Shown here one piece after another: positions 1 to 64,000 of a stretch of 64,000 nt of DNA. The notes beneath the pieces are model-generated. The model was not told the DNA's origin, did not search any database, and saw only the letters and a list, made by a program, of their open reading frames with translations. A program made the position numbers and the translations under genes. Numbering within the stretch: the stretch's first letter is position 1; each line of letters begins with the position of its first letter. This DNA is from Schmidtea polychroa (lineage: Eukaryota), in the NCBI GenBank assembly GCA_044892525.1, contig CM097887.1, positions 2,108,001 to 2,172,000 on the forward strand, read 5' to 3'.

Positions 1-12560: not shown

Positions 12561-13509
12561 CTTTATTATCTAGTTCCTTTAATGGAAAATAACAGTATGT
12601 AACATTTCATCAATTACATGAAAACTGATGTATTAGATCAAATCACAGACCAACTGCGGATTGAAATTTCTTAGCAAACATAATATTTATTTTGAATGAA
12701 AAAGATTTAATATTACACGAAGTTTTAAGAAAATTATATTTCAATGAATTAAAGCCTTCAGAAAAAGGCAATATTAATACATATTTAAATTCAACAATAT
12801 TGTCTAATTAATCATCGATGTCTTTGGTAAATGGGCATAGTCAAATGTTGGAAAATACTTTGTCTAAAATAACTAGGGGGATATAAAAATATCACTTGAA
12901 TTAGTCATTAGAACTACGACCTATCGACCAGAGGGTAATGGTCAATGTGGTAATACGAATGGAACGATACAGAAAACCATCAATTCCACACTTAAGTAGT
13001 CTGAATTAGATAAAGATTATTGGGGAAATGTGTTAGACATCGCAATGGACTCCATACGTTTTCTTCTATCAACTGCTACCACTTCACCTCTTTAAATTCC
13101 ACAGATCATAAATACATAGAATAGACATCTCTGGCTTCCTCCGACTATCAGGAAACGAAATTTTCCTCAAACGTTTCGTCAAAGCCACAAATCATCCACT
13201 AGTTGACAAGTTAACATTAATCCAACCTCTATTTCCATTCTGTTATGGAATTAATAACCCTTGCTTTATATATAATATTAAATACAAATAGTGATTAATT
13301 GTCGATTCTCGCGCCTGTGTGCACTTTTTACTTGGTTGATTTGAATTGTGTGCGCACACAGACGCGGACTATTGTGATTATTATGATTGTTAAGTTTAGT
13401 TGTGTGAGGTCAAAGTTTTTTGATGAATGAAATTTTGATGGTATCGAGTTTTGGATGGATGTTTTCGAATTGTGAGTTGTTTTCAAATGGTTTTTAAATT
13501 CCTGTCCTG

Positions 13510-14062
13510 TTGGGAAAATATATGATTTTTGATATTATGCGTTATAACTTAATGGAAAATAATGATGATGCCTTGAATGCTTTTCATATTATTCGTTACA
13601 ACTCAATGGAAAATAATGATGTTGCCTTGAATGTTTCTCATATTATTCGTCATGTTCCTGTTGAAAATACTACAAACGAAACTGATGGTTCCTTTTTTAT
13701 GACTCCAAGAGATCCTGATAACTTTAATAGTGTTTTTGGCCAACTAATATCGAATTTATTTGGTGAATTGCTGCCGCAGGATTTTAGATCCGATTCGTCA
13801 GATTACATGTTTTCAGATCAAAGTTTTGACAAGTGTGTAACGAGTATTAAGAATCAATTTGAACAAAGTGGTCGTGGCAGATATTGAGAAATTACCAGTC
13901 AAGAAAATCGCCGCAGCTTTCAGTTGTCTGTTAGATTATGAGGTGGCCGATGAAGTGTACGAGTTGCTCCGTCGAGAAACGCGGACGATTACTAAGACGA
14001 TACTAAGAACCAATCTTCAAAGGATAATTAAACAAATAGTTAATTCAAAACTATTTAACTGA
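13510..14062 (+). other. Orphan overlapping ORF pair (13510-13887, 13859-14062) with an internal 54 bp tandem duplication
   Basis: Open frames with protein-like composition but no family I recognise. Repeat units at 13534-13587 and 13588-13641. Confidence 0.35.
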
Positions 14063-14484
14063 TTTGTTTTTAGTTCAATTATTATTATATGTAATTGATT
14101 CATTAAAAATTATTGCAATGTCTTTTTTATGATGAATTTTCTGTGATAAGAATGCCCATACATGGCATAGATAAGAGGAGAGAAATATAATTAATTATTA
14201 ATTTAATTAATAACATAATTAATTTTACTTTAATTATTGTGAAACAGAGTAAAACATTTTAGACGATTATATTTAACATTTAAATTTCCTTTAGATATAA
14301 AATAACATAAAAAACTGGTATTTTCCAATTAATTATTAGCAAACAAAATTGAAATTTATAAAAATCGATTATGAAATTGTTTAAATACTCACTACAATTA
14401 ATTTACTTCTTTCAAATTTCAATGTAAATTAATTTCAAAATTTAATTTTAAATATTTAGTCAATATTTAGATCAGTTTATAAAA

Positions 14485-16604
14485 ATGGTTAAAATCTGTG
14501 TTGTTGGGTGCTTACATGGTGAGTTAGACAAAATGTACGATGATGTTAGAGCAACCGAATTAAAATACGATTTTAAAACCGACATAGTATTATGTTGTGG
14601 TGATTTTCAGTCAATTAGAAATGAATCCGATTTAACTGTTATGAGTGCACCATTGAAATATCGTAGACTTGGTGATTTTTGGAAATATTATGCTTCAGAA
14701 AAATCTGTTCCATATTTAACTGTCTTCGTTGGAGGTAATCATGAAGCATCAAACTATCTTCAAGAATTGCCTTATGGTGGCTGGGTTGCTCCTGATGTAT
14801 ACTATATGGGTTATGCCGGTGTCTTGAATTTTATGGGATTAAGAATAGTAGGATTCTCGGGAATTTATAAACGTCATGATTATTACACCGGTCACCATGA
14901 GCATGCTCCGTATGATGACCAGTCAAAGCGCACTGCATATCATACAAGAAATATTGAAGCTTTTCGTTTAAAACAACTTAAAAAACCAGTCGATATTGTT
15001 TTGAGTCACGATTGGCCAAGAGGAATTTATAATTACAACCCAACTCATATAGGGCAGCTAATGAAAGAAAAACCGTATTTTATCGATGAAATTCGAGCAA
15101 ATACCCTTGGAAATCCAGCTGCAGAGGAGATATTAATGCATTTGAAACCTCGATATTGGTTTGCAGCACATCACCATTGCAAATTTGCCGCTCTCGTTCA
15201 ATTTCACAGCGCCGAAAACCCACAGAAAACAACAAAATTTCTCGCATTGGATAAATGTTTACCGTTCAAAAATTATATGCAATTCATCGACATTGAACCG
15301 CAACTGGAAATCGAACTGTGTAATGAAAAGCATTTGTCTCTTGATCCGGAATGGTTGTGCGTTCTCAGGGCAACCAATCATCTGATGTCGATTGCGCGTA
15401 CCACTTGCATCATGCCAATCGCAACCAATGAGGAAAGGTTCGCAGTTATTATCATAAATTATTATTAATCAATAATTTTATTAATTATTTTATTGATATT
15501 GTCTATTTATTATTATTAACTGATATTTATTATTAATAGTCATTATACATAAATAAAAAATTAATAATTTAAAAATATAATTATATTAATATTTAATTTA
15601 TTATTAAAAATTAATGATTAAAAAATATTTTTCATTTTTATTTCCATATTTAATAATTAGAATTTAATATTAATTAAAATAACAAATTATTTATTTCTAA
15701 TTTTTAAAATTATTATTCTATTAATTTTTTAATATTTAATAATTAAAAAAAATTAATTAATAATTAAATAATATATTTTTTATTTTTATTAATTATTTTA
15801 TTAATAGTTATTATAAACAAATAAAAAATAATAATTTAAATATTGAATTATTTACTTCTAATTTTTAAAATTTATTCTATTAATATTTTTAATATTTAAT
15901 AATTAATACAAATTAATAAAAAATAATAATTAAAAAATATTAATTTTATTACAAATTTTATTATTTTTTGAATTTATTGATTTGTCTAATTTATATTTTA
16001 TGATTTATTTTTAATTGGCTGATAAATAAAACCAATCTATAGGTCCGATTTTACTGCCACCGAGGAAGATCTGAAAGAATTGTCTGATTTATTTAACAAT
16101 CAATTCAAAATACCGAACAATTTTGAAGTGACGGCGCCAGTGCACCACGAGGAGTATGAGGATGTGTCGAGGCTCCCGAAACCGGTAGCGATTCACACCA
16201 ATCCACAGACAGATCTGATGAGTGCCATGTTGGAATTGACGAATCCGAATGCGGAATTCCTGGGCAAATCTTGCTCGCTTTTGGAAATTAGCAGAAAACT
16301 GAAGGAATCGAAAGAATCCGATGAGGAGAGTTCTGGTAGCGATGGTGGCGAATCATCTTGTGGTGGAGAGGATGATAATTGCGCTGCCGTGCCGGAGCTG
16401 ATGGGGGACGGAGCGAAGGGCAATAATCCAGAGGAGATCGATATAGATATATGTGATGAGGAGGGGGAGGGGGAGAACGCAATGTCCAATGACAACGGCA
16501 GCGAACCATTTGAGCAATACGATCCTGCGGATTACCCAGCCGATCAGAAGGAGGACAATGATGATGATGATGACGGGTATTGTCCCGCTGCTCCCTTTGT
16601 ATGA
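14485..16604 (+). CDS. DBR1: Lariat debranching enzyme; exons 14485-15437 and 16043-16604
   Basis: Metallophosphoesterase motifs GCLHG, CGDFQ, GGNHE, LSHDWP, WFAAHHH, TKFLALDKCLP. A phase-2 GT-AG intron restores NEER|SDFTATEEDL..FKIPNNF, the DBR1 C-terminal domain, followed by an acidic tail. Confidence 0.96.
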
Positions 16605-16936
16605 TTCACATTTCCCAATGGAATTATTGCCGGTGATGACTTGCTGCACTTGCTCCTTGTGATATATGGATTATAAATGTTATTGTAAACGGGATTGTTG
16701 GTGTTGTTGTTCCATGATAATATATTTAGTTCTGCTGCTGGCATCACATAATCAATATATACAAATTAATAACATAACACAAATAATCAATAAGAACAAG
16801 TCATTAAAAAATCATTTATTCACTCTACTGATTATATGCAAGTAAAAACCAATAAAAATTCAAATTATCGGGGATATAAAATATCTGGCATCAAAATTGA
16901 TTGATTACAAATTCCAATTCAATACCGATTGATTTA

Positions 16937-19669
16937 TCACTGATATCGATTATTTGGTGGGTGCTGACGGTTCTGTTGTTGCATGTCGCTGATCTGGTTC
17001 TCGGAGTAGGTCAGGCGCTGCTCGAGGATCGATACGGTCTAGAATATATATATATATATATATTGATTATCGATTATTGATCAATATTGATTACCTGAGT
17101 CAAAATATCGAGTTGACCAACAATGTATTGCAGTGTCGATGCAAATGAAGGCTCCATTTCCTCACGGCGACTCAATTGCTCCACATAGCTGCTGCTGCTG
17201 TTGACATTGGAATCGGGCGCCTGGAAATGCAAGATTACACCCAATTACACACAAATATATCAATAATGCTTACCCGAGCGAACATAGGTGCACCAATGGT
17301 GGTCACCTCAATGTCCCGAGGGGCCTCAGCGGGATGCCTGATCACATCAGATGAGAGAGCTGTCATGCATTTCCTGCGATCATTTGATCCAGACTTGCCC
17401 AATTGAATATTATCTGATCCGTCGGCCTTGTTGTGATTTGCAGTGCTGTGATTGGCTGGCAGTATTGCCTGATCTGAATTGATCGATCTGTCGCCATTGA
17501 GATCGTGCCTGCGCAGCTCCTGAGAACGCTTGATGATTGGCTGTGTGAATTTGCTGGTGGACTTGGTGCCAGTTGCTATGTGCTGCTGTGCCTGGTGCTG
17601 GGACTGGCCGGGATGCCCAGCAGCAGCAGTTCCTGGGGGCTCAGCCAATTGCCCTGCTTGCCACAGGAACACTTGGTGATCGGCACCTGCAGATGCGAAC
17701 ATCTCACCGCAGTGAGAGAACGCAGTGCTCAATATGGGGCCCTCGTGACCTTGCACCGTGTATAGCAGGCGGCCTTCCAGCAAATCATAGATTTTCATGC
17801 TGGAATCGTCACTGCTGGAGATGAGGAAATTTCCCGAGGGGTGGAAGCTGACAGCATTGACAGGGCCCGTGTGACCTATCGCGGTGTTATATGGGTACCA
17901 GCGCGTATGACATACTTGTGTAGTGCTGCAGCAATTTGTTCATCCTGATGTCCCAGATGTTCACATGGCAATCGGTGCCTCCCGATGCGATATACGATCC
18001 GTTTGGGTGGAACGCCAGAGACGGCACAAAGCCTCCGTGCTCCTGGAATGTGTGAATGCACTCTTGGTTATGTCTGTCCCACAATTTGATCGTTTTGTCA
18101 TCACTGCTTGACGCGATCAGCTGCCCGTCCGATGAGAACCTGAATGCATATTTATCACACAATCAAATGCTGCTATTTCCACTGGGCGCACCATTCCTAA
18201 TGATTTTTTATTTGCTGGGGATATTGATTGATGCTAGCGTGCTGATGGGAGATATTATTGATCCTAGAGTGCTAATGGGGGATATTATTGATCCTAGCGT
18301 GCTGATGGGGGATATTATTGATCCTAGAGTGCTGATGGGGGATATTATTGATCCTAGAGTGCTGATGGGGGATATTATTGATCCTAGAGTGCTGATGGGG
18401 GATATTATTGATCCTAGAGTGCTGATGGGGGATATTATTGATCCTAGAGTGCTGATGGGGGATATTATTGATCCTAGCGTGCAGATGTGGGATATTTTTG
18501 ATCCTAGCGTGCTAATGGGGGATATTATTGATCCTAGCGTGCAAATGGGGGATATTATTGATCCTAGCGTGCAGATGGGGGATATTATTGATCCTAGCGT
18601 GCAGATGGGGGATATTATTGATCCTAGCGTGCAGATGGGGGATATTATTGATCCTAGCGTGCAGATGGGGGATATTATTGATCCTAGCATGAAACACCTC
18701 AGTTAATGCGCCTCAGAATGGTCTGTGCCCGTAGATTAGCTAGAATCAATGGAAATCCACACAAAATCAAACCAAAAATCAATGTACCTGACGCATCTAA
18801 CCCAGTTCTTGTGCTCATTGAGAGAATATGAGAATTTCTGACGATGCATTTTCCAAACCTGAATGAAAAAGGTTGTAAAGTAGCCAATAGTGAGAATGGA
18901 TTCATTCATAAATCAACATGAAATGCATGAAACAAGGATTCCATGAGTCAATACAATCAAATAACAGAGTGACATCATCACACAGAATGACTCCCAGCGC
19001 CTCTCTATATCCCTTCAACCCAAATTAATTGAATAATCATTCATTAAATCATGAAATAAATATTCAAAATTAACCAATTAATTAATAGTAAACCTTGATA
19101 GTTTTGTCATCAGATCCAGTAACCATTTCTAGATTATCACAGGAAATATCAACCGATCTCACAGTGGCTGTATGAGCACGAAACACGAGGGATTCCCCTT
19201 TGCTGAATTGGTAAATCAAATCCTCAACAGTAAATATCATGGATAATAATGTCATTACATGCTTGGCACCCAAAGTCTGACAGTTTTATCTCTTGATGCT
19301 GATGCTACCAACTGACCTGTTGGTGAAAATTTTACTGACAAAATAGCATCCTTTAGAATTGTTAATTTTTTTCATTTTGCTAATTATCTAAATGTTACTT
19401 CGTGTCCAACAAATCGATATGCCCTAGTTTGAGGCTTGAAATTCCAGATCATTAGGCATGAATCAATTCCACCAGATGCTGGAAATAAACAGTATTTATA
19501 TAAAATAACCATTTATTATTATGAACCTAATTGTGAACTGTTGGGATTAAAATCTACACATGTTACTTTATCTTTATGACCTTTGAAGTGAACTTGGAGT
19601 TTAGGATCTTCCTGTAGTGTCATAGTATATTTATATTGTAAAAAATAAAATAATAAAGCAAAATACCAT
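16937..19669 (-). CDS. POC1: POC1 centriolar WD40 protein; exons 19669-19667, 19611-19527, 19478-19399, 19350-19259, 19202-19094, 18858-18788, 18139-17916, 17875-17274, 17220-17095, 17038-16937; 497 aa
   Basis: Spliced product starts [40 protein letters not shown], has seven WD40 repeats, and ends with the POC1 coiled coil [23 protein letters not shown]. All nine introns are GT-AG and phase-consistent. Confidence 0.96.
18218..18690. repeat. 30 bp minisatellite (~16 copies; gtgctgatgggggatattattgatcctaga) in POC1 intron 6
   Basis: Directly visible tandem units with ctg/cag and aga/agc variants. Confidence 0.97.
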
Positions 19670-22600
19670 GAATGTTAAGGCAAACAAGACTTTTAAACTA
19701 ATTTAAATTAAGCTTCAGTTAAAGAAATTTATTTAAACAAAAATAAAGTTTTTAAACAGTATATCTTTGTAAGAAGTTGAATTTATTTAGTAACTGAAAT
19801 TCATATTATAATAATCAAGGAAAGATAAAAAAATTATATTTTAAAAATTCATAATTTAATAATAATTTTATTTATCATTTTGGAATTCAGTTTAAATTAT
19901 ACATTTTAATTTAAAAATTTAAAATGAAGGAATTTGAACATTCAATAATTTTTAAATACCAAATATTAAATATAATCAAATGTTACAGGATGGAAAACTG
20001 CTTTGTAATGACAATTTATTTTTAAATTTACAAAGTAATTATAAATTGTCAAATTTTCTTAAAATATGTTACATAAGTTTAAATACAGAATATTACATCT
20101 GACTAATACAAATTTTTTAGTGTTGTACTAAAGTGGAAAGCATTCTTGATTTATTTTATTAGTACTAAAACGCAGACATAGAAAAATCAAATTCGAATTT
20201 AGATTACTCCAACCCCAACTAATACAAAGTAAAATAAAATATTATGAAAATAAAATCAAAAACTAGAACAGATTTTATTAAAATAAATAAAAACATAAAA
20301 TCAACACATTTGAAAATTATGAATTAAATTTCTGAAATTTAGTATTTTAATGATTGAAAAAAGAATAAAATTAATTCGTGGAAAAAGGCGAATAATTATT
20401 GAAAAACAAGTATTTAATATTTTTTTTTAATTTAAATTGTAAACTAAATTAAAAATGTTAATTTAAAATAAATGAAAAAATAATACAAAAAATGAATGAA
20501 TGAAATATTTAAAATGAAAAATAAAATTATAATTCGATTTGTTTTAGTCGATTAAATTAAGTAAGTATTTAATTGTTTAATTCATAATTTGAGTATTTTT
20601 CTATGCCATGTTTGCATTAATGTGTTTTTACAACACTTTTGTCATTTTTTCAGTATGTACCTTTGGCAATTAGTAAATTTAGTTTTTATTAGATGATTTG
20701 ATATCAACGATGTTAATTAAATATCTATGTTAATTTCACATTTTAAAACACAAATTTATATACTTGTATGGCAAAGTATTTGAGTAAGGGTACTATTGTA
20801 TAGGCATTACGAGTTTGGATAAAGCTTTATAGTTTAATATGGGAATCTTAACTTTGATTTTATGGGTTTCTTATTCTCGTTGCTTACCTCTATTGGTGGT
20901 TACGTTAATAAAACCAACTCATTTTTATTAATATATGTTTCGACTTCGGTATCTGCAAACCTCAATCAGAATTTAGTTTATTCATGGGGTGACCTTAGAG
21001 ATGTAGAGCTTGGATGAAACCCGAAAACAACCTGATTTCCCATTGGACCTGATTAGTTCTCAGATTTCTTGGGTTCAAAGTGTAGATAGAAGACACAATC
21101 TTTCGACTCTTCGGATGTCCTGTTATATCCTAGCACAGTACAGTTACTAAGACTAACTCAAAAACTAATTGTTGTCTGCTGTGTTTTAGTCAACTTTTAC
21201 GGCATCTTCTCCTGTAATCCGTTTGTTTTTCTAGATGTTGAATTCGTTGCCAGGCTCTTATTCTATCTATGTAATTCAATCACTGGTTCATGGTGATAGT
21301 CCCAGTGGAGGAGTGGAAAATACTGACTGACAGTCCTTGTCAAGGATCGAATAATGCATCTTATTCCGTTGCCAAGGTCTTCCTATATATTTTACTAACT
21401 TTTCTTTCATTCGTCAATTGGTTAGACTGGCATTCGGAGCTCAATCTCCTCGATATTCAGGTTCCGCCTTAGTTATTTTATCTACTACTGAACTCAGGTC
21501 GAGACCAGGTGCCTCGATTTCTGTTGGGTTATTATGTTGGTGAAATGTAAAGGTTTCCAATCAAATCTCTGGTTCGAAAGCGTGCTTTATTTGATCCACA
21601 ATATAATAATTCTCAGACAATAAACCTTAATTGATCATTACAGTTGATTACACGAATTATAACAACATGACCGATTCAACAATCAAGTAAGAAATTATAC
21701 GGAGCTTTTTACAACACTACGTGAGGAATAGCTCCCAGTGTATAATTCTCAAATACCCTAATAACCACTTGTATCACTGGCTGCTGATGTGACTCAACAA
21801 TTGGGTAAATCGATTTTGATTGTACTTGTGCTTTGACTTAACTTGATTAGATATACTTTGATTCTTTTATTTCAATTCAAATTTCGTCACATCGTTCAAT
21901 TAAATTATCTCTATATCGGTTCTCCACAATTTCAGATTGCTTATTCAATTTAAATTTTCTACTGCCTACAACTTTCAATTACCATTCAAATTCTACACTT
22001 TAATTTTCAAATATGGCGCAATTTCCCTATTCCAATTTTAACACCACTTTACTTCTGATTTAATTAAGATGACTTCGCCATCGTTCGGCACTCATGATAT
22101 TTCGTGTTTCCCATTCCTGTCTCTGGCATTTTCTTTTTTTCAACTCCAGTGTTACCCCTAATAGTTCAGAGATGCCGATTTTGTTTTCGTGTTTTATTTT
22201 TGTTTTCCAATTTTGGAATTCCTTATTGTTTTCTTGTATTTATTAATTATAAAAGACCTTTCTCCGCTATATTGTTACATTTGTTTTGTTATTCCTTCCT
22301 CATTTCACATTTTTTTCTGTTTTCTTCTCCGAGTTTCAGAATGCTATCTCAATTACTTTTTTTTAATTTTTATTAATTTTTACGATTTAGTTTCATAAAT
22401 TTTATAAATTGAATAATTTTAGTTTTTATTAATTTAAACAATTTAGTTTTTTATAAATTTTATAATTTAAATAAGTTTAGTTAGTTTGATTTTAGTTTCA
22501 TTGATTTAAACAATTTGGTTTTATTAATTTTATAATTTAAATAATTTTGTTGGTTTTATTTTAGTTTTATCAATTTTATAATTTACATAATTTTACTACT

Positions 22601-25524
22601 TTTATTTTACTTTTTTATCATTTTATCAGTTTACTGTATATTTTAGTTTCAATTTTAAATTTATTCATTTAAAACATTTTCATATTATTAATTAATTTAT
22701 TACCGATTATTTTATTTATTATTATTTTATTTTCTAGTTAGATTTTTCGAATGCGATATTTCTCCTAATTGTGTTGGTGATTGCAACTTCTTGCGTGTCT
22801 TTATTTTATTATACGTGTTTTATTTATCTTCTATGTATTATGTATTTTAGTTTGTCTTATTTGGTGTATGAGCATGAATTTTAATTCAACTTGGTGCGAT
22901 TTTTATGTTATGTATTTCTGATTCATTCAAACAACTCTCAATTTTCGGTTCTAGCCCAACAAAATTAACATGCAGAAATTGTCCTGAAAAAGTTCTAAGT
23001 TAAGGCAGGAAAGTAACCGGATCAAGTGCACGAAGTATCACCACTAGAAGCAGTTAAGTGGTCGTATAATTAAAGTGTTCCCCAAATGATATTCTTTCGA
23101 AGTGTTGTAATAAGCAACTGAATACGTTTTATTTACATTGAGCGATTAGTGTCATTGTAATCGTTATAACCATTTGTGTTATTCAATAAAGTTATATTGT
23201 TCGGAATTCGTTATTGTTGAATAAAACACTCGGATTCTGATAGTGGTTATTAATTTGATAATCGCATGAGTCATACTTTTGTGGAGCAAAGACACTGACT
23301 CGCAGAATGAGTCATGATTCTTTCTGAATAAAAATATTATGAGTCATCTTCAAAAACTTTTAAGTTCCTTAAACAAAGAAATTGTCACGATGCCAAATTA
23401 GAAATAGTTTTCAAACAAAAGAAACTTTAAATATTATCATTTTAAATTTTGTTTAAATAATATTTTATAGATAAATCTAATTTTCAATAACTTTGCTCTT
23501 AATAACATTTTGATTCGATAATTTGTTCATGACGAAAACCTCGTCGAAAGGTTGGTCTTTCGTTTTGACATATGACTAACGCATTAAATTATAAAATTGC
23601 AATAACTATCCTATAGATAATTCTCTCTTTTACAATATTTACATATATGTTTTATTTGTATCAAAAGAATATTCCAGTATGAAAAGTACAGTTTATTTTT
23701 AACTGTGTCTTTACGCACGTCATTTGTATAAATTCATAATTTATAATCCAGCAGTTTCTTTGAGTATAAAGTGTTGTACTAAAGCCCTATTTCAAATTTC
23801 ATTTGACAATTCCTTTTATGTTAAAACTTTGCTTGAAAAATTTTTATTTCTCATTCCACGTGCTTTTTCTCTAATTTTCATATTTTTCAAAATTTTAAAT
23901 GTTGTCATGTAGACCAGTGATGGAGAACCTTTTTGACAAGAGGGTCACAATTGAATTTTTTTTGAAAATATCAACATGCGGGACAAGTATTATTTTAGTT
24001 ATTAAAATTTTAACAAAAAATTCATGTAAATATAATATGATTTTATATATTATACATGAATTTGATGTTAGGTTCGATGGGTAGTTACTCCAAAGCGTGA
24101 CTTCACTGGTATTAATAGGTTGCGTATATGATATTTATTAAACAAATAAATAACGATATAGATTTAAATATTTATTGAATCAAAACTAAATATATAATAT
24201 AACACAACTATTGAATAAAACAAAAGAAAACTGGCTGATTGCTAAAGTACAGATATCGGTTATTAAATCCGTCCTGTAGATTATTACTAAGGAGCTATGC
24301 TGGTCCTAAATGCACCAACAGCCAAATATAGGTGTTAAGGATAAAGAAGAGGGATTTCCCGAGATTTAAACGCGATACACATTAACCCAGAAAATTGGTT
24401 AATAGTTTATTTGTATAAGTCAAAACAGCTACCGAATTGTTTGCTGATGACTAACCCCTTTTTGCTTTAAACTAAATATATTTAATAATAATAAACTAAC
24501 TAATTATTTATTCTTGATGAATTAAATATAGATAAACCCGAAAATGGTTGTTATCTATTCCAAATTAGAGAAAATTCCAATTGAATTTAAGAACTTTTGA
24601 TGGATATTTATTTCACTTTACAGTAGGCTTATACAGTAGGCTTGTAATGTATGCTCAATCTGACTTAATTAAAAATTAAAAGTTGTCGCTTATTGTGCGC
24701 CTCCTTGTAATTCTACTAAAATTTTTGTCCGCTTTCTTCTTTTGCGTCCTTAATGTTCGTCCTTTTTCTCAAATTTTGATATCTATTTATATTATTTATA
24801 TTTTAATCTATTCTATAAATGGTAATTATTTAATTACTATTTTTACTACGTATTTTTATTTAAATACTATTTTTATTTATAATCTAAATATAGTAATTTT
24901 TATTTAGTATTTTTATTCTATTTCTTATTATAGCAATTATTAATGATTTATTTCTATTTTAAGTAATTATTAAATACTATTTATAATTTATCTTTATTCC
25001 TTTCCTAAAAACTCTTTATGTCCTTATCTTGGCTCCTATTGAACCCCAACATTGATATATATTCGAAAAAATTAGTATGATTATTATTTTCTAATCTAAA
25101 AAACAAAACAACTCGTGGGTCACTTGAATTCATTGCACTGATCAGTGTCTGACCCGTGAGTCATAGGATACCCGTCGCCGATGCAGACTCTACATATGTT
25201 TTATACATATAAAATGTGTATATAATACTCAATGACATTGAATTTCAAATACATTTTAAATATTTTAAATCTTAATTTTATATAATCTTCCTTCCTATAT
25301 TTTCACATTTTACAAAATTTTGATTATAATAAATATCTTTGTCAGATCACTTTTTCATGGTCAAAATGACCGGTAAAAAGACGAACAAAATAATATACTG
25401 GACATTTGTGTATAATTTGTCATTCTCATCATATTTACGGATAAAAGTAATTATGTATAGTTTTATTATCCAATAAAAATTATTATATTTTGATCGGTTG
25501 ATTTATATTTGAAAGTAATAATAA

Positions 25525-26560
25525 TAGCTACCTTTCACCGATTTTAGCCATCTTCTACATGCATCATGTAAAATCAAATATTAGATTATTTTTTGGAGAT
25601 AAAATCCTGATGTGGAAAATATATATTGATAACATTTTCATAGTCTCCACGGTACCTCTCAATATAATCTTGGCACATTCATACTCCACTAACACCAATA
25701 TACAATTCACTCTTGAGCTACCTGACCCAGAAGGCAAGATTGCTTTTTTACATACCATGATAAGTCCTTCTGAAGGTCCAAACACGCTCACATTCAAGAC
25801 AGATTTATTCACTAAAAGTCTACACAGTGGACACATTCTTACTTGGGAAAGTCACATTCAATTCCAACGAAAAATTGCTCTATTAGTAGGAGAGAGAAAA
25901 AGAGCAGTAAGGAACTGTTCGGACAAAACGAAAAAAACAAGAAACCCTGGGAAACTTTAAAACACGGTTTTTACAAAATGGATACCCAAAGGAGTTCGTA
26001 GAAAAATACTTTTTTAGTGAATATAACTCTAATAGGCATAATACACAAAAGGAACATGTCAATAAGCCAGTAATATACCTACGCTTCCCCTTTTAAATAA
26101 TAAGACATGTAATACAATCAGAGCTTACATTCGCAATATGGAGTTGCCAGTACATATTCGCCCAATTTTTACAACCGCTGCACCTTTGAAATCACAGCTT
26201 CGTAAGTCTCAAAAATCTCTAACGTCAGACCTATATCATAGAGATTGTATATGCAAATTCTCCACCAAATGTTTCTGCTTCTCAAAAAACATTGTTTACC
26301 AAATTACTTATACAAGATGTGACCCATCGTACATAGGCGAAATACATAGAACGTTCCAAACAAGACTCAACGAACGCGTCAAGAGCAAAACCAGCAATTA
26401 TCACGAACACTGGAAAAAAGTGCACAAATCAGCACCACTCATAGACGAAACAAAATACAAAATATTACAAGATGCATTCAAAAATACATTGCAAAGATTA
26501 GTCGCAGAGACTCTTTGTATCAAAAAGCTTAAACCGTCCATCAACATTCAACTAAATTAA
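25525..26560 (+). mobile_element. 5'-truncated Penelope-like retroelement (RT C-half plus GIY-YIG endonuclease), frameshifted
   Basis: SYLSPILAIFYM, WKIYIDNIF, NIQFTLE..IAFL, LQNGYP, then NIVYQITYTRC..YIGE..LVAETLCIKKLKPSINIQ. Confidence 0.88.
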
Positions 26561-27353
26561 AAAAATCCCTGAGACGTTTATTTGAATTTGGATTTAAATT
26601 TAAAATTAAAATATATAAAAATTAAAAAACGTTTTTTTATAAAATAAAATATAAAAAATAGGAAATATTATTTTGGTAATTAAAATATAATTAAACCAAT
26701 AAATTTAATATAAAATATGAAATAAATTTATTATCCCCCAACAATAATTATTTAATTTAATAATATAATTCACTTGAAAAAGGCTGTGCCGAAAATTCGT
26801 GAGTATCAAAAAACATCGATATATTACTGATTTATNNNNNNNNNNNNNNNNNNNNNNNNNNNNNNNNNNNNNNNNNNNNNNNNNNNNNNNNNNNNNNNNN
26901 NNNNNNNNNNNNNNNNNNNNNNNNNNNNNNNNNNNNNNNNNNNNNNNNNNNNNNNNNNNNNNNNNNNNNNNNNNNNNNNNNNNNNNNNNNNNNNNNNNNN
27001 NNNNNNNNNNNNNNNNNNNNNNNNNNNNNNNNNNNNNNNNNNNNNNNNNNNNNNNNNNNNNNNNNNNNNNNNNNNNNNNNNNNAAAATATTTATATTTAC
27101 ACTGACAATAACAATTGACATCAAGACATGCTTGCATCACAATAATATAATAATAGAGGCAACTCCGTCAACAGAAAAATATTAAAAATTTGTATACATC
27201 TAGGTCAAATATGAATTTATTCTCCTCCCCAAAATTTGATATAAATATGGGAAATTTACACTCAACCAAAATCATTGAGAAATCAGATCAACTTTCATCA
27301 AGATAGGAAATAATAAGAAATTTTTAAGAGAAATAATTGAAATAATGAAATTC

Positions 27354-30148
27354 TCAATCTGCCCCCGGTAACCCATGTCTGGACTTAGTATTCTGGAGGA
27401 GCTCGTGCCACTGAAATACTTCTTCACCGTTCGACTGAAGCATGTTTTTCCAATGGCTCAACTCTTCTGACGAGGAATTATTCAATCCTAAAAAGGTCCG
27501 CAAATATTTNNNNNNNNNNNNNNNNNNNNNNNNNNNNNNNNNNNNNNNNNNNNNNNNNNNNNNNNNNNNNNNNNNNNNNNNNNNNNNNNNNNNNNNNNNN
27601 NNNNNNNNNNNNNNNNNNNNNNNNNNNNNNNNNNNNNNNNNNNNNNNNNNNNNNNNNNNNNNNNNNNNNNNNNNNNNNNNNNNNNNNNNNNNNNNNNNGG
27701 GACACAAATTTAAATAAAAACCAACTGCATTAATACTGCAGAGATCTTGCACGCCCCCCAGACGCATGAAACTTGGATTATCATACCCACCAGGTTATAT
27801 CTTTAGGAAGCTACTAGAAACCTCTAGAGAAAAGAGCTCCCAATTAATGAATAATTTTAAAATTAAATTATTTGGGGCGTCCAAATACCACGGGGTACAA
27901 ATGCAGGGTAAACATTAAATTCGGCCCCTGTGGGCTATTAGAAATAATGCGCCACATTTCGTATGAAAATTCACAGAATAGCAAACGGGAGCTGGATGTC
28001 CGGCCAAGTTATACAAAAGTGTCAGACCTAAAAAATGAATTTATTACCTATATACCGTATTTTAGCGCATATAACGCGCACGGTATCTGATTACAATAAA
28101 CAATAAAACCGATGGTAGGGTTACTGTCACATCATAAAAATATTTCCACTGGCAATGCAACCACGTGTAAAATATAAATCATAAAGCGCGCACCCACAGA
28201 TACCGCGCATGGGGGGTGCACGGTTTGTAAAAATGCGTATAACGTGCGCGTTATATGCGCTAAAATACGGTACAAAGCAAAAAACACAAAATTGAATTAA
28301 ATTAAATTAAAAATCCTTTAAGAACAAAAACAAACCTTAATGCAAACAAAAAACAAAAGTAACTTATATATTTATTTTCCTAGATTTTTCTTTGGCAAAC
28401 TGATCAATAATATCCCTCTCCTCGTATTCAAACTATCAAATAAATCTCTCTCAATTAATATAATGAAAATAGAGAGAGATAAAAATTCACTTGAAAAAGG
28501 CAGTGCCGAAAATTCGTGAGTATCAACAAACATCGATATATTACTGATTTATANNNNNNNNNNNNNNNNNNNNNNNNNNNNNNNNNNNNNNNNNNNNNNN
28601 NNNNNNNNNNNNNNNNNNNNNNNNNNNNNNNNNNNNNNNNNNNNNNNNNNNNNNNNNNNNNNNNNNNNNNNNNNNNNNNNNNNNNNNNNNNNNNNNNNNN
28701 NNNNNNNNNNNNNNNNNNNNNNNNNNNNNNNNNNNNNNNCCAATAGAAAACCATCCGATAATTTCTTTACGGTGCGCAGATTTTCTGTGGTAAATTCCAA
28801 AGATCATCGTCACTTCTTCCAGTTGAAATTGGGGAACCTGAAACATGAATTTTTCTTTGAATAAAGGATTTGCTTGATTTCTCCTTATTTCTGTTTTGCT
28901 TCTTGTGATTTCTTGATTGTTTGCTGCACTAAGAGTGACTTTTACAAAGGAATCTAAATAGTTTTTATTAGTTAATAATGTATTTTAGTAGGTGACATCT
29001 CTTTCTTTTTATAATGTTCTTTTATGTTTGTTTTGCTAATGTTTACATTGGTGAATATGAACTTGGTATGGCAGAACATATTGTAGGCCTCAATCTTATA
29101 CCCGTCCATAAACTAAATGAAACAATGCTTGGAGGCAACACAAGGATTTATATTGAATGGATACATATGGCCAAAATGTAGAGAAGTTAAGGTAGATTAA
29201 TTAAATATTTTGAATTGAAAAATATATATTTATTTAAATAAACTAAAACATGTTAGTTATCGGTAGTGCGTAGACCCGTACGAATGTCTGACAATTATAG
29301 TGCAGAAAAATGCGCTCACTTACGAACAGTCACCCATTCAATACATTACCAACGTTGAACGATCAATAGATATTGATTGGCTAAATCTATTGTATTCTCG
29401 GATATGCTGGAAACTGCGCGAACAGCATAATTTAGCTCTACTTGTAACCGAGCAATTATTTATAATTAAAAATATATTTCATTGTTTAAAAAGACAAAGA
29501 AGCAGAAGAAAGAAAATTTCAAAAGTAAAATGAAAAGCAATTAGATTAAAGCAATGAAAATAACTCATTCATTAATTAGAAGTCGAGGAGCTGAGCTTCA
29601 ATTCTCAGTTGGTAGGGAGTTAGAACAGCTATGTACATGGGAGGTGATGTAAATATTTACCTACCGAAGCCCTAGAATTAATAGATAATGGTGTCAGAGA
29701 CACTAACAAATCCAGACCTATAGCTCATACACAAAAAGGATGTAACTAATTCAATGTTTTTGCTCATTTTTATTATTTCACATACACAAAAACATTTAGT
29801 AAGAAAATACTAAATTCATATAAACTGAAAATCAAATATGAAAATAGTTTCATAGGATAATGTGAATAAATTTTACATTGGCCAGATATAGCTGGGGGCT
29901 TCTATGAGACCATAAATTTTCTAAATGGATAAATCGGCCTAGGAGAGTCAGTTGTTATAATTATACTAAAATGTGTTGCCCAAAGGCGTTAACATCCTAA
30001 TTATTTTAGAGGCAAATATTGCATTGTCTGTATACTCATATATCTTATGTGTTCTATGTGTCCTATATGTCCTATATATCCTATGTGTTCTATGTGTCCT
30101 ATATGTCCTATATATCCTATATTTTCTGTGTCCTATATGTCATATGTG

Positions 30149-30209
<61 letters not shown>

Positions 30210-33200
30210 GGTTGTTAATATCGGTTTTTCGAGCAATCCGATTATCGTTTGTATAAATCCGATTTTAAACCGATTATCGTTTGCACTTTGCATAACCAAA
30301 GCTACTTACATTATTACTATTCACGCACGTGTATAGTATAATTAGTTTTATTCAAAGTTTATACCACACACAAGGAGAATATGAACTGACTGTTTATGTA
30401 AAAAGTTAAAGCATATAAGTAAATTTGTTTTCAATTTCTTCGGTAATTTTCCCTGTATATACTAAAGTATAAATCAAAATAAAACTTTCCGGTGCTGCGG
30501 CGGCCTTATTTTAAAATTAAACATAAACATATCGAAACCATAGATATCAAAAACAAAGATTCCAAAGTGTAAACATTTAAAAGTAAGTACTAAATTCGAT
30601 TTTATTTTTAAATATCAGACAAGTCCTGGTTCATATTCAAAAAGACCAAAGATTCTGCATGATCTGGAAGGAGCCGGTTACGAAGCTTGGTTATCAGACG
30701 TCCAGTGGCCGAAAATAATCGTTCCGATTGCACTGAGGTTGCAGGAATGCATAAGAACTTCCGGGCAAGAATAGCTGTTTTGGGGAAAAGTTTCATATTA
30801 TGTTTCCACCACTCCAGGGCTGTTTCACTTGAGTTTGTTGACCATGATGATTTGACGTAATATTCAAAGTCGGATTCCTCTGGCGCCTGTTGTGCTGCAC
30901 TATCACCAAGGAGAAACATAACTGCATCATGATTTGGTCGTGATCTTTTAGTTAGTGGGATCATGTTATCTTCATCCTGACTCGTCTTCGGCTGTTCGGG
31001 GCAATCTGGCAGCTGTCTGAGGAGATGACGGACATTTTCATACACCAGCTTTTTGAAATCGTCCGGAAATCCAGGAAGATGCTTATACATCGGATCGAGA
31101 ATTGATGCAACAACGCATTCGTTTTTTGCTGTTTCATTATTTTCTAATCCAAAACGACGTGAAATATTCTTAGAAAGATCTCTCTTAAATTCACCCATAA
31201 TGTCAGAATCTTCTTCTTTAATGGTTAAATGATTTTTCACGAGTCCCCATAACATGGGAAAAACACAAGAGGCTGATGGCTGGCTTTCGGCTGACATGAC
31301 GGACGGCACGATCTGCAACGCTTTTAAAACAGGGAGCAATTCAGTCATCAGTTGCCAATAATCGTCCTTCATGCCCAACGTTTTGGCATCGTTCAATTTC
31401 ACCACGTTTTTGTTGCTCAATACTGCAACTACTGGCCATCTCAGTTCTACTAGTCGTTCAAACATGTCATAGACGCTGTTCCAACGAGTCTTACAGTGCT
31501 GAATAAGTTTTAGTGGCGTTTTATCCTTGTCCATGGACAACTGTCTTTTCAGGAGCTCCCCCGTTGCCATTAGGCTATGTGAGAAATGTCCGACTAGTCG
31601 TGCTGCAGCTGATATACATTTGGAAATTTGATGATCCGTGACAACATGGGAGCCCATTGCATTATTGATGCAAAGTTGCAATTTATGCGCCGCACAGTGA
31701 ACGTCAAACCATCCATTGAGATTGCCTGTATGATTGATGTTGGATGCACCATCATGGACACATGCAACAATTTTTTCTTTTATTGACCATTCATCAGCTA
31801 TACTACATAGGTGGTCAGCAATGACGGCTTGTGTGTGGCGTTGAGTCATCAGAATTGTTCCAAGAACAGGCGTCATCATATAGCTTCATTGGTGACACTA
31901 GTCCAGATGTCGGTAGTGTTGACATTTTCATGGATATATTTCGACATTTTGACCACTAAATTATTTTTCATTGCTGTTAGTCGTGCTGTCATCGTCTGAC
32001 GACACGGAGGACGATATCCTGGCTCCACTATCGCCATCAATTCACGGAAGGATTTCGATTCCACGAGCGAAATTGCCAACATATTTTCGGAAATCAATCT
32101 CGCAACAGCAGCCGTAATTTTTTCCTGTTTACTACTCGGACAATTTCTTTGTGTTGTAATCAATGCAGTCAATCGTGTTTGAGTATTTGAAGATGTTGTT
32201 AATCCACCATGTTTGCTACGCAAATGTGCATGCAAACCAGTCGTAGTACCTCCACTCCTACTTATTTGCTGTGCACAGAGCTTACATTGTGCCATCGTCG
32301 CCGAAATTTTATCAAAATTGTCCCAGACGTCAGACTTATTTATACGGAAACCCATAAATTTAACCTGATTTTGTATTGATTTAGATAATATAAAAAATGT
32401 TTATTGAATATTACGTAATATTCAAACTAAACCGCAATTTTCAATTATATGGATTAATAACAGCTACTACGAGAGCAACTAACTGAATGAATGGAAATTA
32501 TATAACAGTTTATATGTTTATAGTAGATTTGAACCATGGATTGGACTTTCCAAAATCTTGTCATAAATTAAAATCCCGAAAATCAATTTACTTCGACCTG
32601 AGCAGCCTCTTAGACATTGTCAAAAGATCAACAAACTGAATAAATTTGAGAATGGTCGTCACCCAAACTTGAAGTTTGTCCTAGTGTCCAACTCTCTTCC
32701 ATATTTCAATGGGTAAACAACCAAACATTATGATTCGAGGAATGGCACATGTCTTTCGATCTCTTTACATCTGGCTTTCATGAAGATGATGCGGTATGCA
32801 ATTCAGTTTATTCTGGTTTTAAGTTAAAACCAGAATAAACTTTTAACCGGTTCGCAGATGCAAGATATCAGATTGCAAAATAGACCTTCACGGACTAAAC
32901 ACAAAATCGCCGACCTCGGCCACATCTAGTCCCTGTCAAGGAGGTTAATAGCTAAGCTTCTGTTATGGACTGCAGTAATCAAATCTTTGGTGGCCGATTT
33001 CGGCAACAAATATCAGGTTGCCAAACAAAACCGGCAAAATGCAAATACTAAAACACACAACCACAACCTTGGCCTCAGCTGGTCCCGATTAAAAGATTTA
33101 ATGGGCACAGTACCTGTCAGGGGCTGTATAAACAAATCAGCGGTTGACGATTACGGACATCAACTGACAAATAACTGGTCAGTCGGTGAGATATGTTGGA

Positions 33201-33490
33201 ATACTAGAGCAACCTCTTGCCGTTGTTACAGGAATGGGATAATTGAAAAGATTGACTCATGTACAAACACGTTGTAAGGAGTTTTGACGAGTTGAAAAAA
33301 ACTGCCCCTTTCTGTCGGTAAAATTGAATGGATACAGTAGTAAACAATGAACAAAATTAAATTCCCGGCATTCAATTTATCTGTATAATATGTAAAAGAC
33401 AAACAAAACCGATTATCGTTTTGTGAAATAAAGAAACCGATAATCGTTTTCAAAATCGAAAATCGGATTTCCGATTTTCGTTTAACAACC

Positions 33491-33561
<71 letters not shown>

Positions 33562-34974
33562 TATGTGTCCTATATGTCCTATATGCCCTATATATCCTAT
33601 ATGTCATATGTGTTATATATCTTCTATGTGTCCTATATGTCCTATATGTTCTATAAAAGTTTAAAAAGTTTAAAATGTTAAAAGGTTATAATTTTATAAA
33701 ATGAAAATTCAATATAAAGAAAAATGATTTAATAAATAGAAAATAAGATAATTATATTGATAGAAAGAGCACCTCAAAAGGGTAAATATTAAATATCTTA
33801 GTTTTTGAATGAGTGACGGGATAAAACTGTTTTATTCAACTGATATTCAATGGAATTTCAAATGTATTTGACTCTGATCGGTATCATGTAACAACTAGAC
33901 CACCGACTCGATCTAACTCAATCACATTAAAATGTTAACCTAAAATCCGACACTTCCTGCACGTCGCATGAAATTTCACTATTTTTCTCTATCACTAATA
34001 TGAAATGCATATAAATACATGTAATATCTTACAAACTAGGTGTATGAGCAAATTATGTGTGTGTGTGTATAAATTGAGTGCAGCAATTTTATTGATAATG
34101 CTGGCATTATATTTCACAAAAAATGAAATTTATTTTCTGCATTTATATTTTACCATACCCCCTTTGATCGTTCTCATTTATAATATATCATCAGTTTGAA
34201 GGAATTGAATCTTGCAACTTCCGCAACTTCACGTTCAATATTTACTAGAATGCATCAGTTTATATCTTACCTTTATTATTTTCATTTCTCCCACTATTAC
34301 CTCTTATTTACACTCATTTGGAATAGAAGGATAAACTATAAGTCATATTCCATTTCCATTATAAAATTTTATATGTTTTAAAGATTGGAGAGTCTCAAGT
34401 CCTGGACAACCACATTTTTCATCGAAATTTATCAAAAGATCTTTATCAAAACTTACTGGGTAACTTCTCATCGTTTCTAGACAAAGGATTTTTGAAAGCA
34501 TTCCCCTTGACAATTTCAACTGTCAGTCTACCTGTGATTGGATTGTAAGCAAGTCCCAGTAACAGCTCAGCTTCAACTCCTATCATTTTTTCCACTTGAA
34601 TATTTGCCTTCTTGGACATTTCCTTTGCGAAATTGTTTTCGTCGTCGGCCATCTTAATTACAACAACATATGTCACTATCTTATAAGTTATAAATATTTA
34701 TAAAAATCAGTCACAACATAGACAATATAGTCTCAACTAGACAACATTTTCATCTACCCGGTTAAACGGATTTTTTTTTACTGGATTTGAACGAGTGACG
34801 AAAATATGGGATAAATTTGATTCAGAAGATGATACAATAGATGAGGTTTCGGACTTAGCACTAAAAAAGGATTTAATCGGAGTGATCTTGATCGTTTTCA
34901 CTATTTTCTCTGTTTTTGAAGAGATTATAGACTATAAATAAATATCCAATAATAATAATAATAATAATAATAAT

Positions 34975-35010
<36 letters not shown>

Positions 35011-38000
35011 TTAAATAAACATTGCGAAGATTTAATTATAAGGAAGCGCAGCCTGAACATTTGTTTACAATATATTTAGGAAGGTTTCATGACATCAACA
35101 AATAGGATAGAATAACTATAGATATTATGTATTTTATGAACAAATTTTAATTTTTCTTTTTAATAAAATTAATTTTTAAATTTAAATTTAAATAATCAAT
35201 TACATTTCAATTTATACTAAGTATTTTTAAAGATTTTAAAACATTTCATTATAATTTTATGAAATACTAAATTAGGAACTTATATTCATGGGCGTCAGCA
35301 GGAATTTGTCCAAGGGGGCAAAAATATTTATTTACCAAGTAGACAATTTTTCTAGGGGGGAAGAGAGTTGAAGAAAATGCATGTGTATAATAAATATTTG
35401 GGGAATGATACAAAATAGGACTTTTATTCCGTTTATTTACAAAATAGAACACTTATTTCAAAACCAGAACGCCAGTTAATATTGAAAGTTTTGTACAAAT
35501 AAGATGATTTGAAATCATTGATTTCCAGATATGATTAATAACAATAAAAAAAACAGGAAGCCTCTTTAAATTAAATTTTTTAATAATTTTTTTTGTCTTG
35601 GGTTTTTCCAACATTGTTTAAGCGCATCTATTAAAATGTGTTTAAATTAGTGGAAACATAGAATGGTTTGGGAAATTCAGGGGGAGGGCTAGTGCCACCA
35701 CTTGCGGACGCCCATACTTGTATTCAGTAAAAATCTCCAACAAAATGTACAACTAATATATAATATAAATGTATATTTTGACTGTATATTATCTGTCAAT
35801 TTGTTTAGTCCAAAGCAATTTGGACAGACTCGAAATTCAAGTCTATGACAGCATTTGCTAACAGTGCAGTCAATCCAATATTGACAACTGACAATATTCA
35901 TCCAATACAAAACGTTCTTGATAAGCGAACATTAAACGAGCCAATCAAATGATTTCATCTTCGAAACCTGTTGCAAAATCCAATCATATCAAAGCTATGA
36001 ATAGAATATGACCAAAACAATCGCCGGTCTAATAATTAAATAATTTTTAAAATATAATTTAAATAATTTAAAAATAAAACCTAAAATGAGTTTAAAAATA
36101 TTACATTTACAATCCTTCCAATTAATTACCTCTGTATTTTTCTTATCAAGATGTTTCAGTTCGGCCCGTTTTTCCATTTTCAGCCGATATTGGTCTTGTT
36201 TTTTCAAATTGACATTGCCTAAACCGATTATGGTTTCACTAAGTAGAATATCCCGCCGCTTCCGTTCACACCCGTACAATCGTATTCGAACCGCTGTTGT
36301 TGAAATGTCCTCTGGATTGAAATGTAATGGTTAATATGTAATGGGTCATGCTGTGAAATTATCCCATTCAAAATCTTTATGAAAACCCTTATATCTTATA
36401 TTATCTGCAAATTATTCTCACATTTCAGAATGAATATCAATCCAGATATTTGGTTAATCCAGATAAAAAAATTAAAGAGCCACATAAAAAATTTACCATG
36501 GTAAATCCTCATCAAATAATATAACAAACAAAAATTAAATTGCTGTTTTATTACAGTTTGACCAATAATTCACAATTAATTAACTTTCTTGAAATTATTA
36601 TTTTACAGTGTCATTATGAATTAAAACTAAAATTGAATGTGAACATTATTAAATGAACATATTTCGGCAGAATACCCAAGAATCACACGATAAAGCTCCA
36701 AGAGCCGCATACAGCTAGTGAGCCACAGGTGCCCGAGCCCTGATCTATGTATGCATATGAATGAGTGATCACCAAATGGCAAATTTTATTATAACTTTTA
36801 ATTTTTATCGACAACATGGCATTTTTATTTTAATGTTATCTGAAAATCGACTTTCCTCTATTAAATGATGCATAATTTGTCATATTTAAACCATTAATTC
36901 TTTTTTTAACTGTTACTACTATATAATAATACCAAAAATATTGTCATTCAAGAGTTACTGAACTAAGATAAATATGGATTAAACCACATATTGTCTTTTT
37001 TAACATATAAATCTATGGAGAATTATTGATTTCGATTGATAACATGATTCTGACATTTTGACGCCCATGACAAAATGTTTTTTTGATAACCTAAATCTGT
37101 ATATTTAGGGTGATCGTAAAATCTTTGGATAATTTTGTGTTTTGGTTATAGGTAAGTTATAGGTAAGTTATAGGTGGTTATAGGTGGTTAGTTGATTGGT
37201 ATTATCAATTTGGTAAGGTAGGTGTTTAATGTGTAGGGCTTGTTATTGTATAATAAATTTTCCTATGCTGAATAATATTACTCTAATCTTCTGTGAGATA
37301 AGGGTCCTGAAGTTTTATGCATTGGCGTAATTCACAATTTTTAACCAATAAAATTGTGCGTCATTTCTATCATTTAAACTAATAAAAACAATTCCAAATT
37401 ATACTTGCAGACATTTCTGGGAATTCGAGGAATTCTGGCACACTGAAAGAGTTTGATGCAAATTGTTTGCTGTTCCATCGGAATAGCTTCTTATCAGATT
37501 CATCAAAGATCGCCACTGCCAGTAGGTAGGAACTAGCCCCACCAATTATCTTGCTTGGTAGGTGATCTACTCCATGAAACGTTATTGTTAACAAACTTCG
37601 CATCATTTCGAACTTGAAAGTCACGATAACGGTACCAAATTTCTGAATTCGCTCATCAGAGACATCCGATCTCGCCTGAAAAATTAATATTCTTAAAAAT
37701 AAAATCAAAATGCGAGTATCATTAGCCTAGAATCTAGGCCCTAGATCCAGTTACAAGCAAATACATTTCATAATAGAATCCATTTGTTTAGGGTACCAAG
37801 TCAAGTAGAGAGGAGTGAATAAGCAGAACCTATTCAAATAGACAAAAGGGTGAAGAAAATTTCATGATAGGATATAAATAATAAGATAAAATAGAAAAAG
37901 GAAAATTTTTAACTTTTATAATATTTCGCTTATAGGGTTTCTCATCTATTAATATGAGCTTTGCATTTATTAGTGCTAATATTTCATTTAATAATATTTA

Positions 38001-39745
38001 TTTATCGATCAATATTGTTTTTATCAGTTAATTTCATATGTAATTTATTTGTTATTATCAATTAGATGAATTATAATAGAAAATGACTGCAATGAAAATA
38101 CAAATGGCAAAATGAAGGAGAATAAAGGAAATATTTATTGTACAAAATTATTTATTTTTGATCTATTGATAAATTTAAACAAATAATCAAATACTTTCTT
38201 TCAACTTAGTACAATAAATGTTATATAAATAAATATAAAAATACTATATGATCTATTTAACCCATTAGCACCCATGGTAGTCAAATAAAGACTCTATTGA
38301 TGATGTTGGGTTATTGAGTTGGTGATAAATTTAAAATTCTTACTCTGACTCCAAGCGTGTCTTTGACTGATCCACAAATAACAATTAACACTGGAAACTT
38401 TATTGAATATCACAAATATTTTCACAATGATACAATTGACTCAACAAGCTAACTATTATACCGTGCTTATTACAACACTATGGTGAGGAATAGCACACTC
38501 GTATAACTTTGATGTGACAAATCTCTCACAACTGAGGAGTGTAATAATTGGTGATTTTAACTGGTTGTTCTCTGATTTTGACTTGGTTTTAATCGCCTAA
38601 CTTTATTCTATTATCCATTGAATAAACTCTTGCTGATTCTCTTTATTTCTGTTTTCTTTTTAGTTTCTATGCTTCAATGTTATTCAAATATTTTTTCTAA
38701 ATTGTTCTCTCAATGGCTTCTCCAAACTGTTCGCTAATACAATTCTCCCACGTCTTCTTAATTTTTTAATTCGTGCAGCCTAATATAATAACTTTGAATC
38801 AACAGGAAGGAAGAAGAATTATTATTTACTAAGGATATACCATCGAGGTGACNNNNNNNNNNNNNNNNNNNNNNNNNNNNNNNNNNNNNNNNNNNNNNNN
38901 NNNNNNNNNNNNNNNNNNNNNNNNNNNNNNNNNNNNNNNNNNNNNNNNNNNNNNNNNNNNNNNNNNNNNNNNNNNNNNNNNNNNNNNNNNNNNNNNNNNN
39001 NNNNNNNNNNNNNNNNNNNNNNNNNNGAGGCCATTGCTAAGTCAACCTAACGATAAGCTCTAATACACAGAATAAACATGTCAAACCAGAATGGTGGGTC
39101 CTCATTGGATATTATAGCCTTAGGTTCCTTATGGAATGTCGATAGAAAGAAAATTATAAAATCATTTAGATAAGTTTCTTACGTCGTCATCATTTTTCGA
39201 AGCTTCACCAGTTTTTTCGTATTCTTCCGCTGCGATCGTCTTGGCGTCTTCAAAATCTAAGAGCTCATGGTCAATTATTTCCCAAATAAAACAGTTAAAA
39301 GTACCTAATCCATGATCTTCGGAATCTGAAGTGTCATCAGAATCATCATCGACCTCTGTCACTTGCACACTAGCTGGAAACAGAACACCATTTCATCAAT
39401 ATTTTCAGAGGAAATTTAATCAATAAATAAATAAATTAATTAATTAATAATCAACGAAAGAAAAGAGAGAATGAATATAAAAATAAAGAAATTATCAGGA
39501 AATTATTTACAGGGCGGCTGAATGGTTTCTGTGATCCATTCTGCTGCTTCCTCCAAATTGATTGTCTGATACTGACTCTTAATGCTCGTCCTTACTGGGA
39601 TCAACCTCTTCTCATCCAATTCTTTATGCTCAGATATGTTTCCAGATTCTGAGAAAGAGCAACAGAGACTGAATATCCACCTCCAAGATATTGTGGTAGA
39701 CGGTTGGGAATAATGAGAGAAAGGAAGCCGCTTTATTATTTCCAT
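27354..39745 (-). CDS. Synaptotagmin-14/16-like tandem C2 protein; exons 39745(?)-39511, 39373-39183, 37675-37405, 36311-36130, 34652-34457, 28953-28741, 27487-27354 (5' end uncertain)
   Basis: C2A: KFGTVIVTFKF..AVRIRLYGCERKRRDILLSE. C2B: ELLLGLAYNPITGRLTVEIVKG..FVKVTL..SKTEIRRNQANPLFKEKFMFQVPQFQLEEVT..EIIGWFSIGLNNSSSEELSHW..QWHELL, the SYT14/16 pattern. Splice phases are consistent. Confidence 0.88.
28055..28270. mobile_element. 216 bp Tc2/pogo-type MITE
   Basis: Perfect 28 bp TIR ccgtattttagcgcatataacgcgcacg, flanked by TA on both sides. Confidence 0.92.
30207..33493 (-). mobile_element. Near-complete hAT transposon (3287 bp) inserted in a (TA)n tract within a synaptotagmin intron
   Basis: 12 bp TIR tagggttgttaa / ttaacaacccta, 8 bp TSD atatatat, and subterminal ccgattatcgttt repeats at both ends. 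Confidence 0.95.
30608..32355 (-). pseudogene. hAT transposase (BED finger, DDE core, dimerisation domain) split by one deletion/frameshift at ~31880
   Basis: SDVWDNF..AQCKLC..GGTTTGLHAHL (BED), TTDIWTS, VHDGASN, CAAHKLQL, CKTRWNS, ASILDP, LEWWK..CIPATSVQSERLFS. The segment expected after the TDxWTS motif is shortened at the frame switch. Confidence 0.93.
35287..35716. mobile_element. 430 bp non-autonomous hAT element (MITE)
   Basis: TIR catgggcgtcagca / tgcggacgcccata, with 8 bp TSD cttatatt / cttgtatt (one mismatch). Confidence 0.85.
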
Positions 39746-42059
39746 TAATATGATGTCATATAGAAATAGGTGACATAATGATAGTAATGATGGGGTAATA
39801 TTTCCCTAGAATCACATCTCATATTTATACCAAATTTTACACTAATCGATCAATTGAAAATGAATGAGGAATATCTTTAGGAATAGAATTATATGCCTAA
39901 CATTTCCTTCCCAGCTCCCCTCTTCTCCCCATTCACTGCCTACTAGGTAAACAAAACAATAATAACCTGAATTCTAGGAATTCTCTTCCTCAACTTATCA
40001 CAGTTCTTTACCAATCTTTAAATAATTCAACTATTGACAATGGNNNNNNNNNNNNNNNNNNNNNNNNNNNNNNNNNNNNNNNNNNNNNNNNNNNNNNNNN
40101 NNNNNNNNNNNNNNNNNNNNNNNNNNNNNNNNNNNNNNNNNNNNNNNNNNNNNNNNNNNNNNNNNNNNNNNNNNNNNNNNNNNNNNNNNNNNNNNNNNNN
40201 NNNNNNNNNNNNNNNNNNNNNNNNCAAATTTCACACTGATTTATTTCCCATTGTATTTATTAAAAAGCATGATTATGAATCAATAAATTTATCGATGTGT
40301 TTTTGATATTCACGAATTTTCGGCACNNNNNNNNNNNNNNNNNNNNNNNNNNNNNNNNNNNNNNNNNNNNNNNNNNNNNNNNNNNNNNNNNNNNNNNNNN
40401 NNNNNNNNNNNNNNNNNNNNNNNNNNNNNNNNNNNNNNNNNNNNNNNNNNNNNNNNNNNNNNNNNNNNNNNNNNNNNNNNNNNNNNNNNNNNNNNNNNNN
40501 NNNNNNNNNNNNNNNNNNNNNNNNNNNNNNNNNNNNNNNNNNNNNNNNNNNNNNNNNNNNNNNNNNNNNNNNNNNNNNNNNNNNNNNNNNNNNNNNNNNN
40601 NNNNNNNNNNNNNNNNNNNNNNNNNNNNNNNNNNNNNNNNNNNNNNNNNNNNNNNNNNNNNNNNNNNNNNNNNNNNNNNNNNNNNNNNNNNNNNNNNNNN
40701 NNNNNNNNNNNNNNNNNNNNNNNNNNNNNNNNNNNNNNNNNNNNNNNNNNNNNNNNNNNNNNNNNNNNNNNNNNNNNNNNNNNNNNNNNNNNNNNNNNNN
40801 NNNNNNNNNNNNNNNNNNNNNNNNNNNNNNNNNNNNNNNNNNNNNNNNNNNNNNNNNNNNNNNNNNNNNNNNNNNNNNNNNNNNNNNNNNNNNNNNNNNN
40901 NNNNNNNNNNNNNNNNNNNNNNNNNNTGAAAATTTAGTGTAGAAAATCCGTGGTAAATATAAAAATATTAATTTTTCGTAAAATAAAGAAAAGATAAAGA
41001 AATTTGAGAAAAAAAATGAAGCAGATAAAATATTATTAATAAATTTGTACTTATTTAAACAACTCATATAATAATTAATTAATTAAATTGTAATTGATAT
41101 TTAGATAAATTCTTGGTAAAGCTTATGTTGTGAATTGAAGGTGTCCAACAGCAATATCCTTGTAGTGATGGAATATTATCAATATTATTACATTGAGTCC
41201 CCATGATAAGATCATTGGAATCTCAATCATATATATGGTAAGCAAACCCCTCCCCTCCTTCCCTCCCTTTAGTAATTATGTCAATGAAATCAAGTCATAT
41301 AAAAATAAAATAAAAATGAATTTCAGCGTGCTTTATGTGGAAATGTGTCCATTAAATGATTTCTAACTTACTCAGCATTTCCTATAATTATCACTGGAAT
41401 TTTCTAAGTTTTCCTTTATTATCTCTATATTTTCGTTCATTATTTTCTTACTTACAACGCTCGCTTTTCAATAGCAATGTAAAGCACATTGAGTACAATC
41501 AATACAATTTATCCGAATCATTGATTATCAGTCAACCATGACCGATTTGCACACCGCCAGCAAATGTTTATTATCAATTATATATCAATATTTTATATAA
41601 ATATTTAAACTCACCTCGTCACACTCGTCAGCCCTAATTTCAATAGTTTATTTCAGATTAATACAAAATATGATCAAAAGCTTTGATTGTTGAATTGAGA
41701 AATGAAGGTGCCATGAAGACAATAGTTGTTTAGCTGCACATCACTGATCAAATTGTTTACTAATATTTGAATATAACTTTATCATTAAATGTTATAATTG
41801 AAACGAGGGGGGTGGCAATGGGTAATACGTTAACAATTGCAAATTTGATTCGCTCCTTGTAATATTTTCTTTAAAGCTGGCACTTTTTACCTCTAAATGT
41901 GAAGTAGTAGATGTCGATATATGACAAATTAAAACAATATTTAAACAACTTAAAACCCCTTTAAAGCGTTCCTACTTGACCTAAAGTGATTGTAAATTAA
42001 CAAACAAAATTAAAATAGTAGAATTAAGGCGGTTAAACACAAATTGCGGATCAAATATT

Positions 42060-42480
42060 CAAATAATTTTTAAAATTTTTATATATTTAAATTATATTTT
42101 GATATTTTTTAATATTTTTTAAATTTTTTATAATTAAATTATTTATTTATATTATATAAATTATATTTATTATTATAATTTTTAATATTTTTATAATTAA
42201 ATTATTTATTTATATTATATAAATTATATTTATTAATATTATTTTTAATATTTTTATAATTAAATTATTTATTTATATTATATAAATTAAATTTATTATT
42301 ATTATTTTTAATATTTTTAAAATTAAATTATTTATTTATATTATATAAATTATATTTTGATATTTTTTAAAAATTATTTTTTTTTAATAATTTTTTTAAA
42401 ATTTTTATAATTAAATTATTAATTAAATTAAAATAATTAAATTATATTTGATTTTTTTTTATAAAATATTTCTTTTATTT
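42060..42480. repeat. Almost pure A/T tandem repeat (~55-60 bp units)
   Basis: Repeated tttttaatatttttataattaaattatttatttatattatataaattatatt. Confidence 0.85.
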
Positions 42481-45400
42481 TCAATATCAAAAATAAATTT
42501 TTTTTCTAACGCAAATTTTCAGCAATATCCTTATCAAGGGGGCCTCCAATTTGTGTTTCGTGGGGAAATTAATTTTTAATTAATTTATAATCACAGTGAA
42601 ATTATATTTAATATCAATTAAAAATGTATTAATTTAATCACCAATCAACTCAATTCATTCAACGGGATATTCTTATTGCTTTAGTAGAGGTGAGGGGGAG
42701 GGGAAGGGGGGGGGGGGGGCATCCATATATTTAAAATAACTTAAACCGAGCTCTGAAGTCATTTATAAAACTGTTACATAAAAAAAGATTAAATCCAGAA
42801 TTAATTTCCAATTAATAAACGATTTAATCTCATTCTCAAAATGGTAAATATAAAATTAACATCAAGAAACCGACAAAACGGGACTTACATAATTCTTCAT
42901 ATCCTTTCTGAAAACATAAAATCTTCGGAGCATTCTGGAAACAAAGCCAATTGTTCATGTAAAATGCTAAAACTACAACTAATCCAATCACTATCAGTAT
43001 TAATATGATGAAAACGATCAGAGTTCCCGAATCTGAAAATCATAAATGGACAATCTCAAGGATAATAGAACAGAAAAGTAACAAACAGGCCATTTTGATG
43101 CTAGCTGATCTATTTTATGCACTTCTGATAATATTAACAACAAAATTATCAAAGAAATTGAAATCTTTGACTTTTGAGAGGTGATTATATCTATTAGAAT
43201 AAACAAATATTATTTTTATTCAATATGAAAGTAAATTTATAAAATTCAGTCAAAAATTATTTTTTATTCTATCGAACTTTTAGAGTTGTATTTTTCTATT
43301 TTAATTAGATATTTTTTTTAAATTGCATCTTTAATCTATTAAATTAGAATATTCATTTCGCTTTTAATTTTTTAATGATAATTATTCTTTTTTAAGAAAG
43401 TAGAAGGTGGTTTCTTAATTCAGAAAAATACTCCAACTTGAAGGATAATCCTAATTCAAATTTTTTGGTGAATCTTATTTTAATTATGTTTGACAATAAT
43501 TGAGCTACCTTGAAATTTGTTTAACTAAGGCGTAAATACAGTGAACAGAAGTGACTAGAAATCAAATGAAAATCATAAATGAACACAAAATGAATATCAA
43601 ATTTAATATATAAAGAAATGAATAACATCCTTACTTGTTCTCTTATGCCACTTGTATTGTCACTTACACTTGTAAAAACCAGTGTCATTCCAAATAAGAC
43701 TATTCAAATACAAACAAACGATTCTTTGCATAAACACTACACTTTAATAGCTTAATGTATTCACTGATATTAATCAATTTCATCAGTCTTAATGATTCAA
43801 GAACTTGAGAAAGGAGATGAAAGAGAGTCATTCCTATTTATTTGGCTTTGCTTCCATGACGTTTGAATCCACAATTAAAATTTGAACACAATCTAAGAAG
43901 GATTTAAAATCCACTAATAAGCATAAAGAACAAATAAAACAACTATGAGGTGATCCCAAAAATGGAATACACAACGGCCTATTCAACATCTTTGTATTTG
44001 CATTATATCAGAAAAGAGAAGGAAGAATTCCATGATTGAATTGAAATTGTGTGATGTAAAAAGTTTGGTTTGAGATATCGGTTCTAAATTATAAGCCTGT
44101 CTTTGTGTTTATTAATGGATTTTAAATCTTGCTTAAATAGTAAGTTTTTTACCCACCTTACCTTTCTTCCGTTAAATTTTGATTACAATTAATTAAAATT
44201 TTTACACTTTTATATTAATTTGAGCATTTTTATGCAATTCTAACAGATTTCACATAATAACATCCTTCGACATTTCGCCTGAAATTGAATGCTTGACGTC
44301 CAGGTGCCAGAATAGATAATGATTCTAAAAACAAAATATGAAATTAATCAGAATCATTTGAAGTAATCGAAAGACATAAAAGAAAGGTTTCGAAGAATCT
44401 GTCAAAAATGCCTAGAACTCTAAACATTTCCATAAAGTCAAAGCACTAATGCTAAATTGGAATATGTTTTTTCTATAGGCCAATTTAACCAAAAACCATG
44501 ACATTCATCGTTAGAATTATATTTAAGTAATAAACGTCTAAAACTATTATAAAAATTACATCATCAACTTCCATATTGGAATTCTTTAATCTATGCCAAA
44601 TTCTATTTTTCCATAATTATCACTGTTATTTCCATTATCTGTTGTCATTAGTTCTTATGCGACTGGTCCACATTTTTCCAAATTACGAACTCCTTTGATA
44701 TTTAACCATAAAAAATATTAGTCAGAATTGGAAGGGTGTTAAGGTACAAAACGTTGGAAATATTTGTTAAACACTGCATCAATGCTATATTCGGCAGAGT
44801 TATCACTATTTTCATGGGGAACGGAATTCGAATATTACAAAACATTTTAGGGTGGGAAACATTCTCAATCTGTACGCATAAATGTGCTTCCTCCCTCATC
44901 GATGCTTGAGATTTTTCTGTTCTCTCCTCTTAACTACTCATGATCATTGATTTTATTGTTAAATTCTTGTAACGTTGGTACTGTAATTAAGTGGGTAGCT
45001 GTCATCAAAAGGTGATCCCTATCACAAGGATTCCAGATGCCCTAGCGCGGCTATGGGTTCATGGCAAAGCCATAGAATGGGTAGCGCCTTATTTTCTACT
45101 GTTTCCATAATCGTCGTATTTGACTGTCTACATAAACGCTCTACATAAACTTTATTACATTCATTCTACGTAGCACGAGCTATACAACATTTTAACAGTA
45201 CATATTCATCACGCATTTTTTTATAGTTATTCGATTCTGATTGTGAAAAATTCAACTTGTCGAATCAAATATTCTATGTAAATTTTGGTATTTAAATATA
45301 TATTCATATAAAGACTTGTGTTCTTTTTGTCTATTTATAAAAGAACCAGTAAAATTGGGAATCTCAAATAGTGAGACCTCAATATTGGCAATGATTTTGA

Positions 45401-46283
45401 TCTTCCTAAAATTTGAATTGTCTAAGCTATCTTATTCTTTAATCACGATTTTGTACTTTTATTTCTTCGACCAACTGGAATTTGCTTAACACATTCGTTT
45501 ACTTATATATTGTTTCTCACCCCGCTTACTCACGTAATTAAAGTAGCATTGACCAAAATTTTGAAAAATAAAATAATTGAATAGTTGTCATCTCGCCTTT
45601 GGTCACAGATCTCGTTTCGCTAATTTAAAACTAATAATTTTGAAATGAAGTCTAATTATATTATCCACTTGTTTAGCATTCAGGGTTTTCTGCATGAGTC
45701 GGACTTACCACATACTTAATAAATCATTCATTTATTTTAAATTTAATTATATTCATTGTATTTCTTTTCTGGTGACTCCCATCGGTTTCATATTAGTGTA
45801 CATGTGTTGATTTTTTTCAAATTTTTAATTAATTTTGAATTTTTCTAGGTTTTTACATTTTATTGATTTGGGCATTTAATGTTTTGCACATTCCAATACA
45901 TTTTGAGCTTATTTTTTACGAATCCCAACAAAAGAAATCAATTAAAATATTGTACTTATTTCTTGTAATAGTTTCAATAGTTAACAACTTATTGAGTATT
46001 TATTTATATATAGAGGATAATAGATAAAAAAGATTATAAAATAAAATAATTATAAATTATATAACATGTTCATTATTAAATTTAATTATAAATACTAAAA
46101 ATTTTTAATTAAAGTTTATTCTATCGAAAACCTTTTTTGTTTTAATTTGTCATTTATATTGACTTGTAATAAGTAAGATTTTATTAATAATATTTATGAA
46201 ACATGATTATATATTTAATATATAATTAGAGGTGAAGAGAAATATTATTAATATATTTATTTATTGTAGAATAATATCGTAGA

Positions 46284-49200
46284 ATGAAAATATTTGTGAC
46301 AACTGAGAGAGATTCCAAAGATGGCCTTGAGATGGAGGTTGATGAATATTCACAAGGAGAGAATATTAAATATTATTTCAATGAAATTCATCAAGAAGAT
46401 CAAACATGGACAAAAGATTATTACCGATTAATATATAAAAATATTATCATAAATGATCACGACTTCATCAGGAAGTATAAAATATCAGATGGAGATAAGA
46501 TCTGGCATGGGAAAATTGAGAACTATTTGGAAAGGTTGATCAAGTATATGAGATATCATTTGATAATTTCCATTGATTCCAGTGATGATGTAATTGTGGA
46601 ATTATTCCTTGCAGGGACCATACCTAATTGGGTTTGGTTAATTATCAAGCTTTATGATTCTATTGACTCGATCAGATCAATTATTGAACGGTTTCAACCA
46701 GAAATTATTCATATTTGGAATAGCAAAGGTGATCAAATGATAGGCAATCAATCAATCACAGATATCAATGAGGATGGATATTATCGATTGATTGTGAGGT
46801 GAATTTTGATTGGTTGGTTGATTGTGAGGTGAATATTGATTGATTGTGAGGGAATATTGATTGGTTGGTTGTGAGGGGATATTGATTGGTTGTGAGGGGA
46901 ATATTGATTGGTTGGTTGATTGTGAGGGGATATTGATTGGTTGTGGGGAATATTGATTGGTTGTGAGGTGAATATTGATTGGTTGTGAGGTGAATATTGA
47001 TTGGTTGATTGTGTTGGATATTGATTGGTTGTGAGGGGAATATTGATTGGTTGATTGTGTTGGATATTGATTGGTTGATTGTGAGGGGATATCGATTGAT
47101 TGTGAGGTGAATATTGATTGGTTGTGAGGGGAATATTGATTGGTTGGTTGTGTTGGATATTGAGTGGTTGTGTTGGATATTGAGTGGTTGTGAGGTGAAT
47201 TTTGATTGGTTGGTTGATTGTGAGGTGAATATTGATTGATTGTGAGGGAATATTGATTGGTTGATTGTGAGGGGATATTGATTGGTTGTGGGGAATATTG
47301 ATTGGTTGTGAGGTGAATATTGATTGGTTGTGAGGGGAATATTGATTGGTTGGTTGATTGTGAGGGGATATTGATTGATTGTGAGGAATATTGATTGGTT
47401 GTGAGGTGAATATTGATTGGTTGTGAGGTGAATATTGATTGGTTGATTGTGTTGGATATTGATTGGTTGTGAGGGGAATATTGATTGGTTGATTGTGTTG
47501 GATATTGATTGGTTGATTGTGAGGGGATATCGATTGATTGTGAGGTGAATATTGATTGGTTGTGAGGGGATATTGGTTGGTTGTGAGGGGAATATTGATT
47601 GGTTGGTTGTGTTGGATATTGAGTGGTTGTGAGGTGAATATTGATTGGTTGGTTGTGTTGGATATTGATTGGTCGTGAGGGGATATTGATTGATTGTGAG
47701 GTGAATATTGATTGGTCGTGATGGGATATTGATTGTGAGGGGAATATTGATTGATTGTGAGGTGAATATTGATTGGTTGGTTGATTGTGAGGGGAATATT
47801 GATTGATTGTGAGGGGATATTGATTGATTGTGAGGGGTTATTGATTGATTGTGAGGGGATATTGATTGATTGTGAGGGGTTATTGATTGATTGTGAGGGG
47901 TTATTGATTGATTGGTTGTGAGGGGATATTGATTAGTTGATTGGGGTGAATTTTGATTGGTTGTGAGGGGATAATGATTGGTTGGTTGTGTTGGATATTG
48001 ATTGGTTGTGAGTGGATATTGATTGGTTGGTTGTGAATATTGATTGGTTGTGTAGTGAATATTGATTGGTTGGTTGATTGCGAGGGGATATTGATTGATT
48101 GTGAAGGGTTATTGATTGATTGGTTGTGAGGGGATATTGATTGGTTATGAGGTGAATATTGATTGGTTGTGAGGTGAATATTGATTGGTTATGAGGTGAA
48201 TATTGATTGGTTATGAGGTGAATATTGATTGGTTGGTTGATTGTGAGGGGATATTGATTGATTGTGAGGGGAATATTGATTGATTGTGAGGGGAATATTG
48301 ATTGATTGTGAGGTGAATATTGATTGGTTGGTTGTGAGGGGATATTGATTGGTTGATTGGGGTGAATTTTGATTGGTTGTGAGGGGATATTGATTGGTTG
48401 GTTGTGTTGGATATTGATTGGTTGGTTGTGAATATTGATTGGTTGTGTAGTGAATATTGATTGGTTGGTTGATTGCGAGGGGATATTGATTGATTAAGAG
48501 GGGAATATTGATTGATTGTGAAGGGTTATTGATTGATTGGTTGTGAGGGGATATTGATTGGTTATGAGGTGAATATTGATTGGTTGTGAGGTGAATATTG
48601 ATTTGTTATCAGGTGAATATTGATTGGTTGGTTGATTGTGAGGGGATATTGATTGATTGTGAGGGGATATTGATTGGTTATGAGGTGAATATTGATTGGT
48701 TGTGAGGTGAATATTGATTGGTTGGTTGTGTCGGATATTGAGTGGTTGTGAGGGGATATTGATTGGTTGTGAGGTGAATATTGATTGGTTGTGAGGGGAA
48801 TATTGATTGTGAGGTGAATATTAATTGATTGTGAGGTGATATTGAATGGTTGATTGTGAATATTGATTGGTAGATTGTGAGTTGAATATTGATTGATTGT
48901 GAGATGAATATTGATATGTTGTGAGGGGAATATTGATTGGTTGTGAGGGGAATATTGATTGGTTGTGAGGGGAATATTGATTGATTGTGAGATGAATATT
49001 GATATGTTGTGAGGGGAATATTGATTGGTTGTGAGGGGAATATTGATTGGTTGATTGTGTTGGATATTGATTGGTTGTGAGAGGAATATTGATTGGTAAC
49101 TAGACGTTGCACATAAATTTATTACACATAAATGAAAATTAATGTCCATTAATATTAGGCTGATTATCTTGCTCTGGAATCTAAGCAAAGTTATTATTTA

Positions 49201-52200
49201 ATAATCTTCCTATACTATGTAAATATATTTTTGTGCTGCCAGAGTTCTTAAACTCACCATACGACCGATCAAGCTTAAGAATTCTCAAGTCTATAATGGT
49301 TTATACCTTAGCTTTATTGGGTGCCTTATCTTCCTGTGACCTCTAAATAATTGCTCAATTAAAATTTTGTTGTCAAATTATTGCATGATGAGATTGGATT
49401 TCACCATGGAAACAAGAATGCCAACCTTCAATGGCATTATTCGTCCGTCGGTTTCCAGCGAGTGTAGAGTTATAACAACTCGACGTAGTGTTCTCAAATC
49501 TTGGTGTTAATATGTCCAGTGATTTCCGTTTATTATTAAACCTTTTTATAATGCATTTTATGAGTAATTTAAATTTTATGTGTAACATCTGTGGATTTAT
49601 TGATTGATTGATTACTGTACTCAATACTCTTATCCATAGATGTGCTGATGAAAAGGTGCAAAATTTTACATTTACTGATTGCTGCGATCAGCATGACAAA
49701 TTCAGATTGAAATTTTGTTATTTCCGGTAATATTGTTTTAATGAATGCTAATATATAATTATGAAATATTCCCATAGATTTGATTTGGATTTTGACCTGA
49801 CTTTCTCATCTACCTTCATTACGGATATGAAAATTATCATTAATAAAGTCAGGTAATTGTTTTAGAAATTAATCAATAATATTAATAATTATAATCAATA
49901 ACAGTAATAATTATAAAAATTAATAATTACCAATAATAGTTATTATCAATAATAATTATCAATAATAATTTTCAATAATAATAATCAATAATCATAATCA
50001 ATAATAATAATCAATAATAATAATTATCAATAATAATAATTATCAATAATAATAATTATCAATAATAATAATAATAATCAATAATAATAATTATCAATAA
50101 TAATAATAATAATCAATAATAATAATCAATAATAATAATAATCAATAATAATAATTATCAATAATAATAATAATCAATAATAATTGATTCCAGACAAATA
50201 ATATTGTCAAATAATAAAATTGATGATATTTTGAATAAAAATTTGTCAGATTTCCCTCATTCTTATGCCAATTCTAAATTTTTATTTTGCATTCATATTT
50301 GTGAACGAATCTGGGATATTTGTGAGGAATATTGGGGACTGATCCAAGATGAGGATAATTTGCAGTGAGTTTAATGTTCGTAATGCATTATTTGTTGATC
50401 ATTTCAGTGAGTGGGGCAAAATGCGATCTTATTTCTGTTTATCTTTGTAAGTGCTATTAATTAATTTTGACACAAATCATTTGATTGGTCGAGCGTTTTG
50501 TTTGTCGTGTGATTTGTGCCGTTTGATTGGATGATAATAATAATTTTGATTATTAATTCATTCAGATTGGATTGTTTGCACAGATATTCTCTTCTCCGAT
50601 CGGATCATATAGAAAATGGAAATCGATCATATAATGAAATTCTGTAAGTTCAATTATTTATAAATCAATTGATATTTGATATTGCACTCTAGAATCGATG
50701 CCATGGATCATGTTTTCGCAATATTAAGCATACATGATGATAGTTGGAAGCGTTCAATAAAACTGTTAGTTGTGCTAATATCTTCAAGGGTTCCCAGACG
50801 CTTTTTATGTTCTGATGTTGTACAATAAAAAATAAATATGAGCTTAAAAGGAATTTAACATTAACCACTTGCCGGGCGATTTTTTTTCATGTTTTCGGTC
50901 AAAAAAAAACTATTTTTTTAAATCATTAATTAATAGTATATAATCATAATATAACGTAAATATATATTTTTTAATTTCCCGAGTTTGTATTCACTAATTA
51001 TTAATTATTGTTATTATATATCAAAGTGCACACACACACACATACATACACAAACAAACAAAAAAACAGTTTGAAAAACACGAAATGTCCGAAGAACGAA
51101 GTGAAACAATTCAAAAACGATGCAGTCGCGCCCGTGGTTATTGGACAACTGATATTTTAGAAAATATGAAAAACATACGAACCTGGAATTCATGTGTGTA
51201 TAGCCGAAAATTCACATGTGTTTATAAAAAAAATGACCTAAGAAATGGCAGTTTAGAACATAAATATCGTAAAATAATGTTGTTTGAAATATCGCTCATA
51301 TGTTATTCCACGCCCGGGATCAGATTTCTTATTCAAAGGACAATATTTTTTCTATATGAGTTTGCGCTCACATGTGAACGCTCGCCCGAAATGGTACACA
51401 TTTTTTACACTCATATTTGAGCGCGCGCCCGGCAAGTGGTTAAAGGAATGTTTAGATAAATAATATGCAGTTCGTCTGGTTTGGCTGACATTAAATCCAA
51501 AAATATCATAAACCAAAATAAGTCCATTTTTGTTTCTACTCCCAATGTGACATGATTTTACATCAGATACTGTATTTATTTCTGTTCCATTGAGGGTCTT
51601 AATGATCGCAGCATTCTAAGAATCTCAATTTGGCGTAAATGAATAGCATATTGTCCTAACTGGCGTAGATATCAGTAAATTAACATTTTCTGAATATAAA
51701 GCATCTAGATCAATATAATCTGCACTTGAACTCATACAACATACAACACCAAGATTAGATAAATCATAAATCAGTTTTATAACAGTCTTTCCATTAAAAA
51801 TAAGAACTCCAATTACATTGTCTTTACGATTATTATTATTAACTTTTAATCCTGAAACATTTATGAAGCGGTATGGTTTTTTCGATTTTGAAAAATTCAG
51901 AAATTAACAAAATAGTGAGGTTCAAATAATTAGACATCGAAATTGAAATAAACTGACAGATTCTTTAAATTTTAAAATACAAAACAAATAATATTTAAAC
52001 AAACCTTTACATAAAGTTTATTTAATTTTTTTAATTAATGGAAAACTTCATTTGACTCAGGACCACTCATGGAAGACCACCAAAGTCAGTCAAGCCGATG
52101 CAAGGTCATTATGACAGCAGCGGAATCAAGGTCACTATAACAACGGCGAATACGTTCATAAGAACTTATAAATAAGGAACGCACCGACAGTTGAAATAAT

Positions 52201-54972
52201 GATAAATGTCTTTCTATTGAATTTCGAGCATTTGTAAGCTCTGGACGATAATTGAAAGGTTACCATAAATAATCAAAATTTGTAATTGTTTAATCTATTT
52301 CTGCAATTGTAATCAAATCAATAAAGGCGAGATTACATTGTGATTGTGCTAATCAATAAAGGCGAGATTACATTGTGATTGTGCTAATCAATAACTAATT
52401 ACCTTCCTGCGAGTTTTTTATTGCTATAATTACTATTGTTGTTAATGTGGATAATATTAATATTATTAAAGACAAGTATATAACAAATAGGAAAGGTTTG
52501 GGAACCGCTGAATGATTTGGCTGACTCTAATAATCATAATTTGCTTCAGATTGATGAATTCCTTCCTTTTATTATTTCGTTCGGATTCTCAGCTTGATGA
52601 TTGGCTAGGTAGCTAGTAAGATCTGATTCGATAAGCACATAGATATTGATTAAATCAGTGATCACCATCGATCGGCAGTCATCGTAATAATAAATGGGGA
52701 AACACATGAATTGAAAGTTCAAACTAATCCGCAAAATATTAGCGAATCAAAACTTGAGATTGCGCGCAATTGTGGTGTAGACATTCAGGATTTGTATTGT
52801 ATTCATTTGGAAGATAATATACAACCGAATGATGAAGATCCGTTTCAAGATGGAGGAATTATCTTTGAAATAATGAAAAGGTTAATTTGATTAGATGAAG
52901 CTTTAATTGATTAAGTATATTTGTCATTATAATTTAGAATAGAAAGCTTTGATGTAGGTAAAGAAATAGCAAGAGGGGGATTCGGTATTGTTTTTCTTTG
53001 CCAGGAAAGAATATCTGGAAAACAGTTCATTATAAAAAAGTCTATTGACAAGAAATCAAGTTTTTACCGGGATATTTACATCAGCAATCATTTGAATGGA
53101 GTAGATAAACTTGTGAGTGGGTTAGACATAGTGAGAGATCATAAAGAAGAGAGCATCTTTTTGGCCATGCAATATATGCCAAGGGTATCCTTAACATTTC
53201 TCATTTATCCATATCAATTATATATCAAAAATTAAAAAATTAAAAATTAAAAAATAGGAAATATTATTTGGGTAATTAAAATAAAATATAAATAGAATAT
53301 AATTAAACCAATAAATTTATTATAAAATGCGAAATAAATTTATTTTTCCCCAACAACAATTATTAAATGCAATAATGATCAAATTCACTTGACAAAGGCA
53401 GTGCCGAAAATTCGTGAGTATCAACAAACATGGATATATTACCGATTTATGGTCGTTAAGCTCTCTTTTCAATAAATTCTATATATATGCATTGTTGGGC
53501 ATTTTGTGCAAGTCGGTGTAACTCTGACTCCTTTGTGTCCTTTTATTAAGAAAATCCAACAACCCAACACAACAATATTTACTCGTAATTACCACAATTA
53601 CACTTTTATTTATTACACATTTTAATGAAACAATTCCAGTTTACACCACTTTAAATAACTCTTTGTTCTGCAATCTTTTAAATTTCAACCTGAATCTTGC
53701 GCAGGGACAAACTTTCCAATGGCAGATCTCCCTTTCTGGCACGCTAGATTCAAAATGATGTGATTATCACTAATGTTAAATGCGCTTTTGCTCCCTTTCA
53801 TTGTAATATATCTCTTATTTCTTCGACCAACTGTAATTCTGTTTACTTGACGGTAGTTTTCATCTAGTAATTATATTATCTCCTTATCAAATTACTTTTG
53901 GCAACTTCCCCTTGCCGTCGGCTAATTAAAATCCATCTACCTAGTTAAATTGACTATTCGAGTCCTCTCATACTGTTCGGGTTTAGTTTTTTTTTAATTA
54001 ATTTTAATTTTTTGTAAATATTTCCTTCTACGGACACTCTTTAACTTTATTTTTTATTAGTTTTGAACTCATTTCATTCGTCGGCATTCGCACATACCAG
54101 TTTCCTCCAGAAAATATTCATTTTTAATTTTCAATTAATATATTTGTACTTTAAATTATTACTGTGAATTTGATGTTTTTTATTGATTCACCTTTTTTTG
54201 ATATATTTACTGATTTATGGTCCTTCTAGCTCTTTGTAATAAATACTTAGTGGAAAAGAAATCAGTGGTGAAATTGTAAAAAATAATTCTTATAAATATG
54301 CCATTGTCAGGGATCACTTACGGAATACATTGAGCAATGCATAAAGCAATGGAAAGGGATACAGGAAAAGGCTGTTGTCAAGATTTCTTATCAAATCCTC
54401 ACACAAATTAATGAAATTCACCAATGCAAAGTTATCCATTGCGACATCAAACGTTTGACGTTGTTAAAATAAATTTTATTTTTTAATTTTGGTTTTTCAG
54501 CGGACAATATTGTTTTTGATGGAAAGGGTAACGCAAAATTGATCGATTACGGACTAGCCAAATACTTGAAAGGAATGGAAAGGAAAGATGAGTCTAGGAA
54601 ACGTAAAGCATCTTCTCCTGGAACTATTTACTACTTAGCACCTGAGATATTTAGTGGAGAATTATATTCATACAAATCTGATATTTGGTCATTTGGAATG
54701 GTGTTAGTTGAGATGGTCACAGGCATATTGATGGATAATTTATCATTGATAATGTTGAGATTGTAGGTAAACCTCCATTTCACTGGGCAGGAATTGGACG
54801 GGTGGTCTTGGAACTTAAAAAGATGAAAAAATTTAAATTCAAACCAATCAAACCTATTTCCAAAGAATTGAACGAATTTATCAACTCATGTTTGACTGTG
54901 AATCCAAATGAGAGGCCAACTGGTGAAGATTTGATGAGATCGGAATTGTTTATTCATTCTTTCTACAAATAA
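46284..54972 (+). CDS. Putative 13-exon ubiquitin-like-domain Ser/Thr protein kinase (~713 aa); exons 46284-46798, 49640-49726, 49778-49852, 50194-50364, 50408-50446, 50566-50643, 50693-50764, 52550-52615, 52659-52880, 52938-53184, 54311-54452, 54501-54722, 54767-54972
   Basis: Exon 1 is ubiquitin-like (MKIFV..LEMEVD..ENIK..YRLIYKN..KYKISDGDKI). Eight consecutive symmetric phase-2 exons keep the frame open. Kinase motifs: ARGGFG, FIIKK, HCDIKPDNI, DYG, GTIYYLAPE, DIWSFG, PNERPT. The kinase part is high confidence; its fusion to the 5' part is moderate, and it could be two genes with the first ending at TAA 50828. Confidence 0.65.
46790..49097. repeat. ~2.3 kb G/T-rich compound minisatellite (~17-26 bp units, gaatattgattggttgtgaggt-type) with higher-order duplications
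   Basis: About 100 variable units, strongly C-poor on the + strand. The block at ~47900-48120 recurs at ~48330-48560. Confidence 0.97.
49260..49530 (-). pseudogene. MULE/Mutator transposase C-terminal relic
   Basis: CYNSTLAGNRRTNNAIEGWHSCF..HH, matching the RTNN.VEGWH..F...HP motif. Confidence 0.8.
49870..50183. repeat. (AAT)n / aataataatc low-complexity tract inside an intron
   Basis: Directly visible. It lies between donor 49853 and acceptor 50193. Confidence 0.9.
50865..51439. mobile_element. 575 bp non-autonomous piggyBac-type element
   Basis: Perfect 14 bp TIR ccacttgccgggcg, flanked by TTAA at 50861-50864 and 51440-51443. Confidence 0.92.
51462..51690 (-). pseudogene. Dienelactone hydrolase / CMBL-like N-terminal fragment
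   Basis: IKTLNGTEINTV..KNGLILVYDIFGFNVSQTRRTA resembles the V(Y/Q)DIFG motif of this family. Stops lie upstream and no nucleophile region follows. Confidence 0.55.
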
Positions 54973-56551
54973 CACACCTCATCTGTTAATATTTTATTTA
55001 TCGCTCTTTGGAATACATCAGATGCTGCACCGTGAGAATCTTTACTATCCGAATCTCGTGCTAAACTCTTCTTTACCTATTGGTATTTGATAGCTTCCAT
55101 TGAAGAGATGAAGTCCCATGAAATACTTTGATTTATCCATCATGATGTTCATAATGTTCATTGGTTGATGATATTGGAGATATAGCTCTTTCTATTTGCC
55201 ATTTAGCGCTCTCTAATCTAAACTGTAAATTATACACTCATACAAATATGGTAGGGTAATGTGTGGACCCGGGAACAAAGAACTATTATGTAATCGATGA
55301 CGTCAAAAAGGAAATTACGCCATACCTCCTACCCAGGAGAGGGAGTATTTTTTTAAATTAAGTAATAAAGAACTATTATATAACAAAATCATAGTACGTA
55401 ACAAAGACATAATATGTAATCATCAATTTAAACAAAAAACTATTACATAACAAAGACATTTTAAGAAACAAAGACACATGACTCATCATAATTAATAAAT
55501 ATATTTTAAAAACATATTTTGACGCTAAAGTTGACTTAACAAAGATATAATTATTGCACATACTTTGCACATACTTTGAATTATTATTATTATTATATAT
55601 AGTCTGAGTTTATCCGACAAGATAAAGAAATCCGACAATTTATAAAGAAATAAATAAAATTACCTAGAGGAAGATCGCCATGACAAACGGGACGATCTAT
55701 TGGAACTCAGAAAAGAAAACAGAAGTAAAAAGAAACTAAAAATGAGAAAGATAAAGGAAATAAAAAGAATCAAACAGGAAAATGAAAACCAAGGTCAGTA
55801 CTAATTAATTAGTACAAAAAGGAAAAATAATTTTGAAATCAGGGAAAAGGGAAAACAACTTGACAGCTGTCAGAGATAAAAATGGGACAGTCGGGAAAAG
55901 TAGGAGAAGGAAAATGGAAAAACACTTGATTATCTGAAGTGTCCCAAGAGAAGGGAACTATATAAGGGAAAACTGGTGAACATTAAATGAGAACAAAATT
56001 AGAAGAAAAATTAGAGACAAAGTGACGCGAAATTGAAAACGATTTGGAAGACGATTTGAGAGACAATTTGAGAGACGATTTGAGAGATAAAATTATTGGA
56101 GGGAGCTAGACGTTGGACGAAACGTTGTTGGACAAACGACTGTCAAAAACAATTCTAAAGGAAATAATTGTGGAAAATAATTATTGGAGAAGAGTTGAAG
56201 AAAGGAATTAGTTGAAAAATAAACGAAAAGAAGTTATTTGATTATTTGAATAAAGTTGTGAAGAAAGTCAAAGAGGACAACCAGCTCAAAATCCCAGTTT
56301 AGAAACCAATCAGTAATTTGTGATCTTTTAATGCGGTATTATACATAAGTGCTATTCCTCACCGAGTGTTGTAATAAGCATTGTATAGTCACCAAGCAGA
56401 GTGTTGAATTGATTGTCAGTGTGAAAATAAAGTGTATTTGTGATTATCAATAAAGATTTCTGTTGTCAAGTGTTATTTGTGAATCATATAAAGACACACT
56501 TGGAGTCAGAGCAACATTTAAAATTATCACCAACTCAAAAACCCAACAATA

Positions 56552-56785
56552 TTCTGTCCCCCTAAGGGTACTGATCGTAAGGGTATTGGTCGTAAGGGTA
56601 ATGCTCACAAAGGTACTGCTCACAAAAGTACTGCTCACAGTCAACATGTCGTAAATTATTATTATTTTCAAATACAAGTTCAAAGTATTATTATTATTAT
56701 ATATAGCCTGAGTTTATCCGACAAGATATTCTGTCCCCCTAAGGGTACTGCTCGTAAAGGTACTGGTCGCAAAGGTACTGCTAAA
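56552..56785. repeat. Duplicated cassette with 15 bp repeats (aagggtactgctcgc-type)
   Basis: ttctgtccccctaagggtact.. occurs at 56552 and 56729. The flank tatag.ctgagtttatccgacaagata occurs at ~55598 and ~56702. Confidence 0.8.
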
Positions 56786-56834
56786 AATATTCAAGGCAAT
56801 AAAATCAATACATTTATTAAATAATTTAATCACA

Positions 56835-59800
56835 TCATCGAAAATAATCATGTCCAAAATAATTATCATCTGCTGGATCATGAAAATCATCTGGATCATC
56901 TGCCGAGACAGGTTCTGTTGAATCTATGAATATATCGGTGTCACCACCCCTATAATAGCCATATGCCAAATTTTGATTTTTATCCACCCAATTTCGCTTA
57001 TCATCTCTAATTTTCATGGTTCTTTTATTATTTTTTATACTATAAAGTTGGTGATTCTTCGATGTTATTCAAAACTGAAGGACTGTGTATATTTTATCGT
57101 TTAAGTAACAATATAGATACGACTGATGTGTTAATCCAGTATCTTTCATACTAATCCCTTTAGCCTTCATACTTTCCTCATCACCCATTAAACTGTAACA
57201 TTTAGGTCTCAAGAACACCCAATCTTTATATAATAGTCCTTTATTCTCGTCTTTGAATTTACCAATGACAGAATCAAGGTTCCTACAATATAAAAAATGA
57301 TTTGGGTCATAATTCGAAGTGTCTAATAATTGATCTCTAATCATTGCAGATAAAAAAATGTCAAGACTACAATGTTTAATTTCCAAGAAGAAGGAATCTG
57401 TGTCCCCAGCAACAATATTAATTTCGCAGTTGAATTCGTCGCGATATTTTTGCAACTCTTCATACTGCAGCTAGTACATCCTAAGTTTGGATAAATCTAG
57501 TACAGTTTGACCAATGTAACTAGGTCTATCTAAACATACTGTATCCTTCCTCAATAAAACCGAAATCAGGTCATCATCGATTTTCGAGGATTTACGAAAA
57601 GTCGGTTTCGAACAGAATGTTAATAATTTCTGTGAAGAATTACACAGACGTAAATTAATACGTTTTTAAAGATTTTCAATAGTCTTCCCGTAAAGACTGT
57701 TGTTTAATAATTTATAAAAGTTTTGTCAAGTTTATTTGTCGACGCTGCTCGTAACGCCGTATTTGTGTTAATATAATTTTTGAAAATTCTATCTTGTTTA
57801 AATTTAATTGCTCTGTGTTTTTGATATTTTAACACCTAATTTAATAAATATTTACAGAAGCCTCCAATGAAGAACGTAGTTCCTCCTGGGGCTGTGTGTA
57901 AGCAACAGCTTCTCTATTTTCGAACCGGGTACACACATCTTTTCAGCGGCAACGGGAAGATAATCCAGTTTATGGTGTATTGACGTTGGTATTTCTAAAT
58001 CCACTTCTATGGTATAACCATAATCAAGCAGATCTAAATCTACCGTTGTTCATTCAACAATTATATTATTTAATAAATTATCATCTGTAACCCATTTAAA
58101 GTTACTGCATGCTAAAGGTTGACTTAAAGCCCAACCGTATAAATTATTTATATCTATGTAAAGCAAAGCGGTATCCGGGTCTGTTTTTACATAGTGTTTA
58201 TTTACAAAAGTTAGTCCACCACGGATACCGCCCTCAAAAAAGTTATACATCTCCATATCGGTGAGGAGCTCAATTGGAGAGTTTAAAGTTAATAATGCGG
58301 AATTCCAAGACATATCTGAAATCCCTAAGAAATTTAATGGCTCTAGCCAGTTATGAGCAATGGACTTAGCTCTAAATTGTTGGAAAAAATCAGCTAAAAG
58401 GAAAACATCAAGTTTTAAATAAACCATCATGTAATCTAAAAGTGAAGTACATTAGGTTTCAAGCCAAATTCTCTGAGCTGTCTCATATTCAGCAGGCGTC
58501 ACATCTTTCCAAATAGGAGGTAACTGATGAGTGTTATGCAAAACCTCTAAGGAAGTTGCGGCATCATAAGGAAAAATTCCCTTTGCATTGATTATTGTAC
58601 CCTGAAATTCTGATTCGGTCAAGGGTAAAGATGATAAAGTTTGGACAGCATTATTTAAGACTCGCTGACAAATTGATAAGAGTCTATAAATTTAACGGTT
58701 AATGAGTCAATCCTAGCAAAAAGACTAAGGAATTTCTCGCTGGTTAAAGGAATACAGCTAATATTCCATGAATGATATTTTGAAAGGCCAAATTTCAAGA
58801 TATGATGCAGATCATAATCCTTTAAATTATGAAATACTACAGGAAGGGTATGTCTAATTTGCCTCGACAGATTACAAGTTGTACAAGCGGCACCAAGATA
58901 TAGACCGGTAAAATGGTCATGGTCCCTAACTGGACTAGATAAATGTTTATTGCACAAATAGCATGATGTGCTGTTTTCAAACATTAATTGTTGTTCATCT
59001 GTAATTATCATTTTCGTTTGATAATTTTTATAATAATAAGGAGTTACAATATATTTCCCTATCATTTCAATTTCAGTAAGAAATTGATCGACGCAATTGA
59101 ACGACTTATAAATTTTTACGCCCGTAAAATTATTAATAAAAGCATACCAGCAGGTGACGTTGAAAGTATCGAGTGTCCTTAGGTAAGATAACCTCAAAGT
59201 CAGCATAAATAACAAAGGGAAGAGTGACTGTTTTACTCCAATCAATAAATTCTAAATATTTATTTTTAGGCAATGTGTACAAGGTAGTACCAAGCTGATT
59301 TTTATCACAAAGACCTCTATGTCTATTAAAAGCGTCATCATTCCTAAAACCGTTTAAACACCTAGGACACCACTGACTGCAAATCCTAACAGGAGTGATT
59401 GAACTATTCCTACAATTAAGGAATCTATTTAGGTCTGTGATTGCAAGATAATGATAATTATCATTCTTTTCAATTAATAATAAATTGATAGGTATGGCTC
59501 CTACTATCTTACTCCTGTATATTATATCAATAACTGCATCTTCATCAGAAATGTCTATCAAAGCCTTTTCGTTGTAAGTAAGAACATTAATACTATAACC
59601 TGGATTTTGTTGTTCAAATTTACTTATATTTGATAGTTTCATCGGCATATCATTAGGATCAAATTTAATATTAGAAAGATTGTATGAATTAGGGCGATTT
59701 CTATATTGCCTATTTATACTGTCATATTTAATAATTGATAAAAAACTATACAAGAAGCAGAAGTAGTCATTATTAACTAAATTAATGAGACAGCTTAAGT

Positions 59801-60782
59801 TTCTTAAAAATTTTGGGGTTTCAATAAAACTTCTGACACTTAACTGACTTATTTCAGCAAATTTAGTCAGAACAAAGCTTATGTATTCTATTTTATTGAT
59901 ATTCCAATTACTACCTTTCTCATTAATTTTAATTATTTTTTCATTTAAACGAGCAATACCTTCGTCAATGAATGTATCACTCCAAACTCAGGCGGAATTC
60001 GAGATTACAAAAGATTGTAACTCATCATCTTTAATGAATTCCACCTTTAGACAAAATTGAATTTTACATGATTTCAATTTATTTACATAGAAATTTAATT
60101 TATTTTATTAAAATGTCTGGTACAGAGACCGTTTTTAAATCTAAAGACGAAACGTCCATTTTTAACATAATATGATTAATATTTAAATCACTGGTGACAT
60201 CTACGACACCAAAACCTATTTGATTAATATTATTATAATTATTATAATTATTATTACTATTATTATAATTAAAGTTTAATTAATTAAAGTTTAAGATTTT
60301 TTTCATAAGATATTATTCAATATTGTCTGTTAAATAGTATCTAATAAGAAAACATCATATAATTTAACTAATATATTTAAATAGTACCATAAAAATAATA
60401 AAAGCATTAAATTATGATTTGAAATAATATAAAAATTATTAAAATTATTATTAAAATCTTCTTTTCATAATCGACTTTTCATATAAATTATTATAATTTC
60501 TTCACATAATAAAATCTTTTCATAATCTTCATAAATAATTACATATTATTCTCATAAATACATCTTTTCATAAATCTTCTTTTCATATAAATTTTCATTA
60601 TTATTATTTAAAAATAAATCTTTTCATATATAATTTACAAATTTTCATTATTAAAAAAAAATTAAAAAAATTATAACAATAAATAAACACTTACATTTTG
60701 TTCCTTTCGAAAGAAATTTCCCAGCATCAGAACCAGCAGAATCAGCAGAAGTATATATTACGTTTCGATCTAAAAGCCAAAT

Positions 60783-60813
<31 letters not shown>

Positions 60814-60971
60814 GTAAACTATTACCATTTATTCTATTCAAGTCTACAGCTTGTCCGACGATATTCATATTAATTTGTTGATTAGAACCTAATAATCATA
60901 TAAAAGATAATAAATTTACCATTAATTCCTCCAACGATTTTTCCGTTAACTCTTTAAATATTGTTGTTCAT
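56835..60971 (-). pseudogene. PolB: Protein-primed family-B DNA polymerase with embedded endonuclease-VII-like motif; multiple stops and frameshifts; main body 60215-56835 plus probable upstream exons 60971-60920, 60888-60826, 60769-60695
   Basis: PFVIYADFE (ExoI), CYLC..RDHDHFTG..GAACTTCN, VVFHNLKDYD (ExoII), FIDSYQF, YLKLDV (ExoIII), YIDINNLYG (A), KLLNNSLYGKT (B), GDTDS (C), KAKGI, DDKR. Confidence 0.93.
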
Positions 60972-61292
60972 GTTGTTGTCTATAATAATTTTTTAAAAGT
61001 GATGAAAAAATGAAAGTGTAGACTATATAAAAGAGATATTACAAGTTTTATTAACCGACCAATGAAAATAGAGATAGGATAGCAAAAGATACTGCATGTT
61101 TGATTATACAAAGCAGTTACTATATGACTAAATAATGACCTACAAGTCCATGTCTTTATTACTCAGTGCTTTGTTACTTTGCACTGTACATGCACTGAAC
61201 ATGTAATAGTATGACATAATAATATTTTTAAACATAAATAATAATATTTAACAAATAATAATAATATTTTTAAAATTAATTATATATCTTAA

Positions 61293-61716
61293 TCAACAAA
61301 TAAAAAACAAATCATACAGTATACATTTATTAACTATCAAATAGTTTTTATACAACAACCATACCAAACAGTGTTGACCACATGTTTGAGTCAATGGATT
61401 TTGAAACATAGTTTTATTATATACAATAGGTTTCCTAATTGTTTGCAGTTTTGATATCAACAAAGCAGGATAATAGAAACTCATAGGATCGAATACGAAT
61501 ATATTACTAGGTTTCACATATATAGCTATTCAATGTTCTTCACCATGATGAGACGAATGAGTATTGAAGATTATGGTTTGATTATTGCTCAAATAAAAAA
61601 TTTTATCGAGAGGAAAAACTCTTAAAAATTCATTTCCTAATATTTGTTTTCCAATTCGATTAACCTGAACAGAACTACTTTAATAAAATTAAACAGTATC
61701 AAAAAACTTACTCCAT
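61293..61716 (-). pseudogene. Adenain-type capsid maturation cysteine protease; exon 1 61716-61712, exon 2 61677-61293; one in-frame TGA
   Basis: Spliced translation: MDSSVQVNRIG..FLRVFPLD..IIFNTHSSHHGEEH*IAIY..FVFDP..QNPLTQTCGQHC, containing the His, Asp, Gln and Cys catalytic residues. Confidence 0.88.
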
Positions 61717-61743
61717 GACAACTTTCTATATTTCTGTATACAT

Positions 61744-62960
61744 TTATACTAGCACGGTTCTATTTGCAGTAATTTGAACTTCATTTTCAGATACTGCATA
61801 TATTATAACATGTACCGGTTCTGTAATATCCAGTCGTATATTCCCGTTTTGTGGTAGTTGACTCGGATTTAAATCAAAATCGGGGGATAAAACAAATGTG
61901 AAAAATGGGTATTTGCTTTTAAATTCTTCTAGAGTTCTTCCACAATTCAAATTTTTATCTAAATATCCCATATTTCTAACAATACTCTGCATATATGTAG
62001 CACAGTAATTATCATTATCGAAATCTTGAATATGTTTCTCTATAATCATTATTTTTAGATAAAGTCAATGAAGTAACACTAAAGTTTTTGAAAATTGAGC
62101 TGGAAGCAGTATAAGACCCATTATATTGTGTTTCACTTTGAAATGATACCAGAATAAAATTAGGCATTCTTCTATCACCAAATATTTGTTCTTTATAGAA
62201 TGATGAATCACCTTTAGCAATAGCAGTTTGTACAATTTCCTTTGTTTTTAATGGATAAATTGCATATTTTGAATTAAGACCCAATTGATGACCAGCCAAT
62301 ACTGAGGGGTCTACTCGAACTCTTCTCACCAATAATTTTGCATCAACTAATTGACATATTGGTGCACCAGTTGCACTAGTAAGAGATAATGCAGAATCAG
62401 ACCTTTTCAGTCTAATGTGTACATTAACTCCCGGAAGTAAATATTTCGGTTGATCCATAAAATCGAGTTGTAATGATGAACACATGGTGAATAATTTTGA
62501 GCCTTTAACCCACTTTTCCTTTCATCATCTGTTGCTGCATAACCCATAGGTGTAAGACAGGTATGTTTAGTATCGGAATTGTAATTTAAAATAGTTTCTA
62601 TCAAAGCCTTGTGAATGAATGTATTATTTCCGCCCTCAATCTTGATATTATTAAATCCCAACACTACATCTTTAAACAGAGTATGAAACAGGAAATTGTT
62701 CGGTATGACATCCGCATTGGCATCCAAAACCTTTCTATCTTTATCTACAACCTTGATTTGAACAGTCAATAAAGTATCGTTCAAATCTACATATTCAGTT
62801 TGCGAACCATTAATATAAAACTCGATATCATTTCTACTATCGGTAATTGAATTTATAGGAAAAACTTCCTCAAAAGCCCCAAATTCTATTACAGCCTGGA
62901 GCGATGGTCTATCAAATATACATAATTCAGATTTACCACAAATAATTTTGCAAATATAGT
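61744..62960 (-). pseudogene. Polinton major capsid protein (double jelly-roll), two frameshifts (~62490, ~62040)
   Basis: CGKSELCIFDRPSLQ..IEFYING..YVDLNDT, NNFLFHTLFKDV, QPKYLLPGVNVHIRLKR, LLVRRVRV, PFFTFVLSPDFD, GNIRLD..VIIYA. Confidence 0.9.
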
Positions 62961-63280
62961 TTCATGTCCTTTCATTCGTTTGTTTATACGCGATATTCCA
63001 TGGCCTTTACGTTTTGGGGCTGGGGCTGGAGGCGTATCTTTTTGAAACATACCAGCAACTCCAGGTAGAACCTTCCCTAACTCAGCTAAAGCATTTGTTT
63101 TAAGAATGGTAATATTTTCTGTTCATTCATAATCACGTCTTTAGCAGTTTTCATATCAAAACTACCAATACGTTTAAGAATAGGAAGTGCAAATCACCCT
63201 ATTGTTTTTAACCAACCTAATCCGAAATGTTTACCAACGAAATATGGTAATTCACCGCCAGATTGGCTATCACTATACAT
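62960..63280 (-). pseudogene. Small Gly-rich/basic Polinton protein between minor and major capsid genes
   Basis: MYSDSQSGGELPYFVGKHFGLGWLKTIG*FALPILKRIG..AKDVI, with a basic C-terminus. It resembles the QxGG-type small proteins found at this position in such elements. Confidence 0.6.
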
Positions 63281-63296
63281 ACTAATAATATCGGAA

Positions 63297-63944
63297 TTAG
63301 CCATCTACTTTACGAAAATGTAATGTCAAATGAGTTTTAGAATCTTTCGGAAAGTTTATAAGTTTTCCACTATCGTCACGAATATTTATTTCTATATTGT
63401 TTATACATGAGCTTGAAATCGGTAAATACATAGGATTATCTATATTTATATTGACAACTTCATCATGTTTATATCTTCCAATCCACACAGATTTCAATAG
63501 AGGAACACTGGAATCACCGACAATGATGGGCTCAATAATATTAGTATATATAAACATTTGTTGATGATTTTCAAGTATTCTTGGTTTACGTATACCAGCC
63601 GATTTTTCCCGATATTGTTGCTTCTCTAATCTAAGAGTATTTGTCAAATTTTTATCAAATGTAACTTCGCAAATGTCATCATTCAAACTGAAGGTAAATA
63701 ACAAATCTTTCACAATGTCCAAACTTTTAAATATGTGTGAACAATTGTACTTTAAATATTTAAGTAATACATCAAGTTTATCAATATATAATTCGTCAGC
63801 AAAGGCGAATGATTCTTCAACTTCATTATTATACGATACTGATATTTTGATTTCTTCTTTCATTACACTGTTTGCTTCAAATAGATCAAAACGTAATAAG
63901 TATTCTGTTTCCATAACATCATTTTTCAACTTATTGCAACCCAA
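63297..63944 (-). CDS. Polinton minor capsid (penton-like) protein, 5'-incomplete
   Basis: C-terminal MFIYTNIIEPIIVGDSSVPLLKSV..NPMYLPI..IEINIRDDSGKLINF..LTLHFRK is the Polinton minor-capsid signature. Confidence 0.85.
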   Translation of the reverse strand: MGCNKLKNDVMETEYLLRFDLFEANSVMKEEIKISVSYNNEVEESFAFADELYIDKLDVLLKYLKYNCSHIFKSLDIVKDLLFTFSLNDDICEVTFDKNLTNTLRLEKQQYREKSAGIRKPRILENHQQMFIYTNIIEPIIVGDSSVPLLKSVWIGRYKHDEVVNINIDNPMYLPISSSCINNIEINIRDDSGKLINFPKDSKTHLTLHFRKVDG

Positions 63945-64000
63945 TAGTTTGGCATCTTCAATATATTCGAATATTATTGTAAATGTTTTAAAAAATCACA

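What the first reader, a model, noticed from the sequence alone, without database searches (positions are those of the whole stretch)
46284..54972. Hidden 13-exon gene joining ubiquitin-like domains to a C-terminal kinase
Manual splicing links a ubiquitin-like first exon, a middle region I cannot assign (49640-50764), a second beta-grasp-like exon (VIVIINGETHELKVQ..SKLEIARNCGVD..QDGGII, 52659-52880) and a complete kinase domain into one open frame of 713 aa. IKK/TBK1 kinases have the ubiquitin-like domain after the kinase; here the order is reversed, and I do not recognise this architecture. The kinase has variant motifs (HCD for HRD, DYG for DFG, Asp at the alpha-C Glu position). The join depends on donor GTTAGT at 50765; reading through gives a stop at 50828, so a kinase-less short isoform is also possible.
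Basis: partly seen in the sequence, partly recalled or inferred. Interest (0 to 1): 0.7.

Follow-up and report, generated by a model that had tools for sequence, protein, structure and literature searches.

The report
Planarian kinase with three ubiquitin-like domains
This is a real 13-exon gene of a planarian-restricted family (at least 12 loci in this genome) whose protein carries a double ubiquitin-like head, an unassigned middle region and a third ubiquitin-like domain directly in front of a protein kinase; I found this domain layout neither in the searched protein collections nor in the paper searches I ran.

Summary

**Domains**
- Exon 1 folds with high confidence as two ubiquitin-like domains. 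Its best matches are linear di-ubiquitin, FAT10, ISG15 and OASL.
- Exon 9 folds as a third ubiquitin-like domain.
- Exons 10-13 encode a complete protein kinase with all catalytic residues. It has HCD and DYG where the paralogues compared mostly have HRD and all have DF(G/D).

**The doubtful join, 50764/52550**
- It is a family feature. In four divergent paralogues the same two exons are separated by a 42-46-nt GT-AG intron in the same phase.
- The window's 1,785-nt intron is swollen by a young inverted-repeat element and an older dispersed repeat.
- The ten closest kinase paralogues each lie downstream of a double ubiquitin-like exon, on the same strand.

**Distribution:** among 1.84 billion representative proteins only six fragments match the head, and none is full length.

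**Limits**
- A kinase-less or kinase-only isoform at this locus is therefore not excluded.
- The function is inferred only.

The parts
46284..46798 (+). Exon 1: start codon, ubiquitin-like domain 1 (aa 1-77, 46284-46514), a linker helix with a disordered stretch (aa 78-101), and ubiquitin-like domain 2 (aa 102-171, 46587-46796). There is no Gly-Gly end; the sequence reads YYRLIVR and runs on into exon 2.
   Evidence: The Pfam ubiquitin family matches aa 3-73 at E 6.5e-5, 23.1 bits, just under the 25.4 cut-off. The AlphaFold2 model has pLDDT 85 and pTM 0.80 with two beta-beta-alpha-beta-beta units. The best Foldseek PDB match is linear di-ubiquitin at E 1.5e-9, followed by FAT10, ISG15 and the OASL tandem domains. 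The own genome holds 37 matches.
46814..49097 (.). A minisatellite of about 100 copies of a 22-nt unit inside intron 1. It begins at the exon 1 donor, and each unit repeats the last exon bases plus the GTGAG|GTGAAT splice-site sequence.
   Evidence: Tandem Repeats Finder reports period 22, 100.4 copies and 77% matches. Strong matches in the genome lie only within this intron. Intron 1 is only about 55-60 nt in paralogues L017 and L013. Paralogue L033 has a related 16-nt repeat at the same place.
49640..49726 (+). Exon 2, the start of the unassigned middle region. It carries the family motif F..(D/E)CC..HDK.
   Evidence: Homologous exons occur in L013 and L017 and in the predicted protein P0004. 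It has no Pfam family.
49778..49852 (+). Exon 3, middle region.
   Evidence: It has no Pfam family.
50194..50364 (+). Exon 4, middle region, with the conserved FLF...RIWDIC motif.
   Evidence: The own genome holds 16 matches. At eight to nine of the paired loci (at some only through a 22-kb gap) they lie between the double ubiquitin-like exon and the kinase; seven others lie in copies without a detected kinase. It has no Pfam family.
50408..50446 (+). Exon 5, middle region (EWGKMRSYFCLS).
   Evidence: L013 has a counterpart, EWHSMKLFFLTAL.
50566..50643 (+). Exon 6, middle region.
   Evidence: L013 has a counterpart.
50693..50764 (+). Exon 7, middle region. Its donor is GTTAGT, in phase 2.
   Evidence: Counterparts with the same phase occur in L013, L014, L016 and L029, followed there by introns of 46, 46, 42 and 44 nt.
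50861..51443 (.). A 583-nt inverted-repeat transposable element (MITE-like) inserted in intron 7.
   Evidence: It has perfect 18-nt terminal inverted repeats. At least 68 matches of mostly 92-98% identity are spread over four chromosomes.
51444..52083 (.). An older dispersed repeat in intron 7.
   Evidence: The genome holds at least 50 matches at 72-87% identity.
52550..52615 (+). Exon 8, the end of the middle region. It holds an in-frame ATG (52554) that the paralogues lack.
   Evidence: Counterparts occur in L013, L014, L016 and L029, which have W, W, L and F at the position of the Met.
52659..52880 (+). Exon 9: ubiquitin-like domain 3 (aa 368-441). It ends about five residues before the first kinase strand.
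   Evidence: The AlphaFold2 model has pLDDT 85.7 and the order beta-beta-alpha-beta-beta. Foldseek PDB matches NEDD8 at E 2e-4 with TM 0.65, then ISG15 and the ubiquilin domains. Seven paralogous sequences align with it.
52938..53184 (+). Exon 10: kinase N-lobe, with the glycine loop ARGGFGIV, the beta-3 lysine in FIIKK, and the YRDI motif.
   Evidence: Pfam Pkinase positions 2-81, E 3.4e-5.
54311..54452 (+). Exon 11: kinase hinge to catalytic loop (HCDIK).
   Evidence: Pfam Pkinase positions 85-125. Most paralogues read HRDIK.
54501..54722 (+). Exon 12: the rest of the catalytic loop (PDN), DYG, a long activation segment with RKRKASS, APE and DIWSFG. It is followed by a GC donor.
   Evidence: Pfam Pkinase positions 127-192, E 2.6e-16, 60.3 bits against a cut-off of 31.7. 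Paralogues L029, L013 and L018 have GT at this donor.
54767..54972 (+). Exon 13: the kinase C-terminal part (GKPPF ... NPNERP) and the stop codon.
   Evidence: Paralogues are 32-67% identical over it.

Best explanation
The stretch holds one protein-coding gene of 13 exons. It belongs to a family found so far only in planarian-like sequences.

**Product (713 residues)**
- A head of two ubiquitin-like domains that cannot be conjugated, because it has no Gly-Gly end.
- About 195 residues with no recognisable family.
- A third ubiquitin-like domain.
- A serine/threonine-type protein kinase about five residues later, with every catalytic residue present.

**Shown:** the exon structure, the folds of the three ubiquitin-like domains, the kinase motifs, and the fact that this order of parts is ancestral to the family.

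**Inferred:**
- The gene is transcribed as one unit at this locus.
- The kinase is active.
- The ubiquitin-like domains work as built-in regulatory or docking modules. The third would pack on the kinase N-lobe. The head would recruit partners or bring kinase molecules together for activation, as the ubiquitin-like domains of protein kinase D and of TBK1/IKK do.
- The many diverged, clustered and partly decayed copies suggest a fast-evolving signalling role, possibly in defence.
For: - **Frame:** it is open over 713 codons across 13 exons.
- **Colinear paralogue:** L013 matches residues 1-706 of the model exon by exon.
- **Exon 7/8 join:** the intron there is 46 nt in L013, 46 nt in L014, 42 nt in L016 and 44 nt in L029. 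All four are GT-AG and in phase 2, as in the window. None has a Met at the start of exon 8.
- **Compact copy:** L029 packs every part into about 3 kb.
- **Pairing:** the ten best matches of the kinase exon in the genome (E 1e-24 to 6e-11) each lie 6-25 kb downstream of a double ubiquitin-like exon on the same strand. The eleventh match, a different kinase, does not.
- **Intron 7:** it is at least 1,220 of 1,785 nt transposon-derived.
- **Folds:**
- **Independent gene model:** the predicted protein P0001, from a different genome or unassembled copy (best match here 63%), also puts the double head and a kinase C-lobe in one product, and it passes the Pfam ubiquitin cut-off.
- **Indirect sign of expression:** small runs guessed to be RNA, from two studies, hold 12-30% of the words of the stretch. 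The exons make up 24% of it.
Against:
- **Signs that could mean relaxed constraint in this copy:**
  - HCD and DYG, where the paralogues compared mostly have HRD and all have DF(G/D).
  - A GC donor in intron 12.
  - About 100 decoy copies of the exon 1 donor in intron 1.
  - A 1.8-kb transposon-filled intron 7.
- **Room for separate products:** AATAAA motifs follow the read-through stop, and exon 8 holds an in-frame ATG. A kinase-less or a kinase-only product is therefore possible here.
- **Decayed paralogues:** L013 has a frameshift and L029 has a degenerate kinase.
- **Function:** nothing tested here bears on it.
Confidence: 0.75

Rival explanations
1. There are two adjacent genes. One encodes a double ubiquitin-like plus helical protein ending near 50828. 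The other encodes a ubiquitin-like-kinase protein starting at the ATG of exon 8 (52554) or at 52512. On this view they travel together in duplications, or were split at this locus by the transposon insertions.
For: - Reading through the exon 7 donor reaches a stop after 21 codons, with AATAAA motifs around it.
- Exon 8 begins L-L-M, so an in-frame ATG exists. A second ATG at 52512 opens the same frame.
- The inverted-repeat element in intron 7 is young, with copies mostly 92-98% identical. Both halves could therefore still look intact after a recent split.
- No RNA evidence was obtained.
Against: - In four divergent paralogues the gap between the two halves is a 42-46-nt GT-AG intron in the same phase. 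That leaves no room for a terminator and a promoter. None has a Met there, and exon 7 never ends in a stop.
- Introns of 1.1 and 2.8 kb occur elsewhere in this same model.
Confidence: 0.15
2. This is a decaying or non-functional copy of the family. The frame is still open, but the gene is no longer properly spliced, or its kinase is no longer active.
For: - HCD and DYG replace the HRD found in most and the DF(G/D) found in all of the paralogues compared.
- The donor of intron 12 is GC.
- About 100 donor-like copies lie in intron 1.
- Other family members are clearly damaged: L013 has a frameshift and L029 reads HGDIN and DFD.
Against: - The nearest paralogues are only about 50-67% identical. 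Yet 713 codons stay open, every exon keeps usable splice sites, and every catalytic residue is kept (Lys, Asp of HCD, Asn, Asp of DYG, APE). That argues for continued selection.
- GC-AG introns and non-RD kinases both function in other animals (established knowledge).
Confidence: 0.08
3. The model is a chance product of manual splicing in AT-rich DNA and not a gene.
For: Several exons are short (39-87 nt) and have no Pfam match.
Against: - Every exon, including the short ones, has a sequence-similar counterpart in the same order in paralogues.
- Three domains fold with pLDDT of about 85.
- Pfam Pkinase is covered colinearly by exons 10-12.
Confidence: 0.02

Closest known systems
TBK1 / IKK-family kinases (kinase domain, then ubiquitin-like domain, then helical scaffold-dimerisation domain)
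   Same: One polypeptide combines a protein kinase, a ubiquitin-like domain next to the kinase, and a region with no family match, which is helical only by guess here.
   Different: - The order is reversed, with the ubiquitin-like domains and middle region before the kinase.
- There are three ubiquitin-like domains where TBK1/IKK has one.
- The kinase is not IKK-like by sequence. No IKK or TBK1 chain is among the best PDB matches, which are MAP3K2, RSK, NEK2, JAK3, OSR1, PAK and MST4, all at similar weak scores.
- The fold of the middle region was not determined.
Protein kinase D (N-terminal ubiquitin-like domain that drives dimerisation and trans-autophosphorylation; PMC6768651)
   Same: A ubiquitin-like domain lies N-terminal to a Ser/Thr kinase and acts as a built-in regulatory module, not as a modifier.
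   Different: - Protein kinase D has one ubiquitin-like domain, followed by C1 and PH domains. No such domains were found here.
- Here one ubiquitin-like domain directly abuts the kinase.
- A homodimer test of the double head gave no verdict.
Plant ubiquitin-like-domain kinases (type II PI4K-gamma, UbDK; Galvao et al. 2008, cited in PMC6792133)
   Same: Ubiquitin-like domains lie N-terminal to a C-terminal kinase domain that phosphorylates proteins.
   Different: The catalytic domain there is of the PI3/PI4-kinase type. Here it is a classical protein kinase, PF00069. There is no sequence relationship, and the lineage is different.
ISG15, FAT10 and the C-terminal tandem ubiquitin-like domains of OASL
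   Same: They have two ubiquitin-like domains in tandem, and they are among the best structural matches of exon 1. In OASL the pair is fused to an enzyme-like domain.
   Different: - There is no C-terminal Gly-Gly, so this head cannot be conjugated.
- Sequence identity is 5-17%.
- The pair sits at the N-terminus of a kinase.
Kinases with other beta-grasp modules upstream (Raf RBD, MEKK2/3 and MEK5 PB1, DCLK doublecortin domains); from general knowledge, not tested here
   Same: One or two beta-grasp modules lie before the kinase domain.
   Different: Exons 1 and 9 match ubiquitin, NEDD8, ISG15 and ubiquilin-type domains best, not PB1 or doublecortin. RBD-named entries appear only at low rank.

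Membership tests
Ubiquitin family / beta-grasp fold | Sequence match to Pfam PF00240 at or above the gathering score. | tested here: inconclusive
   Domain 1 of the window's protein scores 23.1 bits against a cut-off of 25.4, E 6.5e-5. The relative P0001 scores 25.8 bits and passes. Domains 2 and 3 have no Pfam match.
Ubiquitin family / beta-grasp fold | A beta-beta-alpha-beta-beta grasp fold. | tested here: met
   All three domains meet it. The models have pLDDT 85.0 and 85.7. Foldseek gives probability 1.0 to di-ubiquitin, FAT10 and ISG15 for exon 1 (E 1.5e-9), and to NEDD8, ISG15 and ubiquilin for exon 9 (E 2e-4, TM 0.65).
Conjugatable ubiquitin-like modifiers (ubiquitin, ISG15, FAT10, NEDD8) | An exposed or cleavable C-terminal Gly-Gly. 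| tested here: not met
   Domain 2 ends YYRLIVR and continues CADEK. Domain 3 ends EIMKR and continues IESFD. There is no Gly-Gly in either.
Eukaryotic protein kinase (PF00069) | Profile match above the gathering score, colinear over the domain. | tested here: met
   Exon 12 alone scores 60.3 bits against a cut-off of 31.7. Exons 10, 11 and 12 cover profile positions 2-81, 85-125 and 127-192 in order. Exon 13 aligns with the paralogues' C-terminal kinase part.
Eukaryotic protein kinase (PF00069) | The catalytic residues: beta-3 Lys, catalytic-loop Asp and Asn, the metal-binding Asp of DFG, and APE. | tested here: met
   FIIKK, HCDIKPDN, DYG and APE are present. The variants are Cys for Arg in HRD, Tyr for Phe in DFG, and Asp at the inferred alpha-C Glu position. 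The last is a family trait; L016 has Glu there.
Eukaryotic protein kinase (PF00069) | Phosphotransfer activity. | not testable with these tools
   This needs a biochemical assay.
IKK / TBK1 family | Domain order: kinase, then ubiquitin-like domain, then scaffold-dimerisation domain. | tested here: not met
   The order here is two ubiquitin-like domains, the middle region, a third ubiquitin-like domain, then the kinase.
IKK / TBK1 family | A kinase domain closest to IKK/TBK1 kinases. | tested here: not met
   No IKK or TBK1 chain is among the best 60 PDB matches of exon 12. None is among the 29 matches of the L013 C-lobe at E up to 1e-10.
Plant ubiquitin-like-domain kinases (PI4K-gamma) | A PI3/PI4-kinase type catalytic domain. 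| tested here: not met
   The Pfam matches are Pkinase and PK_Tyr_Ser-Thr, with no PI3_PI4_kinase match.
Protein kinase D | C1 and PH domains between the ubiquitin-like domain and the kinase. | tested here: not met
   Five of the seven middle-region exons were scanned singly and none has a significant Pfam match; exons 5 and 8 were not scanned. The relative P0004, which covers the head and part of the middle region, has none either.

The most novel reading that the evidence does not exclude
Planarians assembled on their own a TBK1/IKK-like signalling kinase in permuted order: an ISG15-like double head, a helical scaffold, a ubiquitin-like domain, then the kinase. They then expanded it into a fast-evolving family of a dozen or more genes. 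On this reading it is a lineage-specific hub of innate immune or stress signalling, and the head reads or mimics ubiquitin or ISG15-type signals.
Probability: 0.15. Interest if true: 0.75.

Novelty: new variant of a known kind. Interest (0 to 1): 0.5.

Why it matters
- **Annotation gap.** The finding adds a protein-kinase architecture that public protein sets hold only as fragments. It also shows that a whole family of at least 12 loci is missed or truncated in planarian annotation.
- **Comparison with known kinases.** Ubiquitin-like domains built into kinases control activation in TBK1/IKK and protein kinase D. A family with three such domains, one of them abutting the N-lobe, offers a natural comparison for how these modules regulate kinases.
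- **Testability.** Planarians allow RNAi, so the family's role can be tested directly. The turnover of the family hints at defence or stress signalling.
- **Ordinary outcome.** If the function turns out to be ordinary, the result is still a corrected gene model and a family definition.

Tried and rejected
- **Homodimer of the double head.** Complex prediction gave no verdict, with scores of 0.01 and 0.00. This is not evidence either way.
- **Middle region.**
  - The exons scanned (2, 3, 4, 6, 7) and P0004 have no significant Pfam match.
  - The ESM Atlas feature search returned only unnamed clusters at chance-level scores.
  - A zinc-site idea from the Cys/His motifs was dropped, because the cysteines are not conserved across paralogues.
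- **Sequence search of exon 1 against PDB.** It found nothing meaningful.
- **Kinase group.** The PDB matches of exons 10, 12 and 13 and of the L013 C-lobe are weak and spread over the STE, AGC, NEK, JAK and MAPK groups. No group is assigned.
- **Word-index search with the head of P0001.** It found only P0001 itself. P0001 is not on record on any contig.
- **An apparent single open frame across exons 7-9 in L037.** I rejected it as evidence, because the upstream part of that alignment is weak.
- **Alignment A3 of kinase fragments.** It misplaced the exon 13 pieces and was not used.
- **Literature.** Searches for a planarian kinome or a ubiquitin-like kinase family found no description.

Full report
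**Observation**

The 13 exons are 46284-46798, 49640-49726, 49778-49852, 50194-50364, 50408-50446, 50566-50643, 50693-50764, 52550-52615, 52659-52880, 52938-53184, 54311-54452, 54501-54722 and 54767-54972. They join into 2,142 nt, which is 713 codons plus a stop with no internal stop. All acceptors are AG. Eleven donors are GT, and the donor of intron 12 is GC (gcatat at 54723). The donor at 50765 is GTTAGT, and reading through it reaches a stop at 50826-50828.

**What the parts are**

- *Pfam.* It finds the ubiquitin family in exon 1 (aa 3-73, E 6.5e-5, 23.1 bits, just under the 25.4 cut-off). It finds the protein kinase profile colinearly in exons 10, 11 and 12 (positions 2-81, 85-125 and 127-192; exon 12 alone scores 60.3 bits). 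The middle exons that were scanned (2, 3, 4, 6 and 7) have nothing significant.
- *Exon 1.* An AlphaFold2 model built on an alignment of 25 family sequences has pLDDT 85 and pTM 0.80. It shows two beta-grasp units, residues 1-77 and 102-170. Its best PDB matches are linear di-ubiquitin (E 1.5e-9), then FAT10, ISG15 and the OASL tandem domains. AlphaFold DB gives polyubiquitin-like entries.
- *Exon 9.* Its model has pLDDT 85.7 and is a third ubiquitin-like domain, matching NEDD8 (E 2e-4, TM 0.65), ISG15 and ubiquilin.
- *No conjugation.* Neither domain 2 nor domain 3 ends in Gly-Gly, so these are built-in domains and not modifiers.
- *Position of domain 3.* It ends about five residues before the first kinase strand.
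- *Kinase.* It keeps the beta-3 Lys, the Asp and Asn of the catalytic loop (HCDIKPDN), the Asp of DYG, and APE. Most paralogues compared read HRD (two read HGD or HFD) and all read DF(G/D), so HCD and DYG are particular to this copy. The Asp in YRDI is a family trait, and one paralogue (L016) has Glu in that column.
- *Kinase group.* PDB sequence matches are weak and scattered over MAP3K2, RSK, NEK2, JAK3, OSR1, PAK, MST4 and a MAPK. None is an IKK or TBK1 chain. I assign no kinase group.

**One gene or two**

The comparative evidence is strong.

- *Family size.* The genome is 781 Mb, and the window is C3:2108001-2172000. It holds 37 matches to the double ubiquitin-like exon.
- *Pairing.* The ten best matches of kinase exon 12 (E 1e-24 to 6e-11) each lie 6-25 kb downstream of such an exon on the same strand. 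The next match, a different kinase with a 914-residue open frame, does not. With the compact copy on C2 at 126.31 Mb this makes 12 loci. Matches to exon 4 and exon 9 lie in between, in the right order.
- *Colinear paralogue.* L013 matches residues 1-706 of the model exon by exon.
- *The disputed join.* The counterparts of exons 7 and 8 are separated by GT-AG introns of 46 nt (L013), 46 nt (L014), 42 nt (L016) and 44 nt (L029). All are in phase 2, as in the window. Exon 7 never ends in a stop, and no paralogue has a Met at the start of exon 8. Gaps of that size leave no room for the end of one gene and the start of another.
- *Compact copy.* In L029 all parts fit in about 3 kb.
- *Why the window's intron 7 is long.* It is 1,785 nt because it contains a 583-nt element with perfect 18-nt inverted ends, which has at least 68 matches of mostly 92-98% identity. 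It also contains a roughly 640-nt older dispersed repeat.
- *Intron 1.* It is about 55-60 nt in L017 and L013. In the window it is 2,842 nt because of a local 2.3-kb minisatellite.

The architecture is therefore ancestral to the family, and the window's copy keeps it in frame.

What remains open is this locus at the RNA level. AATAAA motifs follow the read-through stop, and exon 8 has an in-frame ATG. A kinase-less or kinase-only product is therefore possible. Indirectly, small runs guessed to be RNA, from two studies, hold 12-30% of the words of the stretch, and the exons make up 24% of it.

**Distribution**

An exhaustive HMMER search of 1.84 billion representative proteins with the 171-residue head found only six proteins.

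- Two are UniParc entries. P0001 (315 aa) has the double head plus a kinase C-lobe in one predicted product. P0004 (286 aa) has the head plus part of the middle region.
- Four are short products from metagenome contigs.
- P0004 is 72-74% identical to a locus of this genome, and P0001 at most 63%. They therefore do not come from this assembly, and probably come from a related species.
- No full-length member is in the library. A word-index search with the head of P0001 found only P0001 itself.

Earlier notes of this scan name the genome as a Schmidtea planarian. I did not test that. Literature searches found no description of such a family.

**How it probably works (inference)**

The protein is most likely an active, non-RD Ser/Thr kinase whose three ubiquitin-like domains are regulatory. 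Domain 3, fused directly to the N-lobe, would modulate the kinase. The double head and the middle region would dock partners or bring kinase molecules together. Precedents are the N-terminal ubiquitin-like domain of protein kinase D, which drives dimerisation and trans-autophosphorylation (PMC6768651), and the ubiquitin-like domain of TBK1/IKK. A homodimer test of the head gave no verdict. The clustered, diverged and partly decayed copies point to rapid turnover, as in defence-related families. L013 has a frameshift and L029 reads HGDIN and DFD. This remains a guess.

**Comparison with what is known**

- Ubiquitin-like domains before a kinase exist in protein kinase D and in plant PI4K-gamma-type ubiquitin-like-domain kinases (PMC6792133, citing Galvao et al. 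2008).
- Tandem ubiquitin-like pairs exist in ISG15, FAT10 and OASL.
- TBK1/IKK has the same kinds of parts in the opposite order.

This family fails the defining tests of each of these. It has no Gly-Gly, no PI3/PI4-kinase domain and no C1 or PH domains, and its kinase is not IKK-like. I therefore rate it a new variant of a known kind: a classical protein kinase with three N-terminal ubiquitin-like domains, restricted so far to planarian-like sequences.

**Verdict**

There are three ubiquitin-like domains, not two, and the order has precedents. Interest is moderate (0.5). It is a sound, undescribed architecture and gene family, with function and transcript structure still to be shown.

Noticed in passing
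window 46814-49097, and L033:1620-2023: The 2.3-kb minisatellite in intron 1 grew out of the exon 1/intron 1 boundary. Each 22-nt unit repeats the codons for R-L-I-V plus the GTGAG|GTGAAT donor, which leaves about 100 decoy donor sites. A paralogue (L033) has a related 16-nt array (TTGATTTATTGATTGG, 25 copies) at the same place, so the conserved TTGATTG-rich exon end seems to seed repeat expansion.
   Followed up: partly
window 50861-51443: A 583-nt element with perfect 18-nt inverted ends (TTAACCACTTGCCGGGCG) has at least 68 matches of mostly 92-98% identity on four chromosomes. Many copies carry an extra insert after position 160. It is a young MITE-like family.
   Followed up: partly
window 51444-52083: An older dispersed repeat lies directly beside the young element, with at least 50 matches at 72-87% identity.
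   Followed up: partly
G000:C2:145.6-147.7 Mb (for example L035), C2:143.02 Mb and C109: A cluster of copies has the double ubiquitin-like exon and the exon 4-like middle exon, often with stops. No kinase match was detected nearby. It may be a kinase-less or decayed sub-family.
   Followed up: no
L014 (C2:188777500-188786500) and L015 (C3:659000-668000): Two family copies on different chromosomes give near-identical match scores in all parts. This is either a very recent duplication or the same sequence assembled twice.
   Followed up: no
L013 (C3:1713000-1722000, minus strand): The paralogue closest in the kinase has a one-base frame shift between ubiquitin-like domains 1 and 2. It is probably a recent pseudogene or an assembly error.
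   Followed up: partly
window 14485-15465 (+): An open frame with the metallophosphatase and C-terminal domains of lariat debranching enzyme DBR1 (E 1.8e-18).
   Followed up: no
window 30611-31879 (-): A 423-residue open frame with the hAT transposase dimerisation domain (E 6.9e-19).
   Followed up: no
   Followed up: no
window 7001-7606 (+): An open frame with a weak TRAF-type zinc finger match (E 6.7e-4, below the Pfam cut-off).
   Followed up: no

What the first reader, a model, noticed from the sequence alone, without database searches (positions are those of the whole stretch)
60216..60971. Three-intron spliced 5' leader feeding the Polinton PolB
Seen in sequence (minus strand): exon A 60971-60920 (ATG, 52 nt), intron GTAAAT..TTAG (31 nt), exon B 63 nt, intron GTAATA..TTTTAG (56 nt), exon C 75 nt, intron GTAAGT..AATAG (479 nt, nearly pure A/T), exon D from 60215. 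All three introns are phase 1 and both internal exons are multiples of 3. The spliced text reads MNNNI*RVNGKIVGGING|SNQQINMNIVGQAVDLNRIN|DRNVIYTSADSAGSDAGKFLSKGTK|CFGVVDV... It reaches the conserved PolB N-terminus (KGSNWNI..INLVNNDYFCF) after one 1-nt frameshift (~60105) and one TGA. This damage is similar to the rest of the decayed element. TATA-like (61023-61029) and CCAAT (61060) motifs lie upstream. Established knowledge: adenovirus Pol and pTP take their start codon from a tiny upstream exon. Inference: a comparable expression strategy in an endogenous Polinton. The leader could instead be a separate small spliced gene, since exon D has its own ATG.
Basis: partly seen in the sequence, partly recalled or inferred. 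Interest (0 to 1): 0.8.

Follow-up and report, generated by a model that had tools for sequence, protein, structure and literature searches.

The report
Spliced start of a Polinton polymerase
The DNA-copying enzyme gene of a very abundant virus-like transposon (Polinton) most likely starts in three small exons joined by ordinary host-type introns, the last of which splits the codon for a likely zinc-binding cysteine, although such genes are usually described as intron-free; this copy has lost the true end of the third intron.

Summary
In 60 sister copies exons A-C keep phase (59, 59, 60 of 60), splice dinucleotides are kept (57-60 of 60), and the leader is open in 57 of 60, so the window's early stop is copy damage. 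Four other families in this genome (47-51% identity) have the same acceptor and leader exons, and splicing there completes a Cys codon. Unspliced metagenome relatives carry that Cys right after their start codon. The integrase also has an intron in its catalytic core (35 of 36 loci). No spliced RNA was seen in four runs, none shown to be RNA. The likeness to adenovirus is an analogy, not shared mechanism. The scan noted this layout before, in this genome and others.

The parts
61059..61063 (-). reverse CCAAT box (ATTGG) of the likely polymerase promoter
   Evidence: sequence; region 87-97% identical in 29 sister loci; CCAAT then TATA upstream of the leader ATG in 3 of 4 other families
61023..61029 (-). 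TATA-like box
   Evidence: sequence; aligned in sister copies
60920..60971 (-). leader exon A with start codon; carries a copy-specific stop
   Evidence: length 1 mod 3 in 59 of 60 copies; leader open in 57 of 60
60889..60919 (-). intron 1, phase 1; 31 nt here, 47 nt in 33 of 35 polymerase-selected copies
   Evidence: GT 60 of 60, AG 58 of 60; lengths 31-67 nt
60826..60888 (-). leader exon B
   Evidence: multiple of 3 in 59 of 60 copies
60770..60825 (-). intron 2, phase 1
   Evidence: GT 59 of 60, AG 58 of 60; lengths 44-140 nt
60695..60769 (-). leader exon C; its last base would be the first base of the split Cys codon
   Evidence: multiple of 3 in 60 of 60 copies (60-75 nt); split codon reads Cys in 56 of 57 copies
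60286..60694 (-). 5' remnant of intron 3 (donor GTAAGT); its acceptor is missing in this copy
   Evidence: GT in 57 of 60 copies; intron 380-1,552 nt in 57 copies, lengths spread 20/19/18 over the three phases; match to sister copies ends at 60286
60272..60285 (.). junction of an internal deletion that removed the true third acceptor and about the first 225 codons of the large exon
   Evidence: the window lacks residues 1-234 of a natural sister frame
   Evidence: inside the open frame of sister copies; Gln-Ile-Gly conserved in P0003
56838..60215 (-). decayed body of the protein-primed family B polymerase (several frame changes and stops)
   Evidence: Pfam DNA_pol_B_2 and Endonuclease_7 on fragments; 88-93% identity to a sister copy in four pieces
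55244..55275 (.). 6-bp target-site duplication (55244-55249) and left tip of the element
   Evidence: same 6 bp after the far tip in the neighbouring stretch L091; inverted repeat between the two ends

Best explanation
The polymerase gene of this Polinton family is most likely transcribed from a CCAAT/TATA promoter and spliced by the host spliceosome, so that three small phase-1 exons would supply the start codon, a roughly 60-residue low-complexity leader and the first base of a cysteine codon that begins a predicted zinc-binding module at the head of the large exon. Shown by sequence comparison: exon and intron anatomy, kept phases and splice dinucleotides, the position of the true third acceptor, the split Cys codon in five families, the deletion in the window copy, and a second intron in the integrase. 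Inferred: that splicing takes place in the cell; that the Cys/His module binds zinc; and that the product is one polyprotein (leader, Cys/His module, Asn-rich linker, terminal-protein domain, OTU-type protease, exonuclease and polymerase). From the published domain model it is further inferred that cleavage after the terminal-protein domain would leave leader and module on the protein that primes and caps the DNA ends. The introns were probably gained in the flexible N-terminal region during long nuclear residence. The leader sequence itself matters little; its job is mainly to give a start codon and complete the module. The window copy is dead.
For: Sister copies (60 of 69 other loci had exons A-C located): phases kept in 59, 59 and 60 of 60; donors GT in 60, 59, 57; acceptors AG in 58, 58; upstream third acceptor AG in 54 of 57; leader open in 57 of 60. 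Spliced at that acceptor, 18 of 35 whole-gene loci stay open for 1,400 codons or more; unspliced reading stops within 32 codons in 59 of 60. Distinct intron-3 lengths are multiples of 3 in 17 of 52, against 25 of 32 for the stretch after the acceptor (Fisher p = 1e-4). Other families: AG|G at the homologous place in 20 of 20 loci, with a stop directly before it in two families. Leader chains were located in 11 of 20 loci, all 11 ending in a split Cys codon. Exon 2 of two families shows pS 0.83-0.93 against pN 0.12-0.17 in the spliced frame only. Tyr, two Cys and Met upstream of or at the first Met are invariant in 11 of 11 aligned sequences. Metagenome relatives L131, L135, L136 and L137 have the whole Cys-x5/6-Cys-x4/5-His-Cys motif right after ATG and a TATA box, unspliced; L132, L133/L144, L134 and L151 have 44-53 nt phase-1 introns in the N-terminal region. 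Integrase intron GT..AG inside the TDLG/KEF motif in 35 of 36 loci, frame-breaking in 4 of 4 loci of this family. Host kinase gene introns in the window are 44, 48 and 57 nt.
Against: No splice joint in 4 of 4 runs laid on exons A-C; the one run guessed to be RNA gave listed pieces that keep intron sequence. None of these runs is shown to be RNA, and only introns 1-2 could be tested. Within the window's family the leader shows little amino-acid constraint (shared variants: 23 non-synonymous on 125 sites, 8 synonymous on 34). Many copies are young and not independent, and the 9 dropped loci include damaged ones. Intron 2 lengths also vary mostly in 3-nt steps, so its length does not discriminate. 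The first Met of the large exon is invariant, so an internal start is not excluded. Exon borders in the other families were picked by eye, and 9 of 20 loci gave no full chain with those motifs. One family's first intron is phase 0.
Confidence: 0.88

Rival explanations
1. Exons A-C form a separate small spliced gene, or a non-essential upstream reading frame, and the polymerase starts at the invariant Met 18 codons into the large exon.
For: That Met is invariant in 11 of 11 aligned sequences and is the called start of P0002, P0003, P0008 and P0009. Relative L136 seems to have a small spliced frame with its own TATA and stop upstream of the polymerase (seen by eye, not tested). Leader peptides differ strongly between families.
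Against: Conserved Tyr, Cys, His and Cys codons lie upstream of that Met with no earlier Met in frame. The first Cys exists only across the splice junction here, but is contiguous in unspliced relatives, where the same Met is internal. No alternative last exon was seen.
Confidence: 0.07
2. One reading: exon C is spliced to the AG at 60216, as the only or as an alternative acceptor, giving a polymerase without the Cys/His module.
For: The AG is in the same phase and present in 45 of 48 copies; in the window copy it is the only candidate left.
Against: It lies within Ile-Gly codons conserved in P0003, about 225 conserved codons into the open frame. It has the lowest pyrimidine content of the four acceptors (0.40 against 0.50-0.75). 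As the only acceptor it is excluded; as a minor one it is untested.
Confidence: 0.04
3. The exon-like blocks are chance patterns or promoter and untranslated sequence in A/T-rich DNA, kept alike only because the copies are young.
For: Upstream promoter DNA is as conserved as the exons; ungapped identity in introns 1-2 (0.91-0.96) is like that of the exons (0.93-0.94); no spliced RNA seen.
Against: In-frame length changes in exons, third-position excess between families (10 of 13, 11 of 15, 12 of 15 differences), the same layout in families at 47-51% identity, and the split Cys codon.
Confidence: 0.01

Closest known systems
Polintons/Mavericks (adintoviruses) with OTU + pfam03175 'Alpha' polymerase (PMC8502044; bioRxiv 10.1101/2024.03.18.585575; passages read)
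   Same: Protein-primed PolB, rve integrase with chromodomain, A32-like ATPase, adenain-like protease, terminal inverted repeats, 6-bp target-site duplication. The paper's model of terminal protein, vOTU and polymerase in one chain fits the length and motifs here (inference, not tested by structure).
   Different: Core genes are described as intron-free in vertebrate Mavericks (PMC8097293) and in a nematode Maverick (bioRxiv 10.1101/2022.07.12.499685, where only cargo genes have introns). Here polymerase and integrase both carry host-type introns, and the polymerase has an extra N-terminal Cys/His module.
Adenovirus E2B (pTP and DNA polymerase) mRNAs
   Same: Replication proteins get their 5' part from upstream exons; pTP is spliced from two coding exons in turkey haemorrhagic enteritis virus (PMC11304566, passages). 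That human adenovirus takes three codons from a tiny exon is recalled, not read.
   Different: Adenoviruses make two separate proteins by choosing between acceptors after shared exons. Here there is one predicted polyprotein, a 26-160 residue leader on 2-5 coding exons depending on family, and no sign of a second product. Close relatives start unspliced, so no shared origin is shown.
Introner-bearing Polinton-like viruses of dinoflagellates (PMC12166617, passages) and group I introns in cryptophyte PLVs (PMC12220804, passages)
   Same: Introns inside elements of the Polinton group.
   Different: Those are mobile introners, mostly young insertions from the host, or self-splicing introns. Here the last leader intron sits at one fixed position across families at about 50% identity and the product depends on its removal.

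Membership tests
Polinton/Maverick | [quoted passage not shown] | tested here: met
   Pfam PF03175 on a window fragment, E 2.8e-5, below the curated cut-off; sister frame 57% identical over 1,120 residues to P0003, which carries PF03175
Polinton/Maverick | retroviral-like (rve) integrase | tested here: met
   rve and chromodomain hits, just under the cut-offs, in related elements; same gene in 4 of 4 sister copies examined; missing from the window's own copy
Polinton/Maverick | packaging ATPase and adenain-like protease | tested here: met
   Pox_A32 in the window's element; Peptidase_C5 in a related element
Polinton/Maverick | terminal inverted repeats, AG..CT ends, 6-bp target-site duplication | tested here: met
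   6-bp duplication in the window's element and in 3 of 4 sister copies checked at both ends; CT end in 35 of 37 ends found among 40 loci
Polinton/Maverick | [quoted passage not shown] | tested here: inconclusive
   candidate frames gave no Pfam hit; no fold prediction run
Polinton/Maverick | intron-free core genes (a described trait, not part of the formal definition) | tested here: not met
   introns inferred in polymerase and integrase; contrast with PMC8097293
Adenovirus E2B-type expression | start codon on an upstream exon | tested here: met
   by sequence comparison only
Adenovirus E2B-type expression | shared 5' exons spliced to alternative acceptors to give separate terminal protein and polymerase | not testable with these tools
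   no junction reads available; one continuous frame after the acceptor gives no sign of it
Spliceosomal (U2-type) introns | GT..AG ends, host-like size, kept phase | tested here: met
   the window's own 31-nt intron 1 is shorter than the three host introns measured
Spliceosomal (U2-type) introns | removal seen in RNA | tested here: inconclusive
   no joint in 4 of 4 runs, none shown to be RNA
Zinc finger (CCHC plus C2H2-like) | conserved Cys/His ligands and a known zinc-finger fold | tested here: inconclusive
   ligand pattern conserved; model pLDDT 80.5; only weak matches to C2H2 fingers (E 1.3 or more; Z 2.6 or less)

The most novel reading that the evidence does not exclude
These Polintons gate both replication and integration through host splicing: the polymerase cannot complete its N-terminal zinc module, and the integrase cannot form its catalytic core, unless introns are removed. 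This could act as a tissue- or stage-specific switch, like the P element's germline intron (recalled). The leader may have come from a once separate upstream gene fused to the polymerase by a new intron.
Probability: 0.2. Interest if true: 0.8.

Novelty: new variant of a known kind. Interest (0 to 1): 0.6.

Why it matters
Polinton core genes are described, and searched for, as intron-free frames. A recently expanded lineage whose polymerase and integrase need the host spliceosome must be expressed in the nucleus from host-type promoters. Frame-based annotation will cut off its polymerase start and call its integrase broken, so working elements would be miscounted as decayed. It also gives a fixed, dated-by-family case of intron gain in a virus-like element, and a simple RNA junction test for where and when these elements are active.

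Tried and rejected
RNA: the run search listed no holder on record as RNA (no evidence either way). Four runs laid on exons A-C showed no splice joint; three look like DNA (adapter letters, very high depth), and the third junction could not be examined. Single-protein scans for related loci found nothing, nor did the profile scan of viral contigs; the profile scan of metagenomes worked. A protein search with the N-terminal module alone returned no hit among 2 candidates, so no annotated spliced gene model was found. The profile search of protein representatives and the protein atlas were busy and gave no answer. Fold of the module: no PDB sequence match, no Pfam family below E 0.02, no significant structure match; this shows neither a new fold nor a known one. 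A codon test within the family was weak. The host organism was not determined. Literature searches listed no paper whose listing or read passages describe spliceosomal introns in a Polinton polymerase or integrase. Kapitonov and Jurka 2006 is not held; Pritham 2007, Haapa-Paananen 2014 and Repbase entries were not read, and no supplements were opened, so an earlier description there is possible.

Full report
Observation. G+C is 29-36% in the exons and 12-13% between them. The TATA-like and CCAAT motifs are present. The early stop, the frame change near 60105 and further breaks are there.

The element. It is one copy of a very abundant Polinton family in a 781-Mb genome: 184 DNA matches to the leader region and 137 scored polymerase matches, many in open frames of 1,350-1,410 codons; both are lower bounds. 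The element begins at 55250 and ends in the neighbouring stretch, with a 6-bp target-site duplication and inverted ends. ATPase, protease and integrase genes are in this or related copies. The window copy has also lost its integrase gene.

Sister copies. I compared 29 leader-selected loci (of 184 matches) and 40 polymerase-selected loci (of 136 other matches). Exons A-C were located in 60 of these 69. Four were dropped as partial matches (one lacks exon C, one has a 5-nt gap in exon A) and five had no leader upstream on the sense strand, so the counts lean upward, and many copies are near-identical. Exon A is 1 mod 3 in 59 of 60, exon B a multiple of 3 in 59 of 60, exon C in 60 of 60. Donors are GT in 60, 59 and 57; the first two acceptors are AG in 58 and 58. 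The leader is open in 57 of 60, so the window's stop is copy damage. Intron 1 varies from 31 to 67 nt, mostly in 8-nt steps, and is 47 nt in 33 of 35 polymerase-selected copies. Three host introns in a kinase gene of the window measure 44, 48 and 57 nt.

The third intron is misread. From exon C to it the length is 380-1,552 nt, spread evenly over the phases (20/19/18). With this acceptor 18 of 35 whole-gene loci stay open for 1,400 codons or more. In the window an internal deletion, with its junction at 60285-60272, removed the acceptor and about 225 codons.

Other families in the genome. A search with a distant relative gave 39 hits; I fetched 20, which fall into four families at 47-51% identity. 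All 20 have AG|G at the homologous place, followed by conserved coding sequence that lies upstream of the first Met. With motifs picked by eye, full leader chains were located in 11 of 20: 2 to 5 exons, short introns of 43-192 nt, a last intron of 965-1,960 nt, all phase 1 except one family's first intron. Homologous exons were found in 6 of the other 9, fragments in one, none in two. In 11 of 11 chains, and in 56 of 57 copies of the window's family, the last base of the leader and the first two of the large exon read as Cys. Exon 2 of two families differs mainly at third positions (pS 0.83-0.93, pN 0.12-0.17; the other frames show no such pattern and contain stops). Within the window's own family the leader shows weak constraint.

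Relatives elsewhere. Of 80 metagenome loci, a profile of the N-terminal module hit 7 with scores over 15 bits. In L131, L135, L136 and L137 the motif Cys-x5/6-Cys-x4/5-His-x-Cys-x3-Met follows the start codon directly, 30-42 nt below a TATA box, with no intron. The Cys that is split here is therefore a real member of the motif, and the invariant Met is internal. L132, L133/L144 (one element), L134 and L151 carry 44-53 nt phase-1 introns in the N-terminal region, in L144 and L151 downstream of the module. Intron positions in this region differ between lineages, which points to repeated gain or loss.

A second spliced core gene. The integrase is interrupted inside its TDLG/KEF motif by a GT..AG (ATT)n segment of 24-180 nt in 35 of 36 loci. 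It breaks the frame in 4 of 4 loci of the window's family; in the other 31, chosen by identity to one family, it is a stop-free multiple of 3.

Against. No splice joint appeared in four runs laid on exons A-C, and the run guessed to be RNA gave pieces that keep introns 1 and 2 and the third donor. These may be DNA or unspliced transcripts of dead copies; the test is weak. The module folds with mean pLDDT 80.5 but matches no structure significantly, so zinc binding rests on the ligand pattern.

How it most likely works. Host RNA polymerase II would read from the CCAAT/TATA promoter, the spliceosome would join the leader to the large exon, and one polyprotein would result. The published model places a terminal-protein domain and an OTU-type protease ahead of the polymerase, with cleavage between them (bioRxiv 10.1101/2024.03.18.585575, passages). 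If that holds here, leader and Cys/His module would stay on the protein that primes and caps the DNA ends. These steps are inferred.

Comparison with what is known. Vertebrate Mavericks are reported to have intron-free genes, in agreement with Kapitonov and Jurka 2006 (PMC8097293, passages); a nematode Maverick has intron-free core genes and intron-bearing cargo (bioRxiv 10.1101/2022.07.12.499685, passages). Introners occur in dinoflagellate Polinton-like elements (PMC12166617, passages) and group I introns in cryptophyte ones (PMC12220804, passages). Adenoviruses make pTP and polymerase from shared 5' exons with different acceptors (PMC11304566, passages); PMC7851563 (passages) gave nothing on the start codon. 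Word searches in PMC8502044, PMC4028283, PMC6431247, PMC5718144 and bioRxiv 10.1101/2023.08.22.554363 and 10.1101/2024.03.25.586562 (passages) showed no spliced Polinton core gene. Searches listed none; founding papers, Repbase and supplements were not seen. Earlier notes of this scan report the same layout in this genome and in others; they are unchecked and were read after my own result.

Verdict. A real, inherited spliced start of a Polinton polymerase, with the third acceptor corrected and a sharper mechanism (a split Cys codon). New variant of a known kind; interest 0.6.

Noticed in passing
L093-L096, L098, L099, L101-L130 (integrase gene): GT..AG (ATT)n intron of 24-180 nt inside the integrase catalytic motif in 35 of 36 loci.
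   Followed up: yes
L091:1160-1741 (+), just beyond the window: The element encodes a short TATA-binding-protein homologue (Pfam TBP, E 4e-11; also in another family). Several Polinton genes have a TATAAAC-like box.
   Followed up: partly
L091:6386-7794 against window 55250-57460: The far inverted repeat includes the last ~210 codons of the polymerase gene; L032 and L037 also show an inverted C-terminal piece.
   Followed up: partly
G000 C3:33377211/33380236, C4:82983116/82988092, C1:79517630/79521784; L068: Head-to-head pairs of polymerase genes a few kb apart, one with two diverging leaders; suggests fold-back rearranged elements.
   Followed up: no
L136:740-1000: In a metagenome relative a small frame with its own TATA box, one apparent intron and a stop lies just upstream of an unspliced polymerase start; possible source of the leader (by eye).
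   Followed up: no
window 60825-60770: If intron 2 were retained, exons A-B would run into a Leu-rich hydrophobic tail that stops at the acceptor; probably a by-product of the TTA repeat.
   Followed up: no
L094:3330-3659 (+): Bcl-2-like frame in sister elements (Pfam E 8e-4, below cut-off).
   Followed up: no
L091:3158-5589 (+): Reverse transcriptase plus GIY-YIG insertion (Penelope-like) inside the window's element (weak Pfam hits).
   Followed up: no
window 54723-54766: Apparent 44-nt GC-AG intron in a host protein kinase gene.
   Followed up: partly
window 14452-16604 (+), 30608-32400 (-), 46700-49200: Host lariat debranching enzyme (DBR1) gene; hAT transposase with BED finger; a strongly strand-biased G-rich repeat (GC skew 0.98).
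   Followed up: no

What the first reader, a model, noticed from the sequence alone, without database searches (positions are those of the whole stretch)
61293..61716. Polinton/adintovirus protease gene is split by a spliceosomal intron just after its start codon
Seen in sequence (minus strand): ATG GA|GTAAGT-ttttgatactgtttaattttatta-AAG|T AGT TCT GTT CAG. The 34 nt intron (61711-61678) has a perfect donor. Removing it yields MDSSVQVNRIGKQILG..FLRVFPLD, in frame with the catalytic His/Asp/Cys region. Without splicing, an in-frame TAA sits just upstream of exon 2 and no ATG precedes the conserved N-terminal motifs. Established knowledge: Polinton/Maverick ORFs are usually described as intronless, and their proteases often begin M(D/N)xxQ. 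Inference: this virus-like lineage uses host splicing to supply initiation codons. Caveats: 34 nt is shorter than the 40-57 nt host introns in this window, and I cannot check whether this has been reported before.
Basis: partly seen in the sequence, partly recalled or inferred. Interest (0 to 1): 0.85.

Follow-up and report, generated by a model that had tools for sequence, protein, structure and literature searches.

The report
Short intron in Maverick protease gene
A decayed Maverick/Polinton-type virus copy in an animal genome keeps a 37-base intron five bases after the start codon of its capsid-maturation protease gene, and 18 intact relatives from environmental DNA share that intron, so this virus lineage most likely needs the host's splicing machinery to make the enzyme.

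Summary
Relatives support a real intron but move its 3' end. The conserved acceptor is the TAG ending at 61675 (37 nt), not the AAG ending at 61678 (34 nt).

Nineteen distinct loci, counting the window, carry ATG-RA|GT...AG|T(C):
- GT and AG are invariant.
- Lengths are 37-43 and 47 nt and fall in all three classes modulo 3.
- The interior is no more alike than shuffled sequence.
- A+T is 85% in the intron against 64% in exon 2.

Joining the exons gives M-(D/N)-(S/T/A), the N-terminus of intron-less relatives. All 18 relatives then have open frames of 111-115 codons. Unspliced, the ATG frame closes after two codons in 18 of 19.

The protein is an adenain-type cysteine protease. The gene upstream is a double jelly-roll capsid protein. 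Full-length relatives also carry PolB, an rve integrase and a weakly matched packaging ATPase.

On the capsid tree the intron-bearing loci form one clade (60/60 bootstraps), with one nested lineage that lacks the intron.

The window copy is a fossil: its protease, capsid and PolB genes are all broken. No RNA data were available. No other core gene showed such an intron.

The parts
61293..61716 (-). Adenain-type (Peptidase C5) maturation protease gene of the element, start codon to stop codon. Broken copy: 1 in-frame stop and 1 frame-shifting indel relative to intact sisters.
   Evidence: It is 89% identical to P0001 over the piece searched; P0001 carries PF00770. Relatives P0024 and P0033 pass the PF00770 cut-off. 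The family profile A2 hits adenain 1avp at E 1.1e-7.
61712..61716 (-). Exon 1 of the protease gene: ATGGA, i.e. the start codon plus the first two bases of codon 2.
   Evidence: Exon 1 is ATGRA in all 19 loci: ATGAA in 13 and ATGGA in 4 of 17, ATGGA in L077 and L078.
61675..61711 (-). 37-nt phase-2 GT-AG intron (GTAAGT...AAAGTAG).
   Evidence: It differs by 1 base from the intron of the intact sister L077 and by 12 of 28 interior bases from L001, against 31 of 300 in exon 2 (Fisher p 3.8e-5).
61293..61674 (-). Exon 2 of the protease gene, through the stop codon. Its first base completes codon 2 (GA+T = Asp).
   Evidence: The joined exons begin MDSVQVNRIGKQ, matching intron-less relatives such as P0024 and L013 residue for residue in register.
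61744..62940 (-). Double jelly-roll major capsid protein gene, about 406 codons in intact relatives. Broken copy: at least 2 frameshifts. Its stop codon lies 27 nt upstream of the protease ATG.
   Evidence: One search gives the outer bounds (3 aligned pieces in 2 frames). One search gives the AlphaFold2 model of relative P0156 (pLDDT 89). Searches give Foldseek matches to PBCV-1 Vp54, mavirus and Sputnik capsid proteins, a protein in a Cotesia bracovirus record and a MELD virus protein. One search gives a weak match to PF21738.
62946..63298 (-). Remnant of a conserved 116-codon gene of the element, function unknown. Broken: 1 stop and at least 1 frameshift.
   Evidence: match to L017:1392-1739; gene order.
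63306..63995 (-). C-terminal part of a 340-350-codon gene of the element. It is related to two adjacent genes of L073 and runs towards or over the window end. Function not determined.
   Evidence: 30-39% identity to L017:336-1352, L073:7176-8234 and L073:8234-9244.
56952..60104 (-). Protein-primed family B DNA polymerase gene with an endonuclease VII domain. Heavily broken: at least 14 in-frame stops and at least 1 frameshift. The N-terminal part, up to about 60650, is no longer recognisable.
   Evidence: PF02945 at 26.8 bits, above its cut-off; PF03175 weak; outer bounds and counts against the PolB of L073 and L003.
6054..6164 (-). Isolated relic of about 110 nt from a second copy of the same protease gene. 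It lacks the N-terminus and the intron.
   Evidence: 87% identity to L077:1690-1807. No other element genes lie nearby.

Best explanation
A clade of Maverick/Polinton-type viruses (adintovirus-like, found in animals) carries a U2-type GT-AG spliceosomal intron of 37-47 nt in phase 2 of codon 2 of its adenain-like capsid-maturation protease gene. The window holds a decayed, integrated copy that still shows the intron's signals.

What the sequences show:
- The protease ATG lies 1-4 nt after the stop codon of the major capsid protein gene in most members, and 27 nt after it in the window.
- Exon 1 is only ATGRA.
- The intron starts GTAAGT, GTAAGA, GTAATT, GTGAGT or GTATGT and ends YAG or AAG.
- Exon 2 starts with T (once C). 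The joined message reads Met-Asp/Asn-Ser/Thr (Ala in one locus) and runs through the His, Asp, Gln and Cys of the protease.
- Left unspliced, the donor itself closes the frame (ATG RAG TAA or TGA), so only a dipeptide could be made from that ATG.

What is inferred:
- The element is transcribed in the nucleus by the host, and the host spliceosome removes the intron.
- Protease production is therefore tied to splicing of a late transcript that also covers the capsid gene.
- The intron was gained once at the base of the clade and lost at least once (L013/L018).

In the window itself nothing works any more, because the protease, capsid and polymerase genes are all broken.
For: 1. Recurrence: 19 distinct loci, counting the window, share the structure. 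L002 was re-read.
2. Splice signals: GT and AG are invariant. In 17 loci, +3 is a purine in all, +4 is A in 16, and +5 is G in 14.
3. Intron-like evolution: lengths are 37-43 and 47 nt with all residues modulo 3 (7, 6, 4 in 17 loci). Interior identity is 0.61 against 0.59 for shuffles. A+T is 0.85 against 0.64 in exon 2.
4. Close sisters: the window and L001 differ at 12 of 28 interior bases against 31 of 300 in exon 2 (p 3.8e-5). Two intron haplotypes sit between nearly identical exons in window, L001, L077 and L078.
5. Restored N-terminus: joined exons give M(D/N)(S/T/A).. in register with intron-less relatives, which start M, then D/N/H/Y, then S/T at the same alignment column.
6. Selection on the joined frame: it is open for 111-115 codons in all 18 relatives.
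7. No unspliced route in most loci: among the 17 loci, 12 have no in-frame ATG upstream of exon 2 before a stop, and 14 have none between the acceptor and the catalytic His.
8. ORF callers fail here: they start these proteins at TTG (P0032, P0034) or run them upstream through the intron zone (P0001, P0007, P0035).
9. Phylogeny: the intron-bearing loci plus L013 are monophyletic in 60 of 60 bootstraps of the capsid protein. All outgroups are intron-less.
10. Host compatibility: the host of the window has introns of 40 and 53 nt (read).
Against: - No transcript, junction read or protein N-terminus was available, so splicing itself is inferred.
- A YTRAY branch-point motif at a suitable distance is no commoner than in shuffles (10 of 19 against 7.5 expected).
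- 37 nt is below the shortest host intron read in this window (40 nt).
- Five of the 17 loci keep an in-frame ATG upstream (L001, L002, L005, L016, L025). L078 has an open zone like L001. An unspliced, N-terminally extended protein cannot be excluded for these.
- Two nested lineages do without the intron (L007, L013/L018).
- The hosts of the intact copies are unknown. They come from metagenome and read-archive assemblies.
- The trees are neighbour-joining only.
Confidence: 0.85

Rival explanations
1. One reading: the intron is 34 nt (61711-61678) with an AAG acceptor, giving MDSSVQ...
For: The AAG is present and in frame in the window, and also in L077 and L078. AAG serves as the acceptor at the conserved position in L014 and L078, so AAG can evidently be used in this clade.
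Against: An AG at that position is missing from L001 and from the other 15 loci. The AG 3 nt downstream is invariant in 19 of 19. The 37-nt product has the same length as the N-terminus of L013, P0033 and most intron-less relatives.
Confidence: 0.05
2. No splicing takes place. The protease is made by non-AUG initiation, by termination-reinitiation, or as a capsid-protease fusion through frameshifting or readthrough. On this view the conserved ATGRAGTAAG is a two-codon upstream ORF or another signal.
For: The protease ATG abuts the capsid stop codon (-1 to 4 nt in 10 of 17 loci). A survey of animal viruses mentions possible Hexon-Adenain fusions by frameshifting (bioRxiv 10.1101/2024.03.25.586562). 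L007 shows that the segment can serve as an untranslated leader with a two-codon ORF.
Against: The model does not explain an invariant GT and an invariant AG exactly at the borders of a segment whose length varies by non-multiples of 3 and whose interior is unconserved. It also does not explain why ATGRA plus the first exon-2 base always recreates the family's Met-Asp/Asn. The segment carries stops in the protease frame in most loci.
Confidence: 0.07
3. Chance in a dead gene: the window copy simply lost its ATG by decay, and the upstream ATG, GTAAGT and AG are coincidence in AT-rich DNA.
For: The copy is a pseudogene within a badly decayed element. The region is AT-rich, so short motifs are easy to find.
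Against: Intact sisters at 91% identity (L077, L078) and 16 more distant intact relatives have the same arrangement.
Confidence: 0.01
4. Translational bypassing: the ribosome hops over the 37-47 nt, as in phage T4 gene 60, instead of the RNA being spliced.
For: A stop codon directly follows the would-be take-off codon, and the gap has a comparable size.
Against: No matching landing codon precedes exon 2: the codon before TCN is AGT or AGC, not GAG or AAG. The gap borders are canonical splice signals. Take-off at codon 2 has no precedent that I know of (own knowledge).
Confidence: 0.01

Closest known systems
Cysteine protease (PRO / Adenain) genes of Polintons/Mavericks and adintoviruses
   Same: Same protein family: His, Asp, Gln and Cys in adenain order. 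PF00770 is passed by relatives, and the family profile hits adenain 1avp. Same genomic company in full-length relatives: double jelly-roll capsid gene, protein-primed PolB, rve integrase and a weakly matched A32-type ATPase. The capsid fold's best match among viral models is a protein in a Cotesia bracovirus record, followed by a MELD virus protein and adomavirus LO7. Bracoviruses are known from the literature to harbour a Maverick (own knowledge).
   Different: Core genes of these elements are described as intron-less (PMC8097293; bioRxiv 10.1101/2022.07.12.499685). Here one clade has a conserved spliceosomal intron in codon 2 of the protease gene. The protease is short (111-115 residues, against 204 for the adenovirus enzyme). 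The PolB carries an endonuclease VII domain. The OTU domain reported for adintovirus PolB (PMC8502044) was not looked for.
Adenovirus protease (adenain) and the spliced late transcripts of adenoviruses
   Same: A homologous maturation protease, encoded next to the capsid gene on the same strand, in a nuclear DNA virus whose late messages depend on host splicing (own knowledge of adenovirus biology; homology).
   Different: In adenoviruses a common leader is spliced to acceptors upstream of each intact ORF (own knowledge). Here the coding sequence itself is split, 5 nt after the A of the ATG, by one very short intron. No leader or promoter was identified.
Introner-carrying Polinton-like proviruses of dinoflagellates (PMC12166617)
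   Same: Spliceosomal introns inside Polinton-like viral elements.
   Different: Those are copies of a mobile intron-generating transposon family scattered through the elements. Here there is a single orthologous intron at one fixed codon, with no repeated sequence family, in elements linked to an animal genome.
Group I self-splicing introns in polinton-like viruses of protists (PMC12220804)
   Same: An intron near the capsid gene of a polinton-like virus.
   Different: Those are 309-376 nt catalytic RNAs. This one is 37-47 nt with GT-AG borders. No Rfam family matches the window at the gathering scores.

Membership tests
U2-type GT-AG spliceosomal intron | GT at the 5' end and AG at the 3' end, kept in orthologues | tested here: met
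   19 of 19 loci.
U2-type GT-AG spliceosomal intron | 5' splice site close to GTRAGT, complementary to U1 | tested here: met
   GTAAGT in 11 loci, GTAAGA in 3, GTAATT in 3, GTGAGT in 1, GTATGT in 1.
U2-type GT-AG spliceosomal intron | Interior free to change in sequence and length, with no reading-frame constraint | tested here: met
   Lengths 37-43 and 47 nt, in all classes modulo 3. Interior identity equals the shuffled control. A+T is 0.85 against 0.64 in exon 2. Window against L001: 12 of 28 interior bases differ, against 31 of 300 in exon 2.
U2-type GT-AG spliceosomal intron | Removal restores a conserved, open reading frame | tested here: met
   The joined frame is open for 111-115 codons in 18 relatives. 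The N-terminus matches intron-less relatives. In the window the frame is right, but the gene is broken further on.
U2-type GT-AG spliceosomal intron | Branch-point motif and pyrimidine tract upstream of the AG | tested here: inconclusive
   YTRAY lies 8-25 nt from the 3' end in 10 of 19 loci, against 7.5 expected from shuffles. The sequence is so AT-rich that the test has little power.
U2-type GT-AG spliceosomal intron | Spliced transcripts exist | not testable with these tools
   No transcript data were at hand. IMG/VR holds no relative. All fetched contigs retain the segment.
Adenain / Peptidase C5 cysteine protease | Sequence membership in PF00770 and similarity to the solved adenain structure | tested here: met
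   Relatives P0024 (26.0 bits) and P0033 (24.6 bits) pass the 21.3-bit cut-off. Profile A2 hits 1avp at E 1.1e-7 and ASFV S273R at 1.4e-3. The two pieces of the window copy, searched alone, gave no Pfam hit, but the C-terminal piece is 89% identical to P0001.
Adenain / Peptidase C5 cysteine protease | Catalytic His, Asp/Glu and Cys, with the oxyanion Gln, in that order | tested here: met
   H, Q and C are invariant and D nearly invariant in 25 relatives. They align with the adenain residues.
Polinton / Maverick (polintovirus, adintovirus-like) element | Protein-primed family B DNA polymerase | tested here: met
   In the window PF03175 matches are weak (below cut-off) and PF02945 is above its cut-off. 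There is 59-62% identity to the PolB of L003 and L073. PF03175 is recorded for L075.
Polinton / Maverick (polintovirus, adintovirus-like) element | Retrovirus-like (rve) integrase | tested here: inconclusive
   Present in the full-length relatives L073, L075 and L076 (PF00665). Not found in the window. The element runs off the window end, so it may lie outside or be lost.
Polinton / Maverick (polintovirus, adintovirus-like) element | Double jelly-roll major capsid protein | tested here: met
   AlphaFold2 model with pLDDT 89.2 and pTM 0.88. Foldseek probability 1.00 and E about 1e-14 to PBCV-1, mavirus, Sputnik and iridovirus capsid proteins.
Polinton / Maverick (polintovirus, adintovirus-like) element | FtsK/A32-type packaging ATPase | tested here: inconclusive
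   Only faint precomputed PF04665 hits in L073 and L075. No match in the window.
Polinton / Maverick (polintovirus, adintovirus-like) element | Terminal inverted repeats and target-site duplication | not tested
   One end of the element lies outside the window. The other end, near 56.9 kb, was not delimited.
Adintovirus (as proposed in PMC8502044) | OTU-like domain at the N-terminus of PolB; animal host | not tested
   The OTU domain was not examined. The flanking window genes (DBR1, WD40, hAT) point to a metazoan host: the best DBR1 hits are animals at about 56% identity.

The most novel reading that the evidence does not exclude
The mini-intron is a functional switch rather than a passive passenger. 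It sits in codon 2, directly behind the capsid gene's stop codon, and its donor closes the frame when unspliced. It would therefore make production of the maturation protease depend on, and be dosed by, host splicing of the late capsid-protease transcript. That would be an adenovirus-like use of the spliceosome that arose independently in a Maverick-type virus. The intron's later loss in two ways would make this a rare traceable case of intron gain and loss within a virus lineage: precise removal in L013/L018, and acceptor loss plus a new ATG inside the retained segment in L007. The 37-47 nt length would point to hosts with very short introns.
Probability: 0.35. Interest if true: 0.75.

Novelty: new variant of a known kind. 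Interest (0 to 1): 0.6.

Why it matters
Core genes of Polintons/Mavericks and adintoviruses are routinely described as intron-less and are annotated with prokaryote-style ORF callers.

- **Biology.** A conserved spliceosomal intron in a core virion gene would show that at least one animal-associated clade is expressed through the nuclear splicing machinery, as adenoviruses are.
- **Host clue.** The intron's length fits host genomes with very short introns.
- **Intron turnover.** Within a virus lineage there is one gain, one precise loss, and one case where the segment is retained but its acceptor is gone.
- **Annotation.** ORF callers give wrong starts for this protease. Searches show TTG-started, truncated or upstream-extended products, and L073 has no protease call at all. 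Surveys that rely on such calls will under-count or misalign the gene in this clade.

Tried and rejected
- Pfam on the two pieces of the window protease alone found nothing because they are too short. PDB phmmer with one piece gave only a chance hit. Membership was settled through relatives instead.
- The tblastn hit of the N-terminal piece at 22788-22832 is chance.
- For L002 I first considered ATG|GTAAGA with a 65 or 75 nt intron. I dropped this when ATGAA|GTATGT...TTTTTAG|T (47 nt) turned out to fit the family pattern and to give MNTFQIDTILKR, close to the intron-less L053.
- P0032 and P0033 looked like continuous ATG-started sisters. The DNA shows that the 'M' of P0032 is a TTG inside the intron. 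P0033 (L007) is a true exception.
- A scan for further start-proximal introns in L073 and L075 found only the protease one convincingly. Three weak candidates in L075 were not pursued.
- The branch-point enrichment test was uninformative.
- IMG/VR has no relative. Rfam finds nothing in the window.
- The host could not be identified from DBR1: best hits are about 56% identical. Sample accessions are not mentioned in the paper library.
- P0003 has no retrievable DNA.
- I did not look up the joined-exon proteins by exact sequence in the protein collection, which could have revealed spliced transcripts. They have no single reference and would have had to be typed.
- A literature search for earlier reports of such an intron found none, but Kapitonov and Jurka 2006, the 2024 MMBR review and the 2015 Nat Rev Microbiol review are not held.

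Full report
**1. What is in the window**

On the minus strand the sequence reads ATG (61716-61714), GA, GTAAGT (61711-61706), an AT-rich stretch, AAAG TAG, then T TCT GTT CAG. A second AG lies 3 nt further on, so a 37-nt intron (61711-61675, TAG acceptor) is equally in frame.

In the exon-2 frame a stop sits directly upstream of the conserved N-terminal motif, and no ATG lies in between. It has one in-frame stop and, relative to intact sisters, one frame-shifting indel. I give counts only.

**2. Surroundings**

The window is from a eukaryote, most likely an animal. It holds a DBR1 gene whose best database hits are animals at only about 56% identity, a WD40 gene and a hAT transposase. Two host introns read directly in the WD40 gene are 40 nt (GTATGT..ATAG) and 53 nt (GTAAGC..CCAG). 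The DBR1 intron is about 600 nt.

The protease belongs to a virus-like element on the minus strand from about 56.9 kb to the window end. Its genes, in transcription order, are:
- a 340-350-codon gene (63995-63306, cut by the window end);
- a 116-codon gene (63298-62946);
- a gene of about 406 codons (62940-61744);
- the protease (61716-61293);
- an AT-rich spacer;
- a PolB with an endonuclease VII domain (60104-56952).

All are broken. The capsid gene has at least 2 frameshifts. The 116-codon gene has 1 stop and at least 1 frameshift. PolB has at least 14 stops and at least 1 frameshift. The copy is a fossil.

**3. Relatives**

A search of 1.84 billion representative proteins with one piece of the protease found 31 relatives. 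A word-based search with the closest one found 8. Most are 110-125 residues and start M, then D/N/H/Y, then S/T, at one alignment column.

His, Gln and Cys are invariant and Asp nearly so. Two relatives pass the Pfam Peptidase_C5 cut-off. The family profile hits adenain 1avp (E 1.1e-7) and the ASFV S273R protease. The protein is an adenain-type maturation protease.

The upstream 406-residue protein folds with high confidence (pLDDT 89) into a double jelly-roll. It matches the capsid proteins of PBCV-1, mavirus, Sputnik and iridoviruses. Among viral models it matches a protein in a Cotesia bracovirus record, a MELD virus protein and adomavirus LO7.

Two near-full-length relatives are L073 (contig of 18,985 nt) and L075 (contig of 28,127 nt). 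They carry PolB, an rve integrase, a faintly matched A32-type ATPase, a TBP-like gene, the capsid gene and the protease. The element is of the Polinton/Maverick, adintovirus-like kind.

**4.

DNA was fetched for the closest relatives and for 65 metagenome loci. Nineteen distinct loci, counting the window, show the same structure just behind the capsid gene's stop codon: ATG-RA | GT ... AG | T (once C) (L002 re-read).

| Feature | Values over the 19 loci |
|---|---|
| Donor | GTAAGT 11, GTAAGA 3, GTAATT 3, GTGAGT 1, GTATGT 1 |
| Acceptor | TAG 15, CAG 2, AAG 2 |
| Length (nt) | 37 in six loci, 38 in three, 39 in three, 40 in one, 41 in two, 42 in one, 43 in two, 47 in one |

- The 17 loci analysed fall in all three classes modulo 3, so the segment is not under a reading-frame constraint.
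- Its interior is no more similar between loci than shuffled sequence (0.61 against 0.59).
- It is 85% A+T, against 64% for exon 2.

Between the window and its 91%-identical sister L001, 12 of 28 interior positions differ, against 31 of 300 in exon 2 and 8 of 80 upstream (Fisher p 3.8e-5).

Among four close sisters there are two intron haplotypes set between nearly identical exons (window with L077; L001 with L078). The window's intron differs from that of the intact L077 by one base.

**5. What splicing would do**

Joined as they stand, the exons give M(D/N)(S/T/A)... Examples are the window (MDSVQVNRIGKQ), L005 (MNSEQLDQIG) and L003 (MNSIQIEYIG). These match, in register, intron-less relatives such as P0024 (MDSLNVQKIGKK) and L013 (MDSLQIDKIGRK).

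- In all 18 relatives the joined frame is open for 111-115 codons.
- Unspliced, the ATG frame ends after two codons in 18 of 19 loci, because the donor supplies TAA or TGA (for 17 loci; L077 and L078 carry the same ATGGA-GTAAGT start).
- Of the 17 loci, 12 have no in-frame ATG upstream of exon 2 before a stop, and 14 have none between the acceptor and the catalytic His.

ORF callers accordingly produced wrong starts. They used TTG codons for P0032 and P0034, made upstream extensions through the intron zone for P0001, P0278, P0035 and P0007, and made no protease call at all in L073.

**6. Which acceptor**

L001 has AAAT there. The AG 3 nt downstream is invariant. The conserved intron in the window is therefore 61711-61675 (37 nt). 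The 34-nt form could at most be a minor tandem-acceptor variant in this sub-lineage.

**7. Distribution and history**

All more distant relatives (L019-L072) start with ATG directly at or next to the capsid stop codon and have no such segment.

On a neighbour-joining tree of the capsid protein, the intron-bearing loci plus L013 form one clade in 60 of 60 bootstraps. L013 groups with a subset of them in 60 of 60. The short protease gives the same picture.

L013/L018 lack the segment exactly (capsid stop, then ATG GAT TCT), as after a precise loss. L007 keeps a homologous 37-nt segment, but its 3' end reads ATGAA instead of xTTAG. That removes the acceptor and creates a continuous ORF, MNSVQ... 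It also leaves ATGAA as a 5-nt direct repeat around 32 nt. I cannot tell whether L007 is a reversal or a relic of how the intron arose.

The most economical reading is one gain and at least one loss.

**8. Scope**

In L073 and L075 the other core genes are single ORFs. A scan for ATG-proximal GT..AG segments that open a long frame found only the protease intron convincingly.

**9. Mechanism**

- **Shown:** the anatomy, its conservation, and its effects on the reading frames.
- **Inferred:** nuclear transcription and removal by the host spliceosome. Because the ATG lies 1-4 nt after the capsid stop in most members, I also infer that protease and capsid share a late transcript and that protease output depends on its splicing.
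- **Not determined:** promoter, leader, branch point, the hosts of the intact copies, and any regulatory role.

**10. Rivals**

- Chance in a dead gene is excluded by the intact relatives.
- Non-AUG initiation, reinitiation or a capsid-protease fusion by frameshifting has some backing. Such fusions are mooted for other animal viruses (bioRxiv 10.1101/2024.03.25.586562). These models would not explain invariant GT and AG at the borders of a variable, unconserved segment. They would also not explain the exact restoration of Met-Asp/Asn.
- Ribosomal bypassing lacks a matching landing codon.

**11. Literature**

Vertebrate Mavericks are reported with intron-less ORFs, 'in agreement with Kapitonov and Jurka (2006)' (PMC8097293). 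Nematode Maverick core genes are called intron-less, with introns only in cargo genes (bioRxiv 10.1101/2022.07.12.499685). The adintovirus paper does not mention splicing (PMC8502044).

Known introns in polinton-like elements are introner transposons in dinoflagellate proviruses (PMC12166617) and group I introns in protist viruses (PMC12220804).

I found no report of this intron. Several key papers are not held, so prior description cannot be excluded.

**12. Verdict**

It is a new variant of a known kind of element. The main gap is the lack of RNA evidence.

- The script printed, for the window copy, the number of codons up to its first stop.
- The script printed the lengths of the two pieces of the broken protease.
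- My early reasoning noted where the break lies.

None of these places is repeated in this report.

In my reasoning I also began to recall the N-terminus of an adenovirus protease from memory. The comparison with adenain rests alone.

Noticed in passing
window 6054-6164 (-): An isolated relic of about 110 nt from a second copy of the same protease gene (87% identical to L077). No other element genes lie around it.
   Followed up: partly
L007:94-145: An intron-less exception. The homologous 37-nt segment is kept, but its 3' end reads ATGAA instead of xTTAG. That gives a continuous ORF and leaves a 5-nt direct repeat (ATGAA) around 32 nt. It could be a reversal or a trace of how the intron arose, for example an insertion with a target duplication.
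   Followed up: partly
L073:3689-4267 and L075:5296-5466; L075:3952-4941: Full-length relatives carry a TATA-binding-protein-like gene (PF00352). L075 also carries a MATH/TRAF-like gene, and the window has a host TRAF-type zinc-finger ORF at 7001-7609. Whether these are viral cargo or flanking host genes was not determined.
   Followed up: no
L073:12605-13828 (-): A second 407-codon gene, the same length as the capsid gene, lies in inverted orientation 1.4 kb beyond the first. It could be a large inverted repeat, two elements head to head, or an assembly artefact.
   Followed up: no
proteins P0002 and P0022 (MetaClust): Two database proteins join the C-terminal or middle part of this protease to a tubulin-like domain (PF00091 is recorded for P0002) or to an unrelated tail that looked histone H2A-like to me (P0022, not tested). 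They are probably chimeric assemblies or read-through of decayed copies next to host genes.
   Followed up: no
window 46814-49097: About 100 tandem copies of a 22-nt unit (TTGATTGGTTGTGAGGTGAATA) with extreme G over C skew (0.6-0.8).
   Followed up: no
window 18208-18690: A tandem array of a 30-nt unit next to the 5' exons of the WD40 gene. It gives long spurious ORFs on both strands.
   Followed up: no
window 30608-32355 (-): A hAT-family transposase in two adjacent ORFs: a BED zinc finger, then the hAT dimerisation domain.
   Followed up: no
window 14485-16286 (+): The host DBR1 gene has a 327-codon first exon and an intron of about 600 nt. Its best database relatives are only about 56% identical (annelid, tapeworms, insects), so the host lineage is poorly represented in the protein collection.
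   Followed up: partly
codon 2 of the protease in 32 intron-less loci (L013-L072): Codon 2 encodes D, N, H or Y (all NAY codons) in 29 of 32 loci, followed by S or T in 30 of 32. Conservation may therefore lie partly at the nucleotide level around the start codon.
   Followed up: no
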